Source: Isurus oxyrinchus | Lineage: Eukaryota | Assembly: GCA_026770705.1 (NCBI GenBank) | Contig: JANJGN010000010.1 | Location: 46,996,001 to 47,060,000 of the forward strand | Direction: 5' to 3' | DNA: 64,000 nucleotides | Part shown: positions 1 to 64,000 of the stretch, in pieces | How the letters are laid out: each line of letters starts with the position of its first letter | Position numbering within the stretch: the first letter of the stretch is position 1 | The notes under the pieces: model-generated | What the model saw: only the letters and a program-made list of their open reading frames with translations | What the model was told of the DNA's origin: nothing | Database searches by the model: none | Position numbers and translations under genes: made by a program

Positions 1-1625
1 GGTTGCAGACCATTGAAGTGTCCTGAGAGGAAGTCCCTGGGTGTCCAGCTGATGCTCATCCTCTCTGTGGGTGCCCGAGGAGTCCCCCGACTACTGCAGG
101 AGATGGTACACCCAGAGGAAGGTCAAGGTGCCTCGTCCCTGTGTCACCTACATCCTGATGGTGCTCACCAGGGTGTGTGGCCATGGAGTGCACGGCTAAG
201 TGCAAATCCTGCAAGACTTGCTGGACCAAGGTCTCCATGGTAGTTGCCAGGCTTCCCATGGTGACCATGAGGTGCTCGCATGTTGCAGCCACAACATCAG
301 ATGGAATGCGAATGGACAGGAGTCCCATTTGCTCTCATCTGCTGGGTGACTGCTGAATCTCTGCCTGAAGTTCCACCGTCTGTCACTGCATCTCCAGCAT
401 AGATTTGGTGGCAGCTTCTAGAGCCTCAACATCTGACTCAGACCGAGCGGGTGACTGGCCTCCGAATGCTGGAGACCTGGGCTATCCCTGCCTCCAACTG
501 CTGTGGGGACGTGTCAGTGAGATGTTCCTCAGAAAGTGAGTCCGAGCCTAATCTACATCTGTGTCCCACCAACGTGTGTGCCTCTAAGCTGGTGGAGTAT
601 GTGTGTGAGTGCCGTGACGTTTCTTCTGGAGCTTTCTCCTCCGATGAGGTCCGGGGGCTCATACTGGTGGTGCTGCAATGGCTTGGGGGCCTCGATGTCC
701 TTATGCCTAGAAAATAGAAAAAGGAGTTTCAGTGAATGAGCATGAGCTAGATAAGACTGCATCTGACTCTCTGTGAATGTCAGGATTTGATGAGGTGATG
801 GAGCTGTGATCCATACTAGGTTGGTTGGAGAGGTCAATCTCCCCTTCCCCACAGAAGCAATCCCTGTCCTCACCAGCCAGCTCAGCTGTAGCCTCCTCAA
901 ATTCACTAAGGCCAAGGATGTCTGCCGTCCCTCCCCCAGTCTAAGCGCTCCTGCACCTACTGTGTGCCAGCTTGGTCTGTATGAAGAAAGAAAGGCATGT
1001 GATGAGAAGGGATGGAGCAGAGGTTGGGTAAGATGCATGTCCCTTGTGTGGGGTAAGTCCTCCCCAGAAGGGCCAGAGAATGGAGTGTGAGAACCCTGAA
1101 GAGAGTAGCAGTTTGAGTTCATGATGCCATGATGAGAGTTTGATGTTGGAGAGTGTTGAAGGATGACTTACTCTGGCGGAGCAGATGAGGTCACTTATTC
1201 TCTTCCTGCACTGGGTGGCACTTCGGGGTCGGTGTCAGTGCGCTGACCTGCTCTGCTACGGTGTCCCAGGCCTGAGAGGTGAAGCTGCTGTGTTTCCTGC
1301 AGCCATCTGTGGGGTAGAACACATGCCGTTGTTCCTGCACCCATCTGACCAAGGCCTGGAGGGCCTGGTGGGTGAAGCAGGATGCAGACTTTGTGATGAG
1401 ACTCTCGGCCTTTCTCTTATGAGTTACGGACGTCTCTGGTGGGCTGAAGAGATTGAGATTGTGTGTTGGACTGGCATTTAAATGTGGCTCCTGAACCTTC
1501 GAACCCACTAGCTGACAGCTGGCGGATGAATCAGCTCCTGCCCGCCAGGTGATTCAGAGTGAAACACAGAATCAGGCGTGAGTTCCCGCCATTATGAACA
1601 ACAGGCTGGGCGCCACCGAAACCAC
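1..1625 (-). mobile_element. PIF/Harbinger DNA transposon relic carrying the intron-containing Myb/SANT-like DNA-binding gene (decayed)
   Basis: Minus strand reads SCFTHQALQALVRWVQEQRHVFYP...QAWDTVAEQVSA, then (frameshift) TQCRKRISDLICSAR followed by a GTAAGT donor at ~1166-1171. A pyrimidine-rich acceptor (tttctattttctag) at ~707-720 precedes an S/E/P-rich tail. This is the typical Myb_DNA-bind_5 partner gene of Harbinger. Confidence 0.75.
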
Positions 1626-1629
1626 CCAC

Positions 1630-2682
1630 TACCACTTAGTTTCATTTGGAAAGATTTTGTTTGGAGAGTCAGAATAAATAGATCATTCTCAGGAAGGCAG
1701 GCTGTTACTAGTCGGGTATCGCAAGGATCAGTGCTAAGGCCACAGCTATTCACACTCAATATAAATGATTTGGATGTGGGGACCAAATGTAACATTTCCA
1801 AATTTACTGATGACACAAAATGTAAGTAATGAGGAGGATCCAAAGAAGCTTTAAGGGGACTTGGAAAGGCTAAGTGAATGGCCAAGAAAAAGGTATCTGG
1901 AATATAATGTCAATAAGTGTGAAGTTACCACTTTGGTAGAAAAAACAGAGAGGCAGAGCATTTCTTAAATGGTGAGAGGTTGGGAAGTGTTGATGTGTAA
2001 AGTGACATGGGTGTCCTTGTCATGAGTCATTAAAAGATAGCATGCAGATACAGCAAACAATTAGGAGGGCAATTGGTACTCTGGCCTTCATCACAAGGGA
2101 ATTTGCATATAGGAGTAAAGATGTCCTGCTGGAATTGTATGCAGCCTTGGTGAGACTTGGAGTATTATGTAAAGCTCTGGTTTCCTAATCTAAGGAAGGA
2201 TGTACTTGTCATAGCGGAAGTGCAATGGATGTTCATCAGACTAATCCCTGGATGGCAAGAAAGTCTTATGAGAAGAGATTGAGGAAACTGGGCCTGTATT
2301 CTCTAGAGTTTCGAATAATGAGAGGTGATCTCATTAAAACATACAAAATTCTTACAGGGTGTTACAGGGTAGATGCAGGAAGGGTGATTTTCCCTGGCTG
2401 GAGAGTCTAGAACCAGGGACACAGTCTCAGAATAAGGTGCAAGGCATTTGAGACTGAGATGAGAAGGAACTTCTTCACTCAGAGGGTGGTGAATCTTTGG
2501 AATGCTCTACCCCAGAGGGCTGTGGAAGTTCAATTACCAAGCACGTTCAAGGCAGAAATCAATAGATTCCTGGATACGAATGACATCAAAGGATATGAGG
2601 ATAGTGGGGAAAAATGGGATAGAGATAGATCATCAGCCATGATCTTCTCGACAGGCTAAATAGCCTACTCCTGCTCCTATGT
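1630..2682 (+). mobile_element. CR1 LINE, 5'-truncated (RT C-terminus and 3' UTR)
   Basis: VSQGSVLRPQLFTLNINDLD...ISKFTDDTK; MRRNFFTQRVVNLWNALPQRAVE; CR1 3' end ggctaaatagcctactcctgctcctat. Confidence 0.9.
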
Positions 2683-3115
2683 AAAGCAAAAAGAAATTAA
2701 AGAAATTTGTGAACTGTCTAAAAAGGAGTATCAAACTTTCTTGGCTGGATATCATAACAAACTTAATGAAGATTTAAAGCAGCAAGAGAATTTTACTCGA
2801 TAGGAAAATGAACTGCTTGCACAAAAGAAGACAGTGGTAAACCTGTATCTCCTGGAAAAGAAAACTGAAGGCTTAAGTCATGGAAAAGAATTTAAAGATA
2901 AAGGTGATACTGAATTTAAATAGGGTGAGGTGAATCCAATTGTTATGAGGATAATTCAGAAGTTTGGCTGGTTGGAACCTTCTTCACAGACTTGGACTTT
3001 AAAAAATATGCTAACATTGAAGAAAATGGAAATCAGGAAGTAAAAACTGAACAGAATGGTTTAGCGTCTGATTTGAAAGGTCAAAACCCTGATGGCAATT
3101 AAGTATCTGACTTAA

Positions 3116-3343
3116 AAAAAGGAACTAAGGAAATTGTTGAATCCAAAGAGTAAGAAGCAATATGACAGGGGGTTTCTCCTTAAGTTACAGTACATAGCTG
3201 CTATTTCCCAGAAACCAGATGGTTTGTCAGCAGTCAGCAAAATTGTTCTTGACAAAGTTAACCAGACCAAACAAATTGTGAAAACAGTGCACAATCAAAT
3301 ACAGATTTTAAAAAATCAATTAAAAATTTATAAAGCAACATGA
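3116..3343 (+). pseudogene. Captured fragment of eIF4G (eIF4E-binding region) embedded in a decayed ORF
   Basis: KKELRKLLNPKSKKQYDRGFLLKLQYIAAISQKPDGLSAVSKIVLDKVNQTK aligns without gaps to the remembered eIF4G1/eIF4G3 4E-binding region. YxxxxLPhi motif at 3161-3181. No polypyrimidine acceptor upstream. Confidence 0.75.
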
Positions 3344-3523
3344 AGAATGCAGAACCATGATCCAATTTCTTGCTTCAAAGATTGTAAAAGTTGTACAGGT
3401 TATGCAAAATTAAAAAGAGATCTTTTTGCAGTGACTGAAAGAAAGTGAATCAACCAGTAGTAGAAGAAAATCTTGTTTGCAACACATTGGGAAGTCTAGA
3501 AACTCATGCAAACTGGACTTTAA

Positions 3524-3640
3524 GGGCTGAATTTTTTGCTGGCGGGATTTTATGGTCCCGCCAAAATCAATGGTGTTTAGAATGGCTCACTGCATTTTAT
3601 GGCCCCGTCCCTGCCGCGATGGAATTGTAAAGTTCCAGCC
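3524..3640. mobile_element. Harbinger-type MITE
   Basis: Imperfect TIRs gggctgaattt / aagttccagcc; TAA target-site duplication at 3521-3523 and 3641-3643. Confidence 0.75.
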
Positions 3641-3724
3641 TAAATCTTAATTGTTATGGGTTAAGGCTTATAATGTTGCTAAGACATAATGTTTCATGGT
3701 GACATGTAACAAAAGGTGAAAGAA

Positions 3725-5609
3725 TATTACCTATACTATATGTATTAGGTTAGTTGTCAAAATGTTTACAATGTTGAATTACGATTTTGTTATGGAAAAA
3801 TACAGTTAGTACTGTAAATGCTTTTTTATTTTGGAGTAAGGTGTTACAAACACTGTACTTTACAAGACAGTGATGTTTTAAAATATCTCTTTTAACTTAA
3901 GGTAAAACTGACTGTTCTGAATAGAGGGGATGGTGCCCAGGCTCATGTGATCTGGCCGTCACAGGGCAAGAAACCCAAACTGAAAACTCTTGAAAATCAA
4001 ATGGCAGTTTTCACACCTTGGCATAGAGAAGGGTCAGCTGCTTTTGGAGACAGACACAGATACACAGATACCAAGAGAGTGAGTGAGAGAAGCACAATGC
4101 AGCTACTGCTGTGAAGAGCAAGGAAAAACCATTTGTGTGTTAGCAGCCAAGGGAGATGCTGATGAAAGCTGGTTCTCTGTTTGAAAAACAGAAGGTGGAA
4201 TAAGCCAGACTTTTGGAGACTTAAGAAACAAGGGAGTGAATTCTCCAGTCTGCCACCGGTGTAGTTGAAGGTGTATTTGAAGCTTGGAAAATAAAACTGG
4301 TGGCCTACCCGCCACCTTCCTGCCCACTCCCAACCTGTTAAGTAACCTTTGATGATGTCAACGATAGTTTTTTTTAATATTCATTCATGGGAATGTGGGC
4401 ATCACTGGCTAGGCCAGCATTTATGCCCATCCCTAACTGCTCTTGAGTAGGTGGCGGTGAGCTACCTTCTTGAACCACTGCAGCCCATGTAGCATAGGTA
4501 CACCCATAGTGCTGTTAGGAAGGTAGCTCCAGCATTTTCACCTTGCGGCAGTGAAGGAGCAGTGATACAGTTCCAAGTCAAGATAATGTGTGGCCTGGAG
4601 AACTTGTAGGTGGTGGGTGCTGTGAAGAGCAAGGAAAAACCATTTCTGTGTTGGCAGCCAAGGGAGATGCTGATGAGAGCTGGTTCTCTGTTTGAAAAAC
4701 AGAAGATGGAATAAGCCAGACTTTTGGAGACTTAAGAAACAAGGGAGTGAATTCTCCAGTCTGCCATCGGTGTATTTGAAGGTGGGGGCTTGTAAAATAA
4801 AACAGGTGGCCTACCCACCGCATTTCTGCCCACTCCTGACCTGTCTCCAATATTATGATGGGCAGGTAAAGCATCAGGCAGCCTGCCTGCCCTTAGGCCT
4901 ATTGAGGCCACTTAAGGGCCTTATTCCACTTCCTCCACTGTAATACATGCAGCAGGAGAAGGTGGGCTGTTTTCACTACGCAGGCTGTTTACAGGCAAGA
5001 ATGGGGGGTACCTTCTTTGGAGGATCTGCTGTGTCCATCAGAGGCATCCCCCAAGATTGTACTCCCCTTTATCCCTCCCACCCTGGTCTCTACAACATGC
5101 CCCCCCGCCCCAACCATCCGCCCTCCGCCCCCCGACTTTGCTGGGGTCTGGCAAGCCTGTCCAATATACCTGGATTATCCAGAGTCCAGGATACATCGTT
5201 CTTCTTCTCCGGAGACTGCTTGTAATCCCAGCAGTGGTCAATCGGACTGGACTTTTCAGTTGGGAAGGTTGGATAATTCATCCCCCACCACCCCCTCCCC
5301 AATACCCCGGTAAAATCAAGCCCAAGGAGTTGCCAGGGTGAAATTTGCTGGTGAAAGTTGGTTCTCAAATGCTCAGGCTGAGTGGAGTAATTTCCAAAGG
5401 ACAGTGGAGGATTCAACCTGATGTGCAGGGAGAAGTGAGCTTGCTGGGCAGATGGGAATAACATGGAACTTGTTCTTATAATTCTACCCCTCTGCCAGAA
5501 CTGTAGTGCACAGCGAAAGAAGTTCTAAGAATTATCTCAATTGGGTTAGTTGGATAATGCGAAAATGCCCTTCCTTTAGTTCGATGTATTAGTTGCCTGT
5601 TAAGTAACA
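3725..5609 (+). mobile_element. Probable LTR, interrupted by a MITE and a local duplication
   Basis: Follows a PPT-like tract, begins tattacc (decayed TG start) and ends ...gtaaca at 5609; non-coding throughout. Confidence 0.4.
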
Positions 5610-5880
5610 TTTGATGATGTCATGATAGTTTTTTTTAATATTCATTCATGGGGATGTAGGCATCGCTGTCTAGGCCAGCATTTATGCCCATCCCTAGCTA
5701 CTCTTGAAAAGGTGGTGGTGAGCTACCTACTTGAACCACTGCAGCCCATGTAGCATAGGTACACCCATAGTGCAGTTAGGAAGGTAGCTCCAACATTTTG
5801 ACCTTGTGGCAGTGAAGGAGTGGTGATATAGTTCCAAGTCAAGATAATGTGTGGCCTGGAGAACTTGCAGGTGGTGGGTG
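4107..5880. repeat. Local direct duplication, A-B-A'-X-B' (A ~4107-4338 / 4618-4844; B ~4334-4619 / 5596-5880)
   Basis: Two pairs of highly similar but non-identical segments are directly visible. Confidence 0.85.
4744..5323. mobile_element. Harbinger-type non-autonomous element (MITE)
   Basis: Ends ggagtgaattct / gtaaaatcaagccc flanked by aag on both sides; internal ttgaggccacttaagggcc motif shared with other MITEs in the window. Confidence 0.6.
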
Positions 5881-6030
5881 TTCCCATACATCTGCTTCCC
5901 TTGTCCTTTTAGATGGTAGAGGTTGCAGGTTTGGACAGTGCTGTTGAAGGAGCCTTGGTGAGTCACTGCAGTGCATCTTTTAGTTGGTATACACCGCAGC
6001 CACTATGTGTTGATGGTGGAAGGAATGAAT
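5630..6030 (-). mobile_element. CR1-superfamily LINE 3' fragment (family with ATTC/GAAT tail; 'family B' here)
   Basis: attcattcatggggatgtaggcatcgctg...gcatttatgcccatccct...cttgaaccactgcag terminus, which recurs at 4370, 14670, 48860 and 50490. Confidence 0.8.
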
Positions 6031-6296
6031 TGTTACAGTAAAAGGCTTAAAATGTAAAATCTTGTCCTTTGGTAATTTCCATCACTCGCTGGAAAATCCA
6101 TCTCTTTTTAAATGTCACGGGACTCTACAGGGCTCGTAACACTATCCTACTAAAGACACAGGGTTAGCTCTTTGCAATTGGGTTCTTCTGTGTTCACACA
6201 TGTAAATAGATAAAACCTGTTTCGTGTTGGCAGGAATTGGACAAAGTGCTCTAGACAGGTTGGAAATCTGACGCAAAAATTGTTTATTATTTGGAT

Positions 6297-7290
6297 AAAA
6301 GCAAAATACTGCGGATGCTGGAAATCTGAAACAAAAACAGGAAATGTTGGAAAAACTCAGCAAGTCTAACAGCATCTATGGAGAGAAAGACAGTTAACAT
6401 TGAGTCCATATGACTTTTCTTTAGAGCTAAAGAGAATAAAAATGTGATGAAATTTATACTGTTTAAGTGGGGTGGAGCAGGTGAAGCTGGATAGAAGATC
6501 AGCGATAGATGGAGGCAAAGGAGAGATTGACAAAGGATGTCATGAACAAATGAATAAAAATGTGGCTGAACGCTTTGTGGAACAACTTAAGTCTGTCCAC
6601 AAGCATGACCTTCCTGTCGCCAGCCATTTCAACACACCATCCTGCTCTTATGCCCACATGTCCATCCTTGGCCTGCTACAATGTTCCAGTTAAGCCCAAC
6701 GCTAACTGGAGAAATAGCACCTCATCTGTCGATTAGGCACTTTACAGCTTTCCGGACTTGACAATGAGTTCAACAACTTCAGACCATGAACCCTCTCCTG
6801 CATCCTCACCCTTCTTTTATCCCCTTTTTTCAATATTCATTTTTTTAATTCACATTTTTATTCATTGTTTTATCCCACCTTTTAGCCTATTTTCGATCTT
6901 TTTTCCCCACCGCCATCCCCGTTGGGGCCATCTGTCACTTGTTCATGTTGTTCTTTCCAGAGTGCTTACCCTTGTCCTGCTATTATCATGTTCTGTTTTC
7001 TGACCTTAATGCCACCATCAGCACCTCCTTTAGCTAGTACCACTATCATTAACATCCCATTTGTCCTTTTGTTCATGATATTTTTGTAAATCTCTCCTTG
7101 CCTCCACCTACTGCTGACCTTCTATCCAGCTTCTCCTGCTCCACCTCCCTTAAACAGGATAAATTTAATCACATTTTTACTTCTCTTTAGCTCTGAAGAA
7201 GAGTCATATGGACTTGAAACATTAACTCTGTCTTTCTCCCCACAGATGGTGTTAGACCTGCTGAGTTTTTCCAGATTTTCTGTTTTTGTT
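6297..7290 (+). mobile_element. Penelope-like element fragment (GIY-YIG C-terminus) with inverted pLTR
   Basis: RFVEQLKSVHKHDLPVASHFN...HLICRLGTLQ...NEFNNFR at ~6570-6785; 6300-6545 is an inverted copy of ~7055-7290. Confidence 0.85.
7189..7227 (+). ncRNA. Minimal hammerhead ribozyme motif in Penelope pLTR
   Basis: CTGAAGA-AGAGTC-ATAT-GGACTT-GAAAC core with a short stem II. Confidence 0.55.
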
Positions 7291-7306
7291 TGTTATTTGC
7301 ACTTAC

Positions 7307-7365
7307 TGAGTTTATCAGCTGCATATCTCCCATTGCTCCATATTCATAGCAACCTCCAGCAGGGC
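7307..7365 (-). other. Candidate 59-nt exon of an unidentified minus-strand gene
   Basis: Acceptor ttctctgtAG and donor GTAAGT in non-repetitive DNA; one open frame, PAGGCYEYGAMGDMQLINS. Confidence 0.3.
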
Positions 7366-8743
7366 CTACAGAGAATAGGACCATAATATAATTGAGGGAG
7401 ATTGGCTCCTCTCCGACAGACATATATAAATAAAGAGCTGTAATATAAAACACCAGTAAGATAAACCATTTTGTTTTCCTTCTCAGCAGATAGCATGACC
7501 AAAGATAGCATCTTGCACCTACAACTCTGACCACAAAACCACCTTTGTCTGGAAGTTAGAAGTGGCAAATAAACATGTCCCCTACAGGACTGAAGTACTT
7601 CTGTTCAGCAGTGGAAGGATGCACAGTTATCTTTTACCCAGATATTAAAGATTTTAAAATATATACCCATGAGAGTTACAGCACAATTATTTTAATCTGC
7701 TTCCCTAAAAAAAAAGGTTGTTTACAGTAGTTTTGTACCAGAAACTTTAAGAATGGGTGGGGAAACTCCTTAGAAGTGCCTGATGCTGAAACCACTTCAG
7801 AGAGAAGCAAGGCCACACCTGCCAATCAACACAGCGACATTTTTTGCTGCCTCTTCCGCCCTCTCTATTGTTAAAAGCACATTGAGGAGGTGGTTTTAGC
7901 AGCAGCGCAGCAGGCCTGAAAAGCAGATCAGCAGAGCATTTGAAGTGAGACTACAACATAAGAGTGAGCTATTTATTAGATTGAGTTGTCACATTTCTAT
8001 ATGGCATCTAGTGGCAGGAATCTAACACTGCCTTCCATGGACAAGATTCACCTTTTGAACTGTAACTCAAAATTTTTACAAAATTTTAGGTAACTGAGAA
8101 TTCTAACAGGTCTTGGTGCAATACAACTTCTATACTGTAACTGAGCTTACTCATGTAAAATAAGAGTAAAAAAAGTTGCAAAGATGTTATGTCCAGTTAT
8201 CAAGGGCCAAGTTTTAAGATAACGGAGCAAGAAAAGTGGCACGGCTGGTCTTTACTATGGCAATGGAAGCACTGGAGGACAGCACATCATATCCTTTAAT
8301 TAACTTTCTGACTTGCCACAAACAATATGAACTTTTTGTTCGTGCAAAGAAGCAATTAGTTATTTTGTATGATTGCACGCTGAATGGGATTAGTAGGATG
8401 TAACTGATTTGCCAAACCTGCTTGACAAACTCTACAAACTCTTATGTTTGTCATGTAGTAAGATTTCTGAGCTGAGTAATGTAACTTTGAGCAAAAGGTC
8501 TCGGAAACTCTGGTTTCTGAGCAGATCTAAAAGGTAACAAATCACATGATCTACCTGTAATCTATTTTCCTCATGAAAGTTTATTTTTATAGTTTTTCTT
8601 ACTGTCATATTGATTGAAACTCTTCCTTCCATGGAATTACATAGAATTAAAAGAGTACACAGCAAAGAAGGAGGTCTTTCAGCCCACCTAGCTTATGCGG
8701 GTGTTTATATTCCAGACAAATATCCTCCCATTCCATTTACCTT

Positions 8744-9490
8744 GGGCTGCATTTCATTTTCCCCTGCCGGGCATCTTCTCGATGGGTGGGGAGAGGGAAA
8801 ATAGGGCAGATGTCCACCCCACTACCTTCCCACCCACCCCCAAGCTCACCTCCATAATACATGGGGTGGGCGGGTGCCAAAGTCAGCAGCCCAACCGTCA
8901 TATCTAAATAGATAATCAAGGGCCAATTAGGCTTGTTACCAGTCTTAGGCTCTGATAATACACTGCCCATGCAATAAAACATTTGGCATGGGCAGTCGGG
9001 TGGGAATGGGCAGGCCACTTTTAAAAATAATTTCTTCAAAGAGTGTGAAGGAAGTGAGGGGTTCTATCTTGGGGGGCTGCCCTTTCCTGATCGGGGGACA
9101 GGCCCCCTAAGATAGAGTTCCCCTTTCTTCCTACCCGCCCGTAGCCTTAAACCCCACCCCCCCCCAACCGATCTGCCCAAACCCTCCCTGTCTGGAATAT
9201 AACTGTGGAATCCATTGAACATCCTCCCTCCTCCTCTTGCAGTCCAGCAGCGCTCACTAATGCACTCTTAGCACTGCCAGCCAATCCAATTGGCCGGCAG
9301 TTCCAGGGGGCAGGACTTCCTCCCCAGTGAGGTGCAGAAGTCCCACCCGGCCTTTGCTTAGCCCAACCACAGCACGTTATGGCTGCAGAGCAAGCTGGCA
9401 TGGAGCAGGCTGGCTCCACTCCAACTTTGCTTCTGGAGATGGCGGGGGAGCAGTAGGGCGAGACGTCTGACTCCCCAGAATATTCAGCCC
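8744..9490. mobile_element. Harbinger-type MITE inserted in a CR1 3' fragment
   Basis: TIR-like ends gggctgcattt / aatattcagccc. Confidence 0.65.
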
Positions 9491-9614
9491 CTCATCTCAA
9501 TCTTCCACCACATCTTTATTCTCTTTTCTCTCATGTGCTAGTCTAGTTTCCTTTTGAAAGCATCTTAGATAATTGCCTCAACCATTTCCTGTTTATTTGG
9601 TTCCAACCACTATC

Positions 9615-9785
9615 CGTGTTGAGGCATTCAAGAGGGCTTTAGATGATTATTTGAAAAGAAACAATGTGCAGGGGTACGGGGAAAAGGCAGGGCAATGCAC
9701 TAGGTCATAATGCTTATTTGGAAAGTTGGTGCAGGCACGATGGGCTGAATGGCCTCCTTCTGTGCTGTTAAAATTCTGTGATTTC
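9615..9785 (+). mobile_element. CR1 3' end fragment
   Basis: Near-identical to the CR1 tail at 24245-24405 (gggctgaatggcctccttctgtgctg...aaattctgtga). Confidence 0.8.
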
Positions 9786-9897
9786 TCCTTATTTCCCTGT
9801 TGGATTTAGTAACAATTTTGTATTATGATTCCTAGCTTTGAATTCTTTCCAATTCTATCCTGTCCAATGCATTTATAATTTTAAATCCTCTATCAAT

Positions 9898-12800
9898 TGC
9901 TTTAGAAGGTGCTAGGCAGCATTGTAGGAGGAGCCGCAGAGGTATCTGGGTATTTAAAAACTAGTTTATTTACACTATTTACAGTATGCACATAGTGAGT
10001 TATCAGGAAGCCCCTCAGGACTGCTTGTCTGTTCCCTACAGTACCTAGCATACTGCCTGACATTAGTGCCACTATGTGCTCCATAGATTAGCATATCTAT
10101 TCTGTTTTCCCTTTATACTACACCTCCCCCCCAAGTACACTATCTTTTTAACAACAATACAAAACTATCTCTAACTAGTTACATGTCCTTTGTTTTTAAG
10201 CTATTTGTATTGCTGTCCCCTTTTCCCCGACGCCCCCCACCAAATCCCCCAGTTACAGATTGAGTCTCTGAGGAGCCTTCACCACTCTGCTCGGGTGTGT
10301 TCTGGTTACTGCTCCACTGGGTCGAAGGACTGGGAGTGGGTCCTAGGGTGGGTCAATACCTTCAGAGCATCTGGAGTGTTTCAGGATTCTATTGGCCACA
10401 TTTCATGTCGTCGGAACCATGTGGTCTGGTGCAATGTGGGCTATTCTGTTTCTTCAGATTGTACCAGACAATGAGAATGACATCTTCAGCTTTTTGGTCC
10501 TGAATCTAGACTTGTTGGTCCAGTGCCAAAGATGGCAAAGCTTTTGATTTGTGCCTGGTATTGAAACATTGGTGTTATTTCTCCTGGGAGTTCAACTTCT
10601 TCGCCCTCACTGTGTTATAGTCAGCGGAGGTGATATTCTGCTGAAGGCTTGCAGGCAACAGAGGAATATATGTTTTTAAATGATGGCCCATAAGGATTTG
10701 GCTGGAGAGAATCCCTTGGCTGAGGGAGTGGCCTGATACTGCATGTGAGCCAAATGCCAATCCGAATTCTTGGATATCAGGTCCTTACTAGTGCGGATTG
10801 CTCGCTCTGCTTCCCTGTTGGCTTGTGGATAAAGAGGAGGGCTTGAGACATGAGTGAACTGCTGAAAATGGTCGTTTGCGAATAGGGGTCTGTTATCTGA
10901 AATAATTTCATCCAGAAGCCCATGGGTGTAAAAAATGATCTGTAGTGCTTTGATGACGAACTCCACTGTGGTTGTATGGAGCTTGATTATCTCTGACATT
11001 CGAGAATAATAATCAAAAATCATAAGGTAAGTCTTGCTATGGAAGTCAAAGAGGTCGCGGCCTAGCTTCTGCCATGGGTGATGAGGAAAGACAGACGGTA
11101 TCAGGGTTTGCATTGGTGCCAGAGTGCGAATGCAGGAGGTGTGGCAAGATAGGCCAAAACCCTGGACTGCTCGTTTATACCAGGCCACTACACTGATTGT
11201 AGGGCTCTCGCTCTGCATTTAGCAATGCTGAGGTGATCCCCAAGGAGAATGTGAAGAATATCTTGTCACATAGCACATGGATTGACCAAAAGATGGTCAT
11301 AAACTAGGAGGTCATCTACAATGATCAAATGGGCTCTTGGCATTTGCAGATAAGACGTCGGTAAGGTTGTATTTGGACCACCCTTAGAGACAGAACTCCA
11401 CTGTTTAACACATTTGGCATCTTCCTTTTGAGTGTGTTGAGCATCCTGGAGCTTCTTGGCAGATATGGGCAGGGGGCTCATGACGGTGGAAGAAAATGCT
11501 TCCACTTCTGACAGCAATGTAGAATCGAGGGCAACAGTGTGGTTGACCAGGGCTCTAGAGAGAGCATCAGCCATGGTTTGTGACTTCCCTGGGACACAGA
11601 CAGCTGTAAATTGGTACCGCATCAACTGGAGGTAGAATTGTTGAATTCCATCTCCATGGAATTGAGAAGTGTTATAAGGGGCTTGTGGTCTGTTTTCGTC
11701 TGGAATGGTGGCCCCATCGGGTAATCAGAAAAATGCTCGATCGCCTATGTATCCACCAGTACCTCCTTCTCAATAGTGGTATACCTTCGTTCAGTTTCCA
11801 TGAGAGCTCTTGAAGCAAAATAAACATGCTTTCTATCACCGTTCTTTTGCAGCTGTATGTGAATACCGCTGAGGCCCATAGAGGAAGCATCTGCAGTGAC
11901 AACTGTTGGCAACGTGGGGTGATAGTGCGCCAGGACATACAAGGAGATTAGGCAAGATTTGAATGAGCAAAAGGCATTGATTTGTTCCATGGCCTAGAAC
12001 CACTGTTGACCCTTCTATGAGAGATCTTTCTCTCAAGGATTCTGAGAGTGTGGCCAAGTTAAAGATAAACTTTCCCACCCGGTTTTCCATCCACATAAAA
12101 GTTGAATATCAGTGATGCACGTTAGTTGGAGAAACTCAGTGGTGGTTTTCTGAGGATCAACCGTAATACTGTGCCATTGAATGATGTGTCCAGGAATTTT
12201 ATGTTGGTTCTGGTGAACTCACACGTCATTCAGCGTGGGACCTGCTTCCTGGAGCGCCTACGGTCATGTTTGGCTCTTGTGGAACCTTGTATGAGGATGT
12301 CGTCCAAATGGTAGATAACCCCTTGACAGCCCCTCGAGGACTGTTGACATGGTATGTTGAAATATCTCAAAGGCAGACAAAATGCCAAAAGGGAGGCGGT
12401 TAAAACAAAATAGACCAAAGGGTGTGATAAAGGTCATCAGGAGCTGGATTCCGTGTGGAGGTGTATTTGTCAAAAGCTGCTGTTCTCATCGAGCTTCGTG
12501 AAAAGGATGCTATTGGCGAGCTTAGCCAAACTGTTGTCTACTGAGTGGACTTCCCTCTGAACTGCTATATTTAGCTGCATAAGATCCACACAAACTCAGA
12601 GGTGGCCATAAAGATTGGGAACGGTGATAACAGCAGAACACCAACGGGTTGGTTGTGTGACTGGGGAAATAAAGCACCTGTGTAATATGTCATCAAGTTC
12701 CTCTTTAACCTTTGGCAGTAGGGGGTGTGGCACTCTCCTAGGGGTGAACAGACAGACTGGCATGGCAACTGGGAGCAGAGAAATATGATTTTCAGTCTTT

Positions 12801-13961
12801 GGCTTCCCCAGCCCTTGAAAAAGTTGTGGAAATTCCTGATGGAAGGTGACCCTGGTGTCAGATGGAAGAGTCGCATCGACTTTTTGTATGATGTCTAACT
12901 GTAGACATGCGTTCCTGTAAAACAGGGAAATGGCTTGGTTGCGGATGACAAAGGGTTTCTGTGATCTGACAGCGCTTATGGCATAGTGTGATGGTAATCT
13001 GGCCCTTAACATTTAGGTGTATTTGACCCAGCCCTACAGTTTCATAATAGAAGGCTGAAGGGAAATTGTGCAGAGCCATGCAAGATGATCAGCCAGTACA
13101 GGTCCCACTGCACCTGTGTCAAGTTGGGAACCCTCCGACCTCTATATTGATGGACCAAAAGTCCTGGGAACGCTGGCGAAGTTCACCTAGGAAGTGAGAG
13201 TGGGGCAGTAATTGTTAGTGGCGTCGTCATTGGTCCTGTTAGAGACTCTAACGGAGCAGAAACACTGGAAAAGTCCCATCCTACCACATCTGAAACACTC
13301 AAGAGTACACCCACTGGGCAACCCTGCCATTTGTTGTGTCATCTTGCGCCATAGCACAGATATTTCAAAATGGCAATGGAGTGGTTTCCTGCCTTTTGTA
13401 CCACTTTGATGAGCTTCCGCCCAGGCGAAATTACTGAGTGCAGTGCCACAAAAGAACGGAAGGAACCAACCTGGACTAGTATTGGGCATTTCCCACAGTG
13501 CGTCCGGCAGCAGCAATCTCTGTGTAAGACTCCTAGGCTTGAAAATGAGCGGGGTAGGGACAGTGACTGTTTATGCAGTGCTACCATTGCTACCCTAGTG
13601 TATGGTGAGTGGATTGCTGGGATGCTCTATGAGACATAGCTGTCTTGGACTGTGGGTGTTCATCGTGTGGCACCAACAATGGACTAAATTGGTGCTGCCA
13701 CCACTGCTACCATGTTGTAGAAGGTGCTAGGCCAGGGCTGTAGCAAGTAGGAGCCACAGGCATAGCAGGGTATTTCTTAAAAACTAATTTATTTACACTA
13801 TTTACAGTACATACACTGAGTGTTATCAGGAAGGCACATCGCTCCTCAGGGCTGCCTGTCTGCTCCCTACAGTACCTAGCACATGACTGCCTGATGTCAC
13901 TGCCACATCATCATGTGCCCCATAGATTAGCGTAACCATTCTGTTAACCCTTCACACTACA
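9898..13961 (-). mobile_element. Ty3/Gypsy LTR retrotransposon, both LTRs present, coding region decayed
   Basis: LTRs at 9898-10122 and 13713-13961 (TG...CA). 5-bp TSD TCAAT at 9893-9897 and 13962-13966. PBS tggtagcagtgg (tRNA-iMet type) at 13701-13712; PPT at 10123-10132. Minus-strand remnants in PR-RT-RH-IN order: zinc knuckle CFRCGRMGLF, protease LDTGA, RT FCFNRLPFGI / LDDILI, RNase H ADASSMGL...ERRYTTIEKE, integrase PWQKLGRDLF...ISDN...NREAERAI. Confidence 0.93.
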
Positions 13962-13966
13962 TCAAT

Positions 13967-14430
13967 CATCTCCAAGTCTTCTCTTATCCTGTTCTGGTGC
14001 CCATTCGTGCAAAACTTCATAGCTTCTTCAGTGCTTCTATGTCCTTTTTATAGTATGGAGACCAGAACTGTGCACAGTACTCCAATTGCAGCCTGACCAA
14101 GGCCCTATACAAATTTAACTTAACTTCACTACTTTTTAATTCTATACCCCTAGAAATAAATCAAAGGGAAAGCAAAATACTGCAGATGTTAAAGATTTGA
14201 AATAAAACAGAAAAACTCAGCAGGTCCAGCAGCATATGTGGAGAGAGAAACAGAGTTAACATTTCAAGTCCAATATGACTCTTCTTTGCAATATATCAAA
14301 GTGCTTTGTAGCATTTTTGATTGCTTTTCTGACCTGAGTTGTGCTTATAATGACTTGTTCACCTGCATCCCTAAATCCCTTCGCTCTTCCAACACATTCA
14401 GTTTTTTATTTTCTAAGGTATAGGCGATGT
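13967..14430 (-). mobile_element. CR1 fragment (host of the Gypsy element), with a small Penelope-derived insert at ~14168-14287
   Basis: gaccagaactgtgcacagtactcc is reverse CR1 RT; aaagcaaaatactgcagatg... is a Penelope pLTR. Confidence 0.7.
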
Positions 14431-14664
14431 TTCTATTTTTCCTTAAACCTCCATTCCTTCAATATTTCTGGTTCAATATCCCACCAGACACCATAACAAG
14501 CAGTAGCAGTTCAAGAAGGCCCAACACCTTAAGAGATGGGCACTAAATACAGCTTAGACAGAAAAAGATCAAGAAAAGGCCAAGGTCTGATTCATCTTCC
14601 ACGATCCTGGCAGTCTTATGATACAAAATCATCCTGATGTACATGTTAAACTTGTTGAATGTCT

Positions 14665-15660
14665 TTTTTAAAATTCTTTTTATGGTAAATGGGCGTCACT
14701 GGCTAGACTAGCATTTATTGCCCATCCCTAATTGCCCTTATGAAGATGGTAGTGAGCTGCCTTCTTGAACTGCTGCAGTCCATGTTATGCAGGTATACCC
14801 ACAGTACTGTTAGGGAGGGAGTTCCAGGATTTTGACCCAGTGACCGTGAAGGAACATCAATATAGTTCCAAGTCAGGGTGCTGTGTGGCTTGGAGGGGAA
14901 CTTCCAGGTATCTACTAGCCTTGTACTTCTAGGTGGCAGAGGTTGTGGGTTTTGGAGCTGCTGTCATAGGAGCCTTGGTGAGTTTCTGCAGTGCGTCTTG
15001 TAGATGGTACACACTGATGACAGTATGCGTCGGTGGTGGTAGGAATGGATATTAAAGGTGGTGGATTGGGTGCCAATCAAGCAGGCTGCTTTGTCCTGGA
15101 TGGTGTCAAGCTTCTTCAGTGTTGTTGGAGCTGCACTCATTCAGGCAAGTGGAGAGTATTCCAACACATTCCTGACTTGTGCCTTGTAAATGGTGGACAG
15201 GCTTTAGGGAGTCAGGAAGTTGAGTTATTCGTGGCAGAATTCCCAGCCTCTGACCTGCTCATGTAGCCATAGTATTCATATGGCTGGTCCAGTTCAGTTT
15301 CTGGTCAATGGTTACCCCCAGGATGCTGATAGTGGGGGATTCCGTGATGGTAATGCCATTGAATGTCAAGGGGAGATGGTTAGATTCTCTCTTGTTGGAG
15401 ATGGTCATTGCCTGGCACTTGTGCGGCATGAATGTTACTTGCCATTTATCAGCCGCAGCTTGAACGTTGTCCAGGTCTTGCTGGGCATTGGCATGGATTG
15501 CTTCATATTCTGAGAGGTTGCGAGTGGTGCTGAACATTGTGCAATCATCAGCAAACATCCCCATTTCTGACCTTATGATGATTTCTGACCTCATTGATGA
15601 AGATGATTGGGTCTAGGACATTACCCTGAAGAACTCCTGCAAAGATGTTCTGGGACTTGC
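14665..15660 (-). mobile_element. CR1-superfamily LINE (family B), 5'-truncated
   Basis: MFADDCTMF...QQDLDNVQAAADKWQVTFMPHKCQAM...ILGVTIDQKLNWTSH. Confidence 0.9.
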
Positions 15661-15959
15661 CAGTAACTGATGAAAACGTGCACCAACAAAAATAACCAAT
15701 TTATAAGTAAAAGCATGTCCATTACAAATAACTCTGCAGACTCATCTCTGATTCATAAATTGGATACTACATCCAGTTTGGAACATATACAAATGATTGA
15801 ATTAATAACTATCTTTAGGCATTCTGGTGCACATCTGTCCACTGAGATTTTAGAATGGATAGAATGGACAACTTTTATTTTTCAACGGGTAGCAGTGAGA
15901 AGACAATAGGGAGGGTTACAGATTGGAAATCAGGCTCAAATTTATCTCTCAACTATCAC

Positions 15960-16490
15960 AATAACAACTTGCATTTACTTAGCCCCCATTAAAGTAATAA
16001 AAATGTTTCAAGGCACATCACAGAAGCATTATCATACAAAATTTGGTATTAAGCTTCGTAAAGATATATTGAGGCATGTGGCCAAGGAGTGACCTTGAAG
16101 AAAGAGAGAGAAGAGGCAAAAAGGTTTGGGTGGAGGTTGGTGGGGATGGGGGGTGGGGGGGGGGGGGGTATTTCCAGAGATTAGGGCCCAGGTAGCTGAG
16201 GACATGGTTGCCATTCGTGAAGCAATTAAAATTGGGAAGCGATGAAAATCAATGCGCAAGAAGTCAGAATTGAAGGAGCACAGAGATCTCTGAGGGATAT
16301 TGGACTGGAGGAGGTTACAGAGATAGGGAGGGGCAACACAATGGAGGGATTTGAAAACAAATACAAACATTTTAAAATCAAGCTATTGCCAGACCAGGAG
16401 TCAGCAAGCAGAAGGATAATGGGTTAACTGGGCTTGGTGCAAATAAGAGTAAGAGTGACAAAAGGTTTGGAGGAGCTAAACTTTAGGAAG
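15960..16490 (-). mobile_element. L2-clade LINE 3' fragment
   Basis: VFKSLHCVAPPYLCNLLQ...RSLCSFNS, with L2-type tail aaatgcaagttgtt. Confidence 0.75.
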
Positions 16491-17416
16491 CAAAGTGGGG
16501 CTGAACGGTCTCCTTTTATATTGAAATTTCCATGAAATGGTGCGAACGGAGAAGTCATTATTTTCTAGAAGGAAAGCTAAACTTCAAAAGAAATTTATTG
16601 GCTGTAAAGTGCACTGAGTGCAGGTTTTTTCTTTGGGCGGAATTTTCTGGTGCCGACAGCAGCAGGCATCGTGGGGAGCAGACCCAGAAAATTTGGAGTG
16701 CGGCCAAAAGTCAGTTTCCCTCTGGTGTGAAAAATGATTGCAATTTTCTGCTCCCGGGTTTCATGCCAGTCCCTCTATGTCTGGAAACACATTACTTGCC
16801 TTTGCATCTCGTGAATGCTCATTAAAAACCCAGCTTGCCAGAATCAGGACCCCACTCCAAAACTAATGGCCACACCAGCAGCTAATTAGGTCATTGTGAA
16901 TCATGACTGGAAATAACTGGTCTGCAACACGAACCGCACTTCACTCATGACTTCAAGGTTTGTATGCACAGTAGCTGCCTTCACTGCACTGTGTAGCACT
17001 CACAGCTGCTCTGAATCTGTGCAAAGGCTGCTGAACAAGATTAGCGGTAAGGGAAGGAAATAGGCTGGAAGACACATGCTTGACTTGGGTGGGTGGCTGG
17101 AGCACAGGAGGGAAGGGGTGGACAGTGGCACATGATTTGGTGGGGGGGGGCGGGTTGTGACTAACAGGGACAAGGGAAAGTGCTGGAAGGACTTGATTGG
17201 GCAGGTGGTGAGACTAGACAGAGGCAAGGGAAGGTGCTAGAAGGCGCACGCTTGACTCAGGGGGTTGATGGCTGGAGTGCAGGAGGGAAGGGTGGACTGA
17301 GGCTGGAAAAGGATTAAAAGAACATAGGAAGGAAGGGGCGGGTAAAGGCACATGGCTGGGGGCGGGGGTTAGTTAAAGGAGTACAGTAGGAGGGATAAGT
17401 CTAAGGGAGTCCGAGG

Positions 17417-17575
17417 GCAGTACGCACCATATAATCAGGGCCAGAAAGCAGAGACAGCCCTGGGGCAGTGCGCACCATGTAATCAGGGCCAGAAAGCAGA
17501 GGCAGTCCTGTTGCAGTGTGCACTATGTAATCGAGGCAAGAAAGCAGGGACAGTCCTGCGGCAGTGCGCACCATG
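17417..17575. repeat. 48-bp tandem repeat, ~3.3 units
   Basis: Units start at 17417, 17465, 17513 and 17561 (gcagtgcgcaccatgtaatcagggccagaaagcagag...). Confidence 0.9.
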
Positions 17576-18699
17576 CTACAAGGCTATGCCTGGCATGCAA
17601 GTCCTGGTCCCAGTCCAGGGTGGGGAAGGGCTTGTCTATCCTGTGTCAATCGTGCACGCCATGGCGGGGAGGTCTCGGTAGGTAACTGCACCTCAAGATG
17701 GGGAGGGGTCAGGTCGACATGGGGCATCAAGTCAGCAGAAAATGAAGGGAGGACAGGGATATCTACAAGAATTATTGGCCTCCAGGATTAGAGGGGGAGG
17801 AAGGAAAGTGATCAAAGGGAGGGAAACCAGCCCACAATGCACTTCCAGGACAATGGGAGGGACTTGGACAGTCATGCAGGGTTGGGGGGAGGGGAGGGGG
17901 GTGCAAGTGGTATTGGAAGCTGGTCTTATGATAGAAGCAGAGCAGCACCATTTCGACAGCTGATGGAATGATGAAAGATAACCTGAGAAAAAAAAAATCA
18001 CTAGGGGAGGGGTCTGAGGGCTTGGGACAGGAGTCGACTGCTGCACTTTTGGGCCAACTGAAGGGACACCCTAATAATTGCCACTTCAGGACATGGAGAG
18101 CAAGGCTCAGCTGAGACATGTTAGGAATATTCAAATGCCAACTGAAGGATTTAGGCACCTTAACTCATGGTGCACATTCTTGCAAGAATCCATTGCAGTT
18201 TGGGGCCAAATGTTGATTGGGCTTGAATGACCATTTGTCCATCTCATAGGAATGCGCAAAGCTCAGAAGGATCCAACTGTAAAGGGGCAACAGCTAAAAA
18301 GGATATGCAAAATGCTCCCAATACATATTGCAGCTGAGAGGTTCAAGCTTTACACATCTCAACAATTACAGTCATTACATTAGTGCAAGGTTGGGCTCTA
18401 GTCTATTCTAAAGGAGGCAGCCCTGACTTGAGGCTGATATGCTCATCCACGTCCAACCTCTTTTGTGAAAGCGCGATCATGCCTGGGGCATTATTGGGTG
18501 GGTGCACGGTGGGGTTGGTATCCAGCTTCCAGTGATCCTTGAGGCTATGCAACAGCTGCAAGTGAGGATCTAGGGATGGGATGCCTGGAATGAGGGCAGC
18601 CAAAGGACTTCACAGTGGCGATAAGAAGGTAATCATGTCTCTGTTCAATCTTGCCACAGAGTAGAAGAGGAGCACAGAATGGAGGCAGCAGGCAACATT

Positions 18700-19834
18700 G
18701 CCTTTTTCATGGCTCTCATGCAACTGAGGAGAGAAGGGCCAGTCCCTGTCAGGTAGGGCAAAGGGATGAGCCTTGCCCTGAGAAACATGGGCCAGGGAGC
18801 CCCACGAAGATCCAGAGACCAACTGCACGGAGGCAACTCAGGGTTTACCAAAGACACCTCTCATACTTGCAGATGAGCAAGAGACAGTGCCGTAGATGCC
18901 TTCACTTGTCAAGGGATGTGGTGGCTCATGTCTACTACATTCTTTGGTTGAATCTAATGCTGCACAGCCTGGAGGTCATCCATTGCCAGTGGCTCTAAAG
19001 ATGATCGCTGCACTGAATTTATTTGCGAGTGACTTGTTCCAGGGTTCCACTGGGACCTCTGCAGAATTTCACAATCCTCTGCTCATAAATACATCCGAGG
19101 TTACCAATGTCCTATTCAGTAAGGCAAATAATTATGTCCAGTTCTCCCTAGATGAAGCCAACCAAGCTGCCAGAGCAATGAGATTTTCAGCGATATCCGG
19201 CTCCCCACAGGTGCAGGGTGCCATCGACTACACATGTGACTTTAAGAGCTCCCTGGCAGCAGCCCTGGCAGCAGCCCTACAATTCATCAATTGAAAAGGC
19301 TTCCACTCTCTCAACGTGCAGCTGATCTGTAACCACCAGAAGTAGATTATGCAGGTCTGTGCAAAATACCCTGGGAGCACACATGACTCTTATACCTTGT
19401 GTCACTAAGAGGTCCCACAGATCTGCGAGGAACCTGATGCATTCAGGGCTGACTCATTGATGACTGAAGCTACCCCCAAAAGATGTGGCCAATGACATCC
19501 ATCCTAATGACGGCTACAAAGTGCTTCAGAGAAGAGGTATAATGCAGCTCATTCTGCGACATGGTCCTTGATTGAGCAGATCATTGGCATGCTGAAGAGC
19601 AATTTCCGATGTCTGAACTGGCCAGGCAGCACTTTCCATTACTCTCCCCAGAGGCTGTCCATCATCATCATGGTTTGCTGCACTCTACACAACCTGGTGC
19701 TCCAAAGGGGGGATGAGTTGCCAGACAGTGAGATGGAGGAGCTGCACGTTTTCTCCAATGAGGATGACATCGCGAAGGATGAGCTCAATGAGAAAGGGAA
19801 TGTTGAGGCTTCAGAGGAAGAGACCATAGTATAG
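18700..19834 (+). pseudogene. Harbinger (HARBI1-like, DDE_Tnp_4) transposase, frameshifted
   Basis: LPVALKMIAALNLFASDLFQ, VQGAIDYT, KGFHSLNVQLIC, YPGSTHDS, IEQIIGMLKSNFRCL, CCTLHN; multiple stops and frameshifts. Confidence 0.9.
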
Positions 19835-21539
19835 GCCAAAGTGACAGATGGGTCCGTGAAATCCTTATAGCCACAAGGTACTAGGATGATGAAGACGAAG
19901 AGCTCATACAAGCCTCTTCCACCTGTTCCCCACATGCAGGCTTGACATTAACACTTTCTTTGCTAGACTCAACATCTCAATGGAGGTTATCAATCTCAGA
20001 ATGAATAGTCATGATCTTGTATGACGATGGCCTCAGCCTTGTAAGGCTAGGTAGCCTCTGGAACATGTTGCATTCTGTTGTGGGATAAGAAATTTACCGA
20101 AGTGCACTATAAAGAAATTAGATATGGTGCTATCTTTTCAAGCATCACGCCAACATTTCACTGCCTATGGCAGCTTTCAAGAGGCAGGAACACTATTGCT
20201 AACCTCTGTGCACTCATGACAGTATGCCTGGAGAGTTGCAAGGCGCCTCAAGGAGGACAATCATCAATCACTGGTTCTCACATGAACGTCTGAGGACTGA
20301 TCTGAATCCAGACTGCGGCATCTCTTCACAGGCCATCCCTCATGCAATGAGTCCCCAGCATGAGATTGTTCTTTAGGATGCAGTGATCTGTCACTTTCAG
20401 TCATGGAAGCAAGCCTGTGAGCCAGGTCAACTTTATGTGCACACAGAGAGCTTCAGCAGCACCATCTTCTGATTATTGACAAGCACTCATGACCCATCCT
20501 TCATATGGAACTTCCCAAGTTCATCTCCAGCATTGCCTTGGCATCTGTGGCTTAGAAAATGCTGACTCTGCGTTTCGGTATTACTTAGTAACTTCGTTGA
20601 CAATAAAGAGCACACATCAGATGTACTGTGAACTTTGCTCTGATCCCATTTGAGGCTTCCATATTTTCATTCCAACAGTTTCAGATATACACAAGTAAAC
20701 ATGGGGCACTGATGGCATTGTCATGATCAGATACTTGTGTCAATCGGAGGCCTAGCTCAGGGATAATGTCAAAACACGCTAGCTGGACCTTCAGGTTCAA
20801 AGTAGCAACCTACCATTTAATAGTCCCGCATCTGGCACACACCTCTGATCTTTCATAGTCATGGTTGTCTAACAGACATTTCAGAAGTCACCAGCTATAC
20901 CTCTGAATCATGCAGGTGAAGATTGGGAACTACTATAGGGGTACTATAGGTTTAGTTACATGTGGTCACAACATCACGCTACAGGCCGCCATATGCACCT
21001 ACGATCCCTGCCTATTACTTCAAAAGTTACCAACACTCAAACCTTACAGACATTACATGGATGCCACTGAAAGATGCACCGAGTTAGATTGGCTCCAATG
21101 TGGGTCACCATTAAAACCTATAAGATCCACATAGACCAGTCTTCAGTGCAGCAGCATTGGGGGAATAAACCAAACTGCAAAATCTATACTCATGAGGCCA
21201 CATGTTATGATCCTCCAATGCAAGTCTAAGATATGCACTGCCCAACATCATGTTGATAGAATAAGAGGCTTTGCTCTTGTTGGTGCTGAGGACAGGAAGG
21301 TGACTCACTGTACTGAGATTATGTGAGGCACCATAGACCTGAAGTGCATAATGAGAGATAAGTCGGCGGGGTGGTGGTGGGGTTACTTGTTACACTTGTT
21401 ATGACCTCAGAGCTTTGCATCAGATAGAAGGGCCATCCACTTTCAGATAATTTCAGATAAGCAAAATATATTTACAGATGTGCAAAGTATATACAGTAAT
21501 TTTTTTTTGCCTTACCATTATGTCTAGGTGCTTATCACA

Positions 21540-22550
21540 CATCCGCAACCGCGGTGGAGGCAACCTGCTGACTCTAATGCCCTGTTGTCTGCGATCACCT
21601 TGTCAGGTACCCTCTGGAGGGCCGAGGCCTGAAGGGTCCACCCTGTTTTTGCACCTTCTGCTGTGGGGCAGGTGCATCCTCCTTCGCCTGAGCAGCTGGA
21701 GTTGCTGGGGTCTCAGACAGAGGGGACTTGGAGTAGCTGGACAGCTCAGGTGAGTCCTGGGTGGATTGCTCCAGGATGTCCGGCTGACACTCCTCCTCTC
21801 TGTGGGTGCTCCAGGACCAACACCACACCCCCCGCACTGCACCCCGACACCTTGAGGAGAAGGGGCTCCTGGAGGGAGATTGAGCTGCCCTGTCCCCTCT
21901 TGCATCACCACTGATGGATCCCACTTACGGCTATAGTGATGGCGCACAAGTCTGTGCACATATCCAGCACTGGACCAAAATCTCCATGGCAGATGCCACA
22001 CTTCCAGTGGTGACCTTGATATGCTGGCATATCAACGCCACGACATTATACAGAATGTAACTCTTTCGAGTACAAACCCGTTTCCATCTGTTTCAGATGA
22101 AGTTACATTGTTTCATAGCTTTGCCATTGTGAGATTTGAACTCTTGATCTTGGGGTTACAAACCCAGTACCATAACCACTTGGCTATTTAGGCCAAGCCG
22201 ATTATACAGAATGTAGATGGACTCCTCTATCCTCTGTTCTAATCTGCTGACGGCCTTTGACAACCCTGCCTGCTGTGCCCCTGCTTATCTGTCTGCTCCA
22301 ACATCTCTCTGAGGGCTGATTCCAGAGGGTCGTCATTGGTTCAGACTCAGCAGGAGCCTGGCCTCCAGCAGTCCTGAGAGTGTGGTGGCCTTGGCAGTCA
22401 CTGTCTGCCTGCTGTGGTCCTGAATCTATGCTGTGCTTACCAGATGATGACCCTGAAACTGCTCTAAACCTGGTCCCACCTAGGTGTGTATGTCTGCGCT
22501 GGTGGAGAGTGCAGGTGAATGCAGTGATGGCTCTACATCTAGTGGGTCCT
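21540..22550 (-). pseudogene. C-terminal exon of the Harbinger Myb/SANT partner gene (decayed)
   Basis: QGGPFRPRPSRG low-complexity C-terminus resembling 49577-49990 (KPGPPRPWLSRG); convergent with the transposase. Confidence 0.55.
22060..22200 (-). mobile_element. tRNA-Thr(TGT)-derived SINE, 141 bp
   Basis: Minus strand has A box TAGCCAAGTGG, anticodon arm CTGGG-TTTGTAA-CCCCA and B box GAGTTCAAATC. Perfect 15-bp TSD attatacagaatgta at 22045-22059 and 22201-22215. Confidence 0.85.
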
Positions 22551-22929
22551 CAAGATCCTCATCCAAGGTAGTCTGGGGGCAGGGGCTGATGGTTTGGCTG
22601 GCAGTGTGTCTCCTCCTTTTCTTATTGGCTGTAAAACATTTTGTGACATCCTAACGTTCTGACAGATGCTATACAAATGTAAATCATTCTTTCTTTCTTT
22701 CTTCAGCCAAACGTTCTTGTTCTTCACTTTAATCTTTATATCTTTAGCCATCCAGGTAGCCCTTCCTTTCCACCTTTTTTGAAAGTATTTAGTATATACC
22801 CAAAGTATCTCTTATGTGAAGGCGTCCCATTGATCATTTATGGTCATTTTCCTGCAAATTTTTGATTCTAATCCACCCAGGACAGATTCCTTTTCAACTC
22901 ACTGAAATTTTCCCTCCTCCAGAGTACAG

Positions 22930-24405
22930 AAATAGGAGATAAGGCATAAGTATGTGTGGCTGGAAAGATGATGCTGGAGGGAAGGCTTTAGATTCCTGGC
23001 ACTCTGGGGCTGGCTCTGCGGAGATGGCACCTGTACAAGCCAGGCGGGGTGCATCTAAACAGAGCTGGGACTGAGTTCCTTGCAAGTCGTTTTGCTGGTG
23101 CTGTTGGGAGGGCTTTGAACTAACTTAGCAGGGGTGTGGGAACCAAGAGAGAACAAGGGGAAATTGTGTTTAACTAACTTGTGGAGTGTTTTGAAGGTGG
23201 AACAGAAAAGCTCGATGAGGATAATACTGTTGATGTGGTGTACATGGACTTTCAAAAGGCATTTGACGCAGTGCCACACAACAGACTTGTGAGAAAAATT
23301 ATTGCTCATGGAATTAAATGGACAGTAGCAACATGGATACAAAATCCGCTGAAAAGTTGGAAGCAGAGAGTAATGGTCAATGGATATTTTTCAGGCTTGT
23401 AGTGTTGTTCCCCAGGGGTCAGTATTGGGACCCTTGTTTTTCCTGATATGTATTAATGGTCTAGATCTTGGTGTGCAGGGGACAATTTCAAAGTTTGTGG
23501 ATGATATGAAGCTTAGGAATGTTGTAAACTGCGAGGAGGACAGTGTAGAACTTCAAAAAGACATTGACAAGTTGATGGAGTGGGCCCTTAGGTCGCAGAT
23601 GAAGTTCAATGCGGAGAAGTATGAGGTGATGTATTTTGGTAGGAAGAACATGGACAGACAATGTAAAATAAGAGGTGAAATTTTGAAGGGGGTGCAGGAG
23701 CAGAAAGGCCTAGGTGTATATGTGTACAGATCATTGAAGGTGGCAGGACAGGTGGAGAGAGCAGTTAATAAAGCATATAGTATCCTTGGCTTTATTAATA
23801 GTGGCATAGAGTACAAGAGCAAGGCAGTTATGCTGAATTTATATAAGACACTTGTTAGACCTCAGTTGGAGTATTATGTAGAATTCCGGGCGCCACATTA
23901 TATGAAGGATGTGAACACATTGGAGACACTGCAGAAGAGGTTTACAAGAATGGTCCCAAGAGAACCTTCAGTTATGAAGATAGGTTGAGGAGGTTGGGAC
24001 TGTTCTCTTTGGGGAGAAGAAAGCTAAGAGGAGATTTGATAGAAGTGTTCAAAATCATGAGGGGGCTGGACAGAGTAGATAGGGAGAAGCTGTTCCCACT
24101 AGTAAAAGGATCAAGAGCGAGAAGGAACAGATTTAAAGTGATTTGCAAATGAAGCAAATGTGACATGAGAAAAACCTTTCTCACACAACGAGTAGTTTGG
24201 GTCTGGAATGCACTGCATGCAAGTGTGGTAGAGGCAGGTTCAATCGAGGCATTCAATAGGGCATTAGATGATTATTTGAATAGAAACAATGTGCAAGGGT
24301 GCAGGGAAAAGGCAGGGCAATGGCACTAGGTCATAATGTTCATTTGGAGAGCCAGTGCAGACACGATGGGCCGAATGGTCTCCTTCTGTGCAGTAAAATT
24401 CTGTG
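22930..24405 (+). mobile_element. CR1 LINE: ORF1 end joined to RT and 3' UTR, endonuclease region deleted
   Basis: ORF1-like end at ~22930-23140; VDVVYMDFQKAFDAVPH, VPQGSVLGPL, SKFVDDMKL, LYKTLVRPQLEY; CR1 tail. Confidence 0.9.
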
Positions 24406-24420
24406 ATATTTTCATACCTC

Positions 24421-25001
24421 AGCTGGGGTTTTACCAATGTAGCTCCTGATCCCATGGGAATGGGTAGTTGGGCAGCAGTGGCAATCTCCCGGACAGCGCC
24501 CTCTTAATTGGCCACTGCTGGGCAACGTTGGGCTGGTTCACCACACTGCTGGCTCAATTAGAGGGTTGGCAGCTCTGCAGCCTCAGCATCACCACTGAGA
24601 GAGTTGGGTACTGCTGAGGCTGCAAGGAGAACAAGAGGGCATCTCCATTTTGAAGCACCTCACAGGGGAGTTGGAAATCTTTTTCTCTGTGAGACATAAA
24701 CAGACAGGCCCCTCCAGCCTCAGCAACAGGACCACAGGAGTACCTTTTGCTGCAGGACTCTCTCCGTGGACCATGGAGCCTCCAAATGCGGAGTTCCCTA
24801 CCTGGGCATTTAATGGCCTAAATTGGCCGGCTGCCTCTGATTGGTGGGGGCTGAGCCACTGAATTCCCAGTACAGGTAAAATGGCCTGGTGAGGGGTACT
24901 GCTTCGGGGAACCCTCCTGGTTCAGCACCCTGGCATTTTACCACAAACCCCACTCCTGCTGAGGGGGCATGGGGTGGGAGGTAGGCAGTAAAGTCTCAGC
25001 C
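24421..25001. mobile_element. Harbinger-type MITE
   Basis: Ends agctggggttttac / gtaaagtctcagcc; shared cttaattggcc motifs. Confidence 0.55.
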
Positions 25002-25129
25002 TTAATTTTTCCTTGTTCTTTTCTATAACTACCCTAAACCTAACCATACTGTGAACACTGTTGCCCCAAATAATTAACCGCTGAAACATACTCCACTTCA
25101 TTAAGAACCGTCTCCAGCACTAGACTCAA

Positions 25130-25350
25130 AGACTCACAGAGGTCTACAGCACAGAAGGAGGCCATTTGGTTTATCGTGTCCATGCCGGTCAACAAGGATC
25201 TGTCCACACTAATCCCATTTTCTAGCGCTTGGTTCAGAGCCCTGGAGACTATGGCAACGCAAGTAAATATCTAAATAATTCTTAAATGTTACGAGAGTTT
25301 CTGTCTCAACCACCCTTTCAGACAGTGAGTTCCAGACTCCCACCACCCTA
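25130..25350 (-). mobile_element. CR1 3' fragment
   Basis: acagcacagaaggaggccatt...ttccagactcccaccacc is a reverse CR1 tail. Confidence 0.75.
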
Positions 25351-25459
25351 CTTTCTTTTTCTTTGTGCTGGAAAAATACTGATCAAAGAAGTTCTTGCAA
25401 ACATTACAGTCTATATTTGAATAAATGAAGTTCTCATTATTACTATCTAAAGTCCTCAT

Positions 25460-28400
25460 CAGCCTTGGCTCAGTGGGTATAGCCCTCTTGCCTCTGAATT
25501 ACAAGGTTCTGGATTCAAATGCTAAAGCAGGGCCTGAATACAAAAAAAGTGCTGTCGTGAGCGAATGCTGCATCGTCGGTTTTAGTATATTGCAAGATCT
25601 GAGCATTTTGTTATTGCCGTCTCTGTAAACCAAGTTAGTTCAATAATGGCTGCCTGTAGATGAGTATGTGTTAGCCTTACTCAGTGCAATACACAACAGA
25701 AAGATGACGACAAATCTGGGGTGGAATTTTCTTTTATATTTCATTTGAGTGATTAAGGACTGAAGAACATTTGTGACACATTTGTGGAACTCTTAAAGTT
25801 GATTTTGAGGAGGTTTGAGCAATTTGACTGATTGCTGCAGCTGCAGGCACATTGTATTCAGGTACATGGTGAAACGTGGTACATAATTGAAAAAAAATGG
25901 AGGTTGAGGACAAAGTAAATGTTTTCTTTACCATGAATAGGGCAGATGCTTTGAGATGGTATCTAAACAATGTTGGCTGTGAGACCCGTGTACAATGGAC
26001 TAATTCTGAAATTATTGAGATTCTGGACTCACTTTGTGGTACGACTAAGAATGAGATTATACCAAGAGTTGCATTCCATGAAAGGAAACTGTTGCAGATT
26101 ACATTCTTGAATTAGAGAAACCTTTTTGTCACTGTATGGCACAAAATCAGCCCTGGAGATATGTTTATAGGCCGAAAGAACAATAAAGTCCAGGCTCAGC
26201 TTTTGAGCTGAGGCAACAAAGCTTATGGAAGGAAGCCTGCAATGAGGCTACAGCCATGTAAATGGCAGAAAGAGATAGTTTCAAATTGCAAAGGAGTCCT
26301 TTTCCTGAGGAGGCAAAGGAGGTCTACTGGATTTTGGAAGGATCCAGGCCACAGCAGCCGTCTCAGGAGTCAGAAATTTAGATACTAACATTGCCAATGT
26401 AGCCACCAACCATTACAATGCCCCGTTTCCAGTCCTGTGGGAAAGCTGACCACGTGCAGATGGCATTCAGGAGCAGAGGAAACAGTAGTACCAAGTCGTG
26501 GTAAAGTCAAGGAACTTCATCAATACCGCACAGGGAAAGTCCGAATGAAAGCAATAGCAAGAAGCTGCGTAAACAGAGATATTAAAGAGTTGGTGAAAGG
26601 TTGTGAAGTATGTCTCAGAATGAGAAATGATCCAACTAAGGTTCATTTCATTCCATGGTCAAATCCAAGAAAACCATGGGGACAAGTACATGTCGATTCT
26701 TTGTTGTGGAAGGGAAAAAGTACTTTATTTTGCTTGACAGACACAGCTATTGGATAAGTGTTGAGTCTATGCCCAATACCACAAATGGGCAAAATTATTG
26801 AAGTTTTGAGAAGTTGTTTTTTATTTATGGAGTTTATTATGATGTTGGTGTCAAATAGTGTCCAGTTTCCAGTCAGAAGTGTCTGAAATATTTCTGAGTA
26901 AGAATGGAGTCAAACACACTGTAATACCAACATATCACCCAGTACTGAATGGTGCTGCAGAAAGAAGTGTACAGATTGTGATGAGGTCTTTGCATAAGTA
27001 TTTGCTAGATGACAAGTGAGGCAATAATTTCCATGTTTCTCTTTGACCCAGGCAATTTTCTGTTCTCTTACATAATAACCCCACTGTCTACAATAGAGGC
27101 CAGCAGCTCTTGTGCTCAGCAGCACCACTAGGGAGGCCGTGGATGCTGCTGGAATGACAGGCTCTGGAGTCCCTGCATTGTGAAGTGACCCAGACCACAG
27201 GTAAGTAATGTGGCGGGAGGGGGAGGATTTCATGGGGTGCAGGTCATGGGGAGAAGGGTGCAGTGGGGTTGGCAGCAAGAGCAGGAGAATGGCTTTCAGC
27301 ACCTCCCACCGCCTTTCCAGATGTCCAGTCCCTTGATCAGGCACTGAGTGCCTTTGATCAAGGGACCCCTGGAGGTGGCAAGCTGGCCACATGTTTTTAG
27401 CTGCCATTCTTGCCACATGACAACAGGCCCACCTGCAGCTGTGTTAATACCAGCAGTGGTGGGATGAGGCTCTTAAGTGGTCATTAATTGGCCACTTAAT
27501 TGGCACCAGATCAGGAAAGTCGACCCTGGGCCTTCCCGTCCAGAACTTAATACTGTTGGTGACAGGGAGGCGATGGGGTTCAGGTACGCCACCATCTGGC
27601 CTAATTACATGCCCTTCCCCCTCCAAGGTCACCACCAGCAAATGCAGAAGATGCTGCCCATACTGTTTAAACACACTCCTGTACAAGGTTTAGTTTGCTT
27701 AAGCCTGACGTCAACAATAAAGTAAGAAAAAGCAAGACAAAATGAAGATAAGTCATGATACACCAGTCATGAAACTTAGAAAATTGAGTGCTGGTTAGAG
27801 GTCATGGTGAAAATCCACAGTATGTGATTGGATTTGTTGTGAAGAGTGCATTCACATATCTAGTGAAGGTTGGAAAGAGAATCCATCAGTGTCATATAGA
27901 TTACTTTGCTTGAAAAAAGGAAATCTGACAAAGGGAGAGCAGGAGAAAACTCCTATAATCTAAATTCCTCCTACAGCCCAAAGTGAAAGGCAGAAAGTGA
28001 AAGTCACTAAGCAACTGAAAATTTGCTGATGTTATAGAATCCATCAATAGAGCAAAATGAGTCAAGATCTTTGATTAAGACAAATCAATCAATGATCACA
28101 GTCCCATCCATTAAGTGGAGTTGGCAGTCAAAGTTCAGATTTGACACAGCCACATGCGGAGAGAGCAGAGTCAAATTAATGGAAATGGAAGGAGATTCCC
28201 AGACAGAAAGTGAAATAGAGATAGAAACCATGGGTTAATTTAAAGTATGTGGGAAGGAAGAAGAAAATTGTTGTTGTTTTCATTAAATCTTGCCAAAGAC
28301 GATATTTTTGTGTCACACATACTGGTGTTAAGGAAAACAATTTGTTTTTACATGTAAATTACTCTGGCATTTTCAGTCATATGTGTTTTCGCTGTGATTA

Positions 28401-28960
28401 CAGTAAAAACAAGTTAAATTTTCAGGTATCGTTGATGTTCACATAATTTGAGGAAATTACATACATGTACCATTTTACATTTTCATGTATAAGTTTTTTA
28501 AAAATGGGGAGAAAATGTAATGTATTGCAAGATTTGTTTGTTATATTGCCCTCTCTGCTGCCCTCTGTTGGAGGTGTAAATAAAGTTAGTTCAATAATGG
28601 CTGCCTGCAGCTGAGTATGTGTTAGTCTTAGTACAATTTATAACAGTCAGCTGTGACATTAAACTGAAGCCCCACCTGCCTGCCCCTGTAGATATAAAAT
28701 ATTGCATGGCACTATTTCTTAGAAGAGCAGGCAAGTTATCATTAGTATCCTGGCCAATATTTATCTCTTAATTAACATCACAAAAAAAAGATTATCTAGT
28801 CATTATCACATTGCTGTTTGTGGAGATTTGTTGTGCGCAAATTGGCTGCCACATTTCCTACATTACAACAGAGCCTACACTTCAAAAAGTATTCATTGGC
28901 TGTAAAGCTCTTTGAAATGTCTGGTGGTCATGAAAAGTGCTATATAAATGCAATTCTTTC
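25460..28960 (+). mobile_element. SacSINE1-like Deu-SINE split by the Gypsy insertion (head 25460-25579, body 28646-28960)
   Basis: tRNA-like head tggctcagtgg...ggattcaaat; Deu domain atggcactattt..gaagagcagg..tcctggccaatatttat..tgcgcaaattggctgcc; tail ctatataaatgcaa. Confidence 0.75.
25580..28645 (+). mobile_element. Gypsy-like LTR element with gag and integrase remnants only
   Basis: LTRs at 25580-25698 and 28516-28645 (shared aagttagttcaataatggctgcctg...aca); TSD gtcgg/gtcag; PPT ~28501-28515. Integrase remnant ELHQYRTGKVRMKAIARS...CEVC...PWGQVHVD. A MITE sits at ~27095-27640. Confidence 0.8.
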
Positions 28961-29202
28961 CATTTTTCACCAATTTGCCTGCAAATTTGCTCTTCTACCT
29001 CCTTCCTATTAATTAATGCCCTATAGTATACAACCATCAGTGTAATAACTCCTCCATTGTTCCTTAATTCTAACAGAATGGATTCTATTTTGAACTCTCA
29101 AGTACATATCTCTTTCTAGTGCTATCAATACTATCATTCCCCTCATCACCTTAGTTTTTTCCCTTCCCTATCTTTCCTGATTACATTGTAGCCAGGAATG
29201 TT

Positions 29203-29940
29203 GCTTGGAATTTTACGCAGCTCCCAAGAGCAGACGAGGGATGGTGGTGGAGGGAGTTAAAATCGGGTGGAATGACAGGGGATGCAGTGCCCATTGTCTT
29301 CCTACCGTCCTGGTATTCTACAGCAATGGAAGAGGTGCTGGGTGGTTCACCCGCCCACAAACCAATTGAGGCCCTTATGTGGCCAGTTAGTGGTCTCTTT
29401 GCAGTCTCTTCCTGCTACAACTGATGTTTTATCAGTGGTGGGGGTGACTCACTCCATGTGGCAAGGCTGCCAGGTTTATCCTGGTGATCTGCTTGCAGGC
29501 TTGGGTGGGGGGGGTGGTGGTGCGGGGAAGAGTCCCTCCTGATCAGGCACCCTATGCCCCAGCGGCACAGGCCACACCCAGCAGGAAAATCCCTTTGCTC
29601 TTGTGACCAATCACCCCCTCCTTACCAGGATCTGCCCTATTGGTCCTGGTGATCCCAACCCCACTTACCTGAACTTCAGACCTACTCTGGGGGTTGTTGG
29701 TCTGCAGACTTCACAATCCCAGAAATGGCCACCACTCTGAATGGTGCTGCTCAGACTGAAGAGCTGTCTGCCCTCTGATTGACTGGCAGCCCTTGGAAGT
29801 AGGACAGCTTGCCTCAGAGGGGCAGAAGCCATGACTTCAGACCTCAACTAACTGGCCGAGGTTCCCAAAATAATGTTGGGGCCGGAGGAGGTGAGTTCAC
29901 TGACTTTCCGGCTGGTGGACCTCCAGATTAAATCCTGCTC
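29203..29940. mobile_element. Harbinger-type MITE inside a minus-strand CR1 fragment
   Basis: tggaattttacg start, ttaaatcctgctc end, caattgaggccctta motif. Confidence 0.55.
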
Positions 29941-30759
29941 ATTACTTGCCAATTCCTCCTCTTGTTTAAGCCATGACACTGTTATCGTCATTATATTATA
30001 TACTATAATCCTATCTGGCTACATGTGCGTGTAGCTCATCAATCTTGATTGTCAACCTGCAAATCCTCCCAACATGCCTAGGGCAGGTGTTAAGAGTGGG
30101 AGAGACTCCTACTCAGCCATGCTTGATGTGGAGTGCTGCCCCTCAAGCTATAGCCTCTGGCTTCAAGATATGACCTGTTCCAGGAAAGACAAGCTATGGA
30201 AAAACAGACATATGTGCTTTGTCTGCTTCATGTGTCTCTAGATGCGTGAAGTCCTCTAAGTCTAAGGGACCCTGTTCTGAGGTCACTCGCCTCACCCTTA
30301 ATTCTCCATTCTCTCCCATTACTTTCACTCACTCTCCCTCTAAGTAGGGGAGGTAGAGGATCCATCACCCTTGATTTGTTTTCCTCCTACATTCCCTTCT
30401 TATCTTATTTCCACTGAAGTGGTTTTGTTTGCTTTCAAAATTCATCTTAATTAAAATATACAAATTAGAACGGGGAAAGATGTTGTCAGTCTCCCTTTAC
30501 TTTTGTGTCTCATTTGGAGAAGATTCTGCTCAAGATTCGGTGGAGTTGCAGCAGTGAATTAGAGAAAATTCAGGTAGTAAGGAAGACTCAATGCCGTCTT
30601 TTGGAACTACCACTAGCCACTCTTTCTTTGCCTGCTGCATGCAAACAGTGGTGAAATGGCAAGCCTTAGATTCCTGGAGGATTTCCTTCACAATTGCTTC
30701 ACTTACCATGGAAGGTAGCAGGAGGAAGCTGATAAATGGTAAGAAGCACATGTACCCCA

Positions 30760-31480
30760 CAAGTGCCAGGTAATAACCAACTCCAGCAAGAGAATATCTC
30801 CCCTTGACATTCAATGACCATTGCTCAAACCCCCACCATCAACATCCTGGGGATTGCTATTGACCAGGAATGTGACTGGACAAGCCAAAAAAAACACTGT
30901 GGCTGCAAAAGCAGGTATTCTGTAGTAAGTAGCCCACCTTAAACCCTTAAAACCTTCTCAATGTCTGTAGGGCACAAGTCAGGAGGATGACGGGATACTC
31001 CCCACTTACCTGGATGTGTACAACTCCAACAGCACTCAAAGAGCTCGGCACCATAGGACAAAGCACTTGATCAGCATCCCATCTACTACTTTAAGCATTC
31101 ACTCCTCCATCACCAAAGCACAGGTGCAGAAGTGTGTACCATCTAAAATTTACACTGCAACAACTTGTCAAGGCTTTTTCAACACCACTTTCCAAACCTG
31201 TGATCTCTACCACCTAGAAGATCAAAGGCAGCAGGTGCATGGGAATACAATCACCTGCAAGTTCCCTTCCAAGTCACATACCATCCTGACTTGGAAATAT
31301 TAGCCCCATTCCTTCACTGTCGCTGGGCCAAAATCCTGGGACTCCTTCCCTAACAGCACTGTGAGTATATCTACACCACTCTGACTAGCGGTTCAAAGAT
31401 ACTGCTCAGCACCACCTTCTCATGGGCACGTAGAGATGGGCAACAAATGTCGGCCTTGCCAGCGATGCCCACATCCCTTG
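30760..31480 (+). mobile_element. CR1-superfamily LINE (family B) 3' fragment
   Basis: cccttgacattcaatg...HGNTITCKFPSKSHTILTWKY...ggccttgccagcgatgcccacatccc. Confidence 0.85.
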
Positions 31481-32864
31481 GCCATGAAGCAGCAGTTCAA
31501 TGGAGTAAAGGGCCTTAGATTGGCCTTTTCTCCCTCTTTCTTGGGCCCAGCATTGATCTACCAATGCCTTCAGTGGAAGCCTGGCTAATGCCTCTGCCTC
31601 TTTACGGCCTTTTCCTACCTCTTCTGATGCTGTAGCAATCTTCCTCCTGCAATATTGTCAGGATTTCCTGTCCTTGCATAGGCAGGCTCCCTCTTGACAA
31701 TGGAAAAGGTGCTGGGAGCATGCTGTGCATAGGGAATGAACATGATCCAAGAAAATGGATTCAGATTGGGCACTGCTGGAACTCTGTCCTGAAAGAGTAG
31801 AAATTTCCATTGAACCCCACCCAAATGATCACATATGTGTTAATAACTAGAACTGTTTTACAAGTGTTAGCAATAGGATCCCATGTCTCGCAGATATAAG
31901 GAATTAAAAATTGTCTCTTCTGTCAACAAATCACAAGTACCCCAGTCAATAATTAATTGGTTTAAAAATGTAAGGTGTGGTTGGAAAATTTAACTATTAC
32001 TAACAGGAAATCTCAATTTCGCACTTTTCCCTTCTCCCGCAATCCCATTCTCCCACTTATTCTGTTACCCTACAACTTCTCTCTGTGAGGTTAACACTTT
32101 ACCTAAAATGTATGATCCACAAAACAAAAGCTACAATAGCTGTGTAATCAGTAATATATATTTTTCCTCCCTCACTTAAACAGGTACACATTCAGGTGCC
32201 TCTCTATTTAAAAACACTCAATATAATTTCTACCTTAATACAGCTTTTGAAATTTGTCCTCTTATTTTTCAAAATTATTATAAAAACAAACTACAGCGAA
32301 ATAAAGTGCTTCAAACTGATAAACATTCCAACAGTACATCTGAGCCAACAGTATTGACATATCCTGGTTAATTAGACACAGACAGATGTTCAGATTTTAA
32401 ATTCTAAATTCAGCTCACAGTTCTGGGCAGAGATATTGAGAACAAATGCAGGCTTTTATGAGAGACAGGTTTTTAATTAAAAGCTTCAACGAAGGTAATA
32501 AATGATCTAAAAATTAATTCAATGATAAATTTAATCATATTACTGTGAAGTATGTTGTTTTTGTTTGCGTCCTTATTTTGGACATTATAAACTTCAGTTA
32601 TTGAGAAAACTGATGGATAAAAACGGCAGAGTGATTTGTGTGACCTTAGAGATTTTTTTATGCAATTACTGCATATTAAATTTACATTATAAGTAACAGC
32701 AGTGCTGAAAAAGTCTATCACAGCTCCATCTGCAGGAATAATCAGTAACATGGATATTTAGTTTTGATTTCATGGTTAGCGGCAAAGCGACAGCACTCAC
32801 AAACATCTTGAAATATCTGGGATGTGAATTTTCCTGTTCCCAATGTTCCTTTTTCTCTGGTGTC

Positions 32865-33465
32865 AAGTCGTCACTTTTCCATCCGCCCCCCCATAATCCT
32901 TGACTCCCTTGTCTATCAAAAATCTGTCTAACTCTGCCTTGAATAAATTCAATGACCCAGCCTCCACTGCTTTCTGGGAAAGAGAATTCCACATACTAGT
33001 GACTGTTTGAGAGAAAAAAATTATCATCACCGTCTTAAAAGCGTGACCTCTTATTCTTAAATTTTGTCCCTTGGTCCTAGTCTCTTCCACAAGTGAAAAC
33101 ACCCTTGCAGTATCTACCCTATCAAATCCTGAGGGTCTTATGTGTTTCAATAAGATCACCTCTCATTCTTCTAAACTCCAATGGATATAGGCCCAACCTG
33201 TTCAACCTTTCTTCATAAGCCCCTTATCTCAGGAATGAGTTGAGTGAACCTTCTCTGTACTGCTTCTAATGCAATTATATATTTTTTTCAAATAAGGAGA
33301 CCAAAACTGCATATAGTACTCCAGATCTAATCTCATCAAGGCCATGTACAGGTGCAGTAAAACCACCCTACTTCTATATTCCATTCCCCTTGCAATAAAT
33401 GCCAACATTCTATTTGCCTTCCTAATCGCTTGCTGTACCTGTATACTAACTTTTTGTGATTCTCT
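32865..33465 (-). mobile_element. CR1 LINE 3' fragment
   Basis: GFDRVD...FFSQTVTSMWNSLSQKAVEAGSLNLFKAELDRFL. Confidence 0.88.
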
Positions 33466-34104
33466 AAGCGCCCAGTAACAGTAATGTTATCCAGCAGGGT
33501 AATCAGATAATCAAATTGAAGTATTCGCACTGCCAGCAAACCAGGAAGTAAAATGCACTGATTGTCCTTCGGTTTTAATCAATTTTTTTACAGAGCAAAA
33601 TAAATGATTGAGGCATACATGTGAGAGTAAGGTAGATGCTGAATTATCATAAGCAAGCTTCAAGAAAAATTTAAAATGTGCATTTTGTTATCATAATGGA
33701 GAAATTTGACTTTCCACAAATATTAAATCAGTTTTTCAGGGTCAGAGAAGTTTTTCATCAATAATTATGAAGTTAGCACACCATTAAAAATGCAGTTACA
33801 CCTCTTTCTACATTGTGTAACTTAATCAATGGTTTTTCCTGCAAGACTAATAACAGAAAGACTAAGTTCTTGTCAATTCAGTGACTTCTGATTGCAGTAT
33901 GGGGGGGGGGGTGGGGGGGCGTGCGGCGCAGCGGCAGTGTCTTCAGCAGCACACCTAATGGACAAGTGCAGAATTACTGCCAGCAACGTTTGGCTTTCTG
34001 CATTCACCTATCATGTGGACGCCAGAAGTTACTACCAGATTCAGGAGAGTAATGATGGCAAATGTTGCCACTTGCACAGTCATCACTGTCACAAAATCTG
34101 GGCC
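33466..34104. mobile_element. Probable non-autonomous DNA transposon fragment
   Basis: Ends aaaatctgggcc, like the other Harbinger-type termini here; similar end at ~57089. Confidence 0.35.
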
Positions 34105-36571
34105 AATGAATTTCCTGTAAACTTAACCGAAGTAACAGCATTAGTACAATGTAATTTTTGGTGCTGAAGAATAGAGAAATTCAGGCACAGGTGACTTCTG
34201 ACCCTTTTAAACCATACCCAAATTTCATCAATCTTTTGCACCAATTCACTGAGATCTTAACCAAAACCCTCTGTTGCTTGTTAACATAGCCCTATTGTGC
34301 AAAGCTGCAGCTCTTGCAAACTTCTTGAATGTGTGTAAGTTCTGAATGAGTTGTAAAGTTATGTCTAAAATGAAGGCATAATAGGACCTATACTTCTAAT
34401 ACTTAAGGGGGGTGGAACAGTTGAAGCTGGATAGAAGGCCAGCAATAGATGGAGGCAAAGGAGAGATTGCAAAAGATGTCAGAAACAAAAGGTCAAAGGG
34501 GTGTTAATGTTGGTGGTACTGGCTAAATGAGGTGCTAATGGTGACATTAAGAGTAGAAAGCAGAATATGGTAATAGCCAGACCAGGGTAAGGACTCTGGA
34601 AAGAACAACATGAGCAAGTGACAGATGGCCCTAGTGGGGGTGGGGTGGGGGAAGGGTATGGTGGTGGGAAAAAAAGGTCGAAAGTAGGCTAAAAGGTGGG
34701 GTTAAAACCATGAATAAAACTGGAAATAAAGTAAATAATAATAATGAGTGGAAAAAAATAAATAAAAATAAAAAAATAAAAATGGATATTGAATGAAAGG
34801 GATCAAAAAGAGGTGAGGATGGAGAAGAGAGTTCACGATCTGAAGTTGTCAAACTCAATGTTAAGTTTAGAAGGCTGTAAAATGCCTAATCGGAAGATGA
34901 GGTGCTGTTCCTCCAGTTTGTGTTGAGCTTCACTGGAATGTTGCAGCAGGCCAAGAACAGACATGTGGGCATCAGAGAAGGATGGTGTGTTGAAATGGCA
35001 TGCAACAGAAAGGTCTGGGTCATGCTTGCAGACAGGCCGAAGGTGTTCCGCAAAGCGGTCATCCAATCTGCATTCGGTCTCTTCAATGGAGAGGAGACTG
35101 CATTGGGAACAGCAAATGCAGTAGATTTGCTTCACTTGAAAGGAGTGTTTGGGCCCTTGAATGATGAGAAGAGGGAAGTAAAGGGGCAGGTGTTGCACCT
35201 TCTATGATTGCATGGGAAGGTGCTGTGGTGGAGGGGGGGTTTGGAGGTTGAGGTGTTGGGGTGACGAAGGAGTGGACCAGGTGACCCGGAGGGAACGGTC
35301 CCTATGGAATGCCAACACTGGGGGTGAAGGGTGGTTGCATCATGTGTTTGGTGGTGGCATCATGCTGGAGCTGGCGGAAATGGCAGAGGATGATCCTTTG
35401 AATGCAGAGGCTGGTGGGATGAAAAGTGAAGACAAGGGGGACCCTATCATGGTTCTGGGAGGGGTAGGACAGTGTGAGGAAACGGGTCGGACACAGTTGA
35501 GGGCCCTGTCAACCACCATGGATGGGAAACCTCGGTTAAGGAAGAAGGAAGACATGTCAGAAGCATTGTTTTGGAAAGTGGCATCATCAGAACAGATGCG
35601 ATGGAGGTGAAGGAACTGAGAGAATGGGGTGGAGCCTTTATAAGAAGTAGGGTGTGAGGAGCTGTAGTTAAGGTAGCTGTGGGAGACGTTGGGCTTTTAA
35701 TGAATTTTGGTGGACAATCTATCATCAGAAATTGAGACAGAGAGATCAAGGAAGGGAAGGGAAGTGTCGGAGATGGACCGTGTGAAAGTGATGGAGGGGT
35801 GGAAATTGGAAACAAAATTGGTAAATTTTTCCAGGTCCAGATGAGAGCACGAAGCGGCACCGAAACAGTCATCGATGTACTGAGAAAAAAAGAGTTGTGG
35901 GAGGGGGCCTGAGTAGGACTGGAACAAGGAATGTTCCACATACCCCATAGCGAGACAGGCATAACTGGGGCCCATACGGGTACCCATAGCCACACCTTTT
36001 AATTGGAGGAAGTGCGAAAAGTTTAAGGAGAAATTGTTCAGTGGGAGAATAGGTTCAGCCAGATGGAAGGGAGTGGTGGTGGATGGGGATTATTCAGGCC
36101 TCTGTTCAAGGAAGAAGTGGAGAGCCCTCAGACCATCCTAATGGAGGATGGAGGTGTAGAGGGATTGGACATCCATGGTGAAGAGGAGGCGGTTAGGGCC
36201 AGGGAACTGGAAATTGTTGATCCAACAGAGGGTGCTGGTGAAAAGTGACTGAAGCATTCTGGGAGAAGTCAGCGCAGTCACCACGACTCAGGAGGGAATC
36301 GAGGAGAAGGACTCTTGCACTCAACATTTGAAAAAGAGTGCGGATCTTGAAGGCAGGTCAGTTGAAAAAGAGCGCGGAGATTGAAAATAAAAGGAGGGGA
36401 AGCTAAAGAGGAGTGACCAGCATGTGAGTAGCCAGTGTGTGAGTGGCCCAGTGAAGGAGTGGAGCTTTGAGGCTTTGGCTCGAGAGGCTTCAGCGAGCAG
36501 AGGCTGAGGACGAGCTTGCTCCCAGTGGGGTAGGGCTGGGTAAAGTCCTTTAAGTAAATTAGAAGTAGGTA

Positions 36572-37469
36572 ATGCAGGCAGCAGTTGGGGCAGTCGAGTG
36601 CTCCAAATGCAACATGTGGGAAGTCATGGACAGCACAATTGTCCCTGATGACTACACCTGCAAAAGGTGCATCCAGCTGCAGCTCCTGAGAAGCCGCGTT
36701 AGGGAACTAGAGATGGAGCTGGATGAACTTCGGATCATACGGGAGGCAGAGGCAGTAATAGACAGGAGTTTCAGGGAGACAGTCACCCCTAAAAGTCAGG
36801 AGGCAGGCAGCTGGGTGATTGTCAGGAGAGGGAGGGGGAGTAGACAGAAAAAGCAGAGCAACCCTGTGGTTGTTCCCATCAACAATAGGTATACCGTTTT
36901 GGATACTGTTGGTGGGGACGACCTACCAGAGACAAATTGTAGTGGTCGCGTCTCTGGCACTGAGGCTGGACCCTCAGCTCAGAAGGGAGTGAGGGAAAAG
37001 AGGAGAGCAGTAGTGATAGGGGATTCAATAGTTAGGGGGACAGACAGGAGGTTCTGTGGGAGAGATCGAGAATCCCGGATGGTCTGTTGCCTCCCTGGTG
37101 CCAAGGTCCACAATATCTCGGATCAAGTTCTCAGTATTCGCAGGAAGGAGGGTGAGCAGCCAGATGTCGTGGTCCATGTAGGGACCAATGACATGGATAG
37201 GAAAGTTGAAGGACAGGACCTCCAGGCTTACGATCTCAGGAGTGCTACCCGTGCCACGTGCTAGTGAGGCTAGAAATAGGAGGATAATGCAGCTAAATAT
37301 GTGGCTAAGGAGATGGTGCAGGAGGGAGGGCTTCATGTTTCTTGACAATTGGGCTCTGTTCCAGGGAAGGTGGGACCTGTTCCGACCGGACAGTTTGCAC
37401 TTGAATTGGAGGGGGACTAACATCCTTGTGGGTAGGTTTGCTAGTGCTGCTCCGGGGCATTTAAACTAG
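36572..37469 (+). pseudogene. CR1 ORF1 (zinc finger, coiled coil, SGNH esterase), frameshifted by a small deletion
   Basis: CSKC...CKRC, VIGDSIVRG, HVGTND, then DSLHLN in the shifted frame. Confidence 0.9.
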
Positions 37470-37471
37470 AT

Positions 37472-40391
37472 TTGCAGGGGGAGGGGAACCAGAGTGTTAG
37501 AGCAGATAGTGAGGTGGAGGAGGATAAAGGTCAAGCGAGGAATGCATGTATAGACAGAAATCAAGGGTCCGTACGTGATAGAAATGTTCTCAGGTGCATC
37601 TATTTCAATGCAAGGAGTATTGTTGGAAAGGCAGATGAGTTTAGGGCGTGGATTGGCAGGTGGGATTACGACATTATTGCTATTAGTGAGACTTGGTTGC
37701 AGGTGTGGCAGGACTGGCAGCTCAATGTTCCAGGGTTCTGTTGTTTCAGACGTGATAGAGGGGGAGGGATGAAAGGGGGAGGAGTGGCATTACTAGTCAG
37801 GGAAAATATGACAGCTATGCGTAAGCAGGACAGCTCGGAGGGCTCGTCTACAGAGGCCATATGGGTGGAGCTGAGGAATGGGAAAGGTGTGACCACACTA
37901 ATAGGGTTGTATTATAGACCCCCCAATAGTCAGAGAGAATTGGAGGAGCAAATCTGTAGAGAGATAGCAGACCGATGTAAGAAACAGAAAGTTGTGATAG
38001 TAGGAGATTTTAACTTTTCACATTTTGACTGGGATTCCCATACTGTAAAAGGGCTGGATGGCTTAGAGTTTGTCAAATGTGTTCAGGAAAGTTTTCTAAA
38101 TCAATATATAGAGGTACCAACGAGAGAGGATGCAATACCTGATCCCCTATTAGAGAACCAGACAGGTCAGGTGACGGAAGTATGTGTAGGTGAACATTTT
38201 GGGTCCAGTGACCACAATGTCACTAGTTTTAAACTAATTATGGATAAGGATAGGTCTGGTCCTCGAGTTGAGGTTCTAAATTGGAGAAAGGCCAATTTTG
38301 TGGAAATGAGGAAGGATCTAGGAAGAGTGGATTGGCATAAGCTGTTTTCTGGCAAGGATGTGTTCAGTAAGTGGAAGGCATTCAAAGGCAAAATTTTGAG
38401 AGTGCAGAGTTTGCATGTTCCTGTCAGGATTAAAGGCAAAGTTAACAGGCATAGGGAACCTTGGTTTTCAAGGGATATTGGTGATCTGGTTAAGAAGAGA
38501 GAGGTGTATAGCAGGTATAGGCAACAAGAAGCAAATGAGGTACTTGTAGAGTATAGAAAATGTATGAAAATACTAAAAATAGAACTCAGGAAGGCAAAAA
38601 GAAGACATGAGGTTGCTTTGGCAGATAATGTGAAGATAAACCCGAAAGGTTTTTACAAGTATATTAAGAGTAAAAGGATGGTAAGGAACACAATTGGTCC
38701 CCTTGAAGATCAGAGTGGTCGTCTATGTGTGGAGCCTCACGAGATGGGGGAGATCTTAAACAGTTTTTTTTGCATCAGTATTTACTCAGGAAACTGGCAT
38801 AGTGTATAAGGAAGGAGTACAAGCTGTACGATATACAAGCAGTAGTTTCATGGAACATATAGAGATTAAAGAGGAGGAGGTGCTTGCTGCCTTACAGTAA
38901 ATAAAGGTAGATAAATCCCCCGGGCCTGACATGATATTCCCCCGGACCTTGAGGGAGATTAGCGTAGAAATTGCAGGGGCCCTGGCAGAAATATTTAAAA
39001 TGTCCTTTGCCATGGATGAGGTGCTGGAGGATTGGAGGGTAACTCAAGTTGTTCCATTGTTTAAAAAAGGCTCCAAAAGTAAACCAGGTAATTACAGGCC
39101 AGTGAGCCTGACGTCAGTAGTAGGTAAATTATTGGAAAGTATTCTGAGAGATCGGATATATAATTACTTGGACAGCCAAGGGCTGATTAAGGATAGTCAG
39201 CATGGCTTTGTGCGTGGTAGGTCGTGTTTAACGAACCTTGCAGAGATTTTCGAGGAGGTTACTAAGAAAGTAGATGAAGGAAAGGCTGTGGATGTTGTCT
39301 ACATGGACTTTAGTAAGGCCTTTGACAAGGTCCCACATGGAAGGTTAGTTCAGAAGGTTCAGACACTTGGTATCCATGGAGAGGTTGTAAACTGGATTCG
39401 AAATTGGCTGTGTAGGAGAAGACAGAGAGTGGTAGTGGATGATTGCTTCTCAGACTGGAGGTCTGTGACTAGTGGTGTGCCTCAGGGATCTGTACTGGGA
39501 CCATTGTTGTTTGTTGTCTATATCAATGATTTGGATGATAATGTGGTGAATTGGATCAGCAAGTTTGCTGATGACACTAAGATTGGAGGCGTTGTGGATA
39601 GCGAGGAAGGCTTTCAAAGCTTGCAGAGAGATCTGGACCAACTGGAAAAATGGGCCAGAAAATGGCAGATGGAATTTAATGCGGAAAAGTGTGATGTGTT
39701 TCATTTTGGAAGGTCAAACCAAGGTAGGACATACACAGTAAATGTTAGGGCACTGAGGACTGCGGAGGAACAAAGGGATCTGGGAGTTCAGATACATAGT
39801 TCCCTGAAAGTGGCGTCACAGGTAGACAAGGTTGTAAAGAAAGCTTTTGGCATACTGGCCTTCATAAATCAAAGTATTGAGTATAGGAATTAGGATGTTA
39901 TGGTGAGGTTGTATAAGACATTGGTGAAACCAACTTTGGAGTATTGTGTGCAGTTCTGGTAGGATATCAATAAGATTGAGAGAGTGCAGAGAAGATTTAC
40001 TAGGATGTTGCTGGGTCTTAAGGAGTTGAGTTACAGGGAAAGATTAAACAGGTTAGGACTTTATTCCTTGGAGTGTAGAAGAATGAGGGGAGATAAGATA
40101 GAAGTTTACAAAATTATGAGGGGTATAGACAGAGTAAATGCGAGTAGGGTCTTTCCACTTAGATTAGGAGAAATAAACACAAGAGGACATGGCTTTAGGG
40201 TGAAAGGGGAAAGGTTTAGGGGGTACATTAGGGGGAACTTCTTCACTCAGAGAGTGGTGAGAGTGTGGAACAAGCTACCATCCGACGTGGTAAATGCGGG
40301 CTCACTCTTAAGTTTTAAGAATAAATTAGATAGATACATGGATGGGAGAGGTCTGGAGGGTTATGGACTAGGTGCAAGTCAATGGGACTAG
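37472..40391 (+). pseudogene. CR1 ORF2 (APE endonuclease and reverse transcriptase), disrupted
   Basis: YFNARSI, ISETWL, GDFN, SDH; NYRPVSLTSV, DFSKAFDKVPH, GVPQGSVLGP, FADD; frameshift near 38770 and internal stops. Confidence 0.93.
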
Positions 40392-41373
40392 CGGAATAAT
40401 ATTTCGGCACAGACTAGAAGGGCTGAATGGCCTGTTTTCTGTGCTGTAGTGTTCTATGGCTCTATATGATGTACGGCATCAGAGGAATCGCAGATGTATA
40501 TGGGAAGTGACTGGACAAGGGAAGAGAGAACGGAGTCAAGATAGGAAGAAATGAGTTGTGTGGGGCAGGAACAGGCTGACATGGTCGGTCTACCGGGACA
40601 GTCCTATTTGTGAATTTTGGGGAGGAGGTAAAAGCGGGCTGTCTGAGGTTGGGAGACTATGATTTTGGAAGCTGTGGAGGGAAGACCTACAGAGGAGATG
40701 AGGTCAGTGACAGTCCTGGAAACAATGGCTTGATGTTCAGTGGTAGGGTCACAGTAGGAGGAAGTGTCTGAGAGTGCTCAGCCTCTGCGACATAGAGGTC
40801 AGTACACCAGACAGCAACAGCACCACCTTGTCGACAGGTTTGATAACAAAGTCAGGGTTGGACCTGAGAGAACGGAGTGCGGCAAGTTCAGAAGGAGACA
40901 AATTAGAGTGGGTGAGAGGTGTAAAGAAATTGAGATGGTCGATGTCACGCCAACAGTACTCAATGAAAAGATCAAGGGCAGGCAAGAGGCCAGGGTGAGG
41001 GGTCCAGGTGGAAGGAGAATACTGGAGGCAGGTGAAAGGATCCGTTGAACGGGGGGAGGACTCCTGTCCAAAGAAGTGAGCATAGAGATGAAGGCAGCAG
41101 AAGAAGAGTTCAGTATTGTTTCAAGTCTGGAATTCATTGAGGTGAGGGCATAAGGGTATGAAACTGAGTCCTTTGCTAACTACTGAATGTTCAACATCAG
41201 AGAGGGGAAGGTCAGAGGGTATGGTGAATACATGGCAAGGGCTAGGATTAAAAGACGGGAAGGGGTCAGAGGGATGGGAAGGGGTGGAGGGTCCTGGATG
41301 GGCGTTGGTATCAATGATTGTTGGAACTTGCATTCCTTAGCACCTGAAAGGAAGAGACAAAGTTTCTTGTTAA

Positions 41374-41605
41374 AGCAAAAGCAAAATACTGCAGATGCTA
41401 GAAATTTAGAACAAGAACAAAAATACCTGGAAAAACTCAGCAGGTCTGACAGCATCTGTGGAGAGGGATACAGTTGATGTTTCGAGTCCATATGACCCTT
41501 CATCAGAATCTGATGTTCTGGTGGAGGGTCATACGGACTCGAAACGTCAACTGTATCTCTCTCCGCAGATGCTGTAAGACCTGCTGAGTTTTTCCAGGTA
41601 TTTTT
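41374..41605. mobile_element. Palindromic Penelope pLTR mini-element
   Basis: About 100-bp inverted arms; 12-bp duplication gtttcttgttaa at 41362-41373 and 41606-41617. Confidence 0.8.
41472..41510 (-). ncRNA. Minimal hammerhead ribozyme motif
   Basis: Minus strand gattCTGATGAagggtcatatggactcGAAACatcaact: intact CUGAUGA and GAAA cores with stem II. Confidence 0.6.
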
Positions 41606-44209
41606 GTTTCTTGTTAAGATGTCGGATGAGATGAATAATAAAATGAAACTGGGGCAAGGACAGCTTTGAGATAGGGTGAGTTGGTGCTGCTGGAGGGAGA
41701 GGTCAAATGTGCTCATATGGCAGCGCATGGCTCTGAGTGTGGATCTCAAGATGCGGCGAGAACAGCAGTCCAAGGAGGGTTGTATGTCCCGGAGATACCT
41801 GTAATCCTGCGTGGATTCAAAACAAGAGGGATAGAACTTCAGTTGGAATGCACATTGGGTAAGTCGGAGATGGAGACACTGAGGAAGGAAATATGGCTGT
41901 GAAAGTGAGTTTTAGTAAACACCTTGTCAAACACCAGGAGGGAAATGGAAAGTAATGAAGGTGAACAGAACACCTTCCCATGCAATCGCAGAAGGTGCAA
42001 CACCTGCCCCTTTACTTCCCCCCTCCTCACCGTCCAAGGGCCCAAACACTCCTTTCAACACTTACACTTCCCTCAATTTGGTCTACTGCATTCGCTGCTC
42101 CCAATACGGTCTCCTCTAAATTGGAGAGACCAAACGCAGACTGGGTGATCGCTTTGCAGAACACCTTTGTTCTGTCCGCAAGCATGACCCAGACCTTCCT
42201 GTCACTTGCCATTTCAACACACCATCCTGCTCTCATGCCCAGATGTCCGTCCTTGGCTGCTGCAATGTTCCAGTGAAGATCAACGCAAACTGGAGGAACA
42301 GCGCCTCATCTTCTAATAAGGCACTTTACAACCTTCTGGGCTTAACACTGAATTCAACATCTTCAGACCATGAACTTGATCCTCCATCCTCACCCCTTTT
42401 TGATCCCCTTTTTTCAATGTCTATTTTTATTTTTAAATTTTTTTCCCACTCATTTTTATTATCTTAAATTTTTTTTTCCATTTTTATTCATTGTTATATC
42501 CCCACCTTTTAGCCTATTTTCGATCTTTTTTCCCACCGCTGTCCCCTCCCCCACTCGGGCCATCTGTTGCTTGCTCATGTTGCCCTTTCTAGACTACTTA
42601 CCTAGTCCGGCTATTATCACATTCTGCTTTCTACTCTTAATGTCACCATTAGCACCTCCTTTAGCCAGTATCACTACCATTACCCTCTTTGACCTTTTGT
42701 TTATGACCTCTTTTGCAATGTCTCCTTTGCCTTCACCTATCGCTGGCCTTCTATCCAGCTTCACCGGTTCCACTCCCCTTAATCAGTATATATTTCACCA
42801 CATTTCTACTTCTCTTTAGCACTGAAGAAGAGTCATATGGACTCAGAATGTTAACTCTGTCTTTCTCTCCACAGATGTTGTCGGGCCTGTTGAGTTTTTT
42901 CAGCAATTTTTGTTTTTAAGATTTCCAGCATCCACAGTATTTTGCCTTTACCTATATTTCTAATGTCTTGTAATGTTATTTAAAAAAAAAATTCTCCTCA
43001 CTGGATCTACAATGTATTTTCAATAATTTTGCTTGCATCTTTATGGCATCACTGATTTACAGTAAAATGGAAAAACTTCCAAAATTGCGTAATTTTTGCA
43101 GATTAGGTAAAGCTAAGTTTTGATGGCTTCACATTTCAAGTTTTATAACATACAAAAGGACTTAAGGAGGTTTATGCTATTAGTTTTCCTTGGGTCACAA
43201 CTGTTTACTATTTCTATTTATGTTTATCTGTTTTTATGATCCAATGTATGCTAATTAGATTCTAAGGAAATTGCAGCATAAGCTACCAAAGGAGCACTGC
43301 CATAACTCACTGTTTCATGGTTTGCTGTTGAATTGGTTATGCTGAGTGGCACAGCTGTTGTAGAACCTATTTTCCATTGCAATAATTTGCTTACAGGCTT
43401 GCCTTACAATATAGTATGAAACCTCTTTAAAATAGTGAATATTGTCACTCAGTTCAAGGGCTTGGAGATGAAAGAAAATAATGTACTTATTTAAAATTAT
43501 GAAAAAGTAATCAGACCAACTAAAACTGTGAAGATTAAAAATATATAAATGAAAATGTCTATAACGGGTAATTACTATTTGTTAGGATTTCTGTGAATTG
43601 AATATAACCTAGTGAATATACAAAGAAGTTCTGGAGTCAAATCTATGTGGAAAAATAATAGCGAGTTAGCATCGCATGCTGTTATTAATGCGCTAGTTAG
43701 CCAAAGAGATCTTGGCAAGAAGAGATATGTCATGAGTAGCAAATCTGCAGAACATGCTTATCAATTTATGTCACCTGACTATTTATCTTGCAAACATGGC
43801 TAATTTCTCCTTTATTTTTAAGAACATGCTGAATTTACACATCAATTGCACAATAAACTCACTGCAAAAGTTAGGCTCTAATTCATCCCTCTTCTCTGTC
43901 GTTCTTGTTTCTTTTTCAGTTATCGCATCTCATTGGTTAAAGACAAGAACTACTGTTCCTATCATTTACTTAAAGTCCCAGATGCCAGCATGTACTCAAT
44001 GGGCTGAATGGCCTCCTTTTGTGCCATTCTGATTCTATGACTCTTATGACGTTATTCGCTGTAGCTGTGATTGGACTTCCACCAAGTTAAGTGCAAATTA
44101 TATTCAAGCTGAAGGATACAGGAAAATGTTTAATGTGCTCCAATAAGTCCCTTGTCTTGTTTCTGGCATACTTCGTGCAGTTAATTTTATGTTCTCATTA
44201 GGCTTGCAC

Positions 44210-44670
44210 AAATGACAGCTTGGCTTAATGATACTGCTCTTGCTTTCTAGTCAGAAAAAAGTCAGCTCAAACCCCACTACAGTTATACAGAGTGTAATCT
44301 GGGATGACATTTTAATGCAGTACTAGAGTCAGTGTTGCATAATCAAAGGTGCTGTTCCCACAAATTGAGAATGGAAACCAAAGCTCCATCTGCATATTCA
44401 GATGGACAGAACAGATGCCATGGAATTTTTCAGTGCAAACCTGCTGTACTGGCCAATATAACTTTTAGGCCAATATCACTAAAATATATTAGTTAGTCAT
44501 TCATCTCATCATCGTTTGTGGGACTTCACAAATGTGCAAATTATTTGTCTATAAGAACAATAGTGACTGTAGTTCAAACATTAAATCATTAGCTGTGAAG
44601 TATTTTGAGATGTCTTGGGTAATGTGAAAGATGCTATATAAACCTTATAAAAATACAAACCTTTATATTT
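44210..44670 (+). mobile_element. SacSINE1-like Deu-SINE (old copy)
   Basis: gcttggcttaatg head, ctggccaata / gtttgtgggac core, tgtgaaagatgctatataa tail. Confidence 0.65.
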
Positions 44671-44869
44671 TCTGCATCAGTGTATCACAAATTTCATTAG
44701 AAATTTAAAACAAAGAATGAAATTGAGACACCTTCCATCTAATCATCTTTCATCTAATCCAATTCTCCAGCACTCTGATGCCTCAAATTGACCTCTGCGT
44801 GTTCCTGACAAAGTGTCTTATTGAGTTTGGTGCCTTCCAGAATCTAATTTCTTCATTTGGTTAGTTACA

Positions 44870-45020
44870 AGCCATGGACTCACACAAATCGGCGGAGATG
44901 TTTAACCTCTGTAGGGATGCTTTGAGGACATCCCTAAAGTGTTTATACCCTCCTGGGAATCTCCTTCCAAAACCAAGTTGTGTGTAGAGCAGTTGCTTTG
45001 GCAGTCTGGTGACAGACATG
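44870..45020 (-). mobile_element. RTE-clade LINE fragment
   Basis: MSVTRLPKQLLYTQLGFGRRFPGGYKHFRDVLKAS. Confidence 0.7.
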
Positions 45021-45079
45021 TAATGTCCAATGGGGCTGGCTGGTGAATAATCATTGTAAATGGTCCCAGGGTCTGTTTA

Positions 45080-45279
45080 ACATAGACTGCTGGAAATGAG
45101 GTCTCCAGGAACTTTCAAACATTTATTAACTATGTACAGGAATAGAATAGAGGCTCCTTCCAGAACCATCTCTCTCGGAGCACTGGTCACGTGATCTAAC
45201 ATCTGACATCTGAGATCTGACATCACTGATGATGTATGTTAGCTGTTGGCATAATAGCTATTAACCCTTTTACACTACA
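45080..45279 (-). mobile_element. Probable Gypsy solo LTR
   Basis: Ends taacccttttacactaca like the LTRs ending at 10122 and 13961; flanked by gttta at 45075-45079 and 45280-45284. Confidence 0.55.
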
Positions 45280-45509
45280 GTTTAGCCCCTAGTGCTGGGC
45301 AAGTTGGCTTGGGAGGGGAGGGTGCAGTTGGATCACCTTTTTCCAGTGCTTTGAGGTGCCTGCTATTGGTTGTCCAAATCTCTGAAGCATATAGGAACAT
45401 GGGGGTCACTTCATACTTGCCCACAATATATTCCATATGCCAAGTGTCTGCCATTTCAGCAGTCTGTCTCTGTTCTCATGAAGTCTGTTGTTATCTCCTT
45501 CATTATGTC

Positions 45510-45740
45510 CTGTATACCCAAATACCATAAATTCATAAAAAAGAGCAGAGGTCCTACTACTGACACCTTGAGAACACCACTATACTCTTTCTGCCATTCT
45601 GAAAAACAACCGTTTGCTGCCACTATCTGCTACCTGTCCCATGTTACTTTTCTCTACCATTCCATGCTGCCACTTCCCCTTTAATCCCATGGCTGTTAAT
45701 TTTGCTTACAAGCCAATTATGTGGTACCGTGTCAAACCCA
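45510..45740 (-). mobile_element. CR1 RT fragment
   Basis: FDTVPHNWLVSKINSHGIKGEVAAW. Confidence 0.75.
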
Positions 45741-46329
45741 TTTCCAAGGTGTTGTGAAACCATACTTAATATCAAAAAATGATTTTTGAATTTATTGGTT
45801 GGAAATCCCAAACTGACTGTTTTTTTTGGAAGACTAAAGCCACATTCCAATGGTTTGAGACCACAGTCAAAGATGGCTCCATTTTTGCATCACTGTACCT
45901 TCTACATTCCAAAGCCATTCCAAACCTGAAATACAGCAACCTGTCTGCAAAGATGCACCAGGTACAATGGCTTTGAAAGATTATGAATGAGGGCCATCTC
46001 ATGCAAAGCATCTAGACAATCATCTGGGTACTCAACCAGAAGGAGACAAACCATTAGACATGATCACCTGGAAAATGGGATCCTGTCTAAGAGAGGGATT
46101 TCCAGCCTGGATATAATCAAATTACAACTGGGAGACACTAGCTATTGATCCAAACTTACCTTCTCAGTGAATGGGGACCAGAAGTACAACTCCCAGCATG
46201 CCTTAAGAATTTTTGCACATATGCAAACGGAAGCAGGTAGCACATGTCTAATCCAGCGTTTAGAAGATCTTTGGGTCGAGGATGGGCCCAGTACATTTGC
46301 ACAAAAAGAAAACTATGCAAAACCCAGTT

Positions 46330-47147
46330 CTTGTGACCTGGGAACAGAGCATCATATCAAGAAGAATCCCAGAGAGGGAACAAAGAGAGGGTTCAGGGAG
46401 AGGTCACAGTTAAGGATAAGGAAAAGGGAGCAGAAAACAAGAGGACCCAAGAAGAAAAAGGACTGCGGTAGGCAGATTTTAAGTAGCGAGGGCTCAGGAG
46501 AAGCCCTGGAAATCGAAGAAGTCAGCAGAAAGTTGGTGATTCAGTGTCCTGGGCTGATAAGTTAAAGGTACACTTTTGGAGCAGTAGTATTCTGTTCAGC
46601 GTAGCTGAAGAGCTGACATGGTCCTTGTGAGTTGGTGTGGGAGTGCAGGCTCAGGAATCCAGGGAAACTGTCTCAGAAGACGAAATTGAAACCCTGTGGG
46701 ATGGGTCATTGTTGAGGCCATCTGAGTTGGTGCAACGTTGGAGAGAATGCCAAGGTGAGGTCTTTGAAGGTGAAGACTGGAATCCCTCATGAGAGAGACA
46801 GAGTTTCAATGAGATTGGTTGACTCAGTGTTTACTGATTTCTGGATAGTTGCTGAGAAATCCGTTGGATCTTTCTTGGTCATATTTGCTATTTAATGTGT
46901 AGTACGGGTGTTAGACTACATTTCACCTGTTAATTCACATGTGCCTCATATTAACCCTGAATGTTAGAATATAAGATAGATATTGTATTTTTTTTTTATT
47001 TTTCTGATCTTGTAAAGTTTATTTTTGATTGTTCAAAACCCATCAAATCTTCTGGCTTCATTCTCTTAGCAAGTATCTTGGACTTGGTCCACTGGTCCCT
47101 AACTGAATCGTACCAAAAGCTTGAGCATCTGGTCCAAGATCATAACA
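46330..47147 (+). mobile_element. Possible solo LTR
   Basis: Ends ...cataaca like the 57414-58319 LTR and is non-coding; 5' boundary and TSD not established. Confidence 0.4.
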
Positions 47148-47849
47148 CTATGACCATATTTTGGTCACTAGGCAGTTGAACAGAGATGGTCATGTGACAA
47201 GTCAGCTTTTTGTTTGTTTAAGCACGTGCTTTCCCTGTATAACAGGACAAGCAACTGAGAAGCTTCAGGAATATGAATGGCTTCCTTCCTTCTCTTTCTC
47301 CCTCTCTCTCCATCCAACTTCCAGGTTTTGAACCCTGTCTGTTGATTTTGACTATCCAGGTGGGGCAGAAAAAGGGTGGAATTTTCCATGCCTGCTGGTG
47401 AAGGGCGTCATGGTGGGCATGAGCAGACAATATGGTGGGAAGAAATTGTTTTCACAACATCGTTAAACCAGTTTGCAATCATCCGCTCTGCCCACCAATG
47501 GCGGGCCATGTTTTCTGCCGCCGCACATCGGGAACTTCATTGTAATACATCTGCATATCATTACAAGAATCATCCCCCCGGGTTGGTGGGAAAACACACA
47601 TCTTGACAAGTGTGACATGCAGAAGTCGGGACTTACTGTCAGGGCCTTGCTCACATTACGGACATCTGGGGACCAGAAGATGCTGGAGCCTGATAGCAAC
47701 GGGACACTGGGGGAACATGCCATCGCATGCTGGGTGGATTCTCATGGGACATGACTCCGCTGCAAAGCAGTTCATGATAGGTGGTAGGTCACCATTGAGG
47801 GTCTGCTTCTGGACTTGTGTCTTGGCCATGGTCTGCAATGGATGATCAT

Positions 47850-48840
47850 CAAGAAGGTGGAGAGGAAGGTATAGGTTTGACTGGGAGAGGAAGGTGTGTT
47901 GGTTGGTTTGGAGGGGGGAGGGGGGGGAATCGAAGGTGTCGAGGGGGTGATGTTGAGAGGGAGGGGGCAATGGTGTTGGGTGGGGTGAGAGTACAAGGGG
48001 GAGGAGGGTGTAATGGTAGAGAAAATGGCAACTGCGTAGGTAGATGTAATGGGGAGGAAGGTGTAGGGGAAGGAATTTGGAGGGGGAAAGGACTTCGGGG
48101 AGGCAGAAGGAGCTCCGAGAGAGGAAGGAGTCTGGGGGGAGGAAGGCGTAAGGTGGGATAGAAAGGAATAAAGTTGGGGGGGGGTGGGAGTGAAAGAAGT
48201 AAAGAGTGGAGTGAACAGAGTAAGGTGGGAAAGGAATAAGGAGGAGGTGAAAGGAGTAGAGGGGGGGAGGTGAAAGAAGAAAGGAGAGAAAGGAATAAGG
48301 AGAGGGTGAACGGAGTAAGGAAGGGGTGGTGAAAGGAGGCCGATGGTGGGGGATGGGGGCAAGGAGTCTTGGGAGGGGAGGGGAAGGAGGGCGGGTGTGT
48401 GGGGGAAGGAGGCCAGAGGGGGGAAGGAGTCCGAGGGGGAGGAAGGAGTCTGGGGGGGGGGGGGGGGGGGGGGGTGTGGAGTCGATGGCTGCCTCCTGGG
48501 GAGCAAAATGAGGGTGGTTGTGGTAAGAGGGAATGGTGAAAATGAGAAAGAGTAGAGTGAGCCGATAGGGTGAGAGGGTGAGGATGTGACGTTATCAGTA
48601 GAAGGAAAAGTGAGGGTGGTTATTGGGGCCTTGGAGGCAGATACGGAACCTGGGGGTGGGAGGGGAAGGTCGGGGAGGCCAATGTGGATGGGATTGGGAT
48701 TTTTAGGAAAGTAGGGAAGGTGCATGTGTTCCTGGACATCTTCGAAAGAAAAGGGTTCTGCCTGTTAGATGATGGTGGGGAGGTGGAAGGTGATGCTGGC
48801 GGGGGCAGGTGGGGGGGTCGACAGTGATGGGGGAAAGTTC
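47850..48840 (+). repeat. G/A-rich low-complexity tract
   Basis: About 1 kb of strong purine/G skew with many GGG runs and a >20-nt G run at ~48452-48474. Confidence 0.85.
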
Positions 48841-50486
48841 ATGGGCAACTCTTTTTAAAAATTAATTTATGGGATATGGGTGTCACATGTAGGCATTTAT
48901 TGCCCATCCCTAATTGTCATTGAGAAGGTGGTGGTGAGCTACCTTCTTGAGTCGCTGCAGTCCCTCTAGTGTAGATACACCAACAGTGTTGCTGGGGGGG
49001 GAATTCCAGGATTTTGATCCAGCGACAATGAAGGAAGGACAATGTATTTCCAAGTCAGGATGGTGAGTGGCTTGGAGGGACTGGGGGAGGGGAAAGGACA
49101 GGGGAGCAAAAGACAAGTGCTACACACGCCATGCTTCTAAAACCAAAAGTGAAAGGAGAGTTGCGTTGGGTGGGAACAGGTGCTGCATGGGACTGTGATC
49201 AATGGGTGGGCAGAGATGCAGGTCAGCTCAGATGGACAATTGAAAGTGAACCGCAGGAGGCAGCTTTGAAAATACTCAGGACACTGAGGTAAGTGTGGTG
49301 GAGGAAGGAACCGCATGCGTGGGAGTGTGCTTGTGCGAGGTTCAAAAATTCCCTGTCACATACAAACTTATCCCTTCAGAATCACTTGTGGGTTGCGTGC
49401 ATGCAGCTGAACTGATGGTTGGGTTTGGGGGGGGGGGGGTGCGCGGATGGAGTGGGAGGACTCGCGAAGCCTGTCAATGAAGTTGAAATGACACCATTAC
49501 ACATTATTCAGTGAAAGAGAATATTTTTTCAGATTATAAAGTGACAAAATGTGTTCACCCATGCTATCAATTCTGATCAGGATTTCTTAACTTTTCTAGG
49601 CCTAACACTTCTAGGTCCTGCCCGGACATCCGCAGCAAGGATAGAGATAGCCTGTGCAATGGTTGGCCCTTTTGCCTCTGATGACTTCGTCATGGGTCCT
49701 CTGGAGAGCCAAGGCCTTGGGGGCCCTGGCTTGCTTTGGCTGCCCTCCAATGGGCCAGCTGCTCCCTTTGCAATGACAGAGGATGAGGTTGAGGGGGTCA
49801 GGCAAAGGGGATTTGGAGGGAGAGGACAGTCTCTGAGATTCCTGAGTGGATGACCCAGGGATGTCCAGCTGCCTTTCTTTCTCCATTCAGGTGCCCGAGG
49901 GCCCCAGTTTGACTCCTTGAGGGGAAGCAGCACCTGGAGGGATGTCAAGGTGCCCCATTTCCCTCTCACATTGCCAGTGGAGGGACTCACCCATGGCTAC
50001 CGCGATGAAGTGCAGCTCTGCGCGCATCTCTGTATTCTGCTGGATTAGGCTTTCCATGGCATCTTTCCAATGGACCTCCACGCATGCACGTGGGCACCAC
50101 TTCATCAGAGAGCAAGTGGACATACTCCTCCGACTTGCGCGCCACTCTGTTCAGATTTCATCATCGGAACATCTGTGTGATGTTCCTCCACCTTCTGCTG
50201 ACTCTCCATGGCTAGTTAGAAGGCCATATCCAGAGGTGTTAGAAGGCTGAACCCAGAGGCTAGTAATCTGACTCGGACCTCACAGATGCCTCTTCCTCAG
50301 CAGTCCTCCAAGTGCCGGGAAGCTCGGCTGAACCTGCCTCCTCCTGCTGCAGACACGGGTCCATGCGGTGACCACCAGATCGTGAACTTGAGCCTGCTCT
50401 AGATCTAGGTCTTACCGAGGTGTGTGACTCTGGGCTGGTGGAGGCTGTGGGTAAATGCTGTAATGGATCTTCTGGGCTGCTTTTTT

Positions 50487-51785
50487 AAAAATTCATTCAA
50501 AGAATGTGGGCTTCACTGGGTAGGCTAGCATTTATTGCTCATTCCTAAATGCCCTTAGCAATTAGAGAAGGTGGTTGTGAGCTGCCTTCTTGAACCACTG
50601 CAGTCCATGTGGTGTAGGTACACCCACAGTGCTGTTAGGGAGGGAGTTCCAGGATTTTGACCCAGCGACAGTGAAGGAATGGTGATATATTTCCAAGTCA
50701 GGATGGTGAGTGGCTTGGAGGGGAACTTCCAGGTGATGGTTTCCAATGTGTCTGCTGCCCTTGTTTGTCTATATGGTAGCGATCATGGGTTTGGAAGGTG
50801 CTGTCAAAGGAGCCTTGGTGAGTTTCTGCAGTGCATCTTGTAGTTGGTACACACTGCTGCTACTGTGCGTTGGTGATGGAGGCAGTGAATGTTTGTGGAT
50901 GGGGTGCCAATCAAGCGGACTGCTTTATCCTAGATGGTGTCAATCTCTTTGAATGTTGTTGGAGCTGCACTCATCCAGGCAAGGGGAGAGTATTCCATCA
51001 CATTCCTGACTTGCGCCATGTAGATTGTGCAGAGGCTTTGTGGAGTTAGGAGGTGAGCTACCCACAGCAGGATTCCCAGCTCCTGACCTGATCTTGTAAC
51101 CACAGTATTTACGTGGCTAGTCTACGATTTATCTGTTTTTCTGGAGACAATAGTGCTGCATTGAGTTCTTTTCAAAGTCTCTGGGTGGAATCGTCCCAGG
51201 TTTGCACTAAGTACAGTAGCCGGCAGGAGAAAGAATGGTTTACTTGCCAGCCACAATAGCGGCTTTTCACGCAGTATTGTCCAAATCCCACCTCATTAAT
51301 CATGCATACCTGGGAAACACGCCGTCAATGATAACCCCCAAGATGTTGATAGAGGGGGACTCAGTGATGGTAATGCCATTGAATGTCAAAGGGCAATAGT
51401 TAGATTCTCTCTTGTTGGAGGTAGTCATTGCCTGGCACTTGTGTGGCGCGAATGTTACTTGCCACTTGCCAGCCAAACCTGGATGTTGTCCAGGTCTTGC
51501 TGCATTTGGCCAGGACTGCTTCAGTATCTGAGGAGCTGCAAATGGTGCTGAACATTGTGCAATCATCAGCAAGCATCCCCACTTCTGACGTTATGATGGA
51601 AGGAACGTCATTGATGAAGCAGCTGAAGATGGTTGGGCCGAGGACACTACCCTGAGGAACTCATGCAGTGATGTCCTGGAGCCGAGATGACTGACATCCA
51701 ACAACACAACGATCTCCCTTTCTGTCAGGTATGATTCCAACCAGCAGACAGTTTTTCCCCTTATTCCCATTGACTCCAGTTAGTG
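50487..51785 (-). mobile_element. CR1-superfamily LINE (family B) inserted in the Harbinger relic
   Basis: MLADDCTMF, KWQVTFAPHKCQAM, attcattca tail. Confidence 0.88.
51124..51325. repeat. 202-bp inverted copy of 52458-52659
   Basis: Direct reverse-complement match with a few substitutions. Confidence 0.9.
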
Positions 51786-53339
51786 CGATGGCATGCTCCT
51801 CAAAGTGAGTGAGGCACCTAAAGTGGGCCACTTCACCCCTGGTCCGGGACCTCTCCCTGCTGTTGTCAACCAGCATGAAAACAGATGGGGAGAGTGCATG
51901 AAATGTTTGTATGGTGAGCAGAGCCATGGACGGGATGAGGATGCGAGCTCGAGAGGATATGAGTCTGATACAGGTGTGAGGGTGTGTGTGAGAGTTAGTG
52001 GTGTTGTCCCTTGAGGTGTGAGATCCCTGTGAATGTGTGATGGGTTTGTGGGTGTGTGAGTTGAGAGCGATGAGAAGAGTGACTTACGTTGGCAGAACGA
52101 TGAGACCATTCATGTTATTTTGGCGCCGGGTGGCTGTCCTTTTTTCCAGGGCATTGGTGCTGACCAAGGCTGCCACCACCTTCCATGCTGGATTTGTCAC
52201 CTTGCTTGCTGGTCTTCGCCCAGTGTGGGGGTAGAGGACATTACAGCAGGCATCGAAAAGGTGTTTCAGGGATGCATCACTGAATTGGGGGGGTTGCAGT
52301 CTTTTTGCCTTTCGGAGCTATGTCTTCTGTGGTAGCAGTCGTGGGCTGGAAGATCTGAGAGGTGTATGCGTGGCTGCACTTTAAATATGGCACCCGGCGT
52401 GGAGGAAGTGACAAGATGACAGTGTGGTGGGTGAACTGCAGGCCGCAAATCAGCGAAACGGCGTGTTTCCCAGGTATGCATGATTAACGAGGTGGGATTT
52501 GGACAATACTGCATGAAAAGCCGCTATTGTGGCTGGCAGGTAAAACGTTCTTTCTCCTGCCGGTTACTGTACTTAGTTCAAATCTGGGACGATTCCACCC
52601 AGAAACTTTGAAAAGAACTCAATGCAGCACTATTGTCTCTAGAAAAACAGATAAATCGTCCATTTACATCTTTAAAATCTGGATGCCGAAAGCTGTAGGA
52701 CCTCTGAGTGAAGGCAGCAGAACCACCGAATTCAGCCTGAAGCCAGTCAGGTCAACAATCTTCAAGAACTGTATACTTCTTTGATTTTTCTGAATCAAAA
52801 TTACTGAATCTGTCCTCCTCCACATCTATTTTTGAGTGTTTGAACTTCGAGTGTTTGTGTGTATAAAAGTCAGACCAGGTGAAGTACAATAAAAACTATC
52901 CTCTTTTAATTTTAAAAGCTCAAGAAAACCCGAATGATTGTTTTGTTTATGGTCACAACATTTAAGCAGTTAAACAGACACAGAATTGGCAAGTATATCC
53001 TTTTTAAAAAATAAAACCTGTTCCAGTCAAATAAGAAGAGGGAAAAGAGGGGAGCCATTCGACCCCTCCTCACCTGGTCATAACAAAGGAGAATTGAAAG
53101 ATTATGAGCAGAGCCTCTGCAATATCCACCCTTACTTTCCTCAGTAACTTAGGATGCATCCCATCCAGACTGGATAACTTCTCTATTTTGAGGACTGCCA
53201 TCTATTTAGGTTCCTTCTATATCTATTATCTACCTATTATCCAGTACCACTGCTGCTTCGTCCTTTGCTGCTACATTGGCAGCAGTCTCTCTTCTAGTCA
53301 CATACACATATGCAAAGTACACGTATAGCAACACAGCAG

Positions 53340-56097
53340 TTATGTCACTGAACTAGAAATATAGAATCCTGGATTAATAATAAAAACTGGACTGACTACC
53401 CATCAACCTAGGCGTTAGATTCAGCCAAGGCAAACACACATCTAGCCAGGTAAACCCTGCAAAGTCCTCCTCAGTAACATCTGGGGACTTGTGTCAAAAT
53501 TCAAAGAGCCATCCCAGAAGCCAGTCATACCGTAGCCTAATTGTCATATCCACAGAATCATACTTTTCAGTCAACATCCCAATTCCCCTATCATCATCTT
53601 TGGCTATGTTCTTTCCCACCTTCAGGACAGACCAACCAGAGGTGACAGCAGAGTAGTGTATACCTGGGAGTGGCCCTGAGAATCTTCAACATAGGCATCA
53701 GCCCCCATGAAGTCACACAGCATCAGATCAAACATGGGCAAGGGGGACTCCTGTTGATTACCATTTACATACAACCCTCAGCTGATGAATCTGTGCGTCT
53801 CCATATCACAAGGGCACAGAGTGTACTCTGGGTAGGAAACTTCGATGTCCAATATAAAGAGCGGCTTAGTAGCACAACTAATGATCAGCTTGCCTAATCT
53901 AAGACATATCAGCTAGACTGGGCTTGCAGCAGATGAATCATTATGAGAAAAATGTCAACTTGTTTGTCCTCACCCATCTACTTAGCACTGATGCATCTAT
54001 CCATGTCACTATTTCTTGTTATGACCATTGGAGGTGAAGTCCCATCTTCATACTGAGCACATCCTCCATTGTGTGGTGTGGCACTACCCATGCTAAATGA
54101 GATAGTTCAGAACAGATCTAGCTGCTCAAAACTGGGCATCCATGAGGTATGCACAATTAGTAACAGCAGAATTGTATACCACTCCACTCTGTAACCTCAT
54201 GCCACAACATACCATCACTTCAGCATTATCATCGAGCCGGGGAGCAATCCTGGTTTAATGAGGAATGTAGAAGAACATGCTCGGAACAATACTAGGCATA
54301 CCTAAAACTGAGGTGCCAACTTGATGAAATTACAACACTGGACTGTGTGCATGCTAAACAACAGAAGCATCATGGTTAGTGATCCCACGACCAATGAATC
54401 AGATACAGTCCTACCACATCTAGTCATGAATGGATGTGGCAAATAAAACATCTAACAGGAGAAGGAGGCTCCATGATTATCCCTAGTCTCAATGATGGCA
54501 GAGCCCAACACAAGTGCAAAAAAAAAGGTGGAAATGTATACAACCACCTTGAGCCAGAAGTGCCAGATGGATCATCCTTCCTGACCTCTGCCTGAGATCT
54601 CTCCCATTACAAATGCCAGTTTCAGCTGAATTGATTCACTCCACGTAATATCAAGAAAATGCTTAACACACTGATACAGCAAAAGCAATGAGGTGACAGC
54701 ATCCCAGCTATAGTGCTAAAGACTTGTGCACCAGAACCAGCTGCGCCTCTAGCCAAGCTGTTCCAATGCAACAATATCTATCTGACATAGTGGAAAATTG
54801 CCTAGGTATGTCTTGTGCACATAAAGCAGGACGACTCCAATCCAGCCAATTACTACCCCATCAACCTTCTCTCAATTATCAGCAAGTGATAAATGGTGTT
54901 GACAGGGCTATTAAGTGACACAGATCATTAACTGCTCACTGATACTCGGTTTGGCTTCCGCTAGGATCACTTGATTCCAGACATCAAACACGGACCAAAG
55001 AGTTAAATTCCAAACATGAGCTGAGAGTGCCAGCCCTTGACAAAATGGCATCATTTTAACAGGTTTGGCATTAATGAAGCCTAATAAGATTTAATTTAAT
55101 CAGGGAGAAAACTCTCCACTGGTTGGAGTTACACCTAGCATAAAAGAAGATGGTTACGATTGTTGGAGACCAATCATCTTAGTTCCCGGACATCACTGCA
55201 GAAGTTCCTCAAAGCGATGCCCAACCATCTTCAGTTACTTCATCAATGCCATTCCCTCCATCATAAACTCAGAAGTGGGGATATTTACACAGTAGTCCAT
55301 TCCATTCATAATTCCTCAGATAATGAAGCAGTCCATGCCAGCATGCAGCAAGACCTGAACAACATCTAAGTTTGAGCGAGTGAGTGGCAAGTGTCACACA
55401 AGTAGCAGGCAATGACCATCACTCTCTGACATTCAATGGCATTACCATTACCAATTCCCCCACCATCAATGTCCTGGGGGTTACCATTGACAAGAAACTT
55501 AACCTTATCAGCCACATAAATACAGTAACTATAAGAGGTTTGGCATTCTGCAGTGAAAAAGTTGCCTCCTGCCTGCTCAAAGCCTTTCATTATCCACAAG
55601 GCACAAGCCGGGAGTGTGATGTAATCCACCTTCCTGAATGGCTAAAGCTCCAAAATACTCAAGAAGCTCAACACCAACTAGGGCAAAGCAGCATGCTTGA
55701 TCAGCGCTCCCCTCAAGGCCTAAACCACTTATTCCCTCCACCATCAGTCCAACATAGCTGGAGTGTGTACCATCTACAATATCTAATGCAACAACTCGGC
55801 AAGGCTTCTTCAACAGCATCTCCTAAATTCATAACTCTACTGCCTAGAAGGACAAGTGCATCAGTTGCATGGGAACACCACTACCAAGTTTCCTTCCAGA
55901 TTATACGTTATCCTGACTTGAAAATACATTGCATTCCTTCATCAGCACTCCGCCTGGAACTTCCTACTTAACAGTAAAACCACTGAGACTGCAGCAGTTT
56001 CAGAAGGTGGCTCACCACCATCTTGTCAAGGGCAATTAGGAATGGCCAATGAATGCTGGCTATCCCAGCAGGACTCACATCCTGTAAATGAATAAAC
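53340..56097 (+). mobile_element. Long, old CR1-superfamily LINE (family B; EN and RT remnants) nested in a minus-strand CR1 (53090-53330 / 56110-56690)
   Basis: LLLITIYIQPS / VLWVGNFDV endonuclease remnants; NVLGVTIDKKLN; tail gggcaattaggaatgg...aatgaataaa. Confidence 0.8.
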
Positions 56098-57413
56098 TTT
56101 AAAAGGTTAAAAAGTATTCCTTTAGTACCTCAGCAATGCCGTCTGCTTCCACAAGAAGATCTTTTGGAACCCTAACTGGCTGCACCCTTCCTTTCACTGC
56201 TCCGTTACTGTTTGTGTGTTTATAAAATAACTTTGGATTCCCCTTTTATAAATACAATACTACTTCCAGTCTTTCTAATACCTCCTCTTCATGTATTTTT
56301 ATCTTATCCATTCTCCTGACAACTTCTTCAATTACCATAGCTTTAGCTGGTAAGCTTTTGTGCAAAAGATAATTAAAGTTCATTCTCAATTGTCTAGTCC
56401 TTTCTGTAATTTACCTGCAAATACACTCCTCTATCTCCTTCCCCCTATTTAGTGGCATTTATTATATATCCAATAATATAGGAGCAACTCTGTTGTACTT
56501 AAATTCTAACCAAATCGGCTCTGTCTTTGTCTCTCGACTACATCATACCCTTTCACTGTTTTTAATAGTTTAATTGATCAATACTGCCCTACCTCATCCA
56601 TCTCTTTCTTTCTTGATTATCTTGTAGCCAGGAATAATAATGTCTCAAGCCTTCCCTTCTTTGACCAGGGTCTCTGTTAATGTCATTATATCATAGTCCC
56701 AATCTCCTACAATAATTATAAGTTGGATGACTAAGACTCCATGTTTGTAGAAGTTAATTATCAATGCCAGAGAGGTTATTTGATAGTAATTAAGATTCAT
56801 CACACCGTTAAAATGGTATTTACTTTGGAATGGACAAGCCCTAACTTTTTTTGACAAGCTTAGACCGCACCTATTAAATTAATACAGGAAATTCATACAG
56901 TTTAATGTATTTTAATGGTGAGTCAGACAGCAAGGTGCCATTTTTGTGCAGCTTTTTTAGGAGCAAGGGCATCACTGATAACTGCCAGGATTTTCATCAA
57001 TAACTCACAGGACAAGTATTGCCAATTAGCACATAAATAACGGTAAGTGTTGTTGGCCTCACCATTATTTCTACTGCAAAATCTAGCCCGTTGTATTTTA
57101 TAGTTTGGTCACTCATTTTTTGTATAACTAGCAATTAATGCCTCAGATTTTGTTTTGGGTGAAAGTCTTGCTCTAGGTAGTATTGATGGCTTTTCCTTTT
57201 GAATTGAGGCATTTGTAACTCACCTTTTACAAAGGACTACAAGATAGTTGGCAAATCTATTTAATACCAGCACAGAAATTCAATTCACTCAGAAATTTTT
57301 TTTTGAAAGAATGTGAGACAACAGTTATGTTCCAGTTAATGGTGGGGTTAGATAAATATCTTTGGCTAAGAATGGCTTTCTGGGCTAATTGTGTGATTAA
57401 ATATTTCTAGTCC

Positions 57414-58319
57414 TGTGGTGAAAGTATAATAATTTTCATCATATTTTTCTGGTTTATTGTGAAATAGGTTCATGGGGGTAAGTATAATTAGGTCTGTGTG
57501 TGATTTAATTACATTTGAAGTCAAGTAGACTTCAAGTTTGAAATCATCGAAAGAAGCTAGGTACTTGACATGTTAATGAGTAAACATGGATGCTGGCTTA
57601 GCATGTAAGGTGTGAAGGGAATTTGCATTTTTAGATAAATGAAGAGATTTGGATTTCAAAGGGATCTAAGTCTGTTTACAACTAGCCAGACAAGCAAAGC
57701 TAAGGAACATGTTTATTTTTCCCAAAAGTTACTGACAACATATTAGCAACATGAAAGTTTTTACATTATATGGAAGATACAGTTTCAAAGATATATGGAA
57801 CAATAGAATTTACATATTAAAAAGAGAGAAACATATATAAAAGAGAATGAAAGGCTATGTAAGATCTAACAAGAGTGTGTGAAATAGCCTTAGTGAAGCC
57901 TCCAGAATTTGTGCATAAGTCTGCTATCTCACAAAATTGAAGTTGGGGAAAGCCATTTGGAATTCCACCATCAAGTGGGTATTGTGTTAATTTTCTGGTT
58001 CTGTTTTAAATTTAAAATCTATTCTTGGACCGTTGCCTTAAAGGTGGTGTAACTGATGGGTCGGGTTAATTAAGAATTTTAGGAGCTATTATAGGAGTAA
58101 TTGTAGTCTTATGTATATGCTTAAAATATTTATTAACAAAATATAAAAGATTTCAAGTTAACTTTTTAAATTTCTAAAGGTCTTGGTGGACTTATTATTT
58201 CTGAATTCAGTGCATACAACTCATAATTAATACAAATTGCAAAACCATTGTGATAGCGCAACCAAGTTTTCTTTGTGGATTTGGTCTGCCTGGCACACAC
58301 CATCTGCCACGTCATAACA
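57414..58319 (+). mobile_element. Solo LTR (906 bp)
   Basis: TG...CA ends (tgtggtg / cataaca) with 4-bp TSD GTCC at 57410-57413 and 58320-58323. Confidence 0.75.
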
Positions 58320-60279
58320 GTCCAAAACCAAAACTCATTTAAAGTTCAACTTTTTAATCAGCTACCTGCTCTCAGGTTAATGGGAAGTTATGAATCATGG
58401 GAAGTGTTCAATGTTATAACTAAAAGGAATACCATGTTTATACTGGCAACGTGCTTTACAAAAAAAAGTTGAGAAGGGGGTTCCATTTATTTTTTTCATT
58501 TTAGCAACAATGCCCCTTTTCTTGTGTTTTTTTTCTTTTTAAAATTTCATTCTCTGTACAATTCTGTGATCTAATTAATATTGTAACTTAATTTCAGTAA
58601 TGTAGATTTGCCTTTAATTGTGTGATTTGTATTGTGAGACAATGTAGATTTGGTTACCACAGTGACAGACAGCACACTCCTGGGTGATGAAAGGGACTGT
58701 AATGGGAATTAATTTTTCATGTGTTAAACATGTTAGTTGGTGTTATTTAGGGCACTGATGTCATAAAGCTCTGCAATAGTTTTGAAGTATGAATTGCTAT
58801 GGCTACAGCAAGTGTTCAGAGTAAAAAGGCAGCTGTAGGTATGGATGGTAGTTCCAGTTGTTAATTTGGTGTCATGAATGCTAAATCTCACATGGTGAAA
58901 GATACTAGTTCATTCTATTGTCTTACTGGGCATACACCACATCTAACTGACAACAGCAAACCTGATTATGCATCTTTTCTTCCCATCTTAAAGTAGTAGA
59001 TGCTATGCACATGCCTGGCAAATGACAAACATATGCCTGTCGTACAGCTGGCATATTTTCTTTTCATATTTGGAAAAAACATGATTCATATTGTTCAGCA
59101 ACTTTATAAACCATGTATTTAAAAAACTAAAATTATTAGCCAATTTTCCCTGGCTTTGCTGCTTGGTAGTCAGGGTTTGGGACCATTGATGTTAGGTTTA
59201 GCTGTTAATTGGCCCTATTCTTAAAGGCCAGTGGGGAAATTGTCTAAATAGGCCACACAATTATCAACACATTAATATCTGTTACTTTTGGATAGAATGT
59301 TTTTTCACAAGGAATGTTGAATGAATTGATTGGTTCACCTTCACCTTTTTTTGGTAGCTTTTCCCAAGGTTACTGAGAATTGGTTGCTTCCTTAGTGACT
59401 TCTCATCGAGACCTTTCTAGCTGCCTTTTTCAATTTTGATCTAGATATTCCCAACATCTTCATTTATGATGGACTGGCATTTTGTTAGCTAATCAGCAAG
59501 CTGTTTATATAATATTACATTTGTCCCTAGAATGATTCACAAGTGCATACAACAGATTTTTAAAAAAATTTCCATTTTCTTTTTACATCCTCTGGATCCT
59601 GGAATCAAACCACTCTTAATATTGTAAAAGAATAAGTCCTCTAATTTCCTTCCTCTGTAATGTTGTGCTGATACTTCTGAAGTTAGTCACTTAATAAAAT
59701 GGGGAGTCTAAGTGTGACCCCAATTCCAACTTGTTTAAGATTTATAGACCTTTCAGAAGTTTTTGTTTCCCAAAACTTCATCAATATTGACCCTTCCTAA
59801 GATCCTGTATCATTTTGCCTCTTTTCTCATTTTCCACCCATTAGATGGCTTAGAAAGAAAAACTGAAGCACCACTTGAAAACAGAGATGATTTAACTGTT
59901 GAAAAGCAAAATTAGGATCAATAGTCATAGTTCTTCATCGCAAAGAGTGATTCATATTTGAAAATGAGGAGGTGGGATGTTGGAGGCAAAGGTTTCAGGA
60001 AAATTTAACTAACAGTTGTAAGGACGATTGTGTAGGTTTTTTATGGATAAAATAATACTTTCCGTACAGTCTTCTTCAAGTAGATCAGAATATCTTACAT
60101 TTAGTTACACCTGCTGGGGTAGAAGACACAGCAAGTGGCCTTTGTAATGTTAGGGAGATTTTTATGAATCTTAAATGGCCACAAGCCCTCAAGTTCTATG
60201 GTATACCTGACTCTGATCTCTCCAGATGCTGACTGACCTTCTGTGGATTCTCAGTTTGTTCCCTTTCAAGCTATTTCCC

Positions 60280-60575
60280 CGAGAGGCGTGAAATAGGCAG
60301 AGAAGCCATTAAGAAAAATAAACCGTTAATGCGCAGGCGCTTTAGGCAGAGAGCCAGTCAATAAAGGAGACGGTTAATGCACAGGCGCCCTAGGCGGGGG
60401 GCCAATCAATAAAGAATGTTACTACGCAGGCGCTCTAGGTACGGAGAGGGGTCAATTTTGTAGGCGCTCTTGGTAAGGAGACGGTCATAAGAAAACCGTT
60501 ACTGAGCAGGCGCACCCTAACTCCCTCTAGAATCTCGAATAAAGCCGCGAGACTTCAACTGAACCTCCCTCTTTT
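60280..60575 (+). promoter_or_regulatory. RPL27A: RPL27A promoter: repeated NRF1-like sites, AATAAA TATA-like box, polypyrimidine (TCT/5'TOP) initiator
   Basis: TGCGCAGGCGC variants at 60330, 60378, 60423 and 60503; aataaa at 60538-60543; cctccctctttt at 60564-60575, just upstream of the ATG. Confidence 0.8.
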
Positions 60576-60590
60576 GCATCATCAGCTAAG

Positions 60591-60593
60591 ATG
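60591..60593 (+). CDS. RPL27A: 60S ribosomal protein L27a, exon 1 (ATG only)
   Basis: TOP leader, then aagATG|gtaggt donor; an ATG-only first coding exon joins exon 2 in phase 0. Confidence 0.85.
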
Positions 60594-62347
60594 GTAGGTA
60601 ATGCTGGGGAGGGTTGTCTCGTCCTGAAGTGATTAGAATCCAATGGCATCGGCTACTAAAATTCATTTAAAAACAAGTTCCAACTCATTAATCACCACGG
60701 TGCTTTTAGTCAGCAACGTGGACAGAGATTTTGCTGAGATAGGGTTGCGTTTATCCGCAACTATGCATTTGCGGCCTACTTAGTAGAGGCTCAATGTAGG
60801 GCGGTGTGGGTGATGGCTTCTCTGCTCTAGTGTAGATTTAACCAGCCGAGTGTAGTTCTCTTTAAGTAGGGGGCTAGCCACGTGCTTAGACTCCTGGCGC
60901 GGCCGGTTCTTCTCTTCCTCTCTCCCCCCCTCCCCCCCGTCCCCCGTCAAAATCCTGGGCCGAGTTCGGAGTTATCCAGCGGGGGTTAAGTTTCTTACCT
61001 GCTGAGTTCTGCGAGTCCCAGTCATTTAGCGTCCACCCTATAGGTAGCCAGAAAGCATTATGTGCAGTTACTTTTCGTTGTAAAAACTCCATTTGCGTGA
61101 ACTATTGAAGTCACAGTTTATAGTGAGATAGTAATACGATGGTTTATACAACTTGTGGGATTCGTGATGTTTTCCATTCCGTCAGAGAGTATTACTGGAA
61201 CGGCAAGCAGGCCGGAATCTTGTATTTAAATAATTGCATTGCTGCAGCAATAGTATGTGGTAAGTAATTGTTCGCGTTTAGGCTATGATTCAAGAGTTGC
61301 ATACTGACATCTGGGCCTCAAATTGCTAATGAGTTGATTGCTAATGAGTTGATTGCTAAAACGGATTGAAATAATATGGTGAAAGTAAGCTTTCCCGTTG
61401 GAGGCTGAGGTCACCTGGAGCAGAAAAGCTGCAGGCGACCTCAGGGTTGCATTTAAGTGTTGCAGTTTAACATATCATTGAGGGGCATGTTCTCTGCAGA
61501 TTTGTCCCGGTGGACTATTCTGAAAACTGAGTAGAGGCCACAAATATAGGAGGGGGAACTAGGTCACATTATTTGAAGGGAATAAGGGTGAAACTTGATT
61601 GAAATTCACTTTTGAATGTTTTTAATGTGCTTGCATGACATTCCTGTATATCTTTTCCTAAAATGTTAATGAATTTAGGTTTTTGTCGTAATGAGCCATG
61701 GTTGTTATGTATATAGCACAAGTGTGTTCTTTTAATGAACTTGAGAAGTTTCACCTTTTGTAGATCTAGAGTAATTGAAGAATGTGGAATTCTAGTTCTA
61801 TCAATGACTGCTGATTGTAAATGTAGGCCAGAAGTATACGAAGGAGCAAGTCTGAGAACCACAAGCAAAATGGGATTGAACACAACTTAGTGTCTTGGAT
61901 ACACTGAATACTACTGGCTAAACTGTTGATTATTGGTTGCTTATGCAACTGTAGTTAATCCTTGGTTTGTTGCAGTTTAGTATTGCTGCAACTGCCAGTT
62001 TTTGGCCTATTTGAGTTTTATATTTGACTGAGTGAATTCTGCTCTTGGAAAACCACTTTTGAAAAAGGGCTTGCCTCTGGGTCTTTGAGTTGCAGTTCTA
62101 AGGAACCAGATCTCTCAAAGTATTCAGAAAAAAGTGCATATATGTTCAGTTAGCAATAGCAGTAATTTAATGCATTTACTGTGTTCTGCATAATTAAGTG
62201 GTTATGATTTTCATGGTAACATATTGTGCATTTGCCTTTGCCTATAAACATACTTCAGGGGTGGGGGCTGACGAAATAATTGGTCAGTTTCCCGCTGCAA
62301 AATGTTATGAACTGGCAAAATGACTTAATGGTTGTTAATTATTTTAG

Positions 62348-62411
62348 CCATCCAGATTGAGAAAAACCAGGAAGTTAAGAGGACACGTTAGCCATGGTCA
62401 TGGCCGTATTG
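62348..62411 (+). CDS. RPL27A: 60S ribosomal protein L27a (uL15), exon 2
   Basis: ttttag|PSRLRKTRKLRGHVSHGHGRI-G|gtgagt; 64 nt. Confidence 0.97.
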
Positions 62412-62415
62412 GTGA

Positions 62416-62567
<152 letters not shown>

Positions 62568-62774
62568 GTACGTATTCTATTAAACCTACTTTGGTTCATA
62601 AGTGTAATTGTGGTCTTGCACCAAATATGGTATCTGTGCAAAGCTGAAGGTAGGTGGCCAGTGAAAAATACTATCATAAGTGAACTTTTCTGAGCATTTT
62701 ATTCAGCTGTTTTGAAGCTATGAAATATAACGCTAGTACATTTTAATAGAGGAAATAAAAGTCCTATAAGAGTC

Positions 62775-62888
62775 CTGCTCTGAAGTCATATGCATTCAAA
62801 GTGTTAACTGTTAAATCTCCACAGATGCTGCTAGACCTGAGTATTTCCAACATTTACTGTTATTTCAGATTTCCAGCATCTTGCTTTA
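62775..62888 (+). mobile_element. Decayed Penelope pLTR fragment in RPL27A intron 3
   Basis: ctccacagatgctgctagacctgagtatttcc...agatttccagcatc matches the pLTR at 42860-42945. Confidence 0.65.
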
Positions 62889-62943
62889 TACGGTTGGGGT
62901 TGTTTCTATCCTCTTCACCACCTTTATTCAAAATTGACAAAAT

Positions 62944-63071
62944 AACGAGGCTAGAGTCACATCCTGACATTCCAGTTGTTTTGGTGTGCTATAGTTCTCG
63001 AAGAGTGAATACTACATTTATTCACTGGCTGGAGTTTCTTGTAGCAGTCAGTTACCAAGTTAGTGACACTG
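62944..63071 (+). ncRNA. SNORA3: H/ACA box snoRNA, SNORA3/SNORA45 (ACA3) family, in RPL27A intron 3
   Basis: cgaggctagagtcac...gtgtgctatagttctcg hairpin, hinge aagagtgaa, ttattcactggctg...cagtcagttacca hairpin, ACA at 63066-63068 three nt from the end. RPL27A is the known host gene of this family. Confidence 0.9.
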
Positions 63072-64000
63072 TTTAAATGGTATTATAACTTGCAACTTGG
63101 TGGTCAGGCTTTTCTTGACAGCATTGGAAAATGGTGTTGAATTGTTTCCTTTAAATGTGATGTACCTTGTCGACCTGTGTAAACGGTTGCATTAATTTAT
63201 CCCTACTGACTGGCTTGGCTAACTGAACTAGACAGATGCCTTGTACTTGTTTTTATGGCATTGAGTCATGCCTCAACTCATCTGACTTTATTTTGCAGCA
63301 CCTAGACTCTGCCACTTCTCTGCTGCATCTCTTATGACAATTGCTTTCTTATAGAATTCCCAACCTAATTTGTCATTCACCTTGTTCTATTTTTAACTCA
63401 TTTTATCTACTTTCTTCTTCTTAATTGGGTGCTTTTACTGAATTTATAAACATGATTGAGTGTACAGTATCACCTAATTGTTTAAGTTAATTTTAACTGC
63501 TGTTTAAAATCAGTCTTGTTACTTTCTGTACATGCTCATAGGAAGTTCAATGAGAATGAGGCTTGCCCCAGTCCAAGTTGAGTTCTAAATATTTCAAAAT
63601 TGGAAAGAGGTGAACTTCCTTGATGGACTATATAAAATATAAACTAAAGTCATTTTGGAAAGTTCATTCTAGAGGTGGAACTGCTATGAAATCCTCTAGT
63701 TAGCCTAGTTTTTATAATTTGTACAAAAATTTGATTAGATTTGGTTTGGTATCTCCATTTCTATATGTGCAGCTCATGAAACCTTGGATAAAAGTATGTA
63801 TGGCCGTTCCATTTTAACTTGCGTCTAGGGAAAGTGGGTGCCATATTCCTGGATTAAGAAAATGTTTACTGGCTCAAAGATTCTGAGAAAGCATCTGATT
63901 CCTAAAATTAACAGTATAGGTTTTTAAATATAATAGTGTGAAGGTTATTCCAGAAGGTTTAATTTCATGATTTATCCTAAGCTGATCACACTGAAGCTTT

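What the first reader, a model, noticed from the sequence alone, without database searches (positions are those of the whole stretch)
3116..3271. Whole eIF4E-binding module of eIF4G apparently captured inside a retroelement ORF
Seen: KKQYDRGFLLKLQYIAAISQKPDGLSAVSKIVLDKVNQ lies in an A-rich decayed reading frame between a CR1 tail and a PPT plus LTR-like segment, with no polypyrimidine acceptor and no other eIF4G sequence nearby. Known: vertebrate eIF4G3, from memory, reads [38 protein letters not shown]; by my count about 23 of 38 positions are identical with no gaps. The match covers the canonical YxxxxLPhi motif, the QKPxGL linker and the non-canonical hydrophobic motif, and changes fall mainly at non-motif positions. 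Inference: an LTR retroelement acquired just this module in frame in an accessory coiled-coil-like protein. It could have acted as a 4E-BP-like decoy or recruited eIF4E to element RNA. I know of no described vertebrate retrotransposon with this. This copy is dead (stop codons flank it).
Basis: partly seen in the sequence, partly recalled or inferred. Interest (0 to 1): 0.85.

Follow-up and report, generated by a model that had tools for sequence, protein, structure and literature searches.

The report
Shark retrotransposon captured eIF4E-binding module
An ancient shark jumping-gene family, now more than a hundred broken copies, carries spliced pieces of two host genes, including the part of translation factor eIF4G3 that grips the cap-binding protein eIF4E; that part shows signs of selection while the element was spreading, so the element likely used it to control translation.

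Summary
The window holds the 3' end of one decayed copy of an LTR family (151 matches from 150 of 483 candidates scored). Fuller copies read LTR-gag-protease-CEP152 piece-EIF4G3 piece-CEP152 piece-stop-LTR on a Gmr1-like Gypsy backbone lacking integrase and RT. Both host pieces lack their introns and join at 7-9 nt microhomologies, so spliced mRNAs were captured; one copy keeps the CEP152-only, pre-eIF4G3 state. Seven of nine junction tallies are mostly in frame. On the element-only branch to the window's subfamily no stop was fixed among 132 changes, and the 4E-binding stretch has 4 replacement versus 7 silent changes (omega 0.17, p 0.005; other captured parts 0.55), with all seven motif and contact residues unchanged. 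That it is the most constrained part is borderline (p 0.008-0.09 by method). Binding and mechanism are untested; no intact copy was seen. Best reading: a Gag-linked, 4E-BP-like decoy. The capture route is known (Bs1, Tan 2016); a selected translation-factor module in a vertebrate retrotransposon was not found in nine paper searches.

The parts
2683..2889 (+). Captured CEP152 piece a (about aa 1104-1174 of P0022), coiled coil; cut at its 5' side by a LINE-like repeat, so gag, protease and 5' LTR are missing here
   Evidence: 75% nt identity to spliced host CEP152; no gag or protease hit in the window or 4 kb upstream
2884..2988 (+). Start of captured EIF4G3 plus a net 33-nt insert resembling the element's own protease-integrase linker (borders approximate)
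   Evidence: alignment with other copies; best local match to the same linker position in 5 of 8 autonomous relatives, weak scores
2989..3330 (+). Captured spliced EIF4G3 (about aa 667-796 of P0009) with the subfamily's 24-nt deletion; host exon joints at 3121/3123 and 3256/3257; 3' border approximate
   Evidence: host introns of 3685 and 11933 nt absent
3161..3181 (+). Canonical eIF4E-binding motif YxxxxL-phi, intact in this copy
   Evidence: motif definition PMC8558276
3224..3247 (+). Non-canonical hydrophobic motif; L, V, I, V at the positions of human L633, I636, V639, V640
   Evidence: ungapped alignment to 5T46 chain B; residues named in PMC8558276
3345..3523 (+). Captured CEP152 piece b (about aa 1362-1420), ending just before the CEP63-binding coil; many copies share a stop right behind it
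3524..3650 (+). Unrelated high-copy insertion, private to this locus among the fetched copies
   Evidence: gap in all family matches; depth over 100-fold above flanks
3651..3918 (+). 3' internal non-coding region of the element
   Evidence: matches many copies
3919..3930 (+). Polypurine tract
   Evidence: sequence; similar purine runs precede the 3' LTR in L035, L105, L140, L145, L180
3931..4203 (+). 3' LTR, part that could be traced; true end not fixed
   Evidence: matches both the upstream and the downstream repeat of L033 and L036 at 61-68%

Best explanation
The window holds a decayed 3' fragment of a non-autonomous Gmr1-like LTR retrotransposon carrying spliced CEP152 and EIF4G3 pieces behind gag-protease, and its protein likely acted as a Gag-linked eIF4E-binding decoy that would shift capped element RNA from translation towards packaging. 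Shown: architecture, intron loss, microhomologies, nested subfamilies, mostly in-frame junctions, depletion of replacement changes and stops on the element-only branch. Inferred: (1) template switching during reverse transcription, CEP152 first, EIF4G3 second; (2) one polyprotein made per Gag, with RT and integrase borrowed from autonomous relatives; (3) the module bound eIF4E, because both motifs were kept while the eIF4A/eIF3-binding MIF4G domain was never captured, so it can compete with eIF4G but not build an initiation complex; (4) the coiled coil would add avidity and Gag's RNA binding would aim it, as with Cup or Maskin (recalled analogy). My odds: capture and order 0.95; translated chimeric ORF under selection 0.85; eIF4E binding as a selected trait 0.6; repression for packaging rather than another use 0.4.
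For: Spliced capture: three EIF4G3 exons joined without their 3.7 and 11.9 kb introns; no copy's match runs on into an intron flank beyond a few bases; CEP152 exons likewise. Shared 7-nt and 9-nt words at the two switch points. Pre-capture form L145 has CEP152 aa 939-1533 unbroken between protease and an RNase H tail, inside paired repeats. In-frame tallies: protease-CEP152 11 of 18, CEP152 132-nt deletion 22 of 26, CEP152-EIF4G3 14 of 17, across the 33-nt insert 4 of 5, 24-nt deletion 41 of 45, EIF4G3-CEP152b 12 of 12, CEP152b deletion 6 of 7, trimmed EIF4G3-CEP152 8 of 10, against a chance level of 0.42-0.57 for 5-8 nt words. Stem versus private changes: 4E stretch 4:7 versus 548:165 (omega 0.17, p 0.005), other captured parts 81:40 versus 1826:492 (0.55, p 0.003); stable over 4 of 4 threshold sets and absent in both shifted frames. 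No fixed stop among 132 stem changes, while 6.5% of private changes make stops (P 1.4e-4). Controls: terminal K0/K4 0.96-1.03, host branch 0.43; gag and protease constrained on the same stem (P 0.006, 0.005). The four replacements hit W82, E96, I104 and I125 of my host numbering, none of Y, L, L, L, I, V, V. Protease aspartate present in 19 of 23 element rows shown. In yeast, Ty3 transposition falls 20-fold without the 4E-BP Eap1 (PMC4589538 table).
Against: No binding, expression or structure test was made, and no intact copy was seen. Only 11 stem changes underlie the 4E result. Pooled K0/K4 on the stem is 0.79 (P 0.15) and 0.23 for the 4E stretch only at P 0.042; by codon position the 4E stretch gives P 0.089. 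The best 50-codon window coincides with the module only at P 0.059, the best 34-codon window lies in CEP152a (P 0.075), and N:S for 4E versus the rest gives p 0.053. The long CEP152a-to-EIF4G3 span is in frame in only 13 of 33 copies and EIF4G3-to-RNase H tail in 2 of 8; the first is partly an A-run short by one base in 10 of 26 scored copies, not clustered on the tree (8 changes versus 8.2 shuffled). The canonical motif is intact in only 24 of 56 gap-free copies. Two copies (L148/L199, L177/L213) lost the module by clean deletion. In the Ty3 paper loss of Eap1 lowered RNA and Gag and left packaging near normal, which does not fit a packaging switch. Most copies were found with queries containing the module, so retention counts are biased.
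Confidence: 0.5

Rival explanations
1. Passenger in a kept frame: selection only kept the gag-protease ORF open to its 3' stop (to avoid decay of the RNA or an unstable polyprotein); the eIF4G3 piece is filler and its extra constraint is chance.
For: All captured parts except the EIF4G3 tail show some constraint (omega 0.3-0.6); a CEP152 window is as conserved; several 4E-versus-rest tests are borderline; 14 of 17 young Drosophila LTR retrocopies keep the parental frame anyway (PMC5131818).
Against: Avoiding stops alone would not deplete missense changes six-fold; the replacement rate in the 4E stretch is 0.033 versus 0.108 elsewhere (p 0.008) with equal silent rates; the adjacent EIF4G3 tail is neutral (omega 1.05) and the exon beyond it was deleted.
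Confidence: 0.25
2. Recruiter: the module bound eIF4E to favour the element's own translation, cap protection or co-location with translating helper RNAs, not to repress.
For: Same conservation data as the best explanation; Ty3 RNA and Gag fall without Eap1 or eIF4G1.
Against: The capture ends at aa 844 at most, before MIF4G (866-1090), so it cannot recruit eIF4A or eIF3 itself (established domain roles).
Confidence: 0.17
3. Host-selected master: the constraint acted on one domesticated chimeric gene that served the host (for example as a dominant-negative Gag) and was retrocopied as a by-product.
For: Long stems with short internal branches also fit few source loci.
Against: No intact or conserved locus was seen among the scored matches and no chimeric protein among 100 library hits; successive subfamilies each amplified with LTRs.
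Confidence: 0.06
4. Ordinary processed pseudogene or stray exon of an eIF4G paralogue.
For: Introns are missing, as in any retrocopy.
Against: Over 100 dispersed copies share the same chimeric junctions with CEP152, gag, protease and LTRs; flanks do not follow EIF4G3 mRNA.
Confidence: 0.02

Closest known systems
LTR-mediated retroposition in animals (Tan et al. 2016, PMC5131818; passages read)
   Same: Internal element ORFs replaced by partial mRNA, short microsimilarity at switch points, several parental genes, further rounds as a non-autonomous element.
   Different: Those cases are young retrocopies. Here the chimera amplified to over 100 copies through nested subfamilies and shows purifying selection on the captured sequence.
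Maize Bs1 (review PMC13317346; passages read)
   Same: LTR element with pieces of several host mRNAs forming one hybrid ORF; non-random mutation of the captured piece is reported (title of a cited reference only).
   Different: Plant; captured ATPase and glycanase pieces, described as a new gene potentially involved in host development. Here a vertebrate Gypsy element with a translation-control motif fused behind gag-protease.
4E-binding proteins and the eIF4G-eIF4E complex 5T46 (review PMC8558276; passages read)
   Same: Canonical motif, linker and non-canonical motif present, without MIF4G.
   Different: Derived from eIF4G3 itself, not from a 4E-BP gene; binding untested; encoded by a mobile element.
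Gmr1-like Ty3/Gypsy elements (SCAN-bearing gag: PMC4131045 passages; integrase-before-RT order and the name recalled)
   Same: gag and protease align to autonomous relatives with SCAN, integrase, RT and RNase H in that order.
   Different: Integrase, RT and most of RNase H are replaced by host-derived sequence.

Membership tests
Gmr1-like Ty3/Gypsy LTR retrotransposon | Paired LTRs around the internal region | tested here: met
   Direct repeats of 270-900 nt at 68-78% flank L032, L035, L099, L102, L104, L105, L143, L145, L180; the window has only the 3' LTR; many other copies show no pair within 10 kb
Gmr1-like Ty3/Gypsy LTR retrotransposon | SCAN-type gag followed by aspartic protease | tested here: met
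   SCAN E 2e-6 in relative L166; element copies align to that gag and to the protease region; Pfam did not recognise the protease itself
Gmr1-like Ty3/Gypsy LTR retrotransposon | pol with integrase upstream of RT and RNase H | tested here: not met
   Met in autonomous relatives L165, L166, L167, L172, but the family carries only an RNase H tail in some copies: a non-autonomous derivative, not a full member
Gmr1-like Ty3/Gypsy LTR retrotransposon | Placement in the clade by RT phylogeny | not tested
   The family has no RT; no tree was built for the relatives' RT
Gmr1-like Ty3/Gypsy LTR retrotransposon | Primer-binding site, PPT, target-site duplication | tested here: inconclusive
   PPT seen; a G-rich motif follows the 5' LTR in L032, L099, L102 as in relative L166, tRNA not identified; ends too decayed to call duplications
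Endogenous retrovirus | env and retroviral RT-RNase H-integrase order | tested here: not met
   Relatives have integrase before RT; the internal region is accounted for by gag, protease and host pieces; no dedicated env search was run
LTR-mediated retrocopy (Tan 2016 type) | Intron-less host mRNA replaces internal ORFs | tested here: met
LTR-mediated retrocopy (Tan 2016 type) | Microsimilarity at switch points | tested here: met
   7 nt at CEP152-EIF4G3 and 9 nt at EIF4G3-CEP152; the protease-CEP152 switch was not resolved
4E-binding protein (functional class) | Canonical YxxxxL-phi plus non-canonical hydrophobic motif | tested here: met
   Present in the window copy and unchanged on the subfamily stem
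4E-binding protein (functional class) | Lacks the eIF4A/eIF3 scaffold domains | tested here: met
   Capture ends at aa 844 at most; MIF4G starts at 866
4E-binding protein (functional class) | Binds eIF4E and competes with eIF4G | not tested
   No complex prediction or assay was run
Processed pseudogene of EIF4G3 | Flanks follow the parental mRNA; independent single insertion | tested here: not met
   Flanks are CEP152 and element sequence shared by dozens of copies

The most novel reading that the evidence does not exclude
A vertebrate LTR retrotransposon built, by two mRNA captures, its own oligomeric eIF4E-binding protein fused to Gag-protease, and kept it under selection through several subfamily waves because gripping the cap-binding protein helped it replicate: a transposon-encoded 4E-BP made from eIF4G.
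Probability: 0.55. Interest if true: 0.88.

Novelty: new variant of a known kind. Interest (0 to 1): 0.72.

Why it matters
Host-gene capture by animal LTR elements is usually read as a source of retrocopies for the host. This family gives a resolved series (pre-capture, capture, trimming, burst) in which the captured host sequence appears selected for the element's own benefit, like an accessory gene. If the module bound eIF4E, it points to cap-binding control as a limiting step for LTR elements and makes the open question of how genomic RNA is split between translation and packaging testable with a natural, element-encoded handle. It also shows a scaffold turned into a probable inhibitor by truncation. 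Limits: the family looks extinct in this genome and function rests on sequence evolution alone.

Tried and rejected
Genome search with Pfam PF21140 found nothing and its control did not ring: uninformative. Pfam on 7 decayed element ORFs gave no hit over cut-off. Search for an annotated chimeric protein: none among 322 candidates, 19 hits that are all shark eIF4G3, or 100 representative hits checked against gag, protease, CEP152 and RNase H; these libraries hold predicted proteins, so this is weak evidence. I first took L093 for a host gene; flanking repeats and about 20 similar loci show it is an element copy. I first noted the genome as Cetorhinus; its CEP152 is only 98.6% identical, so it is a close lamniform relative. 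Centrosome targeting through CEP63 as the main function was rejected: the CEP63-binding coil (aa 1424-1474) is present in L145, L142 and partly L143 and lost in the later subfamilies. No RNA holder was listed. A complex prediction was not run: no eIF4E sequence was in hand and a pass would echo 5T46. Earlier scan findings: none by sequence or words; the 8 shown by place concern Penelope elements. Target-site duplications could not be called. Repbase and Dfam could not be searched, so the family may be catalogued as a repeat. No supplements were opened.

Full report
Observation. The peptide is in the window at 3116-3340 between stops. It aligns without gaps to human eIF4G1 in the eIF4E complex 5T46 (E 2.5e-10) and weakly to Pfam PF21140 (E 0.0017). 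It is not single-copy: a DNA search gave 40 matches (40 of 170 candidates scored), the other 39 at 71-81%, and a protein search with a sister copy gave 151 matches (150 of 483 scored). The 30 loci translated have short open frames around the motif (at most 154 codons); the longest listed is 289.

Donor 1. A 154-residue sister frame retrieves only shark eIF4G3 proteins (19 of 173 candidates). This genome's EIF4G3 is on C15 and EIF4G1 on C2. The element matches EIF4G3 across exon joints whose introns are 3685 and 11933 nt, and matches to genomic exon flanks stop at the exon edges. The window copy is 69% identical over 2989-3276, with joints at 3121/3123 and 3256/3257.

Donor 2. The coiled-coil flanks match separate exons of a gene on C25 (76-84% nt), which is CEP152 (98.6% to the Cetorhinus protein over the region, so the host is inferred to be a lamniform shark).

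Backbone. Ten-kilobase flanks show gag, a zinc knuckle, protease, in some copies an RNase H tail, and paired repeats. Relatives found with the protease carry SCAN-gag, integrase, RT and RNase H in that order. That order marks the Gmr1 group (recalled); SCAN in Gmr elements is stated in PMC4131045 (passages). The family has no integrase or RT in any mapped copy.

History. Mapping 86 loci on the two host coding sequences gives a series. L145: gag-protease-CEP152 aa 939-1533-RNase H tail, no EIF4G3. Type B (17 loci, assigned by me from structure; some partial): EIF4G3 aa 643-844 from four exons replaces CEP152 aa about 1175-1259, with 7-nt and 9-nt shared words at the switch points. Type A (55 loci, including the window): a 33-nt net insert, a 24-nt deletion, EIF4G3 cut at about aa 796, then either CEP152 aa about 1362-1420 and a stop shared by many copies, or a short CEP152 remnant and the RNase H tail. 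The DNA tree (rows with at least 400 aligned bases) nests type A in type B, with two stems of 0.071 and 0.048 at 100% support, terminal branches near 0.15 and a host branch of 0.069. Among 29 element loci retrieved with host CEP152, independent of the module, 25 carry some EIF4G3 and 1 is the pre-capture form; 15 cover most of the module, 4 part of it, 6 none within 1.5 kb, and 3 end before the junction (my reading; two loci are duplicates). A protein tree puts 9 early copies inside galeomorph sharks (100/100) and outside the carpet, mackerel and ground shark group (86/97), with horn shark unresolved (85/83) and an unsettled bootstrap. The window insertion is shared with a second organism: a 619-nt contig across the 5' border differs at 10 sites in 2 of 2 runs laid.

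Was it translated? Junction phases: 11 of 18, 22 of 26, 14 of 17, 4 of 5, 41 of 45 (4 of these are type B rows with other indels), 12 of 12, 6 of 7 and 8 of 10 in frame. Against: 13 of 33 over the long type A span, 2 of 8 into the RNase H tail and 0 of 1 in L153. Chance is 0.42-0.57 for 5-8 nt shared words, not one third. The long span contains an A-run short by one base in 10 of 26 hand-scored copies; the label is not clustered on the tree, which fits slippage after insertion. No codon reads stop in half or more of the 51 core type A copies; the highest are 27-42%, four of five at CGA codons. With 6.5% of private changes making stops, zero in 132 stem changes has P 1.4e-4.

Selection. Comparing changes shared by core type A (51 copies) but not type B with private changes: 4E stretch 4 replacement to 7 silent versus 548 to 165 (omega 0.17, p 0.005); remaining captured sequence 81 to 40 versus 1826 to 492 (0.55, p 0.003); EIF4G3 tail 1.05. 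This holds in 4 of 4 threshold sets, vanishes in both shifted frames and recurs only in the antisense frame that shares the wobble position. Distance methods are weaker: stem K0/K4 0.23 for the 4E stretch (P 0.042, 19 fourfold sites) and 0.79 pooled (P 0.15), with terminal branches at 0.96-1.03 and the host at 0.43 as controls. By codon position P is 0.089 for the 4E stretch, 0.045 for CEP152a, 0.006 for gag and 0.005 for protease, the last two filtered towards conserved codons and with only 3 and 5 comparison copies. That the module is more constrained than the rest: replacement rate p 0.008, N:S p 0.053, window scan P 0.059, and a CEP152 window is as low. None of the four stem replacements touches the canonical Y, L, L or the positions of L633, I636, V639, V640 named in PMC8558276.

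Mechanism (inferred). Template switching in the particle put CEP152 and then EIF4G3 mRNA in place of integrase and RT, as described by Tan et al. (PMC5131818, passages). The element still made Gag and protease (aspartate present in 19 of 23 rows) and would borrow RT and integrase. The C-terminal product has both eIF4E-binding motifs but no MIF4G (aa 866-1090), the make-up of a competitor of eIF4G. Linked to Gag and multimerised by the coil, it would most simply take capped element RNA out of translation and towards assembly. Ty3 needs the yeast 4E-BP Eap1 (20-fold), although there through RNA and Gag levels, not packaging (PMC4589538, passages). Rivals: passenger in a kept frame, recruiter, host-selected master gene.

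Novelty. The route is known (Tan 2016; maize Bs1 in PMC13317346, passages). Nine paper searches (listings and abstract starts seen) showed no retrotransposon with an eIF4G-derived eIF4E-binding module, and none holds CEP152, retrotransposon and shark together. Subscription papers, Repbase and Dfam were not searchable. Verdict: real, a new variant of a known kind, interest 0.72; function untested.

Noticed in passing
window 36569-39893 (+): Long LINE-like element: a 231-codon frame followed by 454- and 330-codon endonuclease- and RT-like frames (CR1/L2 label recalled).
   Followed up: no
window 10676-11724 (-): Two frames that look like integrase and pol fragments of another LTR element (read by eye).
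   Followed up: no
window 41416-41608 and 51124-52659: Palindrome with 93-nt arms 7 nt apart (92%), beside a Penelope-like frame; and 202-nt inverted arms at 95%, 1132 nt apart.
   Followed up: no
window 4107-4338 and 4618-4844: About 230-nt direct duplication (91%) that includes part of the 3' LTR and brackets another repeat.
   Followed up: no
L093 about 7880-8640: The 3' LTR region is followed by its own inverted copy, forming a long hairpin (read); shorter inversions at the same LTR border appear in L142 and L143.
   Followed up: no
L145, L142, L143 versus other copies: The CEP63-binding coil of CEP152 (aa 1424-1474) is in the earliest forms and lost later, with the shared stop just before it.
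   Followed up: partly
window 2720-2870; host CEP152 aa about 1130-1165: A CEP152-derived window has as few stem replacements as the 4E module: a possible second selected part.
   Followed up: partly
L153 1080-2870 and 5100-8720: An intermediate-type and a type A copy lie in tandem 5 kb apart.
   Followed up: partly
L013/L014 and L203/L204: Pairs of near-identical loci involving small unplaced contigs, probably assembly duplicates.
   Followed up: no
EIF4G3 codon for the motif arginine (host codon 95): The arginine survives in 70% of type A but 6% of type B copies; the host codon is CGG, so CpG decay in B and a CpG-free codon in A is the likely reason.
   Followed up: partly
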